Source: Candidatus Poribacteria bacterium
Lineage (GTDB): Bacteria; Poribacteria; WGA-4E; PCPOR2b
DNA: 64,000 bases
Assembly (NCBI GenBank): GCA_965215015.1
Contig: OZ244042.1
Coordinates: 3,872,001 to 3,936,000 of the forward strand
Direction of reading: 5' to 3'
Position 1 is the first letter of the stretch; each line of letters starts with the position of its first letter. This document shows, piece after piece, positions 1-64,000 of this stretch. The translations under genes and the position numbers were made by a program. Under the pieces are notes generated by a model. It was not told the origin of the DNA, made no database searches, and saw only the letters and a list, made by a program, of their open reading frames with translations.

Positions 1-130
1 CAGACTTCGCTGCTTGTAATGCTCGCTGCTTCTGAAGAGCCAACTGCTTGCGCTTAGACTTCTGATTTTGTTGACGTTTTTCGCGTTTCCGCGCAATGTT
101 GAGGCGTCGATTCTTCCTTTTTTTCGCCAT
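1..130 (-). CDS. 5' part of a hypothetical protein with a very basic N-terminus, running off the window start
   Basis: ATG at 130 reads MAKKRKNRRLNIARKREKRQQNQKSKRKQLALQKQRALQAAKS with no stop before base 1; strong promoter upstream. Confidence 0.6.
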   Translation of the reverse strand, partial: MAKKRKNRRLNIARKREKRQQNQKSKRKQLALQKQRALQAAKS

Positions 131-193
131 CTTTGACCTAATTTGCAATTATGGTTGGCTGAAATCGTTCCGAGAGGCTTTCGGACTCAGAAA

Positions 194-222
194 AGTATAC
201 AGAAAGAGACTGAGATTGTCAA
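194..222 (-). promoter_or_regulatory. sigma70-type promoter TTGACA-N17-TATACT
   Basis: Minus strand reads TTGACA atctcagtctctttctg TATACT, ~65 nt upstream of the ATG at 130. Confidence 0.7.
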
Positions 223-378
223 CACCGATCAGGGAATATAAGAAGCGTGAAACGTGAAAACAATTTGTTCATGGGTTCATTCGTTGATTGGTTCATTAAT
301 GAACGCGTGAACTAAGGGGTGGAAACGCCCTCCTCACTAACCCGCACCAAAGGTTATAAGTCGCTCTTTGAAACACAG

Positions 379-2874
379 CTAATGCAGAATGCCCAACTGA
401 TGCATTCGTCGGTGAATGGCTTCCTTGGCCTCCATGAACGGACGTTCAAGGAACGCCTGATGGTCATCTTCCCCGTGATGATGTGTTACGGTCCCCGGAC
501 GATGGTGGCGGGCAGTATTGCGGATATATGACAATCCCCCCTCAATTAGTGTCAGCATATAGTTGGCGGTTTCCGAATCAAACATCCACCACTCACCCCC
601 AACAGCGAGATAGACCGGGGAGGTGTGAGCGATGATGCCGCGCCCCCAACCGTCGTGATGCGGAACCGCTTGGGCATAGCTGGGACCTCCGCATCGGGCT
701 GCAATCCACGAGTGCTGATTGACCGGCAGCGATGTTTTCAGATGCAACCTGCGGGCACCGTTATTTTCCGCTGTCGAAGCGACAACCCTCCCCGCCTGAA
801 CGATTTCCAACGTATGAATGGGGAATATGGACTCCGCTGACGCTTCGACCTCTAGCGTGCCGCCATTTCCCGGTAGGTTGATTGTGCTCCCGATAGGTTG
901 TCCATCAACTGTCAACCGAATAATGGGGCCACCACTGAGGAAAGTGTTTCCAGCCCGGAGATACTTGCACCAATTATCGTAGTTGAATTCCTGATCATTG
1001 GGAATATGGACATAGGTGCGATAGACACCAACGGGAACGTCGCTGGTCATTTTATCCGTTCCACCGACCAGCGGTAGTTTGTAGCCACAGTTCAGATACC
1101 GGTAATACTCGATGTGGCCATACATCGCTTCCGTCAGGTACTCGACAGCATCAACACGATTGGTGGCAATCAACGTCGCTGGCTCACAGTTGGGGTTCGG
1201 GATGTGGGGCAGCACCACAGTCCCGCCTTGTGCGTGACAGGCATCTGCCCAATGTGAAAGTGTCGTTTCCATGTTGCCACCGAGCTCCGCTTCGCCGGGC
1301 CCGTCAGAACACCATGGACTCACCTGTTCTTTTAAGCCCAGTAGTGTGAGGTGCCCAAGCAGATGCTGACGATTTTCCTGTGTGGCGTAAACAATGCTGC
1401 GACCATCATCAGACACAGTCGGGCGCCCAATAAATTCCTCTGTGTTGGTAAACAGGTGTCCCCATTGAGAGAGTAGTAGGTTGACAACGTTGAGATCTTC
1501 GCCGCGAGCCTCTGTGTGGGCACCTTGCGTTGAAAGGAAATGGACGTGGGTATCACCGCTAAAGTATCTTTCGGCATTCATGTTGCACCAACGCTTGAGG
1601 CGTAGTGTCAGTTCGCGTTGGCCTGGTTGAATCTCCACCTTTGTGCGCAACGGCTCATATTCGTAACCTCGTGCGACATCAACGATGACTTCGCCGCGTG
1701 GTAGCCAACCTTGGCAGGTTCCATCGGTGTAGGCGTAAGAGATTTGCCCCAGTCGCACATCTCCACCGACATCAATATGCCAAGTACCGTTGTTTGAGTT
1801 GACGTGTGCGTGGTGTCCGTGTGGTGCATAAGGAACTCCCTTCGGAGAGCGAAAGTGGATGCGGCATGGAATCGGTTGATTGGTCTCATCATCAAGCACC
1901 CTTGTGTGGACCCAGTTTCTGCCGGTGTCAACGATTTCGACCTGCACTCGATCGTTTGGTACTACTTTCCCTTTCTCCTCTAACTCTCCCCATTTCACTG
2001 TGCCTAATGTTTCATCGTGATTCTTGACCGTCACTGTCGCCGACGGGGTCGCTGTTACTTCGACATAGGCGGGGCTGCTATTATTATTTTGTGTCTCGCC
2101 CCAACCTTTCCGTTCGTCATCAAGAAATTCGTCTGCCGATTTTTCAGGCAGCGGATAGGGATACGTTGCGACACCACGGTCAACCTCCACTGCCATGCGG
2201 AAAGGCTTTGTGGCATCTTCCGCCTGTGGCAAGGTAATCATGACATCGCGGATGGCTTTTCTAGGGATTGGATCTTCATCGAGGTATCCCAATGTAAGGG
2301 CAGCGAAAATAAACGCCGGTCCCTGCGGGACGATTTGGAGGGATTCAAGCATCTCCGACGGACTCGGATTTTCCCAGATCCACAGATAGTAATCCCTAGG
2401 GCCTGCTTGCGTGGCTTCGGTCTGTCGGTTTCCCGCTGCGCCCCAATTCCCTTCGTGACGTGGGTAGAGTCCATCTTGCTGATCTGGCCATGCGAGAAAA
2501 GGCAGTTGACCCCAGCCCGGCGGCACAACAGCAATCTCGAAACGTTCTCGTATTGGCACCCTGACCGTTTCACCGTTTGCATAGCGGAAAACGTAGTTCG
2601 CGATTAAACGCCCGATAGGGTCGCCCTCAAAAATTTCCGATTCAAGCAGGCGATGTACAACGAGGATCCGTTTCGGCGTTGCGTTTAGTGGTATGACAGT
2701 CGGGGCGATGCTAGCCCCGTTTCCGAAACCGAGAAAACAGTTACTCGCCTCGCCAATCTGGAAGGGTAGTCCGTGGAAGGTTTGTGTGCCAATTGCAGGG
2801 GTGGCGTTTTCGCCGAGAACTTCCGCGCCAACGTTGCAGAGTGATGAGAGATTTAGTGGTTGATAATCCGGCAT
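379..2874 (-). CDS. CehA/McbA-family PHP-type metallohydrolase
   Basis: 831 aa; SGDTHVH metal motif, HLLGHL, LPH, YYRYLNCG..P.VGGTD, YRTYV and IIAHTSPVY motifs. Confidence 0.8.
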   Translation of the reverse strand: MPDYQPLNLSSLCNVGAEVLGENATPAIGTQTFHGLPFQIGEASNCFLGFGNGASIAPTVIPLNATPKRILVVHRLLESEIFEGDPIGRLIANYVFRYANGETVRVPIRERFEIAVVPPGWGQLPFLAWPDQQDGLYPRHEGNWGAAGNRQTEATQAGPRDYYLWIWENPSPSEMLESLQIVPQGPAFIFAALTLGYLDEDPIPRKAIRDVMITLPQAEDATKPFRMAVEVDRGVATYPYPLPEKSADEFLDDERKGWGETQNNNSSPAYVEVTATPSATVTVKNHDETLGTVKWGELEEKGKVVPNDRVQVEIVDTGRNWVHTRVLDDETNQPIPCRIHFRSPKGVPYAPHGHHAHVNSNNGTWHIDVGGDVRLGQISYAYTDGTCQGWLPRGEVIVDVARGYEYEPLRTKVEIQPGQRELTLRLKRWCNMNAERYFSGDTHVHFLSTQGAHTEARGEDLNVVNLLLSQWGHLFTNTEEFIGRPTVSDDGRSIVYATQENRQHLLGHLTLLGLKEQVSPWCSDGPGEAELGGNMETTLSHWADACHAQGGTVVLPHIPNPNCEPATLIATNRVDAVEYLTEAMYGHIEYYRYLNCGYKLPLVGGTDKMTSDVPVGVYRTYVHIPNDQEFNYDNWCKYLRAGNTFLSGGPIIRLTVDGQPIGSTINLPGNGGTLEVEASAESIFPIHTLEIVQAGRVVASTAENNGARRLHLKTSLPVNQHSWIAARCGGPSYAQAVPHHDGWGRGIIAHTSPVYLAVGGEWWMFDSETANYMLTLIEGGLSYIRNTARHHRPGTVTHHHGEDDHQAFLERPFMEAKEAIHRRMHQLGILH

Positions 2875-3095
2875 TGAGAGCTCCTTGACTTGAGGTTTGT
2901 AATTAATTGTTCCATATACACATGAGGCAGCGGGATTTTTGAACGGAATTAGGACATAGATTCATTGAACTGGTGAACTTTATACCCCTGGTGCTCCTCC
3001 CCGATAAGATTGCAATTCAAAACAGGAGCGAAAGGTGGCGCACTTAACGGACGGGGAAACCCCGCCCTACGAGAAAATCAAGGGATTTTCAATAA

Positions 3096-3247
3096 CTAGG
3101 GCGTATTGACATTTTGTTGTCGCCAATTAGCAATCTGGAAAATGCCAACAGTTCGTAGGTTGGGCTTCCTCGCCCAACCGATGCAGATTAGTCCAACGGC
3201 GGGCTAGAGCTCCGACCGCCGGGTTGTCAAATGTCAACATAATCTAG
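3096..3247. mobile_element. MITE-like element with TAGGGCGT(G/A)TTGACATTT / CAAATGTCAACA ends (IS5-like termini)
   Basis: Same ends bound 49982-50252 and 62056-62289; lone ends at ~15083-15113 and ~20261-20292. Confidence 0.55.
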
Positions 3248-3311
3248 CGACTTAGGTTATTATAGCATAATCTGAGGCGGATAACGGTTGATTTTCACTA
3301 ACTCGCGCAAC

Positions 3312-3340
3312 AAAAAAGCCCTGTGCACAATGCACAGGGC
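3312..3340 (-). terminator. Intrinsic terminator downstream of the oxidoreductase
   Basis: GCCCTGTGCA-ttg-TGCACAGGGC followed by T6 on the minus strand. Confidence 0.7.
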
Positions 3341-3388
3341 GGGCTCGCTTATACTCATCCACCAAAACTGACAAGGGGCAAATACTGT

Positions 3389-4510
3389 TTACTCTCTCTT
3401 CTTTGTCTCAATCTGCGGCATGTAGTTTTCTCTGCCCATTTGAGGCTTTTTGTTATCCATCCGCGAACTTTTCGGGAAAAGTCTAAGACTACGGTCTTCA
3501 AGCGGTAGCCTCATCGGGGCGTATCCGCGTCGATGCGATTCCCGTAGCGCAATGGCGATTTCTAGGACCTTACGTCCATTGTCCCCGCTGCCCCTCGGCT
3601 CAATGTCCCGTTCAAGGGCATCAACGATGGATTGCACAGTCGCCATGTTTCGGTCTCCTGGCCATCTCCAGCCGTCCTCATCATAGCCACCGCTCATTCT
3701 GCCATAAACGCTGGCTTCAGGGAACACTCCCTTCACTTTCTTGAGCCCCCCCCATGTCGGTCGATCGACATCATCGTCCGCCTTCCACAGGCTAAGAAAG
3801 CCATTATTACTGCGGAATATACCCTTGCTGCACGAGACCTCAAACCCATTTCCCCTCGCATCGGTCTCGCGGTGCATGAAGGCTTCAATACCGTTGGTGA
3901 AACGTAGATAACCTGCGCCTCCTTGGTCATGGTCGCTCTCCGGGTCGTCAGCGACCCAGCCGATCGCCCACGCAACATCGGCATCTCCGGTAAACAAACG
4001 CATCAGACTAAAAAGCTGACAGCCGCCGCCTGACATTTCGGTGCCGCTTCCCCCCGTGAAGTTGATGCTTTTGACCTCACCGAGCTCGCCTGACTCGATG
4101 ATTTCACGGGCTTTCCAGTATTGTGGTAGATTCCGATCTAGGTCCCCGGAACCGAACTTAATCCCTCGCGATTGACAGGCGTCCACCATTCGGTCCGCAT
4201 CTGCAAGCGTTGCTGCAATGGGCTTCTCGCAAAGAATCGCCCGTACCCCCGCTTCGGCACACCCAATGACGATCTCCGGGTTGGGTCTAACCGGTAGGAT
4301 AGGCGCAGCGATGTCAATTTGTTCTTTCTCAAGCATCTCCCGATAGTCGCTGTATCCTGGCACACCGTAGTATTTACAATACAACTCCAAGTTCTCAGAA
4401 TCAGTATCAGCAAATGCAACGACTTCTGTCAAGGGATTGAGCGCATACGCCCGCGCATGTTGTCCGCCCTTTCTTCCGCAGCCGATGACTCCGACTCGAT
4501 ATTTAGCCAT
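3389..4510 (-). CDS. Gfo/Idh/MocA family oxidoreductase
   Basis: VGVIGCGRKG Rossmann motif, CEKP motif, ELGEV. Confidence 0.9.
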   Translation of the reverse strand: MAKYRVGVIGCGRKGGQHARAYALNPLTEVVAFADTDSENLELYCKYYGVPGYSDYREMLEKEQIDIAAPILPVRPNPEIVIGCAEAGVRAILCEKPIAATLADADRMVDACQSRGIKFGSGDLDRNLPQYWKAREIIESGELGEVKSINFTGGSGTEMSGGGCQLFSLMRLFTGDADVAWAIGWVADDPESDHDQGGAGYLRFTNGIEAFMHRETDARGNGFEVSCSKGIFRSNNGFLSLWKADDDVDRPTWGGLKKVKGVFPEASVYGRMSGGYDEDGWRWPGDRNMATVQSIVDALERDIEPRGSGDNGRKVLEIAIALRESHRRGYAPMRLPLEDRSLRLFPKSSRMDNKKPQMGRENYMPQIETKKRE

Positions 4511-4587
4511 TTAAGCTTCTCCTTGTCTGACGTGACCGACTCAATCTGCATCGGAAACTGGTGGTTGGATATCACAAATGTCTGTTT

Positions 4588-5439
4588 CTAAACGTTCACA
4601 TATCTTCGTACCGGTGCGATGCTCCCAAATAGTCCGAGCAGAATGCCGCCAAGCAGAATCAGACCGAGTTGATTTAACGGAATAAACGCCATCTGACTAA
4701 TCCGCGGAATAAATAGGCGAAATAGTATGTAAAAACTAATTATTCCGGATAAACTTCCAATAAATCCTAGAAACACGCCTTGGACAATCAGTGGGATACG
4801 GATGTACCAGTAGGTTGCCCCAACTAGTCTCATGACTCGAATCTCCTCTCGGCGAAAGTAAGCGGTCAACATAATAGAAAAGCAGACAATAATCATCGAA
4901 GCCACACCCATTAGCCCTCCCAACCCCATGAGTACCACTTCCACTTTTTGAATGAATTCAGAGCTTTCTTGGACATGTGTGACATCTTCCACCTGATGAG
5001 TAAAGGACCGAATCTGATTGACAAGTTGGGATAGCTTATCCGGGTTCAGTAATGTCTCTTTAATATAAATCTCCAGTGAGGCGGGGAAAGGGTTACTATC
5101 TGCAAAGCCCTCCGTGAGGGTTTTTCCAAATTCACCAAACATCAGCTCACCTCGGGCAAGTGCTTCTTCTTTAGAAACGTAAGTGACTGAAGCAGCCCAA
5201 TCGATCTTCTCAATTTGGCTGCGAAATTCCTGTCCTTCGGACTCACCGATGCTGTCCTTTAGAAATACAATAATCGCTGGTTTGTCTTTAAGGTCTTCAA
5301 TTTGGCTGCTTAGATAATTGCCAATCAGGATCAGCGCACTCCCGATTGTAATTGTCAGGGTAATAATCACAATGCTTAGGAAACTGACAGAACCGCCGTG
5401 GCGGATATTGGAAAACGACTCTTCAAGTAAGTATGACAT
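4588..5439 (-). CDS. ftsX: Cell-division permease FtsX-like protein
   Basis: 4 TM segments, YVSKEEAL, NPFPASLEI, RREEIRVMRLVGATYWYIRIP motifs. Confidence 0.85.
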   Translation of the reverse strand: MSYLLEESFSNIRHGGSVSFLSIVIITLTITIGSALILIGNYLSSQIEDLKDKPAIIVFLKDSIGESEGQEFRSQIEKIDWAASVTYVSKEEALARGELMFGEFGKTLTEGFADSNPFPASLEIYIKETLLNPDKLSQLVNQIRSFTHQVEDVTHVQESSEFIQKVEVVLMGLGGLMGVASMIIVCFSIMLTAYFRREEIRVMRLVGATYWYIRIPLIVQGVFLGFIGSLSGIISFYILFRLFIPRISQMAFIPLNQLGLILLGGILLGLFGSIAPVRRYVNV

Positions 5440-5604
5440 AGTTAAATACCAATGCTTATAAAAAAGAAAATGCCAAAACGGTAAGAGAAACCGAGTTTTT
5501 TAGTAGGAAACGCGGATCTGTGTTTCCTACGGTTGCTGTTTCGCGATTTCTTAACATAGGCCAATATCAAATGTAATAGGTAAACGTCAGCAAACTTCAA
5601 CGCG

Positions 5605-6579
5605 TTATAAGGAATTCAGAGAATTCTTAATAATATTATCGGTCTGGATGCCTTCCCCTTCGCCTTCAAAGTTCAAAATGATACGGTGGCGTAAGGCTGG
5701 CAGCGCAACAGCTTGCACGTCTTCAAAAGCAACATTGTAACGTCCATCGAGTAGTGCCTTAATTTTTGCTGTCAATGTAATCGCTTGCATCCCACGAATA
5801 CTTGCACCTAATTCGACGTACTGCCTCGTCATCTCTGGACTGTTGGGATTATCCGGATGCGTGGCACGGATAAGCCGAATGATATAGTGTTCTACATGAT
5901 CGGCGATTAGCACATGCCGGACGAGTTGGCGCATTGACTGGATTGTTTCCGCATTACTAATCTTCTCAATAGCGATCTCTGCCTCCGATGTTGTTCGTCG
6001 CAAGATTTCACCGAGCTCATCTTCATTCGGGAAAGCAATCTGGAGTTTGAACAGGAATCGATCCAGTTGTGCCTCTGGCAAACGGTATGTCCCGTCCATC
6101 TCAATAGGATTCTGGGTCGCAAGCACACAGAAGGGCTCTTTTAGTTTATAGCTCGTCCGCGCCACGCTCACGGTTCGTTCCTGCATCGCCTCTAGCAGGG
6201 CAGACTGCGTGCGGGGGGTCGCGCGATTAATCTCGTCTGCGAGAACAATCTGTGCAAAGATGGGCCCCGGCTGAAATTCAAACTGCTTTCGCCCTTGAGT
6301 ATCTTCGACGAGAAGCATTGTCCCCGTAATGTCTGAGGGCATCATGTCCGGCGTAAACTGAATCCGGCTGAACGACAAACTCAGTGCCTCGCTCAGGGTA
6401 TGAATCAACTGCGTTTTACCTAAGCCGGGGACACCTTCGATGAGCACATGTCCATTGGCAAAAAGGCAGAACAATACCCCTTCAATAACCTCATCCTGCC
6501 CAACGATACGTTTGTGGATCTCTGCCTTCACTCGGTTGAAGTTTTCCTTAAACTGCTGTACTTGAGCTTCTAGAGGCAT
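5605..6579 (-). CDS. moxR: MoxR family AAA+ ATPase
   Basis: GHVLIEGVPGLGKT, RIQFTPD, LADEINRA, QSALLEAMQE, ATQNPIE, PEAQLDRF. Confidence 0.92.
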   Translation of the reverse strand: MPLEAQVQQFKENFNRVKAEIHKRIVGQDEVIEGVLFCLFANGHVLIEGVPGLGKTQLIHTLSEALSLSFSRIQFTPDMMPSDITGTMLLVEDTQGRKQFEFQPGPIFAQIVLADEINRATPRTQSALLEAMQERTVSVARTSYKLKEPFCVLATQNPIEMDGTYRLPEAQLDRFLFKLQIAFPNEDELGEILRRTTSEAEIAIEKISNAETIQSMRQLVRHVLIADHVEHYIIRLIRATHPDNPNSPEMTRQYVELGASIRGMQAITLTAKIKALLDGRYNVAFEDVQAVALPALRHRIILNFEGEGEGIQTDNIIKNSLNSL

Positions 6580-6670
6580 AATTGAGACCTAGTTTATGAC
6601 TATTGATGCGAGTTTGCAACTGTTGATACACGTTCCGATCAAAGACCTTCAGTGAAACGTGAAACCGACA

Positions 6671-6960
6671 GTAGTAGACATACGGCGTATGTCATCCCCC
6701 CTTCTAAGAACCCTCCTTTATCCGCCCCGCAAACAGGGGGCTGGCACGCGGAGCGTGTCAACTCTTGTCGGCTTAACTGTCGCCGCCCGATGAGTCGGGC
6801 GTTGCGAGGCATCTTCATCGAATTTGTAATCGTGGTGCAGAGATTATCTTCGCTGAAATCGGGGTTGTCTAAGCTGCCAACAACATAGTCCCTCTGTCGG
6901 TCAATTTTTCAAAATCGAGCCTATGGACATTTGGGTGTCGAGATATCAGTAAGTCCTAAA
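6671..6960. repeat. Composite palindromic (REP/BIME-like) element, inverted homolog of 46431-46690
   Basis: Shared colinear blocks GGCACGCGGAGCGTG, TGTCGG..AACTGT, GCCCGA....TCGGGCGTTG, GAAT.TGTAA. Confidence 0.7.
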
Positions 6961-7072
6961 TGTACGGATGAACTGTTGAACGATGTGGAAACGCCAACCT
7001 CACCAACTCGCATCAAAGGTTAACTATTCGAGAAATTTTGTAAAGTGGCTGCTGTGTTAATTCGCCGATTTG

Positions 7073-7930
7073 TTACCAACGTGGCGACGTTTCAATGAAT
7101 TGATTGTAGTAGTCCTCAACGTTGACTTCACCCGCATCGCCCTCGTGGATGAGAATACGGAACCGTTGTGTCACGCGTTCATTGCGGAACAGTTCGTACT
7201 TGTCTAGCAAAGTAAAATTTGCTAGAAATGTACCATAATTCCGCGTAAAAAATGCCGAAGGTGGATTTGATGGGTGGTTCATCAGCGTAACACCGACTGT
7301 TTTACCGGCGACAACCCCGCTGTAGTCTGTCCAATCGGCAGACTGTTGCATCGCTTCTTCCTCGTTACGTTGCCCATTGGCATTGAGAATTGTCCCGCCA
7401 TCTTCGACATCCATCGTATCGGCAACACGCACACCGAGAAAAGCGTGGTTATCTTGTGCAAAAATCAGATCCGTTTGGCTAGCAATCAGGGTGCTTGTCA
7501 GGTCAATGATATAGGCATCTTCTTCAAAAGAGACGGTGAAGTTGCGTTCCTCGTCTAACAGACGGCCCCCTGCCTTCGTCATCCAACCGTTATGTGTCAT
7601 GACGCGAACCTCGCTTTCATCAATTGTATGTTGGCTCTTTTCCAATATAATATCGCCGAGGTTCGATCGGGTTGGATTGTTGTCGTGGAAGAAGTTAATC
7701 CCGTTCACGTTCGCATGCCCGATGAAAATCGATTTGTGATGATTGTAGCGGTAGGCACAGGTACATGTTACTTCGCGCCCACTCGGAGAATAAACAGGAT
7801 AGAAATCAGGACGCGATTTGTACATATCGCCGTATTGAGTACAACCCTTATTATAGGCGAGGAAAAACGTTTCTCCGTCATAGAACTTAAAACGCAGTTC
7901 TTCTTCGATAATTCTTGGAACGCTGGCCAT
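7073..7930 (-). CDS. PmoA/DUF6807-family hypothetical protein (not a methane monooxygenase)
   Basis: RPDFYPVYSPSG, HHKSIFIGH..VNGINF, LGVRVA, ADWTDYSG, NHPSNP, FFTRNYG. Confidence 0.75.
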   Translation of the reverse strand: MASVPRIIEEELRFKFYDGETFFLAYNKGCTQYGDMYKSRPDFYPVYSPSGREVTCTCAYRYNHHKSIFIGHANVNGINFFHDNNPTRSNLGDIILEKSQHTIDESEVRVMTHNGWMTKAGGRLLDEERNFTVSFEEDAYIIDLTSTLIASQTDLIFAQDNHAFLGVRVADTMDVEDGGTILNANGQRNEEEAMQQSADWTDYSGVVAGKTVGVTLMNHPSNPPSAFFTRNYGTFLANFTLLDKYELFRNERVTQRFRILIHEGDAGEVNVEDYYNQFIETSPRW

Positions 7931-8088
7931 TGGATTACTCGCGGTAGTATGTACGTGACAATCCCGATGAAACTTATGGTAAAAGAAAGTGCAAAACGCG
8001 AAGATAAACCGAGTTTTTATAAGTAAAGAACAACGATTGCTGTTCCCTACGGTTTCTGTTGCACGATTTCTTAAAGGATTATCATCTA

Positions 8089-11000
8089 TTAGACATAGCT
8101 CATTACAGAAGAGGATTTCTCTCCAACACGGGTGGTGCGATTGCTCGGCTTAACGGAATCACTGCCGAATAGGGCTTCAATTTTCGACACTGTTTGAGAC
8201 GCATATGAAATGTTGTAGCGTGAGCTACATTGTGCAATGACCTCACCATACTTGGGAGTGAGTAGACGTAAGATGAGATCGTGGCCCCCCTTCTCCTGCA
8301 AGCAGATACTTCGCAGCGCATCCAGCTTTTCTTGATTAACAGCATCGCTTTCAGAAATTGTGACTTCGACCGCCGATGTTAATCGATCGACAACCGCGTC
8401 AATAGACAAAATCTCTTCTGCCTGAATCTGATGGGTGTCTTCCTCTATTTCATCATCACTCCCGCCATTTTTTCGTCGATTTTCGCCGACATTGCCTCGA
8501 ATCCACACCACCGCCTCCGCCTCTATCGCATCGCGCGAATTTTTGTAGGCTTCCGGGAAAACAACGACATCCGTCGTTCCCTCCAAGTCCTCAACAACGA
8601 GAATAGCCATCGGATCGCCCTTCTTCGTCTTGGTAAGACGAACGGAGATCAGCTGACCGGCGGCATATACCTCCGCTCCACTGGGGGGCTCCCCAAGCGT
8701 TTGAGAGGTGACGGTGGTATAGTATTTCATAATGTCCTCATACTGTTCCAGTGGGTGTCCGGAAAGGTAGAAGCCGAGTTGTTCCTTTTCGTTCTTTAGT
8801 ATATCAGCGTGTGGCCATTCTGGCATATCAACTAGTTCCATCTGTGTCATCGGCATCTCTTCAGCCGCACCGAAAAGCCCCATTTGCCCCTTTTCCCGGT
8901 CTTGCTGGGTGCTTTGAGCTACCTTCATAATCTGCTCAAGGCTTGCGAGTTGTTGCGCTCGATGTCCATCAAGCGCATCAAATGCCCCCGCCATAATCAG
9001 ACTTTCAATCGCCCGTTTATTGACCACTTTTGTATCAACCCGTTCGCAGAAGTCTTGGATCGACTTGAACGAACCGCCCTGCTCCCTCGCTTTGACAATC
9101 GTCTCAAGTGCGCTTTCGCTGACATTTTTGACCGCAGCGAGTCCGAAGCGGATATCGTCCCCAACGACGGTAAAATCCTTGCTACTACTGCTAATATCCG
9201 GCGGCAGTACCTGGATTTTCGTTTCGAGGTATGCCGACAGTTCGGTACACTCACCGATGTACTTTCTAATCTTGTCGCTGTCGGCAGATTCGCCGGTCAT
9301 CATTGACGCCATAAACTCACGGGGATAGTGCGTCTTGAGATAAGCGGTCTGATAGGAAAGAATCGCATAAGCGACTGTATGCGATCGGTTAAATGCGTAT
9401 CGGCCAAAGGGTTCAAGATAATCGAAAACTTTTTCAGCATCTTCCGCCTTGATGTTATTGTTGAGGGCACCTTTGATGAATTTTTCACGCTGCATTTTGA
9501 GGACGTCCATTTTTTTCTTGCCCATCGCATCGCGGAGGACATCCGCCTCACCAAGCGTAAAGTTAGCCATATCTCGTGCAATCTGCATCACCTGCTCTTG
9601 ATAGATACACACGCCGTAGGTGTTCTTCAGCGCATCTTCGAGGGTCGGATGGAGATAGTCTACCTTTTCAATCTTTAGTTTTCTACGAATGAAGCTGTCC
9701 ATCATACCGCTGTCAAGGGGCCCAGGACGGTAGAGTGCAGGAATGGGTATGAAGTCCTCGAAGTTGCTCGGTTTAATTTGCATGATGACGCGGCGCATTC
9801 CCGGCGAGGTCTCTAATTGAAAGAGCCCCCCAACGAGGCCATAACTGATAAGTCCATACGTCTTTTCGTCATCGAATGGAATTTCCTCAAGCGAGATTTC
9901 CTTGCCATGGTTCTCCTTAATTCGTGCCAAACAGTCGTAAACCTCGTTCAAGGTTCGGAGACCCAGGAAGTCGAATTTGACCATCCCGACATCTTCAAGC
10001 ATCTTGAGATCGAATTGTGTTGCAATGCGGCCATGCTTGTCCTTGAAGAGTGGAACATAATCGGTCAGCGGCCCATTGGACAGGACAACCCCGCACGCAT
10101 GGATGGAGACATGCCGTTTCATGCCTTCAATTGACTTGGCAATGTCCATCATCTCTCGGTTTTCCTGTGCTTCGGCGACCTCCCGCAGCTGTGGCACCTC
10201 TTCCAACGATTCATCAAGCGTCACGCCGGGAATAGTTGGAACGAGTTGAGTGACTCGTCGAACATCCTGCACTGGCACATCAAGTGCTCTGCCAACATCG
10301 GCGACAGCAGCCTTCGCACCAAAGGTGCTGAATGTCGCCACCTGTCCGACACACTCTGCCCCGTATTTATTAGTCAGGTAATCAATGACAATTTTGCGAT
10401 GCTCATCTCCAAAGTCGATGTCAATATCGGGCATACTGATACGATCAAGGTTCAGGAACCGCTCAAACATACAGTCATATTTCATCGGTTCAAACGTTGT
10501 AACGCCGAGCGCGAAAAGTGCTAAACTGCCCCCTGCCGAACCCCGTGCGTTGAGCGGAAATCCTCGCTTGCGGGCGAAATTGACGTAATCCCATACAATC
10601 AGCAGATAGCCAGCATAACCTGTCTTCTGAATAATGTCAAGTTCATAGTCGAGTCGTTCCTTCATCTCTGTCGACAGCTCACCATATTTTTTTCGGAGCG
10701 CGTCATAGCATAGTTTACTGAGGTATGAATCGGCCGTATAGCCTTCAGGGACTTCGTATTTCGGCATGATGTGCTCGCCGTAATCGAGTTTCAGTTGGCA
10801 GCGCTTGGCAATTTCAAGTGTATTGGTAATCGCCTCAGGAGGGTACTCCCTTAGAGCTTGGTGCATCTCATCGACACTTTTGAAATGGAACTGATTCAGG
10901 AACTTCATGCGGTCTTCTTCCTTCACCGCTCGCTTCATTTGAATACATAGCAGCACATCGTGCATCGTGTGGTCGGTACTGTTAAGGTAATGGCAATCAT

Positions 11001-11616
11001 TTGTTCCGACAAGCGGTAGATTGTGTTCCTTAGCAAGCTCAATCATCACAGAGTAAGCACGCGCTTCGTCAGGAATGCCGTGATTTTGAACTTCAACGTA
11101 TAGGTTATCTTTGCCCATAATATCTTGGAGCAGCCGGAAATTTTTCACTGCCCTTTCGCGCTGATCGGAGGCAAGAAGCGCAGGAACGTAGCCTTGAATG
11201 CACCCTGTCAAGGCAATAATTCCTTCATGATGTTCGCGCAAAATCTCCATATCAATGCGAGGTCTTGAGTAGAAACCTTCAAGGTAAGCGATCGACCCAA
11301 GTTTCATGAGGTTTTTATACCCGGTCGCATTTTCAGCCAGCAGCGTTAGATGGTAGGGACTGCCTTGTTTTTTTTCGCGGTCATGGCGGCTGTTGGGGGC
11401 AACATATGCTTCGCAGCCGACAATTGGGTTGACGCCTTTGTCCTTTGCTTTCTTGTAAAACTCCCACGCCCCGAACATGTTACCGTGGTCTGTCAGCGCA
11501 ACAGCAGGGGCACTATTTTTATACGCCCATTCAATCATGTCAGGGATTCGACAAGCACCATCAAGCAGACTATATTCGCTATGGTTGTGTAGATGAACGA
11601 ATGCAGATTTTGCCAT
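8089..11616 (-). CDS. dnaE: DNA polymerase III alpha subunit
   Basis: FVHLHNHSEYSLLDGA PHP domain, RGSAGGSL, SMPDIDIDF, KFDFLGL, YAFNRSH, OB fold; start placed at ATG 11616 after GAAGGA. Confidence 0.97.
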   Translation of the reverse strand: MAKSAFVHLHNHSEYSLLDGACRIPDMIEWAYKNSAPAVALTDHGNMFGAWEFYKKAKDKGVNPIVGCEAYVAPNSRHDREKKQGSPYHLTLLAENATGYKNLMKLGSIAYLEGFYSRPRIDMEILREHHEGIIALTGCIQGYVPALLASDQRERAVKNFRLLQDIMGKDNLYVEVQNHGIPDEARAYSVMIELAKEHNLPLVGTNDCHYLNSTDHTMHDVLLCIQMKRAVKEEDRMKFLNQFHFKSVDEMHQALREYPPEAITNTLEIAKRCQLKLDYGEHIMPKYEVPEGYTADSYLSKLCYDALRKKYGELSTEMKERLDYELDIIQKTGYAGYLLIVWDYVNFARKRGFPLNARGSAGGSLALFALGVTTFEPMKYDCMFERFLNLDRISMPDIDIDFGDEHRKIVIDYLTNKYGAECVGQVATFSTFGAKAAVADVGRALDVPVQDVRRVTQLVPTIPGVTLDESLEEVPQLREVAEAQENREMMDIAKSIEGMKRHVSIHACGVVLSNGPLTDYVPLFKDKHGRIATQFDLKMLEDVGMVKFDFLGLRTLNEVYDCLARIKENHGKEISLEEIPFDDEKTYGLISYGLVGGLFQLETSPGMRRVIMQIKPSNFEDFIPIPALYRPGPLDSGMMDSFIRRKLKIEKVDYLHPTLEDALKNTYGVCIYQEQVMQIARDMANFTLGEADVLRDAMGKKKMDVLKMQREKFIKGALNNNIKAEDAEKVFDYLEPFGRYAFNRSHTVAYAILSYQTAYLKTHYPREFMASMMTGESADSDKIRKYIGECTELSAYLETKIQVLPPDISSSSKDFTVVGDDIRFGLAAVKNVSESALETIVKAREQGGSFKSIQDFCERVDTKVVNKRAIESLIMAGAFDALDGHRAQQLASLEQIMKVAQSTQQDREKGQMGLFGAAEEMPMTQMELVDMPEWPHADILKNEKEQLGFYLSGHPLEQYEDIMKYYTTVTSQTLGEPPSGAEVYAAGQLISVRLTKTKKGDPMAILVVEDLEGTTDVVVFPEAYKNSRDAIEAEAVVWIRGNVGENRRKNGGSDDEIEEDTHQIQAEEILSIDAVVDRLTSAVEVTISESDAVNQEKLDALRSICLQEKGGHDLILRLLTPKYGEVIAQCSSRYNISYASQTVSKIEALFGSDSVKPSNRTTRVGEKSSSVMSYV

Positions 11617-11690
11617 ATTATGTATCCTTCCAATAAGCAATCAAACAGTGAGTTATAAAAAAACACGGGCTCTGTCGATTTTTCTAGGGT

Positions 11691-11931
11691 TAGGAGTTAC
11701 GCTCTTGAGAGTGTCGTAACGCGATTCAACCCGCGTCCCGATCCCCCCCCTTAGTCCCCCCGCAAGCGGCTGGAAAAGAACCGTAACTGCGAAATGTACC
11801 AAACATAGGACTTCTGTCGGTTGATTTTTCAAAATCAAAAATACCGAGAACATTGCGCTATAATCCGGGTGTTTTGTCGAGATATGAATCTCGACCGACA
11901 AGGCTTCGAGGGTTCAACTGCGTAACTCCTA
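11691..11931. mobile_element. MITE with TAGGAGTTACGC terminal inverted repeats carrying nested REP palindromes
   Basis: TAGGAGTTACGC...GCGTAACTCCTA ends; also 14695-14786 and 46431-46737; lone ends at 14257-14269 and 59180. Confidence 0.7.
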
Positions 11932-12004
11932 TAGGGTATCTTCTACCAACAAACCTGCCCTACCAATTTTACTAATGATCATCCGCATGGTGATGTGCAT
12001 CGCG

Positions 12005-12871
12005 CTAATGTAAGCTATGGTGATCGTGGGTCACAGCACGTGTCAAGAGAAAAACAGCCAATAAACCAACTATGAAAACTATTGCCGCGATAGCCTTATT
12101 AGAAGAAAAAATTCTTTCTTTTATCGAAAGGACTTTGTGAGAATCTACATCTTCAGAATGCGGAGCGTGGGTGGGCACCTCATGACCGCCCTGAAAGCTC
12201 TCAATTGCCACATTCAACAGCGTGCCGGCAGCGAAGGCCGTCAGGTATTCGATAAATTCACCGAGCCTTCCACTCAAAATACGTTCCCCGATAAATGCAC
12301 CAATGACCGGCGCAATCGAGAGCGGAAGAAGCCGCCCGACGGTTGAGACAAATGCCAATCGTGCGCTGAACTGTAAACGAGATCCGAAGGGGAGGCCACG
12401 CCCATTGGCTGCAATAAGTGAGTTGGTACTGAGATACGCGAGCGTCAGCACAAAAGCAACTGGCAGGCGGTGTATTAAAATCACAGCAGCAAGCCCGGGA
12501 CCGAGCATCTCGTGTTTGCTTGCAATAACGAGGTTAAATCCATCGCTCAACGCGTGGATGGATAGCCCAATCAGTGTCACATCTGCGACCCATCGGTGAC
12601 TCTGTAGCGGGAATCGTGATTTGTTATGACTGATCCGCTCGAGCAGAAAGATTGGCAGAAAACCGGCCCCCATGACAAGGAGGCTTACCCAACCGAGATC
12701 TTTATAAAGGTGGGGTATGAGGAAAAAACCAATAAACCCCAAAACGGTACTGGCTTTGAACCCCATGAGTATTGCGAAAATGATCGGATCTGAACGGAGC
12801 GTATAGAAGGCGATGAGGGCACCGATAAAGATCGAGAGTACTGCAATTGTGAGATAGATAGTAAGCATCAA
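12005..12871 (-). CDS. ZIP (ZupT-like) divalent metal transporter
   Basis: Multiple TM helices, GLSIHALSDG and ILIHRLP signatures, FAAGTLL, His-rich loop and C-terminus. Confidence 0.8.
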   Translation of the reverse strand: MMLTIYLTIAVLSIFIGALIAFYTLRSDPIIFAILMGFKASTVLGFIGFFLIPHLYKDLGWVSLLVMGAGFLPIFLLERISHNKSRFPLQSHRWVADVTLIGLSIHALSDGFNLVIASKHEMLGPGLAAVILIHRLPVAFVLTLAYLSTNSLIAANGRGLPFGSRLQFSARLAFVSTVGRLLPLSIAPVIGAFIGERILSGRLGEFIEYLTAFAAGTLLNVAIESFQGGHEVPTHAPHSEDVDSHKVLSIKERIFSSNKAIAAIVFIVGLLAVFLLTRAVTHDHHSLH

Positions 12872-13396
12872 ATCTTGGGACTAGGGCTCCCACTCCTTTG
12901 TATATAAGAGCAATCTATTCTATTGTAACTCAACTACTATGTTTTTGTCACTGAAAATCCTAATATGGTGAGTGCGGCAATCCATTATCGGAACGAAAAA
13001 AGGCTGCATGTTACACTTCTGCTTTGGAAGGAGGCGTATGCCTATGACTTTGAGACATAACAATGAAAATCCACTCGTAGCCACAGATCTGCCAACCTGT
13101 GATCGCCTACAGGTTGGCAGACCTCATGCTACGACAGGGGTTGCCCCAAGGTTCTGATGGCTGAACTGCCTAATTCCTATAACAGATGCAATTCCCCTAG
13201 TCAACAGAGCCTAAATATTAAAATCTATCGATTTTCTGTTAAAGTTGAAGTATTTTCGCTCCGGAGGAGCGATAGGACTATAGAATACCGATAGCTCTAA
13301 TACCCGCGTTCCAGGGGAGTGCAATGTATAGAGCCCATCAGCTCAATACACCTTTGAGCGAATGAACCAACACTGCAATTCCCAAAGTAAATTCCC

Positions 13397-13981
13397 CTAC
13401 GGTGTAACCGTTACTGGAATCAGGAGTGCCGCCGTAAAATCTGCATGATCGCCATGCCAGAGCTGGAACTTAATCTCTGTCTCACCACTTTTAAGGCCTT
13501 TCACCTCAAAAGTGAATTGCTCGGCGAGCTCATCATCGTGGTGTTCCTCATCTTCATGATGGTCATTGTGCTCATCTTCATGATGATCGCCCTCACCTTC
13601 GTAAAGGTGGATTTCAATGATTGACGAATCAAATTCACTGACAGATAAGGCATATACCTCTTCCTCATCATGGTCATGATCGTCATGATCTTCCTCCTCT
13701 TCAGCGCTTTCAGGGAAAAATTCATCTTCATCATGGTCAAGGAACGCAGCGAGAATCTCTAATTCCTCTCCAACTTTAAGGGTGATATTGCCCTCATGAG
13801 TTCCTTGAAACTGACGGTAAATCTCCTTACCGTCAACCTTGAGGGTAAAGCCGTCAGCATCGGCATGCTCGGCATGACCACCGTCCGCGTCGGCAACAGG
13901 ATTATCATCTTCGCCACAAGCGGCGAACAACACAACAAATGCGAATAGCAATAGCGTGAATCTAAAGAAACGCGTAAACAT
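13397..13981 (-). CDS. His/Asp/Glu-rich lipoprotein, putative metal-binding
   Basis: Lipobox LFAAC; tracts DHDDHDHDEE and DHHEDEHNDHHEDEEHHDDE; C-terminal HGDHADF; SD GGAGG before ATG 13981. Confidence 0.8.
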   Translation of the reverse strand: MFTRFFRFTLLLFAFVVLFAACGEDDNPVADADGGHAEHADADGFTLKVDGKEIYRQFQGTHEGNITLKVGEELEILAAFLDHDEDEFFPESAEEEEDHDDHDHDEEEVYALSVSEFDSSIIEIHLYEGEGDHHEDEHNDHHEDEEHHDDELAEQFTFEVKGLKSGETEIKFQLWHGDHADFTAALLIPVTVTP

Positions 13982-14092
13982 AATGTCCTCCAAATATAGA
14001 TAGATTGTTTTTCCCAGCATCACGACTGATGAAATAGTAATGAGACCGACGCCGTTGAAGACTCAATGCTAACACTAGAAACGAGCACACCA

Positions 14093-14191
14093 TGTGCCCG
14101 GTGGATTGTGCCAATCGGGTGGCGCAATCCTGTCGGATATTCTATGGCGCAAGAGTCCCTGTATCCTTTGACAACTCAGCACCGGGGCACA
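14093..14191 (-). ncRNA. Candidate structured cis-regulatory RNA (three-way junction) in the lipoprotein leader
   Basis: P1 UGUGCCCCGGU/ACCGGGCACA, P2 UGUC(aaa)GGAUA/UAUCCGACA, P3 GGAUUGCGCCA/UGGCACAAUCC; no family recognised. Confidence 0.4.
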
Positions 14192-14366
14192 CTCCCCTGA
14201 GAGCCGATTCATCTAAGGAACTCGTAGGGGACACCGATCGGTATTCCCTACTGAAGTGCGTAAGTCCTAAGGAAATATAGGCAGACTATCACCAAGGTCA
14301 AATCAGCCGGAAAAAGGCAAAAATTGATTGAATCAAAAAAACAGAGATATGGGTTAAGCGATGAGA

Positions 14367-14669
14367 TTAAACGGAGGACACTGGTGGGGCACGACTTTGG
14401 ATACTGTTGTCAAGTATCGTGGAAATGAAAGTAAGGCTGAAAGGGGGGTGAATTGAGAGGCAGGTATCAAGATTGGTAATTTCAACAACATCAAGCTCAA
14501 CACCAACGTGGTTGACATTGAAGAAGCAAGCAGAACAATCTGTCGAACAGTGGCCAGTGTGGTCGTGTTCATGTTCATGTGCCACTCCAACCAGCCCAAT
14601 TGCCATCAGAGTACAAAAAATCCCAATTACCCAGCCGGTTGGATTGATGTGGATTCGATTGTTTTGCAA
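14367..14669 (-). CDS. DUF2946-like (CruR/CutF-type) leader peptide with His-rich/CxxC sensor and RAPP arrest motif
   Basis: Hydrophobic N-segment, HEHEHDHTGHCSTDCSAC, SRAPP four residues before the stop; SD GAGGGA before TTG. Confidence 0.75.
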   Translation of the reverse strand: MQNNRIHINPTGWVIGIFCTLMAIGLVGVAHEHEHDHTGHCSTDCSACFFNVNHVGVELDVVEITNLDTCLSIHPPFSLTFISTILDNSIQSRAPPVSSV

Positions 14670-14694
14670 AAACCTGTCCCTCTTCCAGATAATT

Positions 14695-14786
14695 TAGGAG
14701 TTACGCCGTTGAACCCTCGAAGCCTTGTTGGTCGAGATTCATATCTCGACACAGAAACGTTGATTCCATCAAGGGCGTAACTCCTA
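14695..14786. mobile_element. Short TAGGAGTTACGC-TIR MITE between the promoter and the leader ORF
   Basis: TIRs at both ends; internal GTCGAGATTCATATCTCGAC palindrome at 14731-14750. Confidence 0.7.
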
Positions 14787-14799
14787 TAATTGATAAGAG

Positions 14800-14828
14800 A
14801 TTATAGCACAACCCCCTGGTTTTGACAA
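14800..14828 (-). promoter_or_regulatory. sigma70 promoter TTGTCA-N17-TATAAT with extended -10
   Basis: Minus strand: TTGTCA aaaccagggggttgTGc TATAAT. Confidence 0.7.
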
Positions 14829-15455
14829 CTTTTTTAGTCGGCTGCGAAGTTTATAGTTGAATATGCCGCCTATGATATTGCGGTGCTAAAGACACAATCC
14901 AAGTCTATTCCAAGAGGCGGAACCCATGACAACATGTTCCCATCGATCTGTGCACGGTTGCTGTTCATTGATGCCTCGGTTCAAGCAGAGCCCCAATAAA
15001 TCGGGGTTCAAAACAACTTGAGATTTTTGTAGGGCAATTTTCCAAAATCGACATTTCTTGCTGATGGTTACAACGTTTGCTGAATTGGCGACACACAAAA
15101 TGTCAACACGCCTTGCGGATGTCGGTTATGTTAGCATAGGACTATTTAGTTTTCGGTTTTCTCTCTACCTGAGGGGTGTGGATTCGGAAATCCCTCCTAT
15201 AGAAGAACGAAATGCCCTAATATGTCAACTAGGTCATTTAACGGATTGTCCCCACTTGCGGGGGGATTAGAGGGGCTTGGGCTTCTTCTCCCCGTCGCAG
15301 ACAATCCTTACCCCCGGCCCCGTAAACGGAAAGAAGAATAAGACACACGCTAGAATACTGAGTGATCCCAGAATCCAGACAGATTGGGAAATATTGGGGT
15401 AACGGTAATTTTCTGTCATGTCAACCGCCGATTTGCGGAACATCGGTAATCGGTA

Positions 15456-15884
15456 TCACGCGTCGGGGGCCGTGCTTTCTGCCTCACTAAAGACTTCCAT
15501 TCCAGCAGACCCATCGGCAACTTTCCGAATTTGGGTCTCGAAGCCGGGGGGAGACAGTGCCCACGTAATCCAGAGCGGCGTGTCGCTCGTGTTGACAAAG
15601 CGGTGTTCAACCTTTGGCGGCAGGTAAATCACCGTTCCCCGTTTCAGGTCTGCCACCTCGTCACCGACATATCCTACACCTTGCCCGCCAAATACAAAGA
15701 TAATCTCCTCTGCGTCTGCGTGGGAATGCCACGGAATTTCGCTGTGAGGATCAATTTCCTCTAGCCCCATTGAAAAATGCTTTGTATTGGCTGTCTTGGG
15801 TTCAATACAGGTATACAATGTGCGCGGTGCTTCGCCTTCAATCCGAACGACTTCTGCATTTTCTTTGTGGAAAAAGTATCCCAT
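15456..15884 (-). CDS. Cupin domain protein
   Basis: IPWHSHADAEEIIFV..G.G and YLPPKVEHRFVN cupin motifs. Confidence 0.88.
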   Translation of the reverse strand: MGYFFHKENAEVVRIEGEAPRTLYTCIEPKTANTKHFSMGLEEIDPHSEIPWHSHADAEEIIFVFGGQGVGYVGDEVADLKRGTVIYLPPKVEHRFVNTSDTPLWITWALSPPGFETQIRKVADGSAGMEVFSEAESTAPDA

Positions 15885-16009
15885 TGTATCTTCCTTTTAG
15901 ATGTGTATAGTGGTGACGTTTCACGTTTTGTAACCGAAGTTGCTACTATCTTAGGCAAACCGGGAATATCGAGATATGAATCTCGACCAACAGGTATCTA
16001 TTTGAGGCA

Positions 16010-17314
16010 TCACGTCTTCTGTGGTTTTTTCTTTGCAGCGGGAAACAAGATGTTATTCAGGATAAGCCGATAACCCGGCGAATGTTTATGGAGGTCTAGG
16101 TTGGTTGGGACCTTTCCTTCTCCGACAAGGTGACGATAGTCCTCCGGATCATGTCCGCCGAGGAAGGTAAACGTCCCTTTCCCCAATTTGCCATGAAGGT
16201 ATTTGGCGTAGTGGCTCCCCTCAATGTCCCCCATGATTGTGATAGTTTCACGGAGGGTGTTTTTGTTGAACGATGTGGTTTGTCCTAGGAATCCCCGCAC
16301 CCGATTCACATGATTTTGGGTGAGCATAGTGGGGATAGGATCGTGTTTTGCGGCAAACTCAAACAGGATGAAATCCTCCAGACCTGAGAGCGGGTTGAGC
16401 TCCGGTCGTGGGTTATCGATATTTGAAAATTCGTACCGATTTGGGTTGGGATAGAGGACAAATTTCTCAAAGGCAAAGGTTTTATCGAAATCGAGTTTGG
16501 ACTGATAGTCTGGATCCAGTGGGGTTCCGTCGAGCTCCGGGGCGACGATATCCACACCTCCTTCGTTTGTTGCAAGTGCAATATCCAACGTTTCTGGCGC
16601 GGAGCACATAGCGAAAAGAAATCCACCTTTGATGATGTAATCTTGGATTAACTGGGTAATGTATGCTTTGTGCTTCGGTACGCTATTAAATCCTGCATCG
16701 GCTGCAGCCTGTTCAAACAGATGCTTGCGTTGTTGATACCAGACATGCCCCTTATACGCGCTGTAGAATTTTCCGTGCTGCCCTGTAAAATCTTCATGAT
16801 GCAGATGCAACCAATCGTACTGCTCCGTAAACAGTACACCCGCTTCAACCTCCTGATCCCAGATTGTATGGTAAGGGATTTCCGCATATTTTAGAGCGAT
16901 CTTCACGGCATCATCCCACGGATCTCGGTAGGGCGAATCCTCCGATGGGGCGTATACGGCAATCTTGGGAGCCTTTTCCAGCAAGATTTCATCCATGTTG
17001 CTGTTATCCATTTCGGCTTGAATAGCACCGTACTCGGCGGTCGAGATTGGCTGAAAACTCACCCCCATCGTTTGGGCCTTAAGTTGCACATCTGGGGAAT
17101 CATGCAAAAGAAAAGAGCCCCCGCGGTAGTTCAACAACCACCTTGCGTCATATTCACGGGGCACCTCCAGCGTCCAGTAGGTCAATCCGTAAGCCTTCAG
17201 ATGGTTAATCTGTGTATTATCCATCGGTACAAGTAACCACTGTGGGTAGACGCTGCCTGCTGCTACAAAAAAAAGCAGCAAACATAGTGGTGCCAATTTG
17301 CTTGTTGTGTTCAT
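16010..17314 (-). CDS. Secreted conserved protein of the Bacteroidota-type family often mislabelled 'asparagine synthetase B'
   Basis: Signal peptide; HLKAYG, WLLNYRGGSF, PWDDAV, YDWLHLHHEDFTGQ, GHDPEDYRH, SPGYRLILNNILFPAA. Confidence 0.75.
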   Translation of the reverse strand: MNTTSKLAPLCLLLFFVAAGSVYPQWLLVPMDNTQINHLKAYGLTYWTLEVPREYDARWLLNYRGGSFLLHDSPDVQLKAQTMGVSFQPISTAEYGAIQAEMDNSNMDEILLEKAPKIAVYAPSEDSPYRDPWDDAVKIALKYAEIPYHTIWDQEVEAGVLFTEQYDWLHLHHEDFTGQHGKFYSAYKGHVWYQQRKHLFEQAAADAGFNSVPKHKAYITQLIQDYIIKGGFLFAMCSAPETLDIALATNEGGVDIVAPELDGTPLDPDYQSKLDFDKTFAFEKFVLYPNPNRYEFSNIDNPRPELNPLSGLEDFILFEFAAKHDPIPTMLTQNHVNRVRGFLGQTTSFNKNTLRETITIMGDIEGSHYAKYLHGKLGKGTFTFLGGHDPEDYRHLVGEGKVPTNLDLHKHSPGYRLILNNILFPAAKKKPQKT

Positions 17315-17346
17315 TAGTTTTCCCTTTATTTAAAAATATTTAAAAA

Positions 17347-17829
17347 CTACAATCCCAGAAACACCTTGACAATCAAAGCGATGAGTGCTAGATATATTGG
17401 TGTCATCAATCCAATAATCCATCTTAACTGCGTGTTGAGTTGACCCTCAATCCCAGAAATCCGTCCCTCAATTACCTCAAAACGCCTTTCAACTGCTTCA
17501 AAACGTCTCTCTATCTGCTCGAAACGTCTCTCCATCTGCTCGAAACGTCCCTCTATCTGCTCGAAACGATAGTTGACAGACTGGGTAAGGTCGTCAATAC
17601 GTTTATCCACCTGTTCAAAGCGGTAATTGAAAAGTTGAATGAGGTCGTCAAAACGTTTGTCCACCTGCTCAAAGCGTTGATTGATAGATTCAACCAGAGC
17701 CTCGAAGCGTTTGTCCATCTGCTCGAACGCGCCGCGCAAGTACGCATTATCTTTGGCATTCTGTTCAGCCATTTTGACGGTTTGCCGAACGGCTTCTCGG
17801 AGTTCAGCGGTCTCAGGATTAATATTCAT
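17347..17829 (-). CDS. Coiled-coil protein with FEQ(V/I)(D/E)(K/R)R heptads and C-terminal membrane anchor (DUF1640/Bdr-like)
   Basis: Heptad repeats encoded by 21-bp DNA repeats; terminal hydrophobic helix. Confidence 0.75.
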   Translation of the reverse strand: MNINPETAELREAVRQTVKMAEQNAKDNAYLRGAFEQMDKRFEALVESINQRFEQVDKRFDDLIQLFNYRFEQVDKRIDDLTQSVNYRFEQIEGRFEQMERRFEQIERRFEAVERRFEVIEGRISGIEGQLNTQLRWIIGLMTPIYLALIALIVKVFLGL

Positions 17830-18099
17830 TAATTGCCTCCCGTTAATTGGATAACATGAATGTAAAGTGTAAGATAAGTGTAGCCTGCTGCGCTATTTCT
17901 TCATTCGATTGTTCAGAGGCTATGAGAGTGTAGCATAGGTTGCCTTGAATCTCAAGGAAGCCCCCCAATTTTTCTGTTTGGCTTCGATTGGAAGGTTCTA
18001 CGCAGAAAGGGTAAGAAAATTGATTGACGGGGAAACGAGCCGATGCAGCTAATTTCCCCGGTCCCCGGAGTCTGGCTAAACTTTCTGAGCCGATCTGTG

Positions 18100-19272
18100 C
18101 TATTGCACTTGGCTGGCGGCGTAATGGAGGATATTCTCTATTAATTTCTTGTTTTTCCCAACAGTGTACCGATTATCGTTACGCAGGCTTGTGATGATGT
18201 ACAAGCCTTTGCCGTGCTTTCGTACACCAACAACGAGGTCACTTCCGTCATTGGAAGTCGCTAACACTTGAAAGTTACTATCCCAATCTGTCCAAGCATC
18301 ATCAATATACAGTTGCCCGGATTGTACTTCATTCGGTTCAGCAAACATTTTTTTCCCTTGTTCCGTCACGGCGAAATTCTGAGTCGGCTTTCGCTCAACA
18401 CCTTTCAAACTTCCTACCAACCAACCGATTTCAAACGGATCGTCCCGGGCCGCGTCTTGTCCGCTCACAATGACAATCCCGCCATTTTCGACGAACCTTC
18501 TGATTTTCTGTTCAGTTGCTTCGTTGAGTAAGTAGCCTCCATAAGCAATCTCCCGATGTCCAAACCACAAAATATCCACCTCGTCTAGGTCAGGCAGCGT
18601 GGAATCTTGGGTTGACTCATAAGCCATCGTTCTGTTTCCAGCCTTGCGGACAGATCGGAGGGCGTTGTATTCATAGCTGACGGTGTTGGTGGGCACAGCA
18701 ATGGGGCCGTCAGATGGCATGGGTTCAGTATTTCCCGTCAAAGTCAATACCTTCAAAGCATGTTCCGGGGCACCGACCCATCTCTCACCCGCGAGAATTG
18801 CTCGGATAACCTCTCGAAATTCTATAGTTGTCCCATTGAATGTCCGCTCCATATAGGGGCACAGATGGGTGAATATCCACCAACCGTCGGGGTTTCCTGT
18901 GCGGTTTCTATACCACGTTCCATCAAAGTATCCAAGCCCTTCGACGGTATGCGTCTGTTGATAAAAAACGATGAGGGGCATGCCAACCTCGAGGAGGCGG
19001 ATCATTTTCTGTGGTGAGCTTCCCCGGACATACCACCCAGTGGCAATATTGAGCTTAATTTGGTCAAGTTTTTTTTCTTTGAGGTCCTCTTCGACCTCAA
19101 TGATGGCGTTCATTCTCTTGGTATCGACACTTTTAATTTTTCCAAACACGATGTTGGTGCTGCCATCAATAATCTCTTGGATGGTAAACTCGCGATAAAT
19201 AAACCCTTGTGCATCTGAGGAAAACAGCGAGCTAATGAGAAGCACGCTTAAAATGGGTAGAAACCGGCGCAT
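18100..19272 (-). CDS. Secreted hypothetical protein, possible C-terminal class I glutamine amidotransferase-like domain
   Basis: Signal peptide MRRFLPILSVLL; IRRFVENGGIVIVSGQ and KHGKGLYIIT; KLIENIL end. Confidence 0.65.
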   Translation of the reverse strand: MRRFLPILSVLLISSLFSSDAQGFIYREFTIQEIIDGSTNIVFGKIKSVDTKRMNAIIEVEEDLKEKKLDQIKLNIATGWYVRGSSPQKMIRLLEVGMPLIVFYQQTHTVEGLGYFDGTWYRNRTGNPDGWWIFTHLCPYMERTFNGTTIEFREVIRAILAGERWVGAPEHALKVLTLTGNTEPMPSDGPIAVPTNTVSYEYNALRSVRKAGNRTMAYESTQDSTLPDLDEVDILWFGHREIAYGGYLLNEATEQKIRRFVENGGIVIVSGQDAARDDPFEIGWLVGSLKGVERKPTQNFAVTEQGKKMFAEPNEVQSGQLYIDDAWTDWDSNFQVLATSNDGSDLVVGVRKHGKGLYIITSLRNDNRYTVGKNKKLIENILHYAASQVQ

Positions 19273-19320
19273 TTCGTGGACTCCTTTCACTCGTTGATTG
19301 TTCGGTACTGCTTCAGCGTT

Positions 19321-20160
19321 TCAGTGCTCCCTTTTCGGTATTTTTGAGGGCGGTGGAAGCCGCTTTTTAATTTGGTGAAAACGCTGAGAATCTTTCTTCA
19401 GATTCGGTTTTCGGGGCAGCTTGGCTATCTGCGAACGGACAGCAGCAATCCGTTCAACTGTCGGAGGGTGTGTCGAGAACATCTGTTCGAGTCTCGACGG
19501 TTCCCCTTTCTGGAGTTTGAGAAGTTTTTGAAAAAATGTCGCCATGCCCTCGGGGTCAATGCCAGCGTCGTACATCTCTTGGATAGCGTATATATCTGCC
19601 TCTCTTTCAGCGTCCCGGCTGTACTTCATAAGGACTCCATTCGCAGCTAAGCCAGCGACCATCTGTTCGAGTTTAGTTTGGTTCTCCCCTAAAGCTAATT
19701 GTGCCACGGCTGCAAGCCCGAGTTGTCGGGTCATCTGCTTGACGCTATGTTTGCCGACGACATGTCCGATTTCATGACCAATCACGCCTGCTAACTCGGA
19801 TTCATTTTCTGCCGCGCGGATTAGCCCAATATTCACATACAGATACCCTCCCGGTATTGCGAAAGCATTAATAACTTCGGTATGAACAACCTTAAAATGG
19901 TATGTGATGTTCTGTCGTTGAGAATGGTTTGCGAGGTGTTGTCCGAGTTGAGTGATGTAGGCAGTCACAACCGGATCTGAGTACATCTTCATCTCTTTTT
20001 CAATTTGGCGAGAGAATTGTTTCCCAAGTTGAACTTCCTCTGCATCAGAGAAAATGTTAATATCACTTATCTTCGCGGCACAGCCAAAAAATCCGGTGCC
20101 GGTCGTCACAACAAGTGTAATCCATAAGGTTAGTTGCGTGATTCGACAGATTTTTTGCAT
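19321..20160 (-). CDS. M48 family zinc metallopeptidase lipoprotein
   Basis: FFGC lipobox, INAFAIPGG, LAGVIGHEIGH, YSRDAEREAD, FSTHPP. Confidence 0.92.
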   Translation of the reverse strand: MQKICRITQLTLWITLVVTTGTGFFGCAAKISDINIFSDAEEVQLGKQFSRQIEKEMKMYSDPVVTAYITQLGQHLANHSQRQNITYHFKVVHTEVINAFAIPGGYLYVNIGLIRAAENESELAGVIGHEIGHVVGKHSVKQMTRQLGLAAVAQLALGENQTKLEQMVAGLAANGVLMKYSRDAEREADIYAIQEMYDAGIDPEGMATFFQKLLKLQKGEPSRLEQMFSTHPPTVERIAAVRSQIAKLPRKPNLKKDSQRFHQIKKRLPPPSKIPKREH

Positions 20161-20492
20161 GTTAATCCGCCTCCGTCCTTGTAGTTGCTCTCCTGTCGGT
20201 TGATTTTCCAAAATCGACAGTGGCGGTCGAGCTATGAATCTCGGTCTACTTCATTTGTGCAATTGGCGACAGCAAAATGTCAACACGCCCTAGTCCCACG
20301 CATGTTAGGGATATGGGGTTGGAGTGAAGGTGGAAACTGACTTCATTGAAGTGGATGTCAATCGGAGAGGCGTATCCGTGGTCTCTAGCATCCCGGGAGG
20401 GATTGCAGATCTTCGTCGAAACAGGTAACATATTCACTAACCGTTGGACTTCGGAGGGAAACGCTGATGGAGGAGTAGGCTAACATTCTGTT

Positions 20493-20678
20493 CTACACGA
20501 CGTCGTCATCTTCCACAGCAGGTTCAAACAGGACGCTGCAACTACTACAACGATAGCCGCTCTCCGCGTTGGATTCATCAATGAGAAACAGCATACCGCA
20601 ACAGATTGGGCACGGTTCCTCGATTTCCATTTCCGCCCGTTCAAGGATTCCAGTTCTATCTTCAAACTCAACAAGCAT
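20493..20678 (-). CDS. Small acidic Cys-rich (zinc-ribbon-like) protein
   Basis: CPICC-x16-CSSC; SD GAGAGGA; directly follows the rhodanese gene. Confidence 0.7.
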   Translation of the reverse strand: MLVEFEDRTGILERAEMEIEEPCPICCGMLFLIDESNAESGYRCSSCSVLFEPAVEDDDVV

Positions 20679-20696
20679 TTTGGTCCTCTCTAAAAA

Positions 20697-21068
20697 TCAG
20701 TAGCGATTCAGCGTGGGGTCTATTTCAATTGCCCACTGATCGATTCCGCCAGTTAAACTTTTCACGTTTTGAAAGCCGTTCTGATATAGGTAGTAAGCGG
20801 CTTGCATACTCCGCATCCCGTGATGGCAATGGAGGATGATCTCACGACTTGGATCGAGTTGCTCAATATGTTGGGGGAGGTTATCCATCGGGATGAGTTG
20901 GGCCTCCTCAAGACAGACGATTTGATGTTCCATCGGTTCTCGAACATCAATGAGTTGTATCGGTTCATCTTGATTAAGCTTTTGCTTGAGTTCGTGGACT
21001 GAAATTTCGTGTTTCTCCGGCTGAAAAGGTGGGGGTGCTTCGGAGGGAGGGGGGTCTGCTCTTCTCAA
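20697..21068 (-). CDS. Rhodanese-like sulfurtransferase
   Basis: LIDVREPME, CHHGMRS active loop, SLTGGIDQWA. Confidence 0.9.
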   Translation of the reverse strand: MRRADPPPSEAPPPFQPEKHEISVHELKQKLNQDEPIQLIDVREPMEHQIVCLEEAQLIPMDNLPQHIEQLDPSREIILHCHHGMRSMQAAYYLYQNGFQNVKSLTGGIDQWAIEIDPTLNRY

Positions 21069-21088
21069 TTTTTATACCTCAGTTTCGA

Positions 21089-21442
21089 TTAAACACACTC
21101 CGGACAGGGACAGATTTCCCTGAGTGTTTCAAAAGAGTAGATGCCGGTCGAATGCCCATCGCTCCAAGTAAACTGGAGGGCATAACGACCAACTAGTTCA
21201 AGGTTAACCGCTTGGGTATCAGCTGGAACTACAAGCTGGTCTGGATTGCCGAGTCCTTCTGGACCAAATAGGGAGTGAACATCCTGGCCGCTGTGCCTTA
21301 TCGTTGAACACTCCGCACAGGGACATAACCGCCTGAGATATGGATAGGTGTACTCACTTTCATGCCCATCTTTCCAGACGATTTGGAGCCCGCCGCCTCC
21401 CAACCGCTTAATCGTTTTTGGCTGTTGCTGTCTCATAGACAC
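21089..21442 (-). CDS. DUF971 (GBBH N-terminal-like) protein
   Basis: WKDGHESEY, LRRLCPCAEC, VGRYAL, WSDGHSTGIYS. Confidence 0.88.
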   Translation of the reverse strand: MSMRQQQPKTIKRLGGGGLQIVWKDGHESEYTYPYLRRLCPCAECSTIRHSGQDVHSLFGPEGLGNPDQLVVPADTQAVNLELVGRYALQFTWSDGHSTGIYSFETLREICPCPECV

Positions 21443-21445
21443 AGG

Positions 21446-21745
21446 TTAAAAGATTCCTAATTCGTCCTTAGCTTCTTCGGTCATCATTTCTGGCGTCCAA
21501 CGCGGCGTCCAAACGACGTTAATGTTCACTTCTTCAATGCCTTCCAGCTGTTGGGTGACATGCTGCGTTCCGTTGACAATTTGTCCACCCGCAGGACAGC
21601 CCGGGCTGGTCAGGGTCATTGTGACATTAACGGTATCGGCCTCAACGTCAACGCCGTAAATTAACCCCATATCAACAATGTTGATGCCAACCTCCGGATC
21701 AATAATTTCTTTGATTGCCTCAAATACAGCATCTTCTGTTACCAT
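21446..21745 (-). CDS. sufT: DUF59 / SufT-like Fe-S assembly protein
   Basis: DPEVGINIVDMGLIY, MTLTSPGCP, WTPRWTPEMM. Confidence 0.88.
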   Translation of the reverse strand: MVTEDAVFEAIKEIIDPEVGINIVDMGLIYGVDVEADTVNVTMTLTSPGCPAGGQIVNGTQHVTQQLEGIEEVNINVVWTPRWTPEMMTEEAKDELGIF

Positions 21746-21757
21746 CAGAGCCCTCCA

Positions 21758-22072
21758 TTAATAATCCACGCGGACGAAAATCGCATCGCCCTCAACTTTG
21801 ACTTCGTAACATTCAACCGGCTCGGTCGCCGGCATACAAAGGACTGCCCCAGTGCGGACATTGAAGCGTGCCCCGTGTCGCGGGCATTCGATTTCGTCGC
21901 CGTCGAGCTCGCCTTCAGCGAGGGGCCCTCCATCATGGGTGCAGACATCTTCGATAGCGAAAAATTCGCCATCCACGTTAAAGAGCGCAACGGGTATATC
22001 GTCCACTTCAACCAGTTTTTTTCTTCCCGGCGGTAGTTCGCTGACCTTTGCAACCTCGAAAAACTCGCTCAT
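21758..22072 (-). CDS. Rieske-type [2Fe-2S] ferredoxin
   Basis: CTH...CPRH ligands; ATG 22072 overlaps the sufU stop (ATGA). Confidence 0.92.
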   Translation of the reverse strand: MSEFFEVAKVSELPPGRKKLVEVDDIPVALFNVDGEFFAIEDVCTHDGGPLAEGELDGDEIECPRHGARFNVRTGAVLCMPATEPVECYEVKVEGDAIFVRVDY

Positions 22073-22467
22073 TTGGTCTCCTCGTCTTCCTCTCCGGGCC
22101 AACCTTTGAGTCCATAAACCCCCGCTTTTAGCACTTTTAGGGCTAACAGTCCACACTTCAGACGTACGGGCCCTAAGGGGATACCGAGCATGTCCAAAAT
22201 GTCATCTTTGCTTAACTGTTTGACCTCATCTAAATGTTTGCCTTTAATCTCTTCCGTCAACATTGAAGCGGCTGCTTGGCTGATGGTGCAACCGTAACCG
22301 CAGAACCGAAGGTCGGTTATGATACCGTCCTCAACCTTAAGATCGATGCGAATCTGATCGCCACACAGGGGGTTATCCTCCACATGAGAAATGTCAGGGT
22401 GTTCAAGCGTCCCATAATTGCTTGGGTTTTCATAATGATCGAGAATGTCTTCTTCGTAAATGTTCAT
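22069..22467 (-). CDS. sufU: SufU/IscU-type Fe-S scaffold or sulfur-transfer protein
   Basis: ILDHYENP, NPLCGD, GCTISQAAASM, RLKC. Confidence 0.9.
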   Translation of the reverse strand: MNIYEEDILDHYENPSNYGTLEHPDISHVEDNPLCGDQIRIDLKVEDGIITDLRFCGYGCTISQAAASMLTEEIKGKHLDEVKQLSKDDILDMLGIPLGPVRLKCGLLALKVLKAGVYGLKGWPGEEDEETK

Positions 22468-23726
22468 CTTCGTCTCCGCGTCAGCATACGTTGGGCTTTC
22501 ATCAATCCTTCATGCAGGATATCAATCTCTTCAAGTTTGTTATAAAGGTAGAAACTTGCGCGGGCTGTAGCGATAACCCCAAATTTCTGCATGAGCGGCT
22601 GTGCACAGTGATGTCCGGCTCGGACTGCAACTCCAACTGTATCCAAGACGCCTGCTAAGTCGTGAGGGTGAATACCCTTCAAGTTAAATGTGATTGCTCC
22701 CGTTTTTTGCCTCGGTTTGGGTCCATAGATGGTGATACCCTCAATTTCACCGAGTTTCTGATGTGCATATTCGAGCAATTCGTGTTCATGCCCGAAGATT
22801 GCTTTTAGTCCAACTTTGTTGAGATAGTCCGCAGCAGCTGCAAGCCCAATGGCTTCCGCAATGGCTGGCGTCCCCGCTTCAAATTTGGCTGGCACATCCG
22901 CGTAAGTCGAACTTTCGCGTTGGACAGAGCGAATCATCGAACCACCCCCCAAAAATGGGGGCATTTCTTCTAAGAGGTCTGACTTACCGTACAAGACCCC
23001 TATGCCGGTGGGTCCGCACATTTTATGCCCTGAAAAGGCGAGAAAATCGCAATCTAGCTCCTGCACATCCACGTCGAAATGCGGGACACTCTGTGCGCCA
23101 TCAATCAGCACCTTTGCACCGACGGCGTGGGCGGCGGCTGTAAGTTCCTGAACGGGATTAATAGTACCGAGGACGTTGGAAACATGCGTCATTGCAATTA
23201 GCTTGGTGCGCTCTGTCAACAACCTCTCCAAACCATCAAGCTGCAACACCCCTTCGTCAGTGACTTCAATAAACCGCAGCTTCGCTCCGGTGCGCTGGGA
23301 CAGTAACTGCCACGGCAGGAGGTTGCTGTGGTGTTCCATTACGGTGACAAGGATTTCATCGCTCTCTCGGAGATTGGCACTCCCCCAACTATACGCGACC
23401 AAATTGATCGATTCAGTGGTATTTCGTGTAAAGATAATCTGGCTGGAACGTCGGGTGTTGATGAGCTGTCCAATCCGCTGTCGTGCCTCCTCATACTTGG
23501 CGGTTGCTTCCTCAGAGATACGGTAAATGCCTCGATGGATATTTGAGTTGTAGGTCCGGTAATAGGCATCCATCGCCTCAATCACGCAATCGGGTGTTTG
23601 GGAGGTCGCGGCACTATCCAGATAGATTAACGGCCGATCATTTTCCTGTTTTAGAATGGAAAAATCGTTTCGGATAGTTTCGACATCAAACGCATTGAGT
23701 GCATTGTTCATAGGTTGAGCGTACAT
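22464..23726 (-). CDS. sufS: Cysteine desulfurase
   Basis: YLDSAATSQ, EHHSN, FSGHKMCGPTGIG, RAGHHCAQP. Confidence 0.95.
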   Translation of the reverse strand: MYAQPMNNALNAFDVETIRNDFSILKQENDRPLIYLDSAATSQTPDCVIEAMDAYYRTYNSNIHRGIYRISEEATAKYEEARQRIGQLINTRRSSQIIFTRNTTESINLVAYSWGSANLRESDEILVTVMEHHSNLLPWQLLSQRTGAKLRFIEVTDEGVLQLDGLERLLTERTKLIAMTHVSNVLGTINPVQELTAAAHAVGAKVLIDGAQSVPHFDVDVQELDCDFLAFSGHKMCGPTGIGVLYGKSDLLEEMPPFLGGGSMIRSVQRESSTYADVPAKFEAGTPAIAEAIGLAAAADYLNKVGLKAIFGHEHELLEYAHQKLGEIEGITIYGPKPRQKTGAITFNLKGIHPHDLAGVLDTVGVAVRAGHHCAQPLMQKFGVIATARASFYLYNKLEEIDILHEGLMKAQRMLTRRRR

Positions 23727-24002
23727 GGGGATTCCAATTCAAATCAGGATTAAGGATTCGATGTTCGCCTATGTTAAGAAGTACAACAGGAACCGGGCCT
23801 TTGTCAGGGCAACGACAAGTTGGTTTGAGTTCCGAGGATACCACCAACGTGGCACCATAGAATACTCGAAAACTCACTGAACCGTTCTCGGCAAATACCC
23901 GGCATGTTGCACGACACACCGGGTATTGGGGAGGCCCCTACAGTTTATCTTCAGCTTTGCGCCTTCTTTTGACATAAGCCTCACGTTTTACGCATGATCG
24001 GC

Positions 24003-24380
24003 TTATTTTGAGAACAGGTTGCTTGCCCAGTTGGTCAATTTCCCACCTGAGAACGAGACATCAACTGTAGTTTCGCCGTGATCGGCACATGCCTCGTCTG
24101 TCGGCACATCAGTCTCTGCATCACTCGATTGGACATAGCCTTTTGTAATAAGGTATGCTTCCACTTCATCGCCGCTGACATCAGCGATAATCTCGCCATT
24201 GATTTCGATCGTTGGCTGGAGTGGCTGACCACTCTTCTCGACCATTTCACGATAGTTATCTGCGTTGTTAATAATGTCTCGATCTTCGTATTCCAAGCCA
24301 TACTTTTGGAAGATTGCGCGGACACCATTGCTCCAACCGCAAACAGGTTTCATATAAGCGGTAATTTTTGGCTGACTCAT
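24003..24380 (-). CDS. Monothiol glutaredoxin-like protein
   Basis: KPVCGWS active site, KSGQPLQPTIEING. Confidence 0.82.
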   Translation of the reverse strand: MSQPKITAYMKPVCGWSNGVRAIFQKYGLEYEDRDIINNADNYREMVEKSGQPLQPTIEINGEIIADVSGDEVEAYLITKGYVQSSDAETDVPTDEACADHGETTVDVSFSGGKLTNWASNLFSK

Positions 24381-24482
24381 TATTGGGTTCCTTTCAGTTT
24401 TGAAAAGTGTGAAGTATCTCCGAAAGGTTCGGAGGATCAGATATAGCGGCCTGGATTGGTTCTATTTGCCGCTATTATATAG

Positions 24483-25892
24483 TTACATCGCCAATTTGTA
24501 ATCAATTGACTGCTGAAGTTGTGTCCGGACTGATTCTAACGAAATCCTTTGCATCACAGGTTCAAAAAAGCCGTCAACAATCAACCGTTCCGCTGCGTCG
24601 TGAGATAATCCACGACTCATAAGATAAAACACTTGATCTTTATCTATGGGGCCTGCGGTCGCCCCGTGTGTACAACGAATGCCTTCACTCGCTAAGATTT
24701 CGAGTCCGGGCAGGGGATCTGCGCGGGCCCGGTCACTTAACATCAGATTATCGTTCTTCTGATAGGCATCGGTATGTTGGCCACCGGGGTGGACATGAAT
24801 CATACCCGCCCACACACTTCGCGATCGGTCCTTGAGGACAGTTCGATAGAGCAGATCACTTGTTGTATGAGGGGCTTGATGGTCTTGATATGTATGAATA
24901 TCAAGGTGCTGACGGGCGTGTGTAAAGGTCAATCCGAGCATCTCGACATGACTTCCCGTCTTTTCCAAGACCGAGACCTGATTGAGTTTGCTCACGCGAC
25001 TCCCTAATGCACTCGAAACCCAGCGCAATTGTGCGTCTCTCCCAATAATCGCCCGTTGTGTCGAAAAATTCCAGACCCGGAGATTCCACCTTTGCATCCA
25101 GATGTAGTTGACATGGGCGTTGTCTGCGACAAAGATTTCGACAGCACCGCAGTGTAACCCGGGGGTATCCGTATCTGTCGAGAGGTGTTCCTCCAAAACG
25201 GTGACTTGACTGCCCGCATCAGCAATAATGAGTGTGTGCGATAAATCTGTCCGTCCCGCTTCAGACAGTGCGACAAACACCCGTAACGGGACTTCAAGGA
25301 CAACGCCTTTGGGAATATGTAATAGATAGCCGCCCTGCCAAAATGCGCCGTGGAGGGCATCGAATTTATTCCAATCCACCTCAACGGCTTGGGTCATAAA
25401 ATGGGACCTGATCACCTCTGGACGCTCTTTCAACGCGGTATTCATATCCGCGAAATAGACCCCTTTACGTTCCCAGTCTTCTGCCAACGCAACATTGCGT
25501 GCGATACCGTCTTGCTGCACTATTTGCCCTGGTTCTCCATTCAATGACGCCAATCGATCCACTAGCGTATCGGGCAACGGGGCATGTTCAGCAGATTCGG
25601 AAGGCGAAAGCGAAATCGGGTGATACTGATGCAGCTTGAAGGGACGGAGGTCTGTGCGACGCCAATAGTCCTGTACGTGCATATCCGTCGTCCGCTTCCA
25701 CGTATCCTCATTGGGCATCTTGGGGATTGGCAACCGATCGTACACGTCATACGCTGCCAACCGCCGCTCACGCATCCAATGGGGTTCGTCCTGCGTTTTG
25801 GATATGTGCTCTACAAATTCTCGTGAAAAATCCCCCGTGTGAACTTCATAAGGAGGATTTTGATTTAATTCTAAAGGCAATTCGTTCTCCAT
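24483..25892 (-). CDS. sufD: Fe-S cluster assembly protein SufD
   Basis: WRRTD, QHLDIHT.QDH, TDAYQKNDNL, LPGLEI, CTHGAT, FYLMSRG. Confidence 0.93.
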   Translation of the reverse strand: MENELPLELNQNPPYEVHTGDFSREFVEHISKTQDEPHWMRERRLAAYDVYDRLPIPKMPNEDTWKRTTDMHVQDYWRRTDLRPFKLHQYHPISLSPSESAEHAPLPDTLVDRLASLNGEPGQIVQQDGIARNVALAEDWERKGVYFADMNTALKERPEVIRSHFMTQAVEVDWNKFDALHGAFWQGGYLLHIPKGVVLEVPLRVFVALSEAGRTDLSHTLIIADAGSQVTVLEEHLSTDTDTPGLHCGAVEIFVADNAHVNYIWMQRWNLRVWNFSTQRAIIGRDAQLRWVSSALGSRVSKLNQVSVLEKTGSHVEMLGLTFTHARQHLDIHTYQDHQAPHTTSDLLYRTVLKDRSRSVWAGMIHVHPGGQHTDAYQKNDNLMLSDRARADPLPGLEILASEGIRCTHGATAGPIDKDQVFYLMSRGLSHDAAERLIVDGFFEPVMQRISLESVRTQLQQSIDYKLAM

Positions 25893-25932
25893 CTCTCTCT
25901 AAAAAATTGAGTGAACCCGCTGTGGTCACTCT

Positions 25933-27354
25933 CTACCCCACCGAGCCTTCCATCTGAAGCTGGATCAGCCGGTTCATTTCGACCGCGTACTCCATCGGGA
26001 GTTCCTTCACGAGCGGTTCAATGAATCCGTTGACAATCATGGTGGAAGCCTCCTCTTCGGACAGTCCACGGCTCATTAGATAGAAGAGTTGTTCCTCGCC
26101 AATCTTGCTGACACGCGCCTCGTGACCGACGTTTACATCGTCTGCATCAATTTGGATAACCGGATAGGTATCGGAGCGCGATTCTTCATCAAGGATTAGG
26201 GCGTCACATTCGACGTTGGATTTACACCCTTTTGCACCATTAAGCACTTTGAGTTCACCACGATAGCTGGAACGCCCACCATCCTTGCTAATTGACTTGG
26301 AGGTGATACGCGAACTGGTATTCGGCGCACAGTGAATGACCTTACCGCCGGCGTCCTGATGTTGTCCCTTGGTTGCAAATGCGATTGAGAGAATTTCTCC
26401 GTGGGCACCCGGCTCCATCATGTAAATGCTTGGGTACTTCATCGTGAGTTTTGAGCCCAGGTTGCCGTCAATCCATTCCATGTGGGCCCCTTCGTAAGCC
26501 GTTGCTCGCTTGGTTACGAGATTATATACGTTATTCGCCCAGTTTTGGATGGTGGTGTAGCGCACACGCGATCCCTTCTTGCAGATAATCTCAACGACAG
26601 CACTATGCAACGATTCACTGGAAAAGGTTGGAGCCGTGCAACCTTCCACATAATGCACCTCTGCACCTTCGTCAGCAATAATCAACGTCCGCTCAAACTG
26701 ACCCATATTTTCGCTGTTGATACGGAAGTAAGCCTGCAGCGGGTAATCAACTTTCACACCGGGCGGGACGTAGATGAAAGACCCTCCGGACCAGACCGCT
26801 GAATTGAGCGCGGCAAGTTTGTTATCCGCGGACGGAATCACTGTACCGAAATACTCTTTGAGCAGATCCGGATATTCACGGATAGCTGTATCGGTATCGA
26901 CGAAGATGACGCCAATCTTCTCCAACTCCTCTTCGATGTTATGATAGACAACCTCCGAATCGTATTGGGCACCCACACCGGCAAGGAATTTTCGCTCCGC
27001 TTCCGGGATGCCGAGTCGATCAAAGGTTTTCTTGATGTCGTCGGGGACATCGTCCCAACTACGCTCGACCCGATCAGAGGCTTTGACATAGTAATAGATG
27101 TCATCGTAGTCGAGTTCAGAGAGGTCGCCTCCCCATTTCAGGTCGGGCTTCTGCTTAAAGATTTCATAGGCTTTCAGCCGGTATTGGCGCATCCAATCGG
27201 GCTCACCTTTGACGTCGCACATCTCGTTGATGACCTCGGTATCCAACCCTTTTCGCGATTTGAAAACAGGCTTGACATCATCATAAAATCCGTATTTGTA
27301 TTCGCTGCTGACACCGATGTCTACCGTCTCATTCGGCTTCTCTTGTTCTGCCAT
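25933..27354 (-). CDS. sufB: Fe-S cluster assembly protein SufB
   Basis: [48 protein letters not shown]. Confidence 0.97.
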
Positions 27355-27399
27355 TTTTCGTATTTCCTTTCCATTTTTCGGTGAATCTGTTCTGTTTTT

Positions 27400-28230
27400 T
27401 TAAGCTCTTAAAGAGGGCAATGTATCCTCGGCTTCAGTTTCAACAACAGTCTCCATCAGGCCATGTGCCTCACGAATTGGGTCGTACCCCTTCTCCTCCA
27501 GCAGTTCAGCGAGCTCCCAGCCTCCGGATTCGACCACTTTTCCGTCAAGCAGAATGTGTACGAACTGTGGGCGGATGTAGTTGAGCAGGCGCGGGTAGTG
27601 GGTAATAATAAGCACACCGAGGCTTGGACCGATCAATCGATTGACGCTTTCGCCAACGATACGCACCGCGTCAATATCTAGCCCCGAATCGGTTTCGTCA
27701 AGGATGGCAATCTTGGGTTCAAGCATTGCCAGCTGCAAAATCTCGGCTCTTTTCTTCTCGCCCCCGGAGAACCCGTCGTTGAGATAGCGTCGCGCAAAGG
27801 ATTCATCAACGCCCATCTGTTTCATCTTTGCCCGCAACTCGCGGCGAAACTCTCGCATCGGGATGAGTTCGGTTGTGTCGGATCCATTTGAATCTTCAGA
27901 ACGCACGGCACTCACCGCGATGCGGAGGAAGTTCGCCATGCTAACACCGGGGATTGTGGTTGGATATTGAAACGCAAGAAAAAGCCCTAACTTTGCGCGT
28001 TCGTTCGGCTCTAGCTCAAGGATATCTTCCCCCCCTATGGTGATTTCCCCAGAATCAATCGTATAGAACGGATTCCCCATCAGCGCGTTGGCAAGGGTGC
28101 TTTTGCCGGATCCATTCGGTCCCATAAGTGCGTGGATTTCACCCTGTCTGACGCTCAAGTTTAAGCCTTTGATGATAGGTTGTTTTTCCACGCTGACGTG
28201 TAAATCTTTGATAACCAATTCAGTACTCAT
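27400..28230 (-). CDS. sufC: Fe-S assembly ATPase SufC
   Basis: MGPNGSGKST, FLAFQYP, GFSGGEKKR, LDETDSGLDIDA. Confidence 0.97.
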   Translation of the reverse strand: MSTELVIKDLHVSVEKQPIIKGLNLSVRQGEIHALMGPNGSGKSTLANALMGNPFYTIDSGEITIGGEDILELEPNERAKLGLFLAFQYPTTIPGVSMANFLRIAVSAVRSEDSNGSDTTELIPMREFRRELRAKMKQMGVDESFARRYLNDGFSGGEKKRAEILQLAMLEPKIAILDETDSGLDIDAVRIVGESVNRLIGPSLGVLIITHYPRLLNYIRPQFVHILLDGKVVESGGWELAELLEEKGYDPIREAHGLMETVVETEAEDTLPSLRA

Positions 28231-28368
28231 TACTACTTTCTCGACTCCTTCTGTATATTGCTGTATATTAACCCACGTTGCTAGGTTGGCTGTAGGTCAA
28301 TTTTCCCAAATCAACTGCCGAGATATGAATTTTGACCTACGGACTATAATATCATATACACAATGTCC

Positions 28369-29382
28369 CTAACCGCCAATCATAGACATATTTCGTTTCG
28401 GTTTGACAAAGTTCGCGGCATTAATCTGGTGTCCCGCTTCTTTCTGCTTCACCGCTTCAATAATAAGGTTCTCGATAGTTTCATCGCAGGCACCGGCGCG
28501 CAGTGGGGTCAACAGGTCGGTTTCTACAATAGAGAACAGACATGTCCGCAATTGACCGTCGGCGGTGAGACGGATCCGATTACACTGTTCGCAAAACGGC
28601 TCCGTCACGGAAGAGATAAACCCGACATCCCCCTTCCCGTCTTCAAACTCATAACGCTTTGCCGGATCATGTTTCGCATCGCCGTTCATCTCGACTGGAC
28701 TCAGGGGATAGACTGTATCAATTTTATTGATAATCTCCGCCCCCGGAATGAACATATTCCGTCCCCAGATGTCATCGGCGTCTAAGGGCATAAATTCAAT
28801 GAACCGGAGTTGGTAAGAATTATCACGGGCAAACTTTGCGAGGTCAACAATCTCATCGTCGGTGAACCCTTTCATTGCTACCGCGTTCACTTTGATTGGA
28901 TCAAACCCACAACGTTGCGCCTCTTGCAGCCCTGCTAATACCCTTGAAAGCACCTTGCGGCGCGTCATTTGCTCAAATTTTGCTTCATCTAGCGTATCAA
29001 GACTGACATTGATTCGACGAAGCCCGGCATCGTAGAGGTCTTTTGCCTGTTTGATTAAGCCAATGCCGTTTGTGGTCAAGCTGATGTCCTTCAACCCCTT
29101 GATTTCTTGGAGCCGTTTAATGAGCTCTGGCACCCCCCGACGAACCAACGGTTCTCCCCCTGTCAGTCTGACTTTATTGATTCCCAGGTCGACGAAGATA
29201 CGCGCGAGGTGAACAATTTCGTCAAACGTCATGATAGCGTCATCTTCCATGAACTGCATGTCTTCCGGCATACAGTAGATGCAGCGGAAGTTACACTGGT
29301 CAGTTACAGAGATGCGTAGGTTAGTATGCTCTCGATTGAAGCTGTCAATGAGTCGTGGGTTCGTCATTTTGTGAGTGGGCAC
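28369..29382 (-). CDS. moaA: GTP 3',8-cyclase (molybdenum cofactor biosynthesis, radical SAM)
   Basis: LRISVTDQCNFRCIYC, LTGGEP, RFIEFMP, FCEQCNRIR..CLF, MSMIGG C-terminus. Confidence 0.96.
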   Translation of the reverse strand: MPTHKMTNPRLIDSFNREHTNLRISVTDQCNFRCIYCMPEDMQFMEDDAIMTFDEIVHLARIFVDLGINKVRLTGGEPLVRRGVPELIKRLQEIKGLKDISLTTNGIGLIKQAKDLYDAGLRRINVSLDTLDEAKFEQMTRRKVLSRVLAGLQEAQRCGFDPIKVNAVAMKGFTDDEIVDLAKFARDNSYQLRFIEFMPLDADDIWGRNMFIPGAEIINKIDTVYPLSPVEMNGDAKHDPAKRYEFEDGKGDVGFISSVTEPFCEQCNRIRLTADGQLRTCLFSIVETDLLTPLRAGACDETIENLIIEAVKQKEAGHQINAANFVKPKRNMSMIGG

Positions 29383-29422
29383 ACAAGGTTAATCAGTTGG
29401 GTTAAAGTTTGATTCGGCGTTA

Positions 29423-29451
29423 ATAATAACACAAGCGACGCAGTTTTGCAA
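29423..29451 (-). promoter_or_regulatory. Probable promoter of the moaA-suf cluster, TTGCAA-N17-TATTAT with extended -10
   Basis: Minus strand: TTGCAA aactgcgtcgcttgTGt TATTAT. Confidence 0.55.
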
Positions 29452-30081
29452 ATCTTTTTATAGGTTTTTTATGTAAAATACCATAAAAAATACGACTCAT
29501 GTCAAAAGGGAGTGCCAAACGGTCAGAGCACCCGAGTTTTTGGCAAAAGCTCGGTTGCTGTTGCACAATTTCTTGAGGGATAGGCATCATTATTGTGTGA
29601 ATCACAGATTCGAGGGATTCAGCTATATTATGAAGGAAAAGGACCACTGGAATATCTACCGGGACTCAATCCAAGAAGGTATAGACCATCAGTTGACAAA
29701 TGATCTTTATGACAATTTCGCACCACACGAATCACCACACAAATGGACTCCACGGCTATCGGTCTCGTCTCAGAGACTGACCCCAACGCTTTTGGGAGAA
29801 ATAAAGGAAATTAAGTAGTACCTAGGCAATTGAACGCTCAAAACCTTGTCGTTCAGCGATTTATCGTCGTACACCGACGCCCGATGAATCGGGCTATTAC
29901 AGTAAGATCTTAGGTTGATAGTAGGGCAATTTATCAAATACCCGATGTGTTGCGCTATTGCGTTTGGTGAATTGCGCTAGAATTGTGGCGGGACACGTCG
30001 GGTATTTTGTCGAGATATGAATCTTGACCTACGGGGCCCGGAGATTACTCCGTGAGATTTCCGAGTTCAGATTCATCAAAT

Positions 30082-30636
30082 TTAACCTCCGATATCCTTT
30101 ATCATTTCAATGAGATCTGAATACACTAGATTGCCCTCGTCATCTTTCATGCTGTACCATTCGGGTACGCGTCCCACTTCTCGGTATCCAATTTTTTGAT
30201 AGAGCCGAATCGCAGCCTCGTTCAGATGCCAAACATGTAGGTAAATCCGTCGCAAACCGAGTTTTCGACCTTCCGCCTCCAAGAGCAGCATCATTTCTCT
30301 GCCTAGTCCGCGTCTGCGATACCTCCCGATGATTTTTATCCCCAGCGTTCCCATCTGATGGGCAGTGTCGAGTTGTAGGCTTCCCTCCCCAATAATCTGT
30401 CCCTCCGTTTCTATTAAGAGATGAGAGCGTTTTCCGGTTTCCAAATCGACGAGGATCCCACCCAACCTCTCACAGCCCTTGGCGAAACTCGTTCGCGCGT
30501 GGTATGCCATGACCCGCTCTTGATGCAAGATATTGCACATCTCAACATACGCAGGGACATCCTGCCATCGTGGATGGCGAAAGGTAACTGTTTCACCATT
30601 GTTTTGGACTGTCCTAATGATTTGACCTTCTTTCAC
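30082..30636 (-). CDS. GNAT family N-acetyltransferase
   Basis: YRRRGLG acetyl-CoA motif, NEAAIRLYQKIGY. Confidence 0.9.
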   Translation of the reverse strand: MKEGQIIRTVQNNGETVTFRHPRWQDVPAYVEMCNILHQERVMAYHARTSFAKGCERLGGILVDLETGKRSHLLIETEGQIIGEGSLQLDTAHQMGTLGIKIIGRYRRRGLGREMMLLLEAEGRKLGLRRIYLHVWHLNEAAIRLYQKIGYREVGRVPEWYSMKDDEGNLVYSDLIEMIKDIGG

Positions 30637-30806
30637 CTGAACGCCTCCATCAAATTCTGCTCATACGATACAAAATGAAACGTGAACGGATTACGCGTTA
30701 CACTTAGATTTGGGGGTATGTTAATTTAACGTAAATTGCTACTTAATAGGGAGAGCATCAACTGTTACGGATTTAATGTGCCTATATGGCAGTGGAAATG
30801 GACAAA

Positions 30807-31172
30807 AAGGTAACGTGCAATGAATTGCACTACTACGAACCAGTGGCCGCAATTACGTGTAAGGTAACGTGCAATGAGTTGCATTACGACGAACCGGTGC
30901 TCGCAATTACGTGCGAGATAACGTGCAATGAATTGCACTACGACGAACCGGTGCTCGCAATTACGTGCGAGATAACGTGCAATGAATTGCACTACGACGA
31001 ACCGGTGATCGCAACTACGTGCGAGATAACGTGCAATGAATTGCACTACTACGAACCGGTGGCCGCAACTACGTGTAAGGTAACGTGCAATGAATTGCAT
31101 TACTACGAACCGGTGTCCGCAACTATGTGCGAGATAACGTGCAATGAATTGCACTACTACAAACCGGTGATC
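30807..31172. repeat. Tandem array of ~7 x 54-bp units, each with a GTGCAAT-GA-ATTGCAC hairpin
   Basis: Units start at 30807, 30861, 30915, 30969, 31023, 31077, 31131; a solo copy lies at ~41541-41598. Confidence 0.95.
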
Positions 31173-31286
31173 GAGGGGGGGGGGCAGCGCAGTGGCAATC
31201 CTGATTTATCGGGGGTGCCTGACCTACGGGTATGTGTGCAGGTTACGGCATACGGCGTATGCCTACTGCTAGCGGCCTCGGTTAAT

Positions 31287-32339
31287 TTAATCTGCCACAT
31301 CACCGAAGTTTTCAATGCTGGCAGGCAGCTTGCCATCGGGTAGATAGAATTCGTCTTGGATGTTTACAGGCACCGGTTGATGGGTCCGCATTGATTCGAG
31401 TGCCTTCTCAAAGATGAGCGTTGGCACGCAAGCTTCCCACGCATCCATCGGGCTTGGACCGCCCTCAAGGCACAATCGGGCGAACATACCCATTTCCTGG
31501 TCGAAGCCGTTATGATACTCGTTGTGCTCGATGCCGGGCTCGTCAGTGCCTTGGAACACAAGGTTTCCGAAGCGAATCGTTGCCGCACTTACGGATCCAG
31601 CCAGGACCTCGGCGTAGTGTTTGGGGAGTGCACCGCCGCTGCCGACAGTGCTGAAAACGGAAGTTCCAATCCCGCCGTTGGCGAAGCGAATAATGATTGT
31701 GCTGGTGTTTGTCGGTTGCCCGTCGTATCCCATGGCAAGAATCTCCGCCGGTTGCGAACGCATAACATGCCAAATCCAGTGGAGATTGTAGCCGGAATTG
31801 TCAAGGATACCGTCGCGGCCGTAGGGGCCTTCGGGATCGTTCGGTTTTTCGTAAGAGACGCGGCAGGTAAAGAGGGTATAGTACGGGTGAGGGATGACCT
31901 CGCGCAGCCGTTTCGTTACCGGCGAATGCTTGAACCACCAACCGCTCATCAGTTGCACCCCTGACTCATGCACAGCTTTCTGAACCCGTCGCCCCTCATT
32001 TAGCGTCATCGCCAACGGCTTCTCGGCAAAGATATGTTTGCCTGCGGCACACGCTTTGATCACGATGTCTGCATGGGTATCGTGGGTTGAACAGATGAGC
32101 ACGGCATCGATATTGGGGTCGGAGAGTATACGGTCAAGGTCGGTTGTGTAGTAGTCTGCGTTCCCTTCTTCAGCACGGACACGTGCGCCGACCCGTCGTC
32201 CGTCTCGGCGCACTCCCTCCTCGATGACATCCATTGTGGCAACGAGACGTATCTCCGGCGTTTTCAGGATGTTTGGTATATGAGCACCACTGATTCCACC
32301 ACATCCGATGATTGCAACGTTCAGCTGTTTTGCCATCAT
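31287..32339 (-). CDS. Gfo/Idh/MocA family oxidoreductase
   Basis: VAIIGCGGIS, AGKHIFAEKPLA. Confidence 0.9.
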   Translation of the reverse strand: MMAKQLNVAIIGCGGISGAHIPNILKTPEIRLVATMDVIEEGVRRDGRRVGARVRAEEGNADYYTTDLDRILSDPNIDAVLICSTHDTHADIVIKACAAGKHIFAEKPLAMTLNEGRRVQKAVHESGVQLMSGWWFKHSPVTKRLREVIPHPYYTLFTCRVSYEKPNDPEGPYGRDGILDNSGYNLHWIWHVMRSQPAEILAMGYDGQPTNTSTIIIRFANGGIGTSVFSTVGSGGALPKHYAEVLAGSVSAATIRFGNLVFQGTDEPGIEHNEYHNGFDQEMGMFARLCLEGGPSPMDAWEACVPTLIFEKALESMRTHQPVPVNIQDEFYLPDGKLPASIENFGDVAD

Positions 32340-32347
32340 TCCCCTCC

Positions 32348-33277
32348 TTATTCGCCTGCTTCCACCTGTTGAATAAGTGGTTTGATTTTGTCAAAATTGA
32401 TTCGCATCGCGTCCGCGCCGGAGCCACTCGGCGGCCGAAAGTGGGTGGCGACAGCAAAAACCACATCGCAGCGGTGATCACGCAGATTTCGCAGCACCGT
32501 TGGGTAATCAACATCGCCTTCACCCAGCGGACAGTATTCAAAATTGAGTTTCAGCCCATCGAGGACTTGTAGGTCTTTCACATGGAGCGAATGGAGGTAG
32601 GGACGCACATTAATAAAGCCTGCGGTCGCTGAATCCGATTCACCGGCGGTCAGGTTGTCGGACGGGTGCCACATAATCTTGATTCGCTTGGAGCCGACTC
32701 GTTCAACCAGTTCCCGGCAGTGGTGGGTCGTGTTGGTATAGTGCCAAGGAAGATTGCCGAGTACAACATCGATATCGTGTTTCTCCGCCTGCTCCGCTAC
32801 GAGCGAAAAGGCTTTGACCAGCTTTTCCATGTCAATGTCGGCGATGATACCGCCTCGCGTTAGCCAGCGCATAGGCCAAGTTGGTTTGCTAGCAGAGTAT
32901 TCGCCGGGCCATGCGAAAGTGTACGATAGCACCGAATCCACGCCGAGCCGGTTAGCAACACCCATTGTCTGAATCAGGTGGTTGAAATCAGCTTGAAACT
33001 CTGGATGGTCTTGTAGCGTTTCCAATTCCAGATCTTCGAGATGCAATTTACTAAAGGCACCCGCGGCACCGATCATGAATAGCTCGACCCGATGCCGGGC
33101 TGCCTGTTCACCCATGTTATCAACTGCAGCATCGGTAATCTCGCCCTCGAGTGCCCAATCTAGGAAGCCAAACCATCCATATTTTACGCCGAGTTCCTCA
33201 GCGAGGGCAAGTGCCTCGACGTAAGGTAAGCCTGTCATCTGCAGGTCCATTCCAACTTTGAAGCGATAGTCAGTCAT
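32348..33277 (-). CDS. Sugar phosphate isomerase/epimerase (xylose isomerase-like TIM barrel)
   Basis: SLHVKD, PLGEGDVDYP motifs; co-oriented with the Gfo gene, 8-nt gap. Confidence 0.8.
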   Translation of the reverse strand: MTDYRFKVGMDLQMTGLPYVEALALAEELGVKYGWFGFLDWALEGEITDAAVDNMGEQAARHRVELFMIGAAGAFSKLHLEDLELETLQDHPEFQADFNHLIQTMGVANRLGVDSVLSYTFAWPGEYSASKPTWPMRWLTRGGIIADIDMEKLVKAFSLVAEQAEKHDIDVVLGNLPWHYTNTTHHCRELVERVGSKRIKIMWHPSDNLTAGESDSATAGFINVRPYLHSLHVKDLQVLDGLKLNFEYCPLGEGDVDYPTVLRNLRDHRCDVVFAVATHFRPPSGSGADAMRINFDKIKPLIQQVEAGE

Positions 33278-33459
33278 CAGTTATTATCTCCTATCTTGAG
33301 GCATAGTCCTAATGCTGAAAAGGTATCCATGAAAACTTGTCGAACGGAAACAGGATAACCGATTTTGCGTTATTGGGCAAGGAATTTCTAAGGATTGGGA
33401 GAACGGAAGCGTGGAAAGAATCTGTTTCTCCCCTCCGTCCTTTCCTTCCCTTGTTTCCT

Positions 33460-33775
33460 CCGATCTGGATTGATTAGTGGACAGAGGGCCAGGTTATGCG
33501 CTGCGCCCGTGGCAAACATCTGTTCAAATCCAGATCCGTCCAACCAATTCTCGATTGGCGTATCCGTCGGATAGATACGAAATCCACGGACACCCTGCTC
33601 GGCAAGTTGTAGCATTGTTTCATCCGCTCTTTCCGCCTCCCAATCGACGATGGCGATACCTGAAAAAACGCCCGGATACCTTTCCATCACATCAAGCATG
33701 TAGGTGTTATCAAAAGGTCTTGGGGTTCATATGAGGGGCCAGCAATACGGCTTCCAGTCACCCAAGAATATGATT
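33460..33775 (-). pseudogene. Fragment of an amidohydrolase_2-family gene
   Basis: FDNTYMLDVMERYPGVFSGIAIVD...GVRGFRI...LALCPLINPD then loss of homology; N-terminus frameshifted. Confidence 0.65.
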
Positions 33776-33850
33776 TCATTAGTTGGTTTTCCAAAATCGA
33801 TAGCCTGCATCGAGCTCTGAATCTCGACCAACGGTGTTTATCATTGGTAC

Positions 33851-33894
33851 AAAAAAAACTGCTAAATGCCTCGTTGCGAGGAGGCATTTAGCAG
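33851..33894 (-). terminator. Strong intrinsic terminator of the giant protein gene
   Basis: 14-bp stem CTGCTAAATGCCTC/GAGGCATTTAGCAG followed by T8 on the minus strand. Confidence 0.85.
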
Positions 33895-33923
33895 CTATGT
33901 TAAGTGAATGTATAGTGTGGACG

Positions 33924-36900
33924 TTACTTCAGAATCAGCATCTTACGGGTTGCAGAGAAGTCTCCTGCACTCAGGCTGTAGAAGTAGATGCCACTGGCTA
34001 CCTGTTCACCGAAACGGTTTCGCCCGTCCCAGTAGATGGCTTTGGCTCTCGACTCATACACCGCTGCCATCTGATGCCCCATATCGAGGGTTCGCACCAC
34101 CAGACCGGTGCTATCGTAGATGGTCAAGACGACATCCGCATCTGATGCTAACCGATACGGTATCCACGTTTCGGGGTTGAATGGATTGGGATAGTTGCGA
34201 AGTAGCTCCGTCTCTGACGGAATCTCATAGGCGATGAGGTCTGCCAACTCAATACGAGTGGCTTTCACATCGTCAACCGTAACGATATGACGCACCGGCT
34301 GGACACCGATTAACGGACTCGGTGAATCGGCTGAAATCTCCAGGACATCCCCAACCTGTGCCGCATGACCGATTTTCAGGTCAACAAAGGTCATGTTGTA
34401 GCCTGTTGCTGTCTCTGCGGAGGTCACCCGGTTGAGTGCGGCTTTGGTGGAGAGATTCTTCACCTTGACCCGGAATCCGTCCTGCGCCACTCCGGTGCTC
34501 TCATCAACGACTGAACCGTTGACATCCAGGACGGGGGTTTGGCCGGCAACCTGATGGTTAACCAACGCGATAGGGGCAGCCGCTGCTGTGTCCTGACTCC
34601 AACCGGTTCCGATAAGTGCAGCGGTTGCATCGGTGGTTGCTGTGACCAGATAGGCAGCATCGCCCATGACCGGTCCATCATTTACATCCCCTGCCGCTGT
34701 AACTGACTTGTATCCATCCGCCGTTGAAACAACGACACTGGTGACAACGCCGGTAGCAAACAGCGCGGCAATGTCGCTGACATTGGTCAGTCTCGCATCG
34801 TTAACGGGTAGACCGATGAGGTTAGAACCGGCGGTGAGATTGATGGTTGATGCGCCGTCGTCCCACGCATACCCGGTGAAAGTCACCGTCGCTTCGGCAC
34901 TCATTGAAAGGAGGATACCCAGGTCTGCGGTAATCGGTACATCGTCGCTCCGACTATTCCATAAATCGGTTGCGCTATCATAGACGATGAGCAGATTGGC
35001 GTCGCTGCCGAGCATCTCTCGGAGGTCGCCTACGGTGTTGAGCCCCTCAACTGCCAACGGGACGTGGAACAGGCTTGTCCCCGCCGGTATCTGCGAGGTA
35101 TAGGACAGTTGGTTGTCCAACGTAACCATCGCTGTGCCGCTGCCGCTGTTGCCGGCGGCGTCGATCGCGGTTACGGTGATGGTTTTCGAGCCATTGATGG
35201 CTGTGTTATCTTCACTGACAACGACTGAGGCACTGTAAGCACCATCGGTCCCCATCGTCAGAGCGACCCCATCGGTTTGGGTGGTGTCCAAGGTAGAGAC
35301 GTCCGCCATCACGGATGTGATGCTGCTCGCGTCGGAGACGGTCGCAGAGATTTCCACCGGCTCACCGTTGGCAATGGTCTCAGGAGATGCCATCGCCATC
35401 ACGGTCGGCATTGTGCTGTCAAGTGTCAACGCATTGGACACCATCACACTTTGACCATTCAGACTGACAGAGACATCATACATACCATCGGGGTGCTGAT
35501 CAGCCACGACGGTAAACGACCCGCTGTAGGCACCGCTCGAGACTTCTGCCATCGAGTGGTCGGTGACAATCGAACCGACGGAGAACATCACGGTTCGGCC
35601 TGCCGTGCCCATGGCACTGACGGTGACCGTATCCCCCGCCATAGCCAGTGCAGGTTCAATGGTGACGCTGCCTTCGGTAATGGCTATCACAGAGGTTGTG
35701 ACCGTCACCGGCTGGCTCGCCATCGTCAGTCCCGGTGCTGTTGCGGTAATCGTTGCGATCCCGGGTGTCGAATCTTGATAGTAGACCATCGCTGAGACCT
35801 CGCCGCCTGCAACGGTCACGGTGATGCTCTCGGTTCCCGTCCCTTCAGCGAGCTCAGAGAACGTGCCCGCGGAGCTGGAGGTCAGGGTGACCGACACATC
35901 GGAGACCATCGCCACCTCATGCCCCTCGGCATCTCTCAATCCAACTGTGATACCTAACGGCATCGCGCCGTCGTCGGCAGAAACCGTGCCGGCACTGCTC
36001 AGTGTGAGTTGGGTCGGCGTCGAGTCTTGGACGCGCACCGAAACATTGGAGTTTACCCGTTGACCATCAAACAGCATGACGAATTCAGAGACCTCACGGT
36101 TGGCTGGGGCGTCGGCATTTTGGTAGGTGAAGATAATTTCATCACCCGCTTCGACCTCAAGCCCCCCTAATTTCACACGCGCCACCATGTCTCGACCGAC
36201 CGGTGTCAGTTTCTCGACACTCACCGTCGTCGTAACACCCATGTGCCGGTGCGCAACGGTGTAGGTTCCCTTATTTTCAGGGTCCATCGGCGCACTGCTC
36301 GGCGCAGTCCAACCGGGGGGCACCTGCACCCGGAACTCCCGCGGCGCGTTGACGAGGCCGACAGCAGTGTAGGTAAAGGTCAGGTTCACCCCTGTCGCAC
36401 CGGCGTCTACAATCCTCGGTGCGACCTCACCGGAACCGGCACCCCGTCTCGCCTCGTCGACGTCGACGGTCAGCATGGTCTCATCGCCGGAGACATCGTC
36501 AAAATCATCGGCTGCATCGCCCCCGTGGACTCCAACCGCAAAGGCGACACCGGTGCCCACGTTGGGCTGCACATCACCTGTATAGACAAAGGTCACCGTC
36601 CCGTTGGCACTCAAGTTGACGCCTTCGACGATAGCCATTTGACCACTAAAGGTGGGGGCGATTGCGGGTGTAATCGTCACCGTATCCGCGGTCGGTGCAG
36701 ACCAACCGGCGGGGACCGCGAGCCGCACCTTGCCACCGACCATTTGACCGGCTGCCGTGTAGGTGACGGTCAGCTCCCTGCCGGTATCACCGGTATGAAG
36801 CGACCCCTCCCCATCGGTTATGGCAATGACGGCTTTGCCTTTACCACTGGCTTGCGGGTTGACTGTGACGGTCGGCTGCGTTCGAATCGGTGCCAGGTTA

Positions 36901-39900
36901 CCGCTTTCACCGCCCCGAACCGCAAACCGAAACGCATCAACCCCGGTCGTGGCAGAAGCCACCGCACGCCCTGCATCGGTCGCACCGTAGGTAATCTTTA
37001 TATCATTGGCTTTGTCAAGCGAGAAGATAGGCACGGTCACAGAGAATTTATCATCGTCCGCTACGCTGCCAAGTCCCACACCCTCCACCTCAGTATACCC
37101 CGGTAGACTGACCTCTTCGACCTGCGGTTGACTCCAGCTCGATGGGACGGTGAATTTCAGCTCCCCATCTTCAATTGTCTGACTCGGTTTGTAGGTAAAC
37201 ACCAATACCACATCGTCGGACGCTGCACGGACGGAGGAGGTATCCAATGTAACCGTTCCCGTCCCGTCCAACGCGCTCGTCACTTTGACTTGTAAGATAC
37301 CGGCGGCATCTTTATAAATCTTCTGGGTCTTGTCCGGGTTTCTTATCTTCTCCCGGCCGGTGTGTTCCAAGTCGCTCTCAATAGCCTCGAAAACGCCGTC
37401 GCCGTCCCCATCGGATCTAATCACGAACTGGGCGGTGCCAACATTGTCCTGAACCTCCGCACCGACAGCGGCACCGGTGCCACCCCCATAGATAAATCGG
37501 AAACTCCCTCCTTTGGCAAGCGTATCGATGGTCGCTATCGCGTAACGATCGGCTATCTCCACGGCGGAGACCCCCGCGCCGCGCGTCGTCACATAATTCC
37601 GCTGGGTCGGGTCATTCTGCATCGACCCCCAACCGTCTGGAATTTCAAGACTCACGGCCCCGCCATCCATCGTGCCGGCTGCGGTGAACACGACCTCAAT
37701 CGCCCGATTGCTACTCCCTGCCTCAATCGTCCCCGGCGATAGCACGGCTGCCCCCATACCGTCTTCGACGTTGCTCAGCGTGACCGTGGCGGTCCCAGCG
37801 GTCCGGGTGCTGGCACCCCGTGACGTTCTAAAGGTGCCAGCCACTTCGACCGCACCGGCGGCATGATGTAAGACTGCTTTACTATCATCGGCAGCACCAT
37901 ACGTAATCGTGACGGATTCATCGACATCGAGCCGACCGATTGCCACGGTGATGGTGCGACCGGAGAGGGTTATCTGATCCGCACCAATACCCCCGGCACC
38001 CCCGCTCTTTAGTGCCTCGCCGGAGACGGCCACCTCACCGGCGGTCGCGTCTGCCTTGGTCGGTGGACTGAAGCCCAAAGTGGACGGGATGGTCAACCGC
38101 ACCTCGCCGTCCCGTATGGGGGTCGAATCCGCTATAAACTTGAAATTGATAGTCGCTTTACTTCCGGCACGGAAAGTGTCGTCACCATCAACTTCAAATC
38201 GAACCGCATCGCCTGAGGTCTTCACAACCGAGAGGATGGGACGATCATCAATGTCGGTCGTTTCGTCGTTGGCAAGTTTCGTATCATTAACCATCACACC
38301 CCATTCATACTCGTCGGCTTCTGCGAGGATATTGACCCTACGGATTTTAGCGGTCACGGTTTTCCCTTTTTCAAGGTCGAGACCTGACCACTCAAGGGTA
38401 TCCCCGTCGTTTACCACTAACCCTTCAGAACCCGAAACATACCCATAGTCCGTCGAGGTATCGGTTTGGAGTTTCTGATCATCATCGAGAACAATGCCCT
38501 TCGGCTCAATCGTTATCGTGGCATCCTCAAGATCGGTGTAGGCTTCATACGTCAGGTCGATATCTCTCCGTTGAGAACCCGCCTCCACAGACGCAGGAGA
38601 CAAGTCCAACTTACCAGAACCCGCCTTAGCAACCCACACCCCACCACTGACTTCTACAGAGGCGTACGTACCAGTACTGACCTTCACGGCGTACCTACGA
38701 ACAGTGGTCCACGCGGTGATATCGGCATCAGCACTGGAACCAATAGCGGCTGCACGAGTATACGAAACAATAATTTGCTGACCCGTATCAAGCTTGGCAA
38801 TAGGGATAGTTAGCTTCGCGGGAGCCGTGGCCGTACCCTCATCAACAGTCCAAGGAGTGGGGTCTGTGGTGTCGTCTAAGGTTGCCCCGCCCCTGGGTTC
38901 CACATTAAAATCCGCCTTCACGGGGGTGTCCTGTGGCCCTAAATGTGCCATATCTGCGCCTTCGGGGCCAAATAATAACTCTAGGGAACTGTTGTGCATC
39001 GGCCCAGGAGCTGTGAAGGTGAGAGTGAATTCGGTATTTTCCTCACCCGAAAATACCCGCCCCGGTTCAATTGTCAGCTTTCTTTTGAGAGGGTCACGGT
39101 CGGTACCCCCTTTAATATTGCCAACCCTGACAACCGGAGGACTGGGTAACAGACTAAGCACATCATTCCGGGTACTCTCACTACATAGGAATTCATACTC
39201 AGCATGCGCAGCATAATCGTCCGTAGCAGCCTCATCCAGACGAGAAGGAATCGGAGCCGTTACATCACCCAATTGGATGATGAGGTCTCTATTAAACCGT
39301 TGGGGACCCCACGCCGAATCGAGGGCGACGGTTATCCGCTTGTCCGCTTCAAAGTCCACCCTATCCGTATCACTATCTGCTGAGACGGCGCCCTCTCCAT
39401 TCGTTTCGTATATTGTTACCGGACCATCATCACCCTCCTCCATGACCGATAGAAACTTGTTAGACACCTCCCAATCGGAGGGAAACGCTATCCGAAAGCG
39501 TCCATCAGACAGGTTATCAGCCGTGGGTCTGTAGGTAAATTTCAGAACGTTCCAATAACTGCCAGCAGCAAGCGGAAGCGTGCTGTCAGTAGCAACAGTA
39601 ATATCCGGAGGCTCCTCGTCAGCCGTTTCTCGGAAACCCCAACCTACTTGGACACTTGCACCGCCCCGGACCTTTATAGAAAGGGTGTCGGCGTCGGGGT
39701 CTCCCACTCTGCTTCTTGTAATATACGAATCAGCACTTTCACGTGGTTCTAGTACTGGGCCGAATCCATGTGATCCATATACGGGTGCCTTGTTATTCGG
39801 GACAAATACCGTTATTTTGGTGTCCGGGAATTCGTTTTGCGGCACGTCCATCGTAACATCTATCTCTTTCGCCCCACCAGTATGATAAGCGGCCGGGAGC

Positions 39901-40802
39901 TTACCGCTAGCTGTGACATCTATGGATTCCCTGTTCAGAGGCCTCCAAGCGTCGGCTGAGGCACCTGATGCCGGTGTGTTGACTTCATACTCGAATGTAT
40001 AGGTCACGTCACTTTCACTGGCAGGGATAGTTACGTCGCACCAGATTAGGTAGGTCACCTGCACAATAGGTCTATCCGTTTTCTCTTGAGCAGATCTATT
40101 CGGCTGAGTTTTGTCTTCAAAATCTCCCGCTGAATGCCTGATGATTATCTCATTCCCGTTAAGGAATATACCCTTATCACTAAAAGTTCCCTCCCCATCG
40201 GTATCATGAAGGGTCAGAAAACGGCCGCCAGTCTGATCAATAGACGTTTGATCGGTGAAGGGCGATTCCCCACCCGTAAGCGCATACTCAGCAGTTCCCG
40301 ATTGCTTAAAGCGCGGGTGATGGGGGATAGGATCGCTGTCAAAGTAATAAAACCCATCTGACCGCCTTCGAGCTCCGAATTTTTGTGAGTCTGTGAAGGC
40401 ATTAAAAGCAACACTATCTGGAGCATTAGTATCTGGGAGGAACATCAGTGGGGCTCCTGCTAGCCGTGAATCACCTGCCGTGAAAGCACGTATACGGACT
40501 CTTAGGGAGCTCCGATCCAACACAATACCGTCTGGAATATCCACCCGAAACCCCGCCTTATCGTCGTCGTTGTGCGATGTATATGCAACTCGCAGTTGGT
40601 ATTGCCCGGCAGTAATATCATCAATCGGAATAATATCTGTGGCTTCCGGACTATCGAGCGGATTAAAATAGATACTTATCAAATCAGAATATATACGACC
40701 CTGCGGCGCAGCGTCGTTGATGAACAACCCCACAACCAACATCAAACTGATAACAAAAAACACACTTAACTTCCGAAAATTTACATCTCTTGGTTTAATC
40801 AC
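33924..40802 (-). CDS. Giant secreted/surface protein (2292 aa) with repeated Ig-like modules and C-terminal T9SS-type/FlgD-Ig sorting domain
   Basis: N-terminal signal peptide; recurring AG.....(F/Y)T(Y/F)TA.G...GG.V...VP.GW..P modules; C-terminus NYPNPFNPETWIPY...WDGRN..GE.VASGIYFY...RKMLILK. Confidence 0.88.
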   Translation of the reverse strand: MIKPRDVNFRKLSVFFVISLMLVVGLFINDAAPQGRIYSDLISIYFNPLDSPEATDIIPIDDITAGQYQLRVAYTSHNDDDKAGFRVDIPDGIVLDRSSLRVRIRAFTAGDSRLAGAPLMFLPDTNAPDSVAFNAFTDSQKFGARRRSDGFYYFDSDPIPHHPRFKQSGTAEYALTGGESPFTDQTSIDQTGGRFLTLHDTDGEGTFSDKGIFLNGNEIIIRHSAGDFEDKTQPNRSAQEKTDRPIVQVTYLIWCDVTIPASESDVTYTFEYEVNTPASGASADAWRPLNRESIDVTASGKLPAAYHTGGAKEIDVTMDVPQNEFPDTKITVFVPNNKAPVYGSHGFGPVLEPRESADSYITRSRVGDPDADTLSIKVRGGASVQVGWGFRETADEEPPDITVATDSTLPLAAGSYWNVLKFTYRPTADNLSDGRFRIAFPSDWEVSNKFLSVMEEGDDGPVTIYETNGEGAVSADSDTDRVDFEADKRITVALDSAWGPQRFNRDLIIQLGDVTAPIPSRLDEAATDDYAAHAEYEFLCSESTRNDVLSLLPSPPVVRVGNIKGGTDRDPLKRKLTIEPGRVFSGEENTEFTLTFTAPGPMHNSSLELLFGPEGADMAHLGPQDTPVKADFNVEPRGGATLDDTTDPTPWTVDEGTATAPAKLTIPIAKLDTGQQIIVSYTRAAAIGSSADADITAWTTVRRYAVKVSTGTYASVEVSGGVWVAKAGSGKLDLSPASVEAGSQRRDIDLTYEAYTDLEDATITIEPKGIVLDDDQKLQTDTSTDYGYVSGSEGLVVNDGDTLEWSGLDLEKGKTVTAKIRRVNILAEADEYEWGVMVNDTKLANDETTDIDDRPILSVVKTSGDAVRFEVDGDDTFRAGSKATINFKFIADSTPIRDGEVRLTIPSTLGFSPPTKADATAGEVAVSGEALKSGGAGGIGADQITLSGRTITVAIGRLDVDESVTITYGAADDSKAVLHHAAGAVEVAGTFRTSRGASTRTAGTATVTLSNVEDGMGAAVLSPGTIEAGSSNRAIEVVFTAAGTMDGGAVSLEIPDGWGSMQNDPTQRNYVTTRGAGVSAVEIADRYAIATIDTLAKGGSFRFIYGGGTGAAVGAEVQDNVGTAQFVIRSDGDGDGVFEAIESDLEHTGREKIRNPDKTQKIYKDAAGILQVKVTSALDGTGTVTLDTSSVRAASDDVVLVFTYKPSQTIEDGELKFTVPSSWSQPQVEEVSLPGYTEVEGVGLGSVADDDKFSVTVPIFSLDKANDIKITYGATDAGRAVASATTGVDAFRFAVRGGESGNLAPIRTQPTVTVNPQASGKGKAVIAITDGEGSLHTGDTGRELTVTYTAAGQMVGGKVRLAVPAGWSAPTADTVTITPAIAPTFSGQMAIVEGVNLSANGTVTFVYTGDVQPNVGTGVAFAVGVHGGDAADDFDDVSGDETMLTVDVDEARRGAGSGEVAPRIVDAGATGVNLTFTYTAVGLVNAPREFRVQVPPGWTAPSSAPMDPENKGTYTVAHRHMGVTTTVSVEKLTPVGRDMVARVKLGGLEVEAGDEIIFTYQNADAPANREVSEFVMLFDGQRVNSNVSVRVQDSTPTQLTLSSAGTVSADDGAMPLGITVGLRDAEGHEVAMVSDVSVTLTSSSAGTFSELAEGTGTESITVTVAGGEVSAMVYYQDSTPGIATITATAPGLTMASQPVTVTTSVIAITEGSVTIEPALAMAGDTVTVSAMGTAGRTVMFSVGSIVTDHSMAEVSSGAYSGSFTVVADQHPDGMYDVSVSLNGQSVMVSNALTLDSTMPTVMAMASPETIANGEPVEISATVSDASSITSVMADVSTLDTTQTDGVALTMGTDGAYSASVVVSEDNTAINGSKTITVTAIDAAGNSGSGTAMVTLDNQLSYTSQIPAGTSLFHVPLAVEGLNTVGDLREMLGSDANLLIVYDSATDLWNSRSDDVPITADLGILLSMSAEATVTFTGYAWDDGASTINLTAGSNLIGLPVNDARLTNVSDIAALFATGVVTSVVVSTADGYKSVTAAGDVNDGPVMGDAAYLVTATTDATAALIGTGWSQDTAAAAPIALVNHQVAGQTPVLDVNGSVVDESTGVAQDGFRVKVKNLSTKAALNRVTSAETATGYNMTFVDLKIGHAAQVGDVLEISADSPSPLIGVQPVRHIVTVDDVKATRIELADLIAYEIPSETELLRNYPNPFNPETWIPYRLASDADVVLTIYDSTGLVVRTLDMGHQMAAVYESRAKAIYWDGRNRFGEQVASGIYFYSLSAGDFSATRKMLILK

Positions 40803-40926
40803 AATAAAATCCTTTCGTGAGAAAATTTAATTTCAGATTAACTCAATAACAATAGTACCCTTTTCACGTCTTACAACCCCTACTGCAAAAGATAACGTTC
40901 TGCCTATTGGTCCTCTTGTCATTCAT

Positions 40927-41257
40927 TAGGTCAATTATGCACCCAAACGTTGTTGAAAACAGAAAAGGCTAATGGTAAAGTAAAGGGTTTTGAATACACA
41001 ATCTTATAATACGACCGATCGAAAGATTTGTCGATCGAAATCGAAAGACCTATCAAGATTTTTCGATTGGTTATCAGAATCTTTCGCTCTAAAACCCCGT
41101 CTGTTAAGACGGGTATACAGATTGGTATAGGTCAATTATGCACCCAAACGTTGTTGAAAACAGAAAAGGCTAATGGTAAAGTAAAGGGTTTTGAATACAC
41201 AAGGCTCTATTATAATACAATCGATCGAAAGATTTGTCGATCGAAATCGAAAGACCT
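40927..41257 (-). promoter_or_regulatory. Directly duplicated promoter+leader cassette (40927-41051 and 41128-41257), each TCGACA-N17-TATTAT
   Basis: 75-nt identical block (40927-41001 = 41128-41202); -10 at 41006-41011 and 41212-41217; -35 at 41029-41034 and 41235-41240. Confidence 0.8.
41091..41114 (-). terminator. Hairpin + U4 between the duplicated cassettes
   Basis: Minus strand CCCGTCT-taac-AGACGGG-G-TTTT. Confidence 0.45.
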
Positions 41258-41919
41258 GTTGTTAGGCTCTTAAATCTATCAGGCTATCAAGTCCCTAACA
41301 ATCGCAAAATGGGGTATACTTGTTTTGTCTTTGGTGAGGGATTTTCAGGCCGCCGCTTATCAGTGTCGCTCACCCCCAAATGAAATGGAAATGCAAGCGA
41401 CTCCGATGAAGACCTACAAGTTCAAACCGACGCATACGACGAAATTCGGCTTGAAATTTGAACCGGTCAGGCATGAAAAGCCTTTGTGCTCAAAGAGATA
41501 GTGGGAGGCAGTGCATGAACAAACGACCGAATATCCTCGCGGAATTGGGGAAAAAGGTAACGTGCAATGAATTGCACTACTACGAACCGGTGATCGCAGT
41601 TGGGAAACCTGCGCCACGAGGATTGGGCAAGAGGCCCGACCTACAGGTATTGGTCTCAGTCGAAATTCACAAAACAGGTGTTGTTGAAAGGCAGAATCTC
41701 TATTGTGCTTGATAGGGTTTTGTCTTTAACCGTTCAACGAACCTACACCGTTGGCAACTTAGGTTATAAGATAAAAGGATAACCGATTTTGGCAATCTGG
41801 ACAAGAGATTTCCGAATCGAGTTGGGGAGCACATCTGCGAGCCTATTGGGAAGGCTTATCTGCGTCCTGAAGCTTCTCGTGGATACTGGCAAGCAACATC
41901 TTGTCGGTTGTAAACTTCA

Positions 41920-43869
41920 TCACCGATAAAACGAATATACTTCAGTGTTCCACAGGAGTCGAATAGCTACCCACCCGCCCCCGACGATAAACTCTCCAAG
42001 AATCAGTCCTAAAAAAAGTGGGAACGCTTTTCGATACAGACGGATTCCACCCGCTTTGAGCAACATGGCCTTGATTGCCCACGCGATGAATATCGAAAAC
42101 CAGAGTCTTCCCATCGTATACCGCTCGCTACTGAGGAGGTAACCTGCTGGATGAAAAGGCAGCAGGGGAAACCGTGTTCGTAGCCACCACAGGAAGCCGG
42201 TAAAGCAAAAACCAAATCCCGTAAAAACGACCCCCGGAATATCTGTGTCGGTCGGATGATAAAGCCAACTTTGCAGGAGATTATACCCACCAGTGCCCAG
42301 GCCACTGACTACGCCGATTTCGTAACCGACGACGAGGTACGCCCAGAAAGCCGCAAGAATTCCCATGACTGTTGCTAACATCATTGCGACAATCAGTCTG
42401 CCTGAATTCATCTTTGATTCCTCGGCAATCTTTAACCCTTCGAGGGTATGGGGCATTGGATGGGCGCGGGAACCTCGATTAAACGTAAAATAGAACCGCA
42501 TCATGGTGAGACTACCGGGAGACAGCCGCCGCGTACCAAATAGATTGATGATAAATTCATGCGGCGTGGATCTGACGCGATTCATCGGTGGGCCCACTTC
42601 AGCACGAACCCTCGTGATGCCCATCGCCAAAAGATAATAGATTAGAAAATAAAGTCCTACGGTCCACAGTGCCATGCCGCCTTTATACGAAAAAGCCAGC
42701 AGAATAATCAACCCGCAGATCAATCCAACAAGTGCCCACCGATACGGTATCGGCTCTTTTGACTCGCTAAGTCGGTGCGTATTTTTAACACCGATTCCGC
42801 TGTGTTGTCGCTGAAATGGAAAAATGCCCTGACAAATAAAAAGAAAGTAGCGTCTTCCACCATAAAGTGCAAAACACACGAGTGCCAAATACCCGCCCAT
42901 AACCTGTGACCAATCGTAGGGGAAGTCAGGCATAGCTGTCAGCCCAAGCGCACTTCCCAATACCCGTTCCCCTTTCCAGAACCAATAGAAAAACCACAAC
43001 GAAAAAGACATCTCCAACGGTGTCAGAAAGGCCAGGCCAACAGCGAAGGAACGAATATAGACCGGTGTCCAGCCGATAGCGTTGTACGGCTTTTGGGTGA
43101 AGTATTGACCAATCTCTGCGTGGCGCACCGGGAGTTCTGGCAGTGCCGGAAAAAAGAAATGCAGTCCATTGATCAGATTAATTCCGCCCGCGATGGCAAA
43201 TCCAAGCCACATCATCTTCGATCGAAAAAGCCTACCGTCGGGACGGGTCATTTCCAACGGTAATTGGACAATTGGATATGCCAATCGTTCACGCTCAATC
43301 CACTGCCTACGAACCAAGATATTTAGACAGATCATCACCCAGATAAGTGCTGTCAAAAACACCGTCCACCAAAAGATAGGTCGCAGCCAAGCCCGGATAT
43401 GGGATTCGGTGTAAAATGTGCTTTCTCCAGCATAGAAGGCTTCCAACCCTGAAAAATCATTCGTCGTGAACCAAGACGGAATGTATCGCCAAAAGAGTGC
43501 TTTCCATTCGTTTTCAGGGGTGGCGAACCAAAAACCGTCAGGAACCGTCGGCACAATTGTTTGCATCATGTCATGCCCAGAGATCGCTGAAGAAATTGAA
43601 AGCATCACAAAGACTGTTAAAAGCTCTTGCTGTTTGAGGGCAACACGCGGCAGGAAACGTTTGAGAAGGAAATTGAAGGTCATTAGCACCATTAAGGTGA
43701 TCACCACGTTGTAAATGAGTGCCATCGTGGTCGGCAATGTGCTCCAAAACCTCAGATGGTTTGCCATGATAAAATAGGTATTGACCGGAATCAGCAACAG
43801 TCCAAGGAACACCGCTCGAAACGTCACATTCTCAGCCGTTGTTTGCCGAAACCCTGTTTTTTCGACCAT
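41920..43869 (-). CDS. DUF6785/DUF6784 polytopic membrane protein (putative transporter)
   Basis: RRQWIERERLAYPIVQLP, ITRVRAEVG, PFHPAGY, GGIRLYRKAFPLFLGLILGE. Confidence 0.85.
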   Translation of the reverse strand: MVEKTGFRQTTAENVTFRAVFLGLLLIPVNTYFIMANHLRFWSTLPTTMALIYNVVITLMVLMTFNFLLKRFLPRVALKQQELLTVFVMLSISSAISGHDMMQTIVPTVPDGFWFATPENEWKALFWRYIPSWFTTNDFSGLEAFYAGESTFYTESHIRAWLRPIFWWTVFLTALIWVMICLNILVRRQWIERERLAYPIVQLPLEMTRPDGRLFRSKMMWLGFAIAGGINLINGLHFFFPALPELPVRHAEIGQYFTQKPYNAIGWTPVYIRSFAVGLAFLTPLEMSFSLWFFYWFWKGERVLGSALGLTAMPDFPYDWSQVMGGYLALVCFALYGGRRYFLFICQGIFPFQRQHSGIGVKNTHRLSESKEPIPYRWALVGLICGLIILLAFSYKGGMALWTVGLYFLIYYLLAMGITRVRAEVGPPMNRVRSTPHEFIINLFGTRRLSPGSLTMMRFYFTFNRGSRAHPMPHTLEGLKIAEESKMNSGRLIVAMMLATVMGILAAFWAYLVVGYEIGVVSGLGTGGYNLLQSWLYHPTDTDIPGVVFTGFGFCFTGFLWWLRTRFPLLPFHPAGYLLSSERYTMGRLWFSIFIAWAIKAMLLKAGGIRLYRKAFPLFLGLILGEFIVGGGWVAIRLLWNTEVYSFYR

Positions 43870-43892
43870 TATCCGCACTTCCTTTTGGCATG

Positions 43893-43926
43893 AAAAAAGC
43901 CCTATGTATCATGCACAGGGCTTTTT
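43893..43926. terminator. Bidirectional-type hairpin terminator between the sulfatase and DUF6785 genes
   Basis: AAAAAAGCCCT...AGGGCTTTTT; similar to the 3312-3340 hairpin. Confidence 0.65.
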
Positions 43927-44050
43927 GGCTCGATGCTTTCCAATGCGATGTTGCATTGGGAGAGGTGAGTAGATTGGAACTCTGTCAATCCGCATTTATT
44001 CGTATGCCTTGGGCACGATGGCTTGACTTACAACAATTGTTCACGATCAA

Positions 44051-45340
44051 TCAGCTTCTCTCAGTTTCGCGGCGTTTCTGCATTTCCACCAAACACAAGT
44101 CTGCCAGATCACTGCCCAAGGGGTCGTCTATCTCCAGGGCGTGGCGTTTGAGCAGATGGGCAAGCTCAGTAATGACTTCGGTGTAGGGCGGGAAGTGGAG
44201 ATATTGGTTGTGACCATCTGCCCGCGGCGTCTTATACAGATTCAATTCCTCTTCCGGATCGCTGACCAGATTGTATAACTCGTGGTCCCCCATATAGCCG
44301 CGCAGTCCGCTCACAGGGCGACTCAGAATCAACTTCCACTCGTTGGTGCGAATGCAGCGTTGGTCGACAAAGGGACCACGGGTGATGTTCTGGGTGTAGT
44401 AGGCATCTCGCCACGGAATGGATTCACCCCTCAACAGCGGCGTCATGCTGCTACCGTGGAGATAGTCGGGGATTTCCAATCCTGCCCAATCGAGAATAGT
44501 GGGCATCAGATCTTGCAGTCCTACAAATTCTTCAATAACTAAGCCTGCTTCGATGGTTCCCGGCTGGCTGAAGATCATGGGTACCTTGATCGAGTCTTCA
44601 TGACAGGTAAATTTGTGGTCGGCCCCCCGATAAGAGAACATATCCCCGTGGTCGGAGCAGTAAACGACGATAGTATTTTCGGTGAGCTCCAACTCATCTA
44701 AGATTGTCATCAACCGACCCACATTGTGGTCGATGGCACTGATGGCAGCGTAATAACCAGCGTACGGCACCCCTTTGCCTCGATATGGTTCATAAAATTC
44801 TTTGGGCGCGGTGTAGGGATCGTGGGGTGGGTAATAGCTGTTCACCGCAAAGAAAGGTGCCTCGCTTGTGGCTTGCTCCTTGATGAACTCAATCATCTGG
44901 TCTGTCTGTTGATCTGGCTTGTAAATGCCATCCCGTTTATTGTCCACCCAATGGCCTCCCAAAGAGTTAAATCCCTTCCAAAGGTTGAACAGCCCTGGAT
45001 CCTTTTCACCCAGATGCCACTTGCCAAAATAGGCATTTGTGTGACCAGCCTCCTGCATGGGCCCGAAAACCGTGCGCTGCTCGTGGGAAGTTTCTTCGAG
45101 CAGGTTATCCATGTTGTAGGTGTTGTAAATCACCTGATGTCGGTGTGGATAAACGCCGGTCCACATGGTGGCGCGTACAGGGGTACAGACGGGCCATGGG
45201 GTGAAACTGTTTGTGCAGTTCGCGCCGCCAGCCGCCAATTGATCTATGTTCGGCGTAGAAACAAACTTATTGCCGTTGCAGCCCAGACTGTCCCAACGTT
45301 GCTGGTCAGTCATAAGCAAGATAATGTTGGGTCTTGTCAT
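44051..45340 (-). CDS. Sulfatase (formylglycine-dependent)
   Basis: PNIILLMTDQQR, CTPVRA (CxPxR), GKWHLG, PHDPY, SDHG. Confidence 0.93.
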   Translation of the reverse strand: MTRPNIILLMTDQQRWDSLGCNGNKFVSTPNIDQLAAGGANCTNSFTPWPVCTPVRATMWTGVYPHRHQVIYNTYNMDNLLEETSHEQRTVFGPMQEAGHTNAYFGKWHLGEKDPGLFNLWKGFNSLGGHWVDNKRDGIYKPDQQTDQMIEFIKEQATSEAPFFAVNSYYPPHDPYTAPKEFYEPYRGKGVPYAGYYAAISAIDHNVGRLMTILDELELTENTIVVYCSDHGDMFSYRGADHKFTCHEDSIKVPMIFSQPGTIEAGLVIEEFVGLQDLMPTILDWAGLEIPDYLHGSSMTPLLRGESIPWRDAYYTQNITRGPFVDQRCIRTNEWKLILSRPVSGLRGYMGDHELYNLVSDPEEELNLYKTPRADGHNQYLHFPPYTEVITELAHLLKRHALEIDDPLGSDLADLCLVEMQKRRETERS

Positions 45341-45364
45341 TCAAAATCCTCCTATTAGGAATTA

Positions 45365-45877
45365 ACGTTGAAGAGTTTCGCCGCATTATTCCAAAAAATG
45401 TCCTCCGCTGTGCTGTCCCTGAGCCGTTCGGACCAGCACACCCATTTAAGTAACCGCAGATGTTCTAGCCTGACCAGCACCGGCTTGATTGTCATGTGCT
45501 TCTCAACCCACACAGGCGACCGTCACCGAGCCAGAGAAAGGTGTCCGCTGTACCGACCGGTTTGCAAAGTCGGGAGGGGCTGCAGCTTACGCTGCCATCC
45601 ACTGATTGGCTTGAGACCGTTGCGCCGGCTACGGTGGGAACGAGATAAACAGGGCTGCTATCCGATGACCGGGGTGCAGATCCCCCATCAGTTCTAAGTA
45701 CATTTTAAAGCCGACTGTATGAAACGCCGCAAGTGAGTCGGGGAGTGCGAAGGCACCACGCTGCCATACATGACGGTGGGCATCAAACACCGGGTCAGGA
45801 ACAAACGAAGCAAGCTCGTGCTCGAAAAATTCTCTGTATTCGGTCTGAGACCGGCCTATCTGCGCTTCTTGACTCAT
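45365..45877 (-). pseudogene. Internally deleted/frameshifted amidohydrolase gene
   Basis: N-terminal FVPDPVFDAHRHVW and C-terminal LEHLRLLKWVCW...EDIFWNNAAKLFN only ~0.5 kb apart with stops between. Confidence 0.65.
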
Positions 45878-46430
45878 GGAATTATTCCTCTCATGCGGAT
45901 GAGCTTGGCAGGTACTTGGCGGACATAAGACACAAAATTGACCCGCTCATTTTCGAGCAGCGGAATTTTCAGGAGCGTGGCTACTCCGTTGGACGCGAGT
46001 TGGGGATCGAACAGGTCAAACTGAGCCATTATTATTCTCCTCAATTTTCCCGGATAAAGGGTTATTATTTAATGTGTAGAGTATATCACATCTCTGTGAA
46101 TTTCGATAGAAAGGATTTCATTGCAGCAAACTCAGGTAATGTTGTGATCCGGTTTGATGATTTCTTCGACGTGGTAATGCGGAGCTATCTCTACTAGTTC
46201 CGGCGTCTCCGGTGATAATCGAGCTTTGACATCTTCGGGAAACGTATAGGGAAATTGCATCTGTTGCAGGAACTAGACAATTGAGTAATCAGAACGTTGG
46301 GTAAACCCTCGTCGTAGCGTAGGTTTCCTAACCCCGATATGATCGAGGGCAGGCGCTGTGGGCGATCACAGGTTGGAAATCTGTGCCTACGATTGGATTT
46401 CCATTATCGTATGCCAAATCCATATACACT

Positions 46431-46737
46431 TAGGATTTACGCAGTTGAACCCTCGACGCCTTGTCGGTCGAGATTCATATCTCGACGCAACACTGTTGAT
46501 TTTGGAAAGTCGACCGGCTGCGTCCCCCTTACAGATTCAGTGAACATGTCTCTCAACGCCCGATGAATCGGGCAACTACAGTTCATCCGACAGGGGTAAG
46601 CACGCTCCGCGTGCCGCCCCCTCTCTAAGAACCATCCCCCCGCAAGTGGGGGAAGGGGGGCGACATACGGCGTATGCCTACTATCTTAAAGACGTGGGTT
46701 AAATGGCGTGCCTACAAACTCAAGTGCGTAACTCCTA
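46431..46737. mobile_element. Long TAGGA(G/T)TTACGC-TIR composite element with nested palindromes
   Basis: TIRs at both ends; left part matches 14695-14750; body is the inverted homolog of 6671-6960. Confidence 0.7.
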
Positions 46738-46784
46738 TACACTATATTTACATGCAATTGCCCTGGGGAAACGTATTCAATTTG

Positions 46785-46813
46785 TTGACATTGAGTCGCT
46801 TCTAACGTATAAT
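46785..46813 (+). promoter_or_regulatory. Perfect consensus sigma70 promoter TTGACA-N17-TATAAT
   Basis: TTGACA ttgagtcgcttctaacg TATAAT, ~83 nt before the PhyH ATG. Confidence 0.85.
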
Positions 46814-46896
46814 TGGCTTCCCTCTCCTGTTAATTTCCGACGGTTTCTCTGGCAAGTCTATATGTAACTCAGGCACTTAATTATTGGAGGAAGATT

Positions 46897-47841
46897 ATGG
46901 GAACCCATAACGTTTCAAGCGATGACCTGAAGTCTGCTCTCATGCATCTGTCTGAACACGGATATGCCGTAATTGAAGGCATACTCAGCGAGGATGAAAT
47001 CCAGTACTACTGCGGTCTTGTGGAGGAACTTTTTGAACGAGAGCGACAACAACCTTTTGAGCCAGAGGATGGTCCCGCGTTGCCGGAAGATGCTGACATG
47101 GAAGCGTATCTCAAAGAAAGCTACCAGATCAGCGAAGCGGAACTGGCTCGACTCATGCGGCGTATCCGCCATTCACGCGCGCAAAATCAGGGTACGCCGT
47201 GGCCCGTCCCCCCTTCAGGGGTAGTTAAGAATTTCCTTCACTTGCCGACCCTGTTTGATTATGATCAGTCCCAGCGTATCTGGAACTTGGTCAACAAGGC
47301 TCCGGATTTCGGAAAACTGATAGAGCATCCGGCCGTGCTTTCGTTGGTGCGGGAGATTCTGGGCGACGATTGTGTGCTCGCCGACTGTAGCGCGACCAGT
47401 ATAGGCCCCCACACCGGTGAAGGGGGGGCATGGCATGTGGATGTGCCGCTCGGTCAGTTGCCGGAGCCCTTGCCAGACTTCCCGCTGACCATCCAGAATG
47501 CTTGGATGCTCGATGCGTTCACGACGATCAATGGGGCGACACAGATTGTTCCTGATAGCCACCGCACTCGTAGAAAGCCCGTATGGGGCGGGCAGCAGGA
47601 GAACGGGACGATACTGACGGGCTCTGCCGGTTCAGTCGCTATCTGGCTCTCAAATACATGGCACAGGTCCGGTCCCAACGTAACAGACAATCCCCGTCGG
47701 GCAATCCTCTGCTACTACTCTCGTTCATGGATTAAGCCGTTCACCGATTATACATCAATAGCTCCGGAGATTGTGCAAACCTTCTCACCGGAATTGCGGT
47801 ATCTTCTGGGATTTTCGGCGAATCCCCCTGTGCGAGGGTAG
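46897..47841 (+). CDS. Phytanoyl-CoA dioxygenase (PhyH) family Fe/2OG oxygenase
   Basis: WHVD, NGATQIVPDSH, WHRSGPN..RRAIL. Confidence 0.9.
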   Translation: MGTHNVSSDDLKSALMHLSEHGYAVIEGILSEDEIQYYCGLVEELFERERQQPFEPEDGPALPEDADMEAYLKESYQISEAELARLMRRIRHSRAQNQGTPWPVPPSGVVKNFLHLPTLFDYDQSQRIWNLVNKAPDFGKLIEHPAVLSLVREILGDDCVLADCSATSIGPHTGEGGAWHVDVPLGQLPEPLPDFPLTIQNAWMLDAFTTINGATQIVPDSHRTRRKPVWGGQQENGTILTGSAGSVAIWLSNTWHRSGPNVTDNPRRAILCYYSRSWIKPFTDYTSIAPEIVQTFSPELRYLLGFSANPPVRG

Positions 47842-47921
47842 ACGAATTTTTTATATTTATATTGTACCAAACTCCATCAACTTCTAAAAATAGAAATTCA
47901 CTGAAACGAGGAGATATTACA

Positions 47922-48938
47922 ATGATCCGCGAAACAATCCAAAAAGTTGTCGATGGACAAGACTTAACCGAGCGTGAAACGGTTGACACCATGAACGAAA
48001 TTATGAGCGGCGAAGCGACACCGGCCCAAGTTGCTTCGTTCATCACTGCTCTCCGAATTAAGGGCGAAACGATTAAAGAAATCACCGGTGCGGCGCGTGT
48101 CATGCGTGAAAAATCGACGAAGATTCTCACCAAGCACCCTTTTGTCGTCGATACTTGCGGCACAGGCGGAGATGGGGCGCATACGTTCAACATTTCAACG
48201 ACCGCGGCGTTTGTTGTGGCGGGAACAGGCATTCCGGTGGCGAAACATGGTAACCGAGCCGCTTCAAGCCAGAGTGGGGGTGCTGACGTCCTCAAAGCGT
48301 TGGGCGTAAACATCGAAATCGGACCTGAACAGGTTGGAGCGTGTATTGATGATGTGGGAATCGGTTTTCTCTTTGCTGTTACATTGCACGGCGCGATGAA
48401 GTATGCGATCGGGCCCCGCCGAGAGATTGGTATCCGGACAATTTTCAATGCGCTCGGTCCGCTCACAAATCCCGCTGGCGCACAAGCGCAGGTCCTTGGC
48501 GTCTACGCGCCGGTACTGACAGAGTCCTTGGCGCATGTCCTTAAGAATTTTGGGACTCGGCGTGCGTTTGTCGTGCATGGCGGAGACGGTTTGGACGAAA
48601 TCACAACGACGACGACGACTCAGGTTTCGGAGTTGGCAGATGGTGCAGTCAATACATACACGCTTGATCCGACGGAATTGGGCATCCCAACGGCCCAACC
48701 TAACGACCTCAAAGGTGGAACGCCAGAGGAAAACGCAGAAATGACGTTGAGCGTCCTGAGCGGCGAAAAGGGTCCCAAGCGAGATATTGTATTGCTCAAT
48801 GCAGCGGCGGCGATTGTTGCGGGTGAGAAAGCAGAGTGCCTCATAGCGGGACTCGCAACGGCAGCCGAATCTATTGATTCCGGGCGGGCGTTAGAAAAAT
48901 TGGATGGGTTGAAGGCTAAATCGAATGAGGCGTTTTAA
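47922..48938 (+). CDS. trpD: Anthranilate phosphoribosyltransferase
   Basis: DTCGTGGDG..TFNIST, KHGNRAASS, RTIFNALGPLTNP, DGLDEI; SD GAGGAG before ATG 47922. Confidence 0.97.
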   Translation: MIRETIQKVVDGQDLTERETVDTMNEIMSGEATPAQVASFITALRIKGETIKEITGAARVMREKSTKILTKHPFVVDTCGTGGDGAHTFNISTTAAFVVAGTGIPVAKHGNRAASSQSGGADVLKALGVNIEIGPEQVGACIDDVGIGFLFAVTLHGAMKYAIGPRREIGIRTIFNALGPLTNPAGAQAQVLGVYAPVLTESLAHVLKNFGTRRAFVVHGGDGLDEITTTTTTQVSELADGAVNTYTLDPTELGIPTAQPNDLKGGTPEENAEMTLSVLSGEKGPKRDIVLLNAAAAIVAGEKAECLIAGLATAAESIDSGRALEKLDGLKAKSNEAF

Positions 48939-49038
48939 TGTTGAGTGGCATCTGATTTTCTGCTAGAATCTCGGCATTGCTGTCTATTGCCAATATATGG
49001 TGCGCTTTGAAAGAGGAATGAAAAAAGGGGGAATTCAA

Positions 49039-49977
49039 ATGGCTCAATTATCTAAAGCAACCCTCGGACGGACGGGCCTTGACGTGACTCGCTTGAGTTA
49101 CGGTGCGATGGAGATACGGTCAGAGTGGGCCGGCAACGACGATCGTCCACTGACCGAAGCACAGGCAGAGACTGTCCTTAATACGTTGTTAGATGCCGGA
49201 ATCAACTTCATTGATACCGCCGACTGTTACGGTCACAGTGAAGAGTACATCGGCAGATTTATCTCCCACCGCCGCGATGAATATTATTTGGCGAGCAAGT
49301 GTGGCTGCCACCCAGATCACGGGCAGAAGCACTTGGGTTGGGTCGGCAAAATTTGGACCAAGGAGAACGTCCACCGCGGTGTGGATGAAAGTCTGAAGCG
49401 GTTGAAAACGGACTATCTTGATGTGATGCAATTCCACGGTGCAACGGTAGAAGATTGCGAGAAAGGGGCTGTAATCGATGCGCTGAACGAGGCACGAGAT
49501 CAGGGAAAAGTGCGCTGGATCGGTACATCGTCCGCCCTTGAACATAAACCGACCTTTCTGGAATGGGGCTCGTTTGATGTATTTCAGCTCGGATATTCGG
49601 CACTTGACCGCACGACCGAAAATTTTATCACCGAGGCAGCAAACGTGGGGACTGGGATGATTATCCGAGGGGGTGTGGCACAGGGCGAACCGGGGGAAGG
49701 TAGAGGAAATGCTGACAGATGGCAGCAGACGTTCAACGAGACAAAGTTGGATGAACTTCGTGAAGAGAGCGAAAGTCGTACTGCGTTTATTTTACGCTTT
49801 ACCCTTAGCCATCCGCATGTTCATACTACTATTGTGGGAACGCGAAGTGTTGACCATCTGCTTGAAAACGTCCGAACCGCTGAACGGGGGCCATTGGCAC
49901 CGGATGTTTACGCAGAGGCAAAGCTTCGTCTCGATGCAATCGGGATGACCCCGGCGGAATCGCTTGAAAAGGCGTAG
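49039..49977 (+). CDS. Aldo/keto reductase
   Basis: LGRTGLDV, GINFIDTADCYG, SLKRLKTDYLD, GKVRWIG. Confidence 0.92.
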   Translation: MAQLSKATLGRTGLDVTRLSYGAMEIRSEWAGNDDRPLTEAQAETVLNTLLDAGINFIDTADCYGHSEEYIGRFISHRRDEYYLASKCGCHPDHGQKHLGWVGKIWTKENVHRGVDESLKRLKTDYLDVMQFHGATVEDCEKGAVIDALNEARDQGKVRWIGTSSALEHKPTFLEWGSFDVFQLGYSALDRTTENFITEAANVGTGMIIRGGVAQGEPGEGRGNADRWQQTFNETKLDELREESESRTAFILRFTLSHPHVHTTIVGTRSVDHLLENVRTAERGPLAPDVYAEAKLRLDAIGMTPAESLEKA

Positions 49978-49981
49978 TTGT

Positions 49982-50252
49982 CTAGGTTCTGTTGACATTT
50001 GGCAGCATGTAGGTTGAGTTGAACGGCTAAAACAAATCCTTATCAGGGACAATAGAGGTGCTGCCTTTTGATAACACTGTCTTATAAACAGATGAAGTGA
50101 GACCCAACTGGATAAGGACTTCAGTCGAGGTATAAATCTCGACCTACGGGCATTGGCTTGGACGAGTGAGTTGGCGAGGAAACCTTGCCCCCACAATTGG
50201 GGACTTCTCATCGAATTATGAACAAACCTCGCATAAATGTCTACACGCCCTA
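49982..50252. mobile_element. MITE with IS5-like ends carrying a REP palindrome
   Basis: CTAGGTTCTGTTGACATTTG...AAATGTCTACACGCCCTA; REP at 50124-50143. Confidence 0.55.
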
Positions 50253-50387
50253 AGTAGTTGGCTTCGATTGCTGCGGGTGGAACAAGTTTCCTAACCTATT
50301 ATCTGTTCGCGAGTTGGAAAAACCCGAGGGCTTTGCGCGATTTCTTAACATGAGCGTTTTTCTTTTAATATCGGAGGATTATAATCA

Positions 50388-51233
50388 ATGATGCTAGGTG
50401 CACATGTTTCCGCCGCTGGCGGTTTGCACAATTCAATTCGGAACGGGGAAAAATTGGAATGTGAAGCTATCCAAATTTTCCTGAAAAATCCGAACCGCTG
50501 GGTTGGCAAAGAGCCCGCCGAATCGGACATAGAACAATTTCGGGAGGCATGGAATGCGTCTGACATTGTTCGGGAGGGGCTTGTCCACGACATCCACCTA
50601 ACCAACCTCGCCTCTCCCAAGCGGGATGTCCTTGAGAACTCTCGTGAACAGTTTCGTTCACAAATGGAGCTCGCAGATTCCTGTGGGCTTCAGTATATCG
50701 TGACCCATCTAGGGGCACATCTCGACACCGGAGAAGCGGAGGGTTTGAAGGTATTGAGCGATAGTTTAAATGAACTCTTTGAGCAAACGGCGGGTGGAAG
50801 CGTTATGGTCTTATTGGAAACAACAGCCGGACAAGGGACAAATCTGGGATACTGTTTTGAGCACCTGCGTGAAATTATTGATGAATCGAAACGTCCTGAG
50901 CGATTGGGCGTCTGTTTCGATACCTGTCACGTCTTCGCGGCGGGATACGATTTGCGAACAGAAGATGATTATCACCGGACGTTTGATCAATTCGATCAAA
51001 TTGTCGGGTTGAATCGGTTGCTTGCGTTCCATCTCAACGATGCAAAATCGCAGTACGGCAGCCGGGTCGATCGCCACGAACACATCGGCGAAGGCAACAT
51101 CGGGATAACACCTTTCCAACTGCTTGCTAATGACCCCCGTTTTGAGAATACCCCAATGGTTATCGAAACGCCAAAGATGAAAACGATGCACGCCACCAAT
51201 CTTGGGGTGTTGAGAGGGTTAGTGAAAAATTGA
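50388..51233 (+). CDS. nfo: Endonuclease IV
   Basis: GAHVSAAGG, LETTAGQG, CFDTCHVFAAGY, HLNDAK, DRHEHIG.G, IETP. Confidence 0.96.
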   Translation: MMLGAHVSAAGGLHNSIRNGEKLECEAIQIFLKNPNRWVGKEPAESDIEQFREAWNASDIVREGLVHDIHLTNLASPKRDVLENSREQFRSQMELADSCGLQYIVTHLGAHLDTGEAEGLKVLSDSLNELFEQTAGGSVMVLLETTAGQGTNLGYCFEHLREIIDESKRPERLGVCFDTCHVFAAGYDLRTEDDYHRTFDQFDQIVGLNRLLAFHLNDAKSQYGSRVDRHEHIGEGNIGITPFQLLANDPRFENTPMVIETPKMKTMHATNLGVLRGLVKN

Positions 51234-51234
51234 T

Positions 51235-51414
51235 ATGGCCATAGGTCCTTTAGAAATTCTGATTCTGCTCATCGTTTTTCTGGGCATCCTTCTTATTTCC
51301 CGTCGTCAAACCAAGCGGATTTGTCCCCGATGCGGTTTTGCAATCCGGTCGTATACCGCTGAGTGCCCTGAGTGCGGGATGATTTTTCCGAGGAAGGAAA
51401 GGGCCCATTCATGA
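51235..51414 (+). CDS. 59-aa membrane-anchored zinc-ribbon protein (absent from the ORF track)
   Basis: MAIGPLEILILLIVFLGILLISRRQTKRICPRCGFAIRSYTAECPECGMIFPRKERAHS; starts 1 nt after the nfo stop, stop overlaps the next ATG (ATGA). Confidence 0.8.
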   Translation: MAIGPLEILILLIVFLGILLISRRQTKRICPRCGFAIRSYTAECPECGMIFPRKERAHS

Positions 51415-52175
51415 AGATCACGTTTCTCGGTACAGGCACATCGCACGGTGTTCCGATGATTGCTTGTCATTGTGCTGTCTGTCGGTCAAAAGACCCCAAA
51501 AATCACCGTACCCGTTCCTCAATTGTTATAACCCTTGACAACGACAAAAACATCCTTGTGGATACCTCACCGGAGCTTCGGCTTCAAGTTATCCGATGCG
51601 GCATTGACCACATCGATGCCATCCTTTTTACCCACGCGCACGCAGACCACCTGCATGGGCTTGATGATGTCCGTGCGTATTCTGAGATTCAAGGTGCCTC
51701 TATCCCTTGTTACGGCAACCCCGGAACCCTTGACCGTCTCAGCACTGTTTTTGAATATGCCTTTCGGCTTCAGCACCTCGGCGGTGGTATCCCGCAACTA
51801 GAACTGGTAATGATTGATGGCCCATTTCAGCTATTTGGTGTTGAATTTGTTCCCGTTGACCTGCTACATGGAAAGACGGAGGTGCTCGGCTTTCGGATTG
51901 GTGATTTTGCCTACGCTACGGACTGCAACCAGATTTCACCGCCTTCAATGGATTTGCTGAGCAATCTCGAAGTTCTGGTGCTTGATGCCATCCGATGGGA
52001 GCCACCGCATCCGACTCATTTCACAATTCCAGAATCGTTGAAAATTGTGAAACAACTCAATCCCAAACAGACCTATTTTACGCACATGACCCATGATGTG
52101 GAACATCATTCGACGAATGCACTCCTACCCGAAAATGTCCAGCTTGCCTATGACGGTTTGGTAGTGGAAGTTTAA
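51411..52175 (+). CDS. PhnP-like metallo-beta-lactamase-fold hydrolase
   Basis: FLGTGTSHGVP...C.C..C, THAHADHLHG, YATDC, HPTH, THMTH, AYDG. Confidence 0.9.
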   Translation: MKITFLGTGTSHGVPMIACHCAVCRSKDPKNHRTRSSIVITLDNDKNILVDTSPELRLQVIRCGIDHIDAILFTHAHADHLHGLDDVRAYSEIQGASIPCYGNPGTLDRLSTVFEYAFRLQHLGGGIPQLELVMIDGPFQLFGVEFVPVDLLHGKTEVLGFRIGDFAYATDCNQISPPSMDLLSNLEVLVLDAIRWEPPHPTHFTIPESLKIVKQLNPKQTYFTHMTHDVEHHSTNALLPENVQLAYDGLVVEV

Positions 52176-52244
52176 GGACAGCGGAAATAGATGGAAGGTA
52201 TGCGTCAAATACGATGCCTATTTCCGCTTGCAGAAGGGAGATAC

Positions 52245-53105
52245 ATGAACCGCCATCCATTACTAGATGTTGAACGCATTGAGCAGATGCCGGACGTTTA
52301 TCTCAATGCTGTAGGTCGTGTCTTTGCAGTTTTCGATGGATGTACCCAGGATTCGGGAAACATATCCTACGGGGTACAAACCACGCAGGGACGCTATTTC
52401 GTAAAGACAGCAGGGCACACCGATGATCCAAATCCCTTTCTGAGACATTCTGAGAGGGTTTCGCTGCTCCGAAACGCGATCCGGCTGCAGCAGAATTGCA
52501 ATCATCGTACCCTGCCCCCTCTACATCAGGTAATAGAATCGCCGAGCGGCCCGCTGCTTGTCTATCAATGGGTCGATGGTGAGCTGATTAGGGTGGATGC
52601 TGCGGGGCGCAACGACCCGCAATCGACCTTTCAGCGTTTCCGACGGCTCCCGTCCCCTGAGATAATACGCGGTCTGAATCTTGTCTACGAGTTGCACCAC
52701 CAACTTGCACAGCTAGGGTGGATTGCTGTCGATTTTTACGATGGCTGCATAATCTACGACTTTGACCATCAAAATTTACATATTGTAGATCTAGACCATT
52801 ACTGTGAAGGCCCGTTTGTGAACGAGATGGGGCGGCTGTTCGGTTCGTCGCGTTTCATGGCTCCCGAGGAGTTTGAGCGGGGTGCGCTCATTGATGAACG
52901 CACCACTGTGTTCACTATGGGGAGAACTGCAGCTGTGCTGCTATCAGACGGTACGTTGGACCGTCCTCCGTTTCGTGGAAGCGACGCCCTGTACGAGGTG
53001 GTTCGCCGCGCCTGCTGCGATGATCGGGAGAAACGATACGACTCGATGGCCTCTTTTTTTGCTGCGTGGATGGACGCGCGTATTGCTGAGTCATTGCCAC
53101 ACTGA
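52245..53105 (+). CDS. Protein kinase-like protein (Ser/Thr kinase/APH fold)
   Basis: YFVKTAG, VDFYDGCIIYD, VDLD, GSSRFMAPEE; SD AAGGGAG before ATG 52245. Confidence 0.78.
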   Translation: MNRHPLLDVERIEQMPDVYLNAVGRVFAVFDGCTQDSGNISYGVQTTQGRYFVKTAGHTDDPNPFLRHSERVSLLRNAIRLQQNCNHRTLPPLHQVIESPSGPLLVYQWVDGELIRVDAAGRNDPQSTFQRFRRLPSPEIIRGLNLVYELHHQLAQLGWIAVDFYDGCIIYDFDHQNLHIVDLDHYCEGPFVNEMGRLFGSSRFMAPEEFERGALIDERTTVFTMGRTAAVLLSDGTLDRPPFRGSDALYEVVRRACCDDREKRYDSMASFFAAWMDARIAESLPH

Positions 53106-53229
53106 ACGGCCTAACGGATAGCCTATTTGGTTGCTGGTCCCTAGAGTAAATCTTAACTACTATGAATGCACTGCCAAGTGATTAGGGAGACGAATAGCAG
53201 GTGAACTGTGTTACCAACCACACTTTCGA

Positions 53230-53660
53230 GCTCTCGCCGCCGTCAATCGGAAACGGCGAATTGTTGTAAACCACCAAGTAGACAGCTTATTGTGCGCCGT
53301 TGAACAGGGATTGACTGTTGAGCAGATCATGCTGTATGAGTTCGCATTTGCCGACGCGTCGGGCAGTCACATTGAAGCACAGTGGTGATCACTCGATAAT
53401 ACCTTTCCACTAGAGAGACGACCACTGATAGATGAGACAAGTCCGTCGGTGTCAGGCTATGTGAGTTCAGAGCGCGTCAAGGTCTTCCTGCAATGGGTGG
53501 AGGACGGGGTCAACATTGCCGAAGTTTACATTGAGGAAACAAAGAAACGGGAGATCGAATGCTTCTATACCTATCGGCTTAACAAGGGGCCGCACACGGA
53601 GCATCGTGAATTAGCAGAAGCGCGTCCAGATTGGCTAATCACAGGCGAGCGGATGCATTT
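53230..53660 (+). pseudogene. Truncated gene resembling family-10-like glycosyl hydrolase N-termini, with in-frame TGA at 53386
   Basis: AVNRKRRIVVNH...AQW*SLD...ECFYTYRLN...RPDWLI in one frame; no clear start, ends early. Confidence 0.5.
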
Positions 53661-53826
53661 TTCAACCATGAATCGCTGCGAATCTTCGCCAATTGCTATT
53701 CACACGAGCCGACAGATTTCCCGAACGTTCAATCGTTTCTCAATCCGTGCCATCCGCTTCATCAGTTTAATCCGAGATTGAAACAATACTTATGAGCATC
53801 GCTCACATACCTAGCAACTCGGATTA

Positions 53827-54543
53827 TTATACCGGAATCATCTTTCTTACACCGTTTTCGTACCGAACTTCATAATCGCTTTTAGGTACAGGTATAGCGC
53901 GGATAGCTAGCTCTTCTTGGGTAATCAAGGGTTCGGAAAGCATGAGCAGGTCATCCAAGGATTCTTGAGGCGTTTTCCCAGTGGTGTCAACCACAATTTT
54001 GCGGCCCTTCTGGGTAAAGAGCGATTTTTCAATCTCCTCCTCGAAACGCCGTTTGACCTCCCCAATATCCGCTTCTTTGATAATTTGGTACTCGTGTGGG
54101 TCTGCCTGCATCCGCTCCCGGATTGCCTCATCACCGGCGGTTACATGAATCAAAACCACATTGGGCAAGCGGGCTTCAAACACCTGCGCCTCGTAAATCC
54201 GTTGTGCTGAATATGAGTAATTCTTATAGTAGGGGTTGTCCGGATCGTCGCCGTACATGTCTGAGTAGACCGCTTCTTCGATATGCCAGCCCGCAATCAG
54301 GGTGTTCGGATAATTCCTGATAACTTCAATATGGTACTGAATCTGCATCCGTTGCGAGCGTTCTTTAACATCATCGGGAAAATTGACCATCAACGCTCGT
54401 GATTCTGGACTCAAAGAGGCGTCCGGAAGGGTAAAATGGTCGTCTCCGTGAACGGGTAGTCTGCGCTGTCGATAGTAGGCGTCTAGCAGCTTAATTAGCG
54501 TTGATTTTCCAGCGTATTCAATACCGACAAAGACACATCGCAT
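53827..54543 (-). CDS. P-loop NMP-kinase-like protein
   Basis: VFVGIEYAGKST Walker A, VLIHVTA...IRERM, VDTTGKTPQE. Confidence 0.75.
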   Translation of the reverse strand: MRCVFVGIEYAGKSTLIKLLDAYYRQRRLPVHGDDHFTLPDASLSPESRALMVNFPDDVKERSQRMQIQYHIEVIRNYPNTLIAGWHIEEAVYSDMYGDDPDNPYYKNYSYSAQRIYEAQVFEARLPNVVLIHVTAGDEAIRERMQADPHEYQIIKEADIGEVKRRFEEEIEKSLFTQKGRKIVVDTTGKTPQESLDDLLMLSEPLITQEELAIRAIPVPKSDYEVRYENGVRKMIPV

Positions 54544-55006
54544 AATGAAAACTCCTTTCTTACTCTAAGAGTCAAACTTTTTCACATGTTAGTTCTTAAT
54601 AAGAGTACAAAGTTTGACTCTCAATTCTGTAGTGACGGGTTTATAGTTATTAAAGGAACAATTCGTATGAGAGAGAGCCCGAATTTCATAGAGGCACGCC
54701 CATGAATCATCCGCTAAGCCCTATAAAATCTGCGATTCTATGGCGAATGATTATAGCACGATTCGATTATAAGATCTATCACTATTTTGCTAATTTAATC
54801 CAAGTTGCTGGTGGCGCACCGCGCGATAGAATTGATTTCTATACCTGTTAGATTGGGCATCTTGTCTGACCGTGGCAGGTGTCGAGATTCATACCTTGAC
54901 TAAATGTCTGCATCAATGAACAGATGAACTAACGGTTATCGTTGGTTTTCGGAACTTACGAGACCGTGGTTCCCGATCCGATTGGGGCAGCGTTTTGCCC
55001 TCTCTT

Positions 55007-55954
55007 TCAATACCCCTTCTGTTTATCCACGCGGTTGACTAACGGTTCGCCTTTGATATAGCGGTGCAGATTATCAACAAACAGGCGCATCGCACGCGCC
55101 CGCATGTGCTGCGAGGCCCCCGCACTATGAGAAGTCAAAATCACATTCGGTTCCGTCCATAGCGGGCTATCCGCCGGACACGGCTCGATGTAGGTAACAT
55201 CCAATCCCGCACCAGCGAGTTTGCCGCTGCGGAGTGCCGCAATCATAGCATCCTCATCAATGACTTTGCCGCGACTAACGTTGACAAGATAACTTCCCTC
55301 CGGCAGAAGATTAAACTGTTCGTGCGATAGAAGTTTGTGGGTTTCAGGGGTGCTTGGACAACAGACCATCACGACGTTAGATTGTGTCATAAATTCTGAA
55401 AGCCAATCCAGTTTGCCAAGTACATCAACACAATCCGGCTTGTCCATTGATTCCGGATCAACTGCGATAACCTTAAACTCAAATGCCTTTGCCCGTGCTG
55501 CGATCGCTCGACCGATACCGCCAAGTCCCAAAATTCCCATGGTCATCCCCGCCAATTCGATGCACGGGACCCGATCCCAATGTTTCTCCTTCATAAATTC
55601 CAGCTGTGCCGGAATGCTACGGGTCAGGGAAAGCAACAGCGCGAAGGCATGCTCAGAAATTTGAAGGCCGTACAGTTTTTGACAGTTGGTCAAAATTACG
55701 TCGCTTGCCTTGAAGGCCGGATACATCGTACCTTCGACGCCTGCCGAAGGTTGCTGCACCCAGCGCAACGATTTGGCTTGGGGTAGGTCTGCTTCACGGA
55801 TACCGCCGTAGATAATCTCGGCATCTGCAACACGATCCGCCAACGTCTCGCCCGGTGCTAGGAACTGAATATCTACCTCCGGCGGGACATCTTTGAGTAT
55901 CGCTTCGACGGAGGGATCTTCACGTCTTGCCATTAACACTTTACGTTTGGCCAT
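55007..55954 (-). CDS. D-2-hydroxyacid dehydrogenase
   Basis: GILGLGGIG, VNVSRG, AGAGLDV..EP, ILTSHSAG. Confidence 0.93.
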   Translation of the reverse strand: MAKRKVLMARREDPSVEAILKDVPPEVDIQFLAPGETLADRVADAEIIYGGIREADLPQAKSLRWVQQPSAGVEGTMYPAFKASDVILTNCQKLYGLQISEHAFALLLSLTRSIPAQLEFMKEKHWDRVPCIELAGMTMGILGLGGIGRAIAARAKAFEFKVIAVDPESMDKPDCVDVLGKLDWLSEFMTQSNVVMVCCPSTPETHKLLSHEQFNLLPEGSYLVNVSRGKVIDEDAMIAALRSGKLAGAGLDVTYIEPCPADSPLWTEPNVILTSHSAGASQHMRARAMRLFVDNLHRYIKGEPLVNRVDKQKGY

Positions 55955-56164
55955 AATCAATTCCTTTCATGTTTAGTTTGTATTCAACAGATTAACAACA
56001 TCTGGCTTTATGTGTTACAATCTTCTCTCTAAGATGTGAGAAATTTGGCTCAGTTAACAAGCTGATATCAGCTAACAACCCTAAACCGGCTCCAGCAATA
56101 CCTTCTTCACCTCCATTGAAAAAGGATTAGCAACGCAACATCCAGTTAGATAGGAAAATTTAAT

Positions 56165-57202
56165 CTATCCAATGGTAACCTTTCGTTGCTCTTTGGCACT
56201 ATCGTAAAGGGCGTCAAGGATTTTCATGAACGTATAGGCATCTGCAGCAGAGACGTCCGGCTCAACCTCCCCAGCGATTGCCATTGCGAAATGCTCAATC
56301 TCGTAAAAGAAAACGGGTCGGGGCTCCGGGGGGTTGCTATGCTTTATATCTAGCGGTTCATCAATCTCCTCCCGGATAAACTCACTATCTTTGTGCCGGA
56401 AAACCCCTCCGCCTGTAATTGCACCGGTACTGCCATAAAGTTCAATGATTGTCGGTGTAGGGGTATGCACCATTCGTGAGCAATCAATCTGAATCGTTTT
56501 CCCTCCCTCCAAACCGACCAATCCAGTGAAGTAGTCATCAGCAGCACCTTCGGGGCCATCGTATGCCGGATAGACCACATGCTTAGCACCAAACGCCCAC
56601 TCCGGCTTCGGACATCCCATCCACCACCACGCCAGATCTAATTCATGGGAATAGTGCTGCCCTAACGCTCCTCCTTTCTGACCGTATACATGCAGCCAAC
56701 GATAGTTGTCATTCAGTGGCGGGATATGATTGTATTTCCCAAAGATCCGGGCGTGATAAGGATTTCCAATCTTACCGCTAAGTACCGCCCGGCGAATCTG
56801 CCGATTATTAGGGAAGTGGCGCATGAAATAGCAAAATTGCAGGGTCCTGTCTGCCGCTTTCGCTGCATCCGCTATCTCTGTAATCTCCGTTGCCCGTATC
56901 GCATGAGGCTTTTGGACTAACACATGCTTACCCGCAGCGAGTGTCTCAAGCACCATTGGCAGGCGCACATCGGGGGCAGTACCAAGGTACACCGCATCAA
57001 TGTCGCGATTTTCAAGAACCTCCCGGTAATCGGTGTAGACGCGCGGCACAGAATATTCCTCGGCTACCTTTTCACGCCGAGCAGAGTCAAGGTCTGCGAG
57101 CGCAACGGTAGTCATGCGCGACATTACAGTGGTTGCGAAAATCGTTTGTCTACCTGTAAACCCGCAGCCGACGACACCAAGTTTGATTGGCTGACTTGTC
57201 AT
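56165..57202 (-). CDS. Gfo/Idh/MocA family oxidoreductase
   Basis: LGVVGCG, AGKHVLVQKP, GKIG, HELDLAWW. Confidence 0.88.
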   Translation of the reverse strand: MTSQPIKLGVVGCGFTGRQTIFATTVMSRMTTVALADLDSARREKVAEEYSVPRVYTDYREVLENRDIDAVYLGTAPDVRLPMVLETLAAGKHVLVQKPHAIRATEITEIADAAKAADRTLQFCYFMRHFPNNRQIRRAVLSGKIGNPYHARIFGKYNHIPPLNDNYRWLHVYGQKGGALGQHYSHELDLAWWWMGCPKPEWAFGAKHVVYPAYDGPEGAADDYFTGLVGLEGGKTIQIDCSRMVHTPTPTIIELYGSTGAITGGGVFRHKDSEFIREEIDEPLDIKHSNPPEPRPVFFYEIEHFAMAIAGEVEPDVSAADAYTFMKILDALYDSAKEQRKVTIG

Positions 57203-57464
57203 GAACCTTCCTCCTCTATTGTAAAGGATAACGAGGGTTTAGTTGAGTGCTTAGTAGGGAATAGCGATCGTTGCTCCCTATACCGTTCCCACTAGTGTGG
57301 TAGGGACAAAAGGTAAAAATTCAAGGAATAACAGGCATCACGTAACGAAACCCGACGTAGGGACTGGGGCTCTTCGGAGGATACGGCTTACGATTAGCGG
57401 CCCGCTAGCGCATCCCACGCCACAGCGATACGGAGGATCTTCAAGCCTTCTGGTTCCAAACCGC

Positions 57465-57730
57465 TTGTTAGGCCTCTGTTAGGGCTTGCCCTAACAATCT
57501 TGCCCTATCAGACTCCTGAAAATCAATCAGGATTTAAGGATTCTCAGGATTAACCGCTGTTAGCGGCACGCTAACAAGCGAGGATTTTCAAACGCCTGTT
57601 GGCGCGCCTGATAAGCGGCACAGAGGCCTAACAATCCTCCTGAAAATCCTTTAATCCCGTCTGTTAGCGGCACGCTAACAGGCGTAAAATCCTGATTCAG
57701 ACAAGCTTTAATCCTGATTATGATTCAGAC
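57465..57730. repeat. Cluster of TGTTAG...CTAACA palindromes and AATCCTGATTCAGAC-type repeats
   Basis: TGTTAGCGGCACGCTAACA at 57558 and 57662; TGTTAGGGC..GCCCTAACA at 57477; inverted pair TTGTTAGGCCTCTG (57465)/CAGAGGCCTAACAA (57621). Confidence 0.75.
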
Positions 57731-57771
57731 ATTTAGAATAATAGATGTAGGTAAGCTTATCTAAAGGAATT

Positions 57772-58938
57772 TCAGGAAGTCATACACAGGCAATCCTGAT
57801 AAACCGCTTCCAACTGCTGGATAGATCTATCGTTATCAAACATCTCCTCAATTCTTAGTCTTGCATTTCGCCCCAGATATATTGCCAATTTCCGATCAGT
57901 TAGAAGGCAATTGATTGCCTCCGCCAACACCCCACTCGCTCGTGGTGGGATAAGTAGCCCATTCTCTTGATGGTTAATCAGATCGAGGACTCCACCAACG
58001 CTTGAAGCGATGCAAGGTAGTCCAACCCCCATCGCTTCGATGAGGGCATTAGGTGAGCTTTCATGCAGCGATGGTAGGACAAAAAGGTGTGCGGTAGATA
58101 GTATAGAAAAAATATCGTCCCAGAAGCCGGGCATCTGTATCCGATCCGACAGGTGATAACGATTGGCGCGCTGCTCTAGGTCCGCCTTCAACACACCATC
58201 TCCGAGGATTGTTACTGTGAAGTTTTGCCTGTTGAATTTTGTATTGAGTAGGTACAATGCTTCGATAAGATACTGATGGCCCTTTTCCGCAGTCAATCGT
58301 CCAACACTCACAATGTGCCAAAGCGGTGGAGTGTCGAAAGAAGATTGTGATTGTAAGTCAGGTAGATCGAGCAGATTCCGAATTGCTAAAATACTTTTGT
58401 CAGGGTAACGGTGCCAAAGGTCGTCTCGGATGCGATCAGAATTGGTTAGGAGGACGTCGGCGTGGCGGTAGATGACTTTTTCCGTCAACCATAACCTTGA
58501 ACGACTATATCTTGCGTAGTAGTCGCCGCGCTGTGAAACAATCAAGGGGCAGGCCGGATTCGCCCCTGAAGGAGTTCGAGAGAATTGGCGAACAAGACCG
58601 CAGAGGAAATTGGAATACCAAAGCCAGCTGTGGATAATTGCTGGCTTCACCAATTTTATAATTTCCGCTAACCTGAAAGCCTTCTGCACCAAGGGCAATA
58701 TGGGAAATCTGCCCCGATGGGGTTGAGATTCAAGGGTGCCTGCGTCGTGCATTACAGTAATGTCTTGGACGATTGGGAGTGCTGCAAGCTGCTCGTAGGA
58801 AGTGCCGCGCTCACGGCTTAACACAATAAAGGCTTCAAATCGATCCAGTGGTAATCGCGCTAAGGTCTTGAACAACTGCGTCTCAGCCCCGCCTCTGCCC
58901 ATAGAATCGATAACGTAAAGAATTCGAGTTCGATTCAA
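57772..58938 (-). CDS. Glycosyltransferase family 4
   Basis: GGAETQ, VGRLTAEKG, FVLPSLHESSPNALIEAM, SSVGG; likely TTG start at 58938. Confidence 0.9.
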   Translation of the reverse strand: MNRTRILYVIDSMGRGGAETQLFKTLARLPLDRFEAFIVLSRERGTSYEQLAALPIVQDITVMHDAGTLESQPHRGRFPILPLVQKAFRLAEIIKLVKPAIIHSWLWYSNFLCGLVRQFSRTPSGANPACPLIVSQRGDYYARYSRSRLWLTEKVIYRHADVLLTNSDRIRDDLWHRYPDKSILAIRNLLDLPDLQSQSSFDTPPLWHIVSVGRLTAEKGHQYLIEALYLLNTKFNRQNFTVTILGDGVLKADLEQRANRYHLSDRIQMPGFWDDIFSILSTAHLFVLPSLHESSPNALIEAMGVGLPCIASSVGGVLDLINHQENGLLIPPRASGVLAEAINCLLTDRKLAIYLGRNARLRIEEMFDNDRSIQQLEAVYQDCLCMTS

Positions 58939-59297
58939 AACGTACCCCCCCCATTTAGCAATTTCCAACCAAAAAGTAGTAGGCATACTCCGTATGCCGC
59001 AACTGTTGTGTAGATTATGGCACGACGGAGCAGGGGCATACGTCATGCTAACTGCTGTGGACCTCATCACATCTCCGTGTCCCCTTTGATAGGCCAACCG
59101 AAGCCGGGGAACTTATCCCACTGCCAAGCCAAACTCCCCGCGATTTTTTCTCGGCGCAGCCCCTTCTTACGAATTAATGTAGGAGTTACGCACTTCAGTA
59201 GGGCACACCGATCAGTGTGCCCTATGGATTCCTTATGAAGTCTCTGCTGCAGTTGCCCATGAACCTTTCGTTTGGTTTAAGAGTCTGTAATCTTCTT

Positions 59298-60266
59298 TTA
59301 GTCGAGTGTGTTCAATCTCTCAAGGTAGGCTGTCATATAGCCGATTGTATAGGCACGTGCCCGGTGTCCCTGCGATGTATCGTTTATCATGTTTGGGACA
59401 TGATCTGTAATCATCCAGCCGGCAAATCCACTTTCCTTTAATGCCCTCATCACTTCAAACATATCACAGTTCCCGTCATTTACAAAGGATTCGGCAAACT
59501 TGGGGACATATCCCTGCACATCCCGAAAATGGACGTAGAAAATCCGATCACGCTCCCCGAAGTAACGGACAGCATCAATGACACCGGGGCCCATCTCAGA
59601 CCAAGATCCGACACAGAAATCAAGCCCGTGCATAGGACTGTCAACAAGCGATATACCATGCTTGAACCCTTCAAAACTACGAAACAGACGAGGTATTCCC
59701 CCAAGGGATTTGACCGGCGGATCATCCGGATGGAGAGCGAGCCGGACCCCCGCCTCCTCGGCAACTGGAAGAATCACCTTCATGTAATATTCGTAGTATT
59801 CCCACATCTCCTCTTCGGTGAAGACACGTCCGTGGGATAGAGGTGCGTCCTTAACAAGTTCCATATCAAAGCTAGTAACTGTCGCCCCTCCCCTAGTAGG
59901 TGTTGTGTTGGAAGTCCGCCACACGCTGTTGGGCATCCAATGATAGCCGAGGGTATCAATGCCTGCCGCTCCCATATTGCGGATAGTGGCCGCCATATTC
60001 TCAATCTGCTCTTCCCGTCCGGGGGTGCCGAGCATAATCTTGTCGTAAAAAGAGATGGGGACATTTTCAATAGCAGCGAGCCGGAGACCCACATTTTCGA
60101 TTGCGGTTCGCATCTGTAGCAGGTCCATAAATTCCCAACGACCGTCGCCCGGCAGTTGAGGGTTAGCCATAACGACAGTTTCAACACCCAGTTGCTTGAC
60201 AAATGTTAGCCATTCTTTGTCCACTTCGCTGAATAGGTATAAGCCAAGTTCCATTTTACGTTCCAT
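59298..60266 (-). CDS. uxuA: Mannonate dehydratase family protein
   Basis: YHWMP, LALHPDDPP, DFCVGS, YVHFRDV, ITDHVP. Confidence 0.85.
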   Translation of the reverse strand: MERKMELGLYLFSEVDKEWLTFVKQLGVETVVMANPQLPGDGRWEFMDLLQMRTAIENVGLRLAAIENVPISFYDKIMLGTPGREEQIENMAATIRNMGAAGIDTLGYHWMPNSVWRTSNTTPTRGGATVTSFDMELVKDAPLSHGRVFTEEEMWEYYEYYMKVILPVAEEAGVRLALHPDDPPVKSLGGIPRLFRSFEGFKHGISLVDSPMHGLDFCVGSWSEMGPGVIDAVRYFGERDRIFYVHFRDVQGYVPKFAESFVNDGNCDMFEVMRALKESGFAGWMITDHVPNMINDTSQGHRARAYTIGYMTAYLERLNTLD

Positions 60267-60302
60267 AATATTTTCCTTCCAATGAATAAAACCGTTCACA
60301 GA

Positions 60303-60752
60303 TCAAAACAGCTTATTGCTATCTAGCAGCATCGTGACAGGCCCGTCATTAATCAGTTCAACATCCATCATTGCCTGAAACACGCCAGCCTTGACAGGCA
60401 CCCCCAACCGCGAGATCTCATCCATAAACGCTTGATAGAGAGGATTCGCTTTTTCAGGACGAGCGGCAGCGATGAAACTGGGGCGTCTCCCCTTGCGGCA
60501 ATCCCCGTAGAGCGTGAATTGAGAGACGACAAGGGCTTCGCCGCTGATATCTAAAATAGACAAATTCATTCGTCCTTCATCGTCTTCAAAGATTCGGAGG
60601 TTAGCGATTTTGCTTGCCATATAATCGACATCGGTGGGAGTATCTTCTTGAGCGACGCCGAGAAAGACAAGCAATCCCTTGCGAATCTCCGATATCCCCC
60701 TTCCTTCGACGGTTACACTGGCAGATTTAACACGTTGGATAACAGCTCTCAT
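60303..60752 (-). CDS. dtd: D-aminoacyl-tRNA deacylase
   Basis: [29 protein letters not shown]. Confidence 0.97.
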
Positions 60753-60930
60753 GTTTCACCGTAATTATTTCATGATATATCAGTTTTCGGGTCATATTTA
60801 GTAGCTTGCCTGTATTCTAGCATAGATAATTGTCAACGGACAAGATGATTCTTGAGGTCACAGCACTGCCTCAAATTACATCATATTCCTATCAGCGACT
60901 AACTATTTTTAGAACGATGGTTGAAAGCTT

Positions 60931-62031
60931 TCAAAACCTTTCTGGAATCTCAACCTCATATACCTGACTGTGTCCTGTCCGGTCCGATGTGTAAACCACT
61001 AACCTCCCATCAGGACTGAAAGAGGGGTGGGGGTGGGTATGTTGCTCAGTGTAGATCTTAACCGGACCCTTCGCGTACGGAAACGGACCGTTCCAATGCT
61101 CGCCGATGGAGGACGCTTCCGGGTAGCATAGCGTCACAGATTCTCCAACCCCATCACGCGGATTGAACAGCTGGAGACCGATATCGGGAAAGTTTGTGTC
61201 AGCAACCATGAGCGTGCCTTGGCGGTTACAAATTGCGTGCCAAGCGTTACAGAACGTGACACGCCGCTCAGCCCCTGTGTCCACATGGACACAACGGATG
61301 CCATGTGGCCAATCAACGAATGCTAACTCACGTGTGCCGGGAATCCATGACTCGTGGGTGATCCATTCGTTTTTTTTAAGATTACGAGCGTACAACCGAC
61401 GGTTGCCACTACCATCCCGCCGAATCAACCAGACACGGTCAGTAAGGGGACCTGCGTAGAAAAGCAAATCCGAATCGTCCGGACAGAATTGCAGATGGCC
61501 AACGCTGTCCCGGCGGAGAATAATCTCGTGTTCACCGGTCTCAGTGTTGACAATTGCTAACGCTGAAACCTTACCCACGTTGAAGCACACAGCCCACCAG
61601 CGATCATCGTAACTCAACCCTGTGGTTCCTACTACGGGACGGACGCTGCTATCCTGTTCTTGCTGTATTGCGGCAAAGTTGGCCAACTCCCGTTCTTCAA
61701 GCGTTTCAAGGTCTAACCTCCACCCACTTGTCCCTGCTGTGAAGAAAACGGCACTCCCATCATGTGAGGGGTAAACCGACCAATCGCTGAGATCCGGGCG
61801 ATCTGTCAGTTGGATAAGTGAGCCGCTGGAACGCTCTTCAGCAAAAATCTGAGGCGAGCCAGTGCGACATGAGATGAAAATCAGCCAACGCATTGCAGCG
61901 TCATAAGCGGGAATAAAAAAGAAGGGATGGTGATGAATTGAGGGGTAATCAGTTACCTGACGAATGTTTGCGCCGGTGCCTCCATCCTGAAACGTCTTGG
62001 CTTCCGATGGATAGATTGTACCTTTGGACAT
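60931..62031 (-). CDS. Oligogalacturonate lyase family beta-propeller protein
   Basis: GHLQFCP, ITHESW, WHA, THPHPSFSPDG..VVYTSDRTG; start at ATG 62031. Confidence 0.8.
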   Translation of the reverse strand: MSKGTIYPSEAKTFQDGGTGANIRQVTDYPSIHHHPFFFIPAYDAAMRWLIFISCRTGSPQIFAEERSSGSLIQLTDRPDLSDWSVYPSHDGSAVFFTAGTSGWRLDLETLEERELANFAAIQQEQDSSVRPVVGTTGLSYDDRWWAVCFNVGKVSALAIVNTETGEHEIILRRDSVGHLQFCPDDSDLLFYAGPLTDRVWLIRRDGSGNRRLYARNLKKNEWITHESWIPGTRELAFVDWPHGIRCVHVDTGAERRVTFCNAWHAICNRQGTLMVADTNFPDIGLQLFNPRDGVGESVTLCYPEASSIGEHWNGPFPYAKGPVKIYTEQHTHPHPSFSPDGRLVVYTSDRTGHSQVYEVEIPERF

Positions 62032-62055
62032 CTTTTCCTTTTTCGTCGATGACTC

Positions 62056-62289
62056 GGTTCTGTTGACATTTGATAAATTGAACCCATCTCCATTCCGAGT
62101 GTTTTCAATTTGTAGGTTGATTGTGGACAATCGAAAATACCCAGAACATTGCGCGAGAGTTCGGGGTTTTGTCGATATGTGAATATAGACCGCCAGATGA
62201 GGCGAGCAAGCCGACCTACAAATTATTGACATTTATAAATTTCTAATATAAATTTATAATTGGCGATAGCAAAATGCCAACACGCCCTA
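62056..62289. mobile_element. MITE with IS5-like ends
   Basis: GGTTCTGTTGACATTTG...AAAATGCCAACACGCCCTA with degenerate REPs inside. Confidence 0.55.
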
Positions 62290-62384
62290 ACCATCCGTGT
62301 TCGATTTACACTTGATGGATTCAGAGAAATTCTTGTGTCATCTCATGCTCGCCAGCTGCCCCGGCAAACTTGCTGTCTCACCTC

Positions 62385-63185
62385 CTATTCCTCCAATACA
62401 GGACGGTCTAGCCGCGTATGATATGGTGGCTCCATCACCGCCCGCTGCCTCTCATTTGCCCATTCAGGAATGGGATAGGCAGGAACATACGCTAGATTGC
62501 CCGCCGTATAGCGCGTCAATATTGCCCGACGTGGTTCGTCCGATGTCCAAGGCAGCGTCCCGTGCGTCACCGCCTCCGTGAAGATGATGACACCCCCAGC
62601 TTTGCACACAACCTGCCGAACATGCTCCTGGTAGTTCTCATAACGCCGCATCTCTTGAGGGCATGGAAAATTACTTTTGTGGCTGCCCGGGATAACTATC
62701 AATCCACCGTCCCCCGGGTTTACATCCGTAAGTTGGAATGCCACAACCGTCAGTCCACAGTGCATCTGACCGTTACGGAAGATATAATATTGGTTTGGAT
62801 CAAAGCCCGGTCCCGAAGATCCATGGAATATGAATCCCTCCGCCCCCTTCTCCATTGATAACAGAAACATGTGATGATCCATCCGAAAGCCTTTGCCGAG
62901 GATTTGGTTGAGATAAGGGACGATTCGTGGGTGTGCTAGCATCTCTCGGAAGGGGTTACACCACGGTTCTTCCCAATTGAGCATATTGCCGAGCTCCCCA
63001 CGTCCCGTATCACCTCTGAGCGCGGGAGAACCACCATCTAAGGCCTCATCGCGCGGGCGAGTACGCCCTTGGTCCCAATGATGGGCAATAGCTTCGTTGG
63101 CGAAGGCAACCTCATCAGGCGTGAGCACGTTCTCAATGACGAGATAGCCGTTGAGGTCAAACAGATATTTTTCGGCATCGTTCAT
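62385..63185 (-). CDS. Phytanoyl-CoA dioxygenase (PhyH) family protein
   Basis: YLFDLNGYLV, GFRMDH, GGLIVIPGSHKSNF, HGTLPW...RR. Confidence 0.9.
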   Translation of the reverse strand: MNDAEKYLFDLNGYLVIENVLTPDEVAFANEAIAHHWDQGRTRPRDEALDGGSPALRGDTGRGELGNMLNWEEPWCNPFREMLAHPRIVPYLNQILGKGFRMDHHMFLLSMEKGAEGFIFHGSSGPGFDPNQYYIFRNGQMHCGLTVVAFQLTDVNPGDGGLIVIPGSHKSNFPCPQEMRRYENYQEHVRQVVCKAGGVIIFTEAVTHGTLPWTSDEPRRAILTRYTAGNLAYVPAYPIPEWANERQRAVMEPPYHTRLDRPVLEE

Positions 63186-63268
63186 AGGTTAATATCCTCC
63201 TCATTACAAAATCACGTTTAACTGGTGCTGCAATCTTATTGAGGGATTAAGATTCCCTTCTACACGCC

Positions 63269-64000
63269 TCACCGCGCCTTAAAATTGACTGCTAACGCCT
63301 TCTCCAGATCTTCGCGGGGATGGATGCCAAATCGCTGCTCAAAATTCCGGTCAAACGCCTCCTCCTCAGACGGATCCGGCAGCAAAGGCAACGCGACCGG
63401 CTGCCGATTCATCCGAACCGATCTGCCCGCAGCCAAAACCATCTCCTGATCGGCCCTTCCCATCTCACCCGTCCAGAGTGGGTCAATCTCCTCCCGCGCA
63501 GCGCGTCCAATCCCATCAAGCATCGTTGCTAACGAGATATTGTGTTCTTGGAGTCCCACCGCCAAATACGGATTCTCCCATTCAATCGTCCCGCCCAATT
63601 CCGCCGGTAGTTCGACAAAGATTCGCTTAATGACGTTTGATGCAGCATATTCGCGCTGAAATTCATAAGTTCTCGCCTGACCCGCACGCTTGGCGATATC
63701 TTGGGCGGTGCAGACATTAACTGTTTCCCCACCCAACGCCCCTTGATTGCCGTTAGTCACAATCGTACCGCGCTCGCCACAGGTCTCAAAACCGACCAAA
63801 GCATTCCGACCGAGACGGTTGTTTTTGTTGCCGACCATCGCGATCCCGATGCCCCCATTATCGAAATCGACAGTGTAGAATTCAAGGCTTTCGGTTTTGA
63901 AATCACGTTTGGCATGGTCAACATAGGGAACAACCGGCATCGTGTGGCTGATGCTGCTGACAGCGACGGGCGTCGCATCTATCCGACACCGTATGGCTGC
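63269..64000 (-). CDS. C-terminal part of a probable Gfo/Idh/MocA oxidoreductase (starts beyond the window)
   Basis: Frame open to 64000; FDNGG, ETCGERGTI, DQEMVLA..RS.R....V.LPL ending typical of the family. Confidence 0.6.
   Translation of the reverse strand, partial: AAIRCRIDATPVAVSSISHTMPVVPYVDHAKRDFKTESLEFYTVDFDNGGIGIAMVGNKNNRLGRNALVGFETCGERGTIVTNGNQGALGGETVNVCTAQDIAKRAGQARTYEFQREYAASNVIKRIFVELPAELGGTIEWENPYLAVGLQEHNISLATMLDGIGRAAREEIDPLWTGEMGRADQEMVLAAGRSVRMNRQPVALPLLPDPSEEEAFDRNFEQRFGIHPREDLEKALAVNFKAR

Follow-up and report, generated by a model that had tools for sequence, protein, structure and literature searches.

CruR (Bp2923) of Bordetella pertussis carries a CxxC motif that serves as a copper sensor, with only a moderate effect of zinc, and that is separated from its RAPP motif by a spacing of 45, which is required (PMC9426467). 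RAPP-dependent arrest has been demonstrated for CruR (PMC12992588), and deletion of cruR strongly lowers downstream expression. Arrest at the same motif has also been demonstrated for ApdA and ApdP (PMC10951233). Those metal sensors of the arrest-peptide type that had been tested in the literature found, CruR and CutF, respond to copper, and the CruR paper remarks that neither zinc nor copper has a known riboswitch (PMC9426467). ZrgD of the zrg operon has been described as a possible zinc-transfer accessory, and the same paper cites earlier work in which knocking out zrgD singly reportedly left growth under zinc chelation unaffected (PMC9820375). The general kind of leader discussed here is already in print. 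RAPP ORFs before zrgA are also already present in published source data, in which zinc is undiscussed (137 RAPP vs 2 AAPP ORFs before DUF2796 genes; PMC12992588 file 8). Our literature searches, with most subscription papers outside their scope, found no zinc-responsive RAPP leader and no paper on ZrgD as a leader.

The window is a stretch of 64,000 nucleotides from a Candidatus Poribacteria genome in which a promoter, a short ORF, a lipoprotein gene and a ZIP-like gene all lie on the minus strand. The features of the ORF and its promoter are given below.

14800 to 14828, minus strand: sigma70-type promoter TTGTCA-17-TG-TATAAT (extended -10) from a promoter scan; the leader's promoter
14367 to 14669, minus strand: CruR/ZrgD-like leader ORF, TTG start, 100 aa, from the ORF and a comparison of homologues
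14550 to 14579, minus strand: His tract HEHEHDHTGH, residues 31–40, from the leader alignment
14526 to 14537, minus strand: CxxC (C45-S-A-C48), from the leader alignment
14394 to 14525, minus strand: 44-codon linker with an excess of C over G in the mRNA; candidate Rho-utilisation site
14382 to 14393, minus strand: RAPP, residues 93–96; putative arrest motif by analogy to CruR, ApdA and ApdP

The promoter matches the consensus at 11 of 12 positions and is the best among 11 sites found, where shuffled sequences gave 6.1 +/- 2.4 sites when all qualities were counted. A promoter of the same form occurs approximately 50 nt 5' of many homologous leaders, directly upstream of the ORF, and the leader comes first in its operon in the loci inspected. 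The ORF consists of a hydrophobic segment, the His tract, CxxC, the 44-residue linker, and RAPP followed by four codons and TAA, which confirms the motifs seen in the first-pass annotation. The hydrophobic segment (residues 12–30, Kyte-Doolittle 19-mer mean 2.17) is kept in homologues. Among the 25 aligned leaders, H31 and H33 are at least 90% conserved while C45, C48 and H54 are invariant; CxxC together with the His tract and H54 is a putative metal site. The linker is fixed in length and variable in sequence among homologues. The genome contains 182 open frames with R[AG]PP near the stop, five of which also contain CxxC, and three of these five are members of the leader family. The combination of motifs is not due to chance.

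A profile search identified leader matches in 142 of 176 genomes of the Poribacteria phylum. RAPP was present in 120/120 homologues among the matches listed, with CxxC 44–46 residues upstream in all, in a set gathered by a profile that weights these same motifs. The conservation of RAPP and CxxC had been named beforehand as a point on which the proposal could fall, and both are conserved. In a set of 52 leaders that were picked by motif (four of 56 picked ORFs were dropped as spurious), the CxxC-RAPP spacing is 44 in 51, and it is 44 in the window copy. Two of 40 fetched loci had no motif-picked leader, one due to an in-frame stop and the other presenting CxxxC. A broad search for the leader alignment recovered just nine proteins, and the alignment is too divergent for a DNA-pattern scan.

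With respect to family membership, the window leader has no match to Pfam DUF2946 (PF11162) at E ≤ 1. Weak matches were obtained for 10 of the 25 aligned relatives (best E 2.6e-4), and none of 31 genomes had a match above the gathering cut-off of 23.7 bits. Among distant homologues, 21 of 56 match DUF2946, two of them above the cut-off, and therefore the leader family and DUF2946 are continuous. The DUF2946 search suggested by the first-pass annotation places the window leader itself below the family, but its distant homologues link the two. The ZrgD family, DUF2607 (cut-off 24 bits), matched one of the 25 relatives at E 0.04 and was above the cut-off in 0/31 genomes. A comparison of the Poribacteria leader profile with a profile of zrg-operon leaders gave a probability of 96%.

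With moderate confidence, we propose that the 100-aa ORF belongs to the CruR/CutF type of arrest-peptide leaders and acts in cis as a gate on genes for zinc acquisition. As separate parts of this reading, arrest at RAPP is very probable by analogy, control of the next gene in cis by the leader is likely, and zinc as the physiological signal of the leader is reasonably probable. The usual first putative target of the leader is the gene that follows it in the window.

13397 to 13981, minus strand: His/acidic lipoprotein, 194 aa, lipobox Cys22

The lipoprotein is predicted to have an Ig-like fold with two disordered His/Asp/Glu loops, and the best matches to the model are Ig-like domains (Z 9.7, rmsd 2.6, 88 aligned). 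No Pfam or PDB sequence match was found, the weak Pfam/NCBIfam matches being noise. That the lipoprotein is a ZrgA (DUF2796) homologue appears unlikely, given the lack of a sequence match, the Ig-like model and the absence of ZrgA among the fold matches listed.

Across the 52 loci, the first gene after the leader encodes the lipoprotein in 36 and a TonB receptor in 14, and a TonB receptor is present in 30 of the 52 leader-headed runs. This genome has a paralogue of the leader at a distance of 195 kb, and there the gene headed by it encodes a ZnuD-like TonB receptor. The absence of a TonB receptor, which had been put forward as a distinguishing feature, is confined to the window. The best NCBIfam match of the receptor is ZnuD (E 1e-56 vs 1e-14 to 1e-19 for the copper receptor), at a score of 193 that is far under the family cut-off of 950 bits. 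Genes for a MerC-like protein, an ABC ATPase, a MacB/FtsX permease and DUF3299 are found downstream in 17–21 of the 52 runs, and the plasmid match of the permease with the best listed E-value lies within a Fur-family/DUF2796/ATPase/permease/DUF3299 (Zrg) operon. COG0523 is downstream in 3/52 runs, and ZnuA with ABC-3 at two loci. Another 24 neighbours are rare, and most were inspected rather than scanned.

A perfect TGTTATAnnATAACA box is located 176–181 nt upstream of seven leaders in six of the ten genomes of genus g11, and a Zur-like gene also has this box ahead of it; five of the six box-bearing genomes have a Zur-like gene. Only 4/52 fetched Poribacteria leaders have a Zur box, and the leaders fetched from genus g1 showed none, including those whose genomes carry a Zur-like gene. 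The genome of the window has no perfect Zur-type box and no Zur-like gene, just Fur-like and PerR-like proteins. A Zur-like match is absent in 120 of the 142 leader-bearing Poribacteria genomes, including this one, where other Zur types may be missed since the model was positive in just 3/14 control genomes.

In zrg operons of other phyla, 25 of the 65 loci that could be evaluated have an ORF with a hydrophobic segment, His, Cys and R[AGS]PP ahead of zrgA, compared with 0/65 on the opposite strand; a further 15 of the 80 loci were left out for having no zrgA match or too little upstream DNA. Of these 25 leaders, 21 have a Cys at a distance of exactly 44 residues to the Arg, 12 pass Pfam DUF2607 (ZrgD), and 16 have a Zur box with at most one mismatch. 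Zrg-type ABC genes, COG0523, ZnuA/B and Zur boxes, and not the ZIP gene, are the basis for zinc. Of the metal-responsive (Zn or Ni/Co) CruR-like leader that the first-pass annotation had proposed, the conserved CxxC/RAPP leader stands and its metal is probably zinc, but the ZIP target does not stand.

The same arrest leader might sense copper, cobalt, nickel or any thiophilic metal instead of zinc, although this is unlikely. CxxC with a spacing of approximately 45 residues is the copper site of CruR (PMC9426467), and His-only CutF-like leaders precede Ni/Co genes (PMC9973294). The downstream genes also offer this reading some points: Czc/Cus-type efflux genes occur in 3/52 runs (ambiguous), COG0523/CobW also serve other metals, and a NosL gene is near the paralogous locus, where it lies upstream of the copies at 4.08 Mb by some 5.3 kb. 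The Zur boxes and the Zrg/ZnuD/ZnuA cargo, however, favor zinc, and no OprC, PCuAC, SCO, CopC or multicopper oxidase was found among the downstream representatives scanned. The copper-homeostasis genes that characterize CruR loci are not what lies downstream, as the cargo of the scanned representatives is zinc-type by sequence comparison. Furthermore, a separate Cys-rich RAPP ORF in the same genome (G000 4538317-4538796) heads an efflux/multicopper-oxidase cluster, and Vibrio ZrgD keeps a single Cys along with His residues.

The first-pass annotation had extended the control of the leader to the ZIP gene by read-through as a TonB-free leader-lipoprotein-ZIP unit. The features that bear on this proposal are as follows.

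12005 to 12871, minus strand: putative divergent ZIP-family transporter; ancestral dnaE neighbour, not conserved as a member of the leader system
12922 to 12951, minus strand: the ZIP gene's own promoter-like motif GTGACA-18-TACAAT, kept in 17/19 same-genus loci
13026 to 15438, no strand: insertion relative to the close relative G003, in which a cupin gene is directly upstream of ZIP
13075 to 13134, no strand: multicopy palindromic repeat in the lipoprotein-ZIP gap
13288 to 14946, minus strand: duplicated segment from the ~4.08 Mb locus of this genome (G000)
13982 to 14366, minus strand: leader-lipoprotein intergenic region, 385 nt, with a pyrimidine-rich 5' part
14695 to 14786, no strand: multicopy palindromic repeat in the leader 5' UTR, ~28 copies in the genome

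The ZIP assignment itself is weak but consistent. The protein matches Pfam Zip (PF02535) at E = 5e-6 with 26.3 bits, under the 35.1 cut-off, and has the conserved H106, D110-G111, H134 and P137. In a low confidence model (pLDDT 58), the top eight Foldseek matches are BbZIP structures, none of them at E ≤ 0.001 (E > 0.1).

Read-through into ZIP is improbable. The genes share a strand, the promoter and ORFs are intact, no T-tailed terminator was scored between the lipoprotein and ZIP, and a metal importer would make sense as a target. Against this, ZIP follows the leader in 1/52 loci, that of the window alone, and the synteny survey that had been suggested found the leader-lipoprotein-ZIP order there only. 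ZIP lies beside dnaE without leader or lipoprotein in 19/19 same-genus loci, and is more than 500 kb from the leader or on another contig in 18/18 leader-bearing same-genus genomes. The one minus-strand run of the first-pass annotation is correct in orientation, but as a single unit it is interrupted by 525 nt with strong repeats and a separate promoter motif between lipoprotein and ZIP. As a conserved target ZIP was rejected, and it is very probably not a real target of the leader. The order that had not been recognised as described is a local accident, and the leader kind was published already.

The leader-lipoprotein cassette of the window is, from sequence comparison, a recent copy that went in between the cupin and ZIP genes. 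Its nucleotide identity to the ~4.08 Mb locus is 97.5% over the lipoprotein part and 93% over the leader and promoter, the leader being duplicated along with its promoter and intergenic region before each target. An assembly artefact is unlikely because contigs from four runs of one study, possibly of the source sample, bridge both junctions and the depth over the lipoprotein approximately doubles. The repeat in the 5' UTR lengthens it from ~50 to ~120 nt. The 385-nt intergenic region has been widened by repeat insertions and is ~120–160 nt in many relatives; across homologues, the distance from the leader to the next ribosome-binding site is ~120 nt or more.

At the RNA level, a Rho gene is present in the genome. 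The linker mRNA has more C than G in 52/52 leaders and is in the top 5% of background in 48/52, an excess that is mostly due to amino acid composition (window copy p ~0.1 vs codon resampling). The window copy also has a candidate pairing with the next ribosome-binding site.

14373 to 14382, minus strand: 10 nt within the final codons of the leader, with complementarity to the ribosome-binding site of the lipoprotein at 13991-13982 (-17.5 kcal/mol)

This pairing beats control windows (top 5%) in 11/36 homologues only, no compensatory change was found, and an imposed stalled footprint barely opened the site. Folding with a ribosome footprint at 23 loci gave no clear opening of the ribosome-binding site. 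The consensus fold of the intergenic region from 21 loci (-1.55 kcal/mol, six pairs, none compensatory) had no covariation and no conserved structure. A structured RNA element appears unlikely given this lack of covariation, Rfam having returned just the repeat hairpin, far under a microRNA cut-off.

In the proposed zinc-sensing mechanism, the ribosome would stall on RAPP as it does in CruR. The His tract and CxxC, at least 44 residues from RAPP, would then be outside the exit tunnel, probably at the Sec translocon or the periplasmic face. At low zinc, the stall would persist and the C-rich, unstructured stretch would be shielded from Rho, leaving the downstream gene on; in the window copy, the stall may also shield the 10 nt with the potential to pair to the ribosome-binding site that follows. 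Zinc would fold the nascent His/Cys site, relieve the stall and turn the operon off, a direction taken by analogy to CruR because the cargo is for uptake. The target in the window would be the His-rich lipoprotein only, the cassette duplicate being upstream of an independently promoted ZIP.

It is very improbable that the ORF stalls to monitor secretion (Sec pulling, as in SecM, ApdA and ApdP) or for constitutive anti-termination, with His/Cys not an input. While a hydrophobic N-terminal segment with RAPP is found in ApdA/ApdP (PMC10951233) and the targets here are exported, no sec or yidC genes were identified among the genes downstream of leaders, and the invariant C45, C48 and H54 and the fixed spacing would be left unexplained. 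It is also highly improbable that the ORF encodes an exported, His-rich small protein working in trans as a metal chaperone or accessory subunit, with RAPP incidental: the His tract directly after a cleavable-looking segment and the accessory role suggested for ZrgD (PMC9820375) would fit, but the ORF is first in the operon in inspected loci, has been copied ahead of each target together with its promoter and the intergenic DNA, and keeps its linker length despite varying sequence, and RAPP is strongly avoided in proteomes (PMC12992588).

Tentatively, the His-tract/Cys-44-RAPP leaders, both the Poribacteria family and Vibrio ZrgD, could be a widespread co-translational zinc sensor positioned below Zur or replacing it. 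To our knowledge, bacterial zinc uptake is explained almost entirely through transcriptional repressors such as Zur. If the suggestion is true, the leaders would add to Zur from below in some lineages and stand in for it in others, and such a post-transcriptional switch for zinc has yet to be demonstrated. A leader that senses zinc would extend the arrest-peptide mechanism to a second metal, give a function to ZrgD, which opens a proven zinc-uptake operon and is itself unexplained, and provide a route for Zur-less bacteria to regulate zinc import. With His-rich and Cys-rich leaders matched within one genome, a direct test of metal selection by nascent chains is possible.

Among the known systems, ApdA and ApdP share RAPP near the C-terminus and an N-terminal localisation signal; in contrast to the leader here, they are located before sec genes and monitor protein export (PMC10951233). 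CutF of Rhodobacter capsulatus (PMC9973294, PMC8456105, bioRxiv 10.1101/2025.02.05.636593) is, like the predicted leader, a small exported cis-acting protein with a Cys/His site and a proline-rich end, and its control may involve a stem masking the ribosome-binding site of the following gene, a pairing that is strong here in 11/36 homologues only. It differs in having CxxxC and in that copper induces stalling to switch on a detoxifying oxidase, whereas the cargo here is for uptake; the other metals named in a survey of CutF-like clusters are Ni/Co, not zinc.

ZrgD (DUF2607/PF10795), which in Vibrionaceae heads the zrg operon for zinc uptake under Zur regulation (PMC9817125, PMC9820375), is treated as a hypothetical protein and not as a leader in the literature searched. 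It resembles the leader in its ~100 aa, one hydrophobic segment, His tract and Cys 44 residues before R[AS]PP, and in heading an operon before an ABC ATPase, a MacB-like permease and DUF3299. Vibrio ZrgD differs by its HxxHHC with a single Cys, its frequent RSPP and its shorter intergenic region, and by the ferredoxin-like fold of its partner ZrgA, the Poribacteria lipoprotein being modeled as Ig-like.

CruR also heads a metal-uptake operon, with an export signal, CxxC, a spacer of 44–45 residues and RAPP 3–4 codons before the stop, and the two have in common a stretch of C over G, here mostly explained by amino acid composition, a long intergenic region, a TonB receptor as a frequent target and the presence of Rho. 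CruR is longer (145 aa vs 100 aa), and the leader described here differs in having a His tract directly before CxxC, in being below the DUF2946 cut-off, and in its zinc-type cargo (ZnuD-like, ZrgBCE-like, COG0523, ZnuA/B), with Zur boxes at some copies.

The promoter, the motif-bearing leader ORF, the lipoprotein and the ZIP-like gene described in the first-pass annotation were all confirmed, each on the minus strand:

14828-14800, minus strand: promoter-like site, 11/12 match to consensus
14669-14367, minus strand: leader ORF, 100 aa, with a hydrophobic segment (12-30), HEHEHDHTGH, C45xxC48 and RAPP (93-96), then 4 codons
13981-13397, minus strand: His/acidic lipoprotein, 194 aa, downstream of the leader
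12871-12005, minus strand: divergent ZIP-like protein, below the Pfam Zip cut-off, its low-confidence model nearest to BbZIP

The leader is a real, conserved feature. Genome-wide, 182 open frames have R[AG]PP near the stop; five of these have CxxC, three being copies of the leader. A single-sequence search matched 47/61 relatives and a profile search 142/176 genomes of the phylum, Ca. Poribacteria, to which the genome is assigned by the source names of homologues. C45, C48, H54, R93, P95 and P96 are invariant among 25 aligned leaders and the linker is free to vary. The Cys-to-Arg distance is 44 in 51/52 motif-picked loci (56 ORFs chosen, 4 discarded as spurious) and 44-46 in 120/120 homologues among the matches listed (207 found in the database; where two CxxC occurred, the pair nearest 44 was used), both sets being biased towards the leader motifs. 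The RAPP and CxxC motifs central to the earlier reading are conserved. Such an ORF was absent from 2/40 fetched loci, one holding a pseudogene and the other a CxxxC variant. Leader copies in two related genomes (L045 in G022, and G006:C27:14798-15106) have an in-frame TGA inside the linker and are probably pseudogenes; a TonB receptor gene lies downstream of the former.

The suggested affinity to DUF2946, the family of the copper-sensing RAPP leader CruR, was upheld in part. A Pfam search gave no match for the window protein; weak matches were obtained for 10/25 relatives, and 2/56 distant homologues scored above cut-off. In the Atlas, the window leader lies near unnamed clusters and one cluster that is 54% DUF2946. 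For these reasons it is not classed as DUF2946; judged by analogy, it would resemble DUF2946 in its working but falls outside the family.

At 36 of the 52 loci the leader is followed first by the lipoprotein gene (broken at 3), at 14 by a TonB receptor gene, and at one each by a MerC-like and a porin-like gene. Of the runs, each traced for at most 8 ORFs or 10 kb, 30 include a receptor, 21 a MerC-like gene, 21 an ABC ATPase, 17 a MacB/FtsX permease, 17 DUF3299, 3 COG0523, 3 Czc/Cus-type efflux genes, 1 ZnuA with ABC-3 (locus L071 being additional) and 1 ZIP; most of 24 rare neighbors were assigned by inspection, not by scan. At L067 and L071, the leader is followed by genes for a porin-like protein of 440 aa that carries no annotation, for ZnuA and for an ABC-3 permease, and the L071 leader has CxxxC in place of CxxC. 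Czc/Cus-type efflux genes at L053, L055, L064 and L065 lie 3' of uptake genes, after a conserved unannotated ORF of 150-160 aa.

The TonB receptors best match ZnuD (E ~1e-56, versus 1e-14 to 1e-19 for a copper receptor), with all scores below cut-offs. Among the matches listed, the best plasmid match of the permease lies in a Fur-family/DUF2796/ATPase/permease/DUF3299 operon. The lipoprotein, present in 50/61 sampled genomes, is predicted to be Ig-like with two disordered His/acid loops, and no sequence match to it was found in Pfam or the PDB. In a Catenovulum locus (L114:1436-4724), a MerC-domain gene belongs to one cluster with DUF3299 and ABC genes of Zrg type. Poribacteria show the same grouping, a hint that these MerC-like proteins have a part in zinc uptake.

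The absence of a TonB receptor noted at first holds within the window. At ~4.08 Mb of the same genome, one leader lies upstream of a lipoprotein and a second upstream of a TonB receptor; therefore the absence, set also against the 30 receptor-containing runs, does not extend beyond the window. The first ~84 residues of the ZnuD-like receptor there (L001:8786-11260, ~4.083-4.085 Mb) are a copy of lipoprotein sequence in which Tyr replaces the lipobox Cys; the receptor of relatives has only the first codons of the lipoprotein at its start. The receptor seems to have acquired its leader through duplication and fusion. A gene of the copper chaperone family NosL (L001:345-818), part of another gene run, lies ~5.3 kb before the paralogous leaders.

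Independent evidence for zinc comes from Zur-type boxes, from zrg loci of other phyla, from a second, Cys-rich leader of the genome and from its set of regulators. A perfect copy of TGTTATAnnATAACA, the box as described at the zrg promoter of Vibrio (PMC9817125), occurs 176-181 nt upstream of 7 leaders in 6/10 genomes of the Poribacteria genus g11. The box is present at only 4/52 fetched leader loci, and it also lies upstream of a Fur-family gene with Zur as best match. From other phyla, 80 loci of the zrg zinc-uptake operon were fetched and 65 were evaluable. An ORF ending in R[AGS]PP directly precedes zrgA in 25/65, including all 9 evaluable Vibrio loci, and in 0/65 on the opposite strand; none was found at Pseudomonas or Stutzerimonas loci among those evaluated. 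Cys is exactly 44 residues from Arg in 21/25 of these ORFs and 43-46 in 25/25. Twelve of the 25 pass Pfam DUF2607, the family of the first operon gene product, ZrgD, and 16 have a Zur box at ≤1 mismatch. A profile of 19 matched the Poribacteria leaders with a probability of 96%.

The genome encodes Fur-like, PerR-like and DtxR-like regulators; neither a Zur-like gene nor a perfect box was found in it. A Zur-like gene is present in 27-28/176 Poribacteria genomes, 22 of them leader-bearing. Since the Zur model matched just 3/14 control genomes, other Zur types can escape it. This Zur-like gene (L203-L206) is proteobacterial-type, has 1-3 Zur boxes upstream and is patchy in Poribacteria; with 84-100% identity between copies from two families, it may have spread recently or been lost repeatedly. 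A DtxR-family regulator adjoins the only ZnuA/TroA-type ABC binding protein of the genome (L111-L112, ~61.8-64 kb), probably as a manganese or iron system.

RAPP arrests ribosomes while its prolines occupy the P and A sites, and it does so in CruR too (PMC10951233, PMC12992588). Stalling on CruR keeps Rho away as long as no copper is bound to CxxC (PMC9426467), and stalling on the copper leader CutF opens a stem covering the next ribosome-binding site (PMC9973294). By analogy, a stalling switch, on in low zinc and released by zinc binding, is the slightly favored account of the leader. In low zinc the leader would stall and the downstream gene would stay on; zinc bound at a His/Cys site just outside the ribosome would release the stall. 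Rho termination would be the likelier common read-out; in some copies, translational coupling may act. Rho is present in the genome. C exceeds G in the linker mRNA of 52/52 leaders, reaching the top 5% of background in 48/52, though mostly through amino-acid composition. The leader-lipoprotein intergenic region is pyrimidine-rich, and no conserved structure was found in it. In the window copy, the last codons of the leader can form 10 pairs with the lipoprotein ribosome-binding site; this pairing is equally strong in only 11/36 homologues and footprint folding did not support it.

Against the zinc-switch account, the CxxC is the copper motif in CruR, efflux genes lie downstream of some leader copies, and zrgD knockouts reportedly have no growth phenotype (as cited in PMC9820375). 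The first two points favor the same mechanism sensing another metal, which is nonetheless judged unlikely. The same genome has a separate Cys-rich, RAPP-ending ORF of 160 aa with a hydrophobic N-terminus (L207:10315-10797; 4538317-4538796, minus strand), a putative CutF/CopL-like copper leader. It is followed by a hypothetical gene and by genes for an outer-membrane efflux protein and a Tat-exported multicopper oxidase. His-rich leaders therefore go with zinc-type cargo and Cys-rich leaders with copper-type cargo.

The ZIP gene, at first taken as a target of the leader, is an accidental neighbor. It adjoins dnaE in 19/19 same-genus loci, none of which has a leader or lipoprotein gene in the 1.5 kb upstream of ZIP, and its own promoter motif is present in 17/19 relatives; co-regulation of ZIP by the leader in the window is therefore quite improbable. 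Eighteen of the 19 genomes have a leader, >500 kb from ZIP in 12 and on another contig in 6. In G003, a close relative, a cupin gene abuts ZIP, and therefore window 13026-15438 is an insertion. Positions 13288-14946 are a copy of the ~4.08 Mb locus (97.5% and 93% nucleotide identity). Contigs span both cassette junctions and depth is doubled over the lipoprotein (data of a single study, which may be of the source sample). The leader-lipoprotein-ZIP order arose by a local duplication. Multicopy palindromic repeats of several families (11690-11931, 13027-13199, 14099-14271, 14695-14788 and 15027-15329; up to ~46 copies by BLAST) occupy intergenic regions and border the cassette, and may have mediated its insertion. 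Elsewhere in the window, 17347-17829 encodes a 160-aa protein with short heptad-like repeats and a hydrophobic C-terminal tail. That the leader is a secretion monitor is very doubtful, and that its product is a chaperone acting in trans is more doubtful still.

CruR and CutF are established metal-responsive stalling leaders (PMC9426467, PMC9973294), and PMC9973294 puts nickel and cobalt forward as possible signals for some CutF-like proteins. The word "zinc" is absent from the text of PMC9973294, whose full protein list may contain such cases. In the source data of PMC12992588, DUF2796 ranks in the top 30 of the downstream classes (137 RAPP versus 2 AAPP), and DUF2607-DUF2796 pairs and "zinc-regulated TonB-dependent" receptors are listed; none of the terms "zinc", "Zur", "ZrgA" and "DUF2796" occurs in its main text. 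In a literature search, no study was found that tests a RAPP leader responding to zinc or that calls ZrgD a leader. The lasting outcome is a testable case that His-tract/Cys-44-RAPP leaders, ZrgD among them, gate zinc uptake, possibly without Zur.

In CruR, the Cys-RAPP spacing is 45 residues and is required (PMC9426467), compared with 44 in the leader, which is not assignable to the CruR family. With ZrgD, whose gene in Vibrio zrg loci stands before zrgA, the leader shares a Cys 44 residues from the Arg of R[AS]PP. The zinc importer ZrgBCE (PMC9817125, PMC9820375) has the same ATPase, MacB-like permease and DUF3299 layout as some of the leader-headed runs, and the place of ZrgA in the operon is taken in Poribacteria by the predicted Ig-like lipoprotein.
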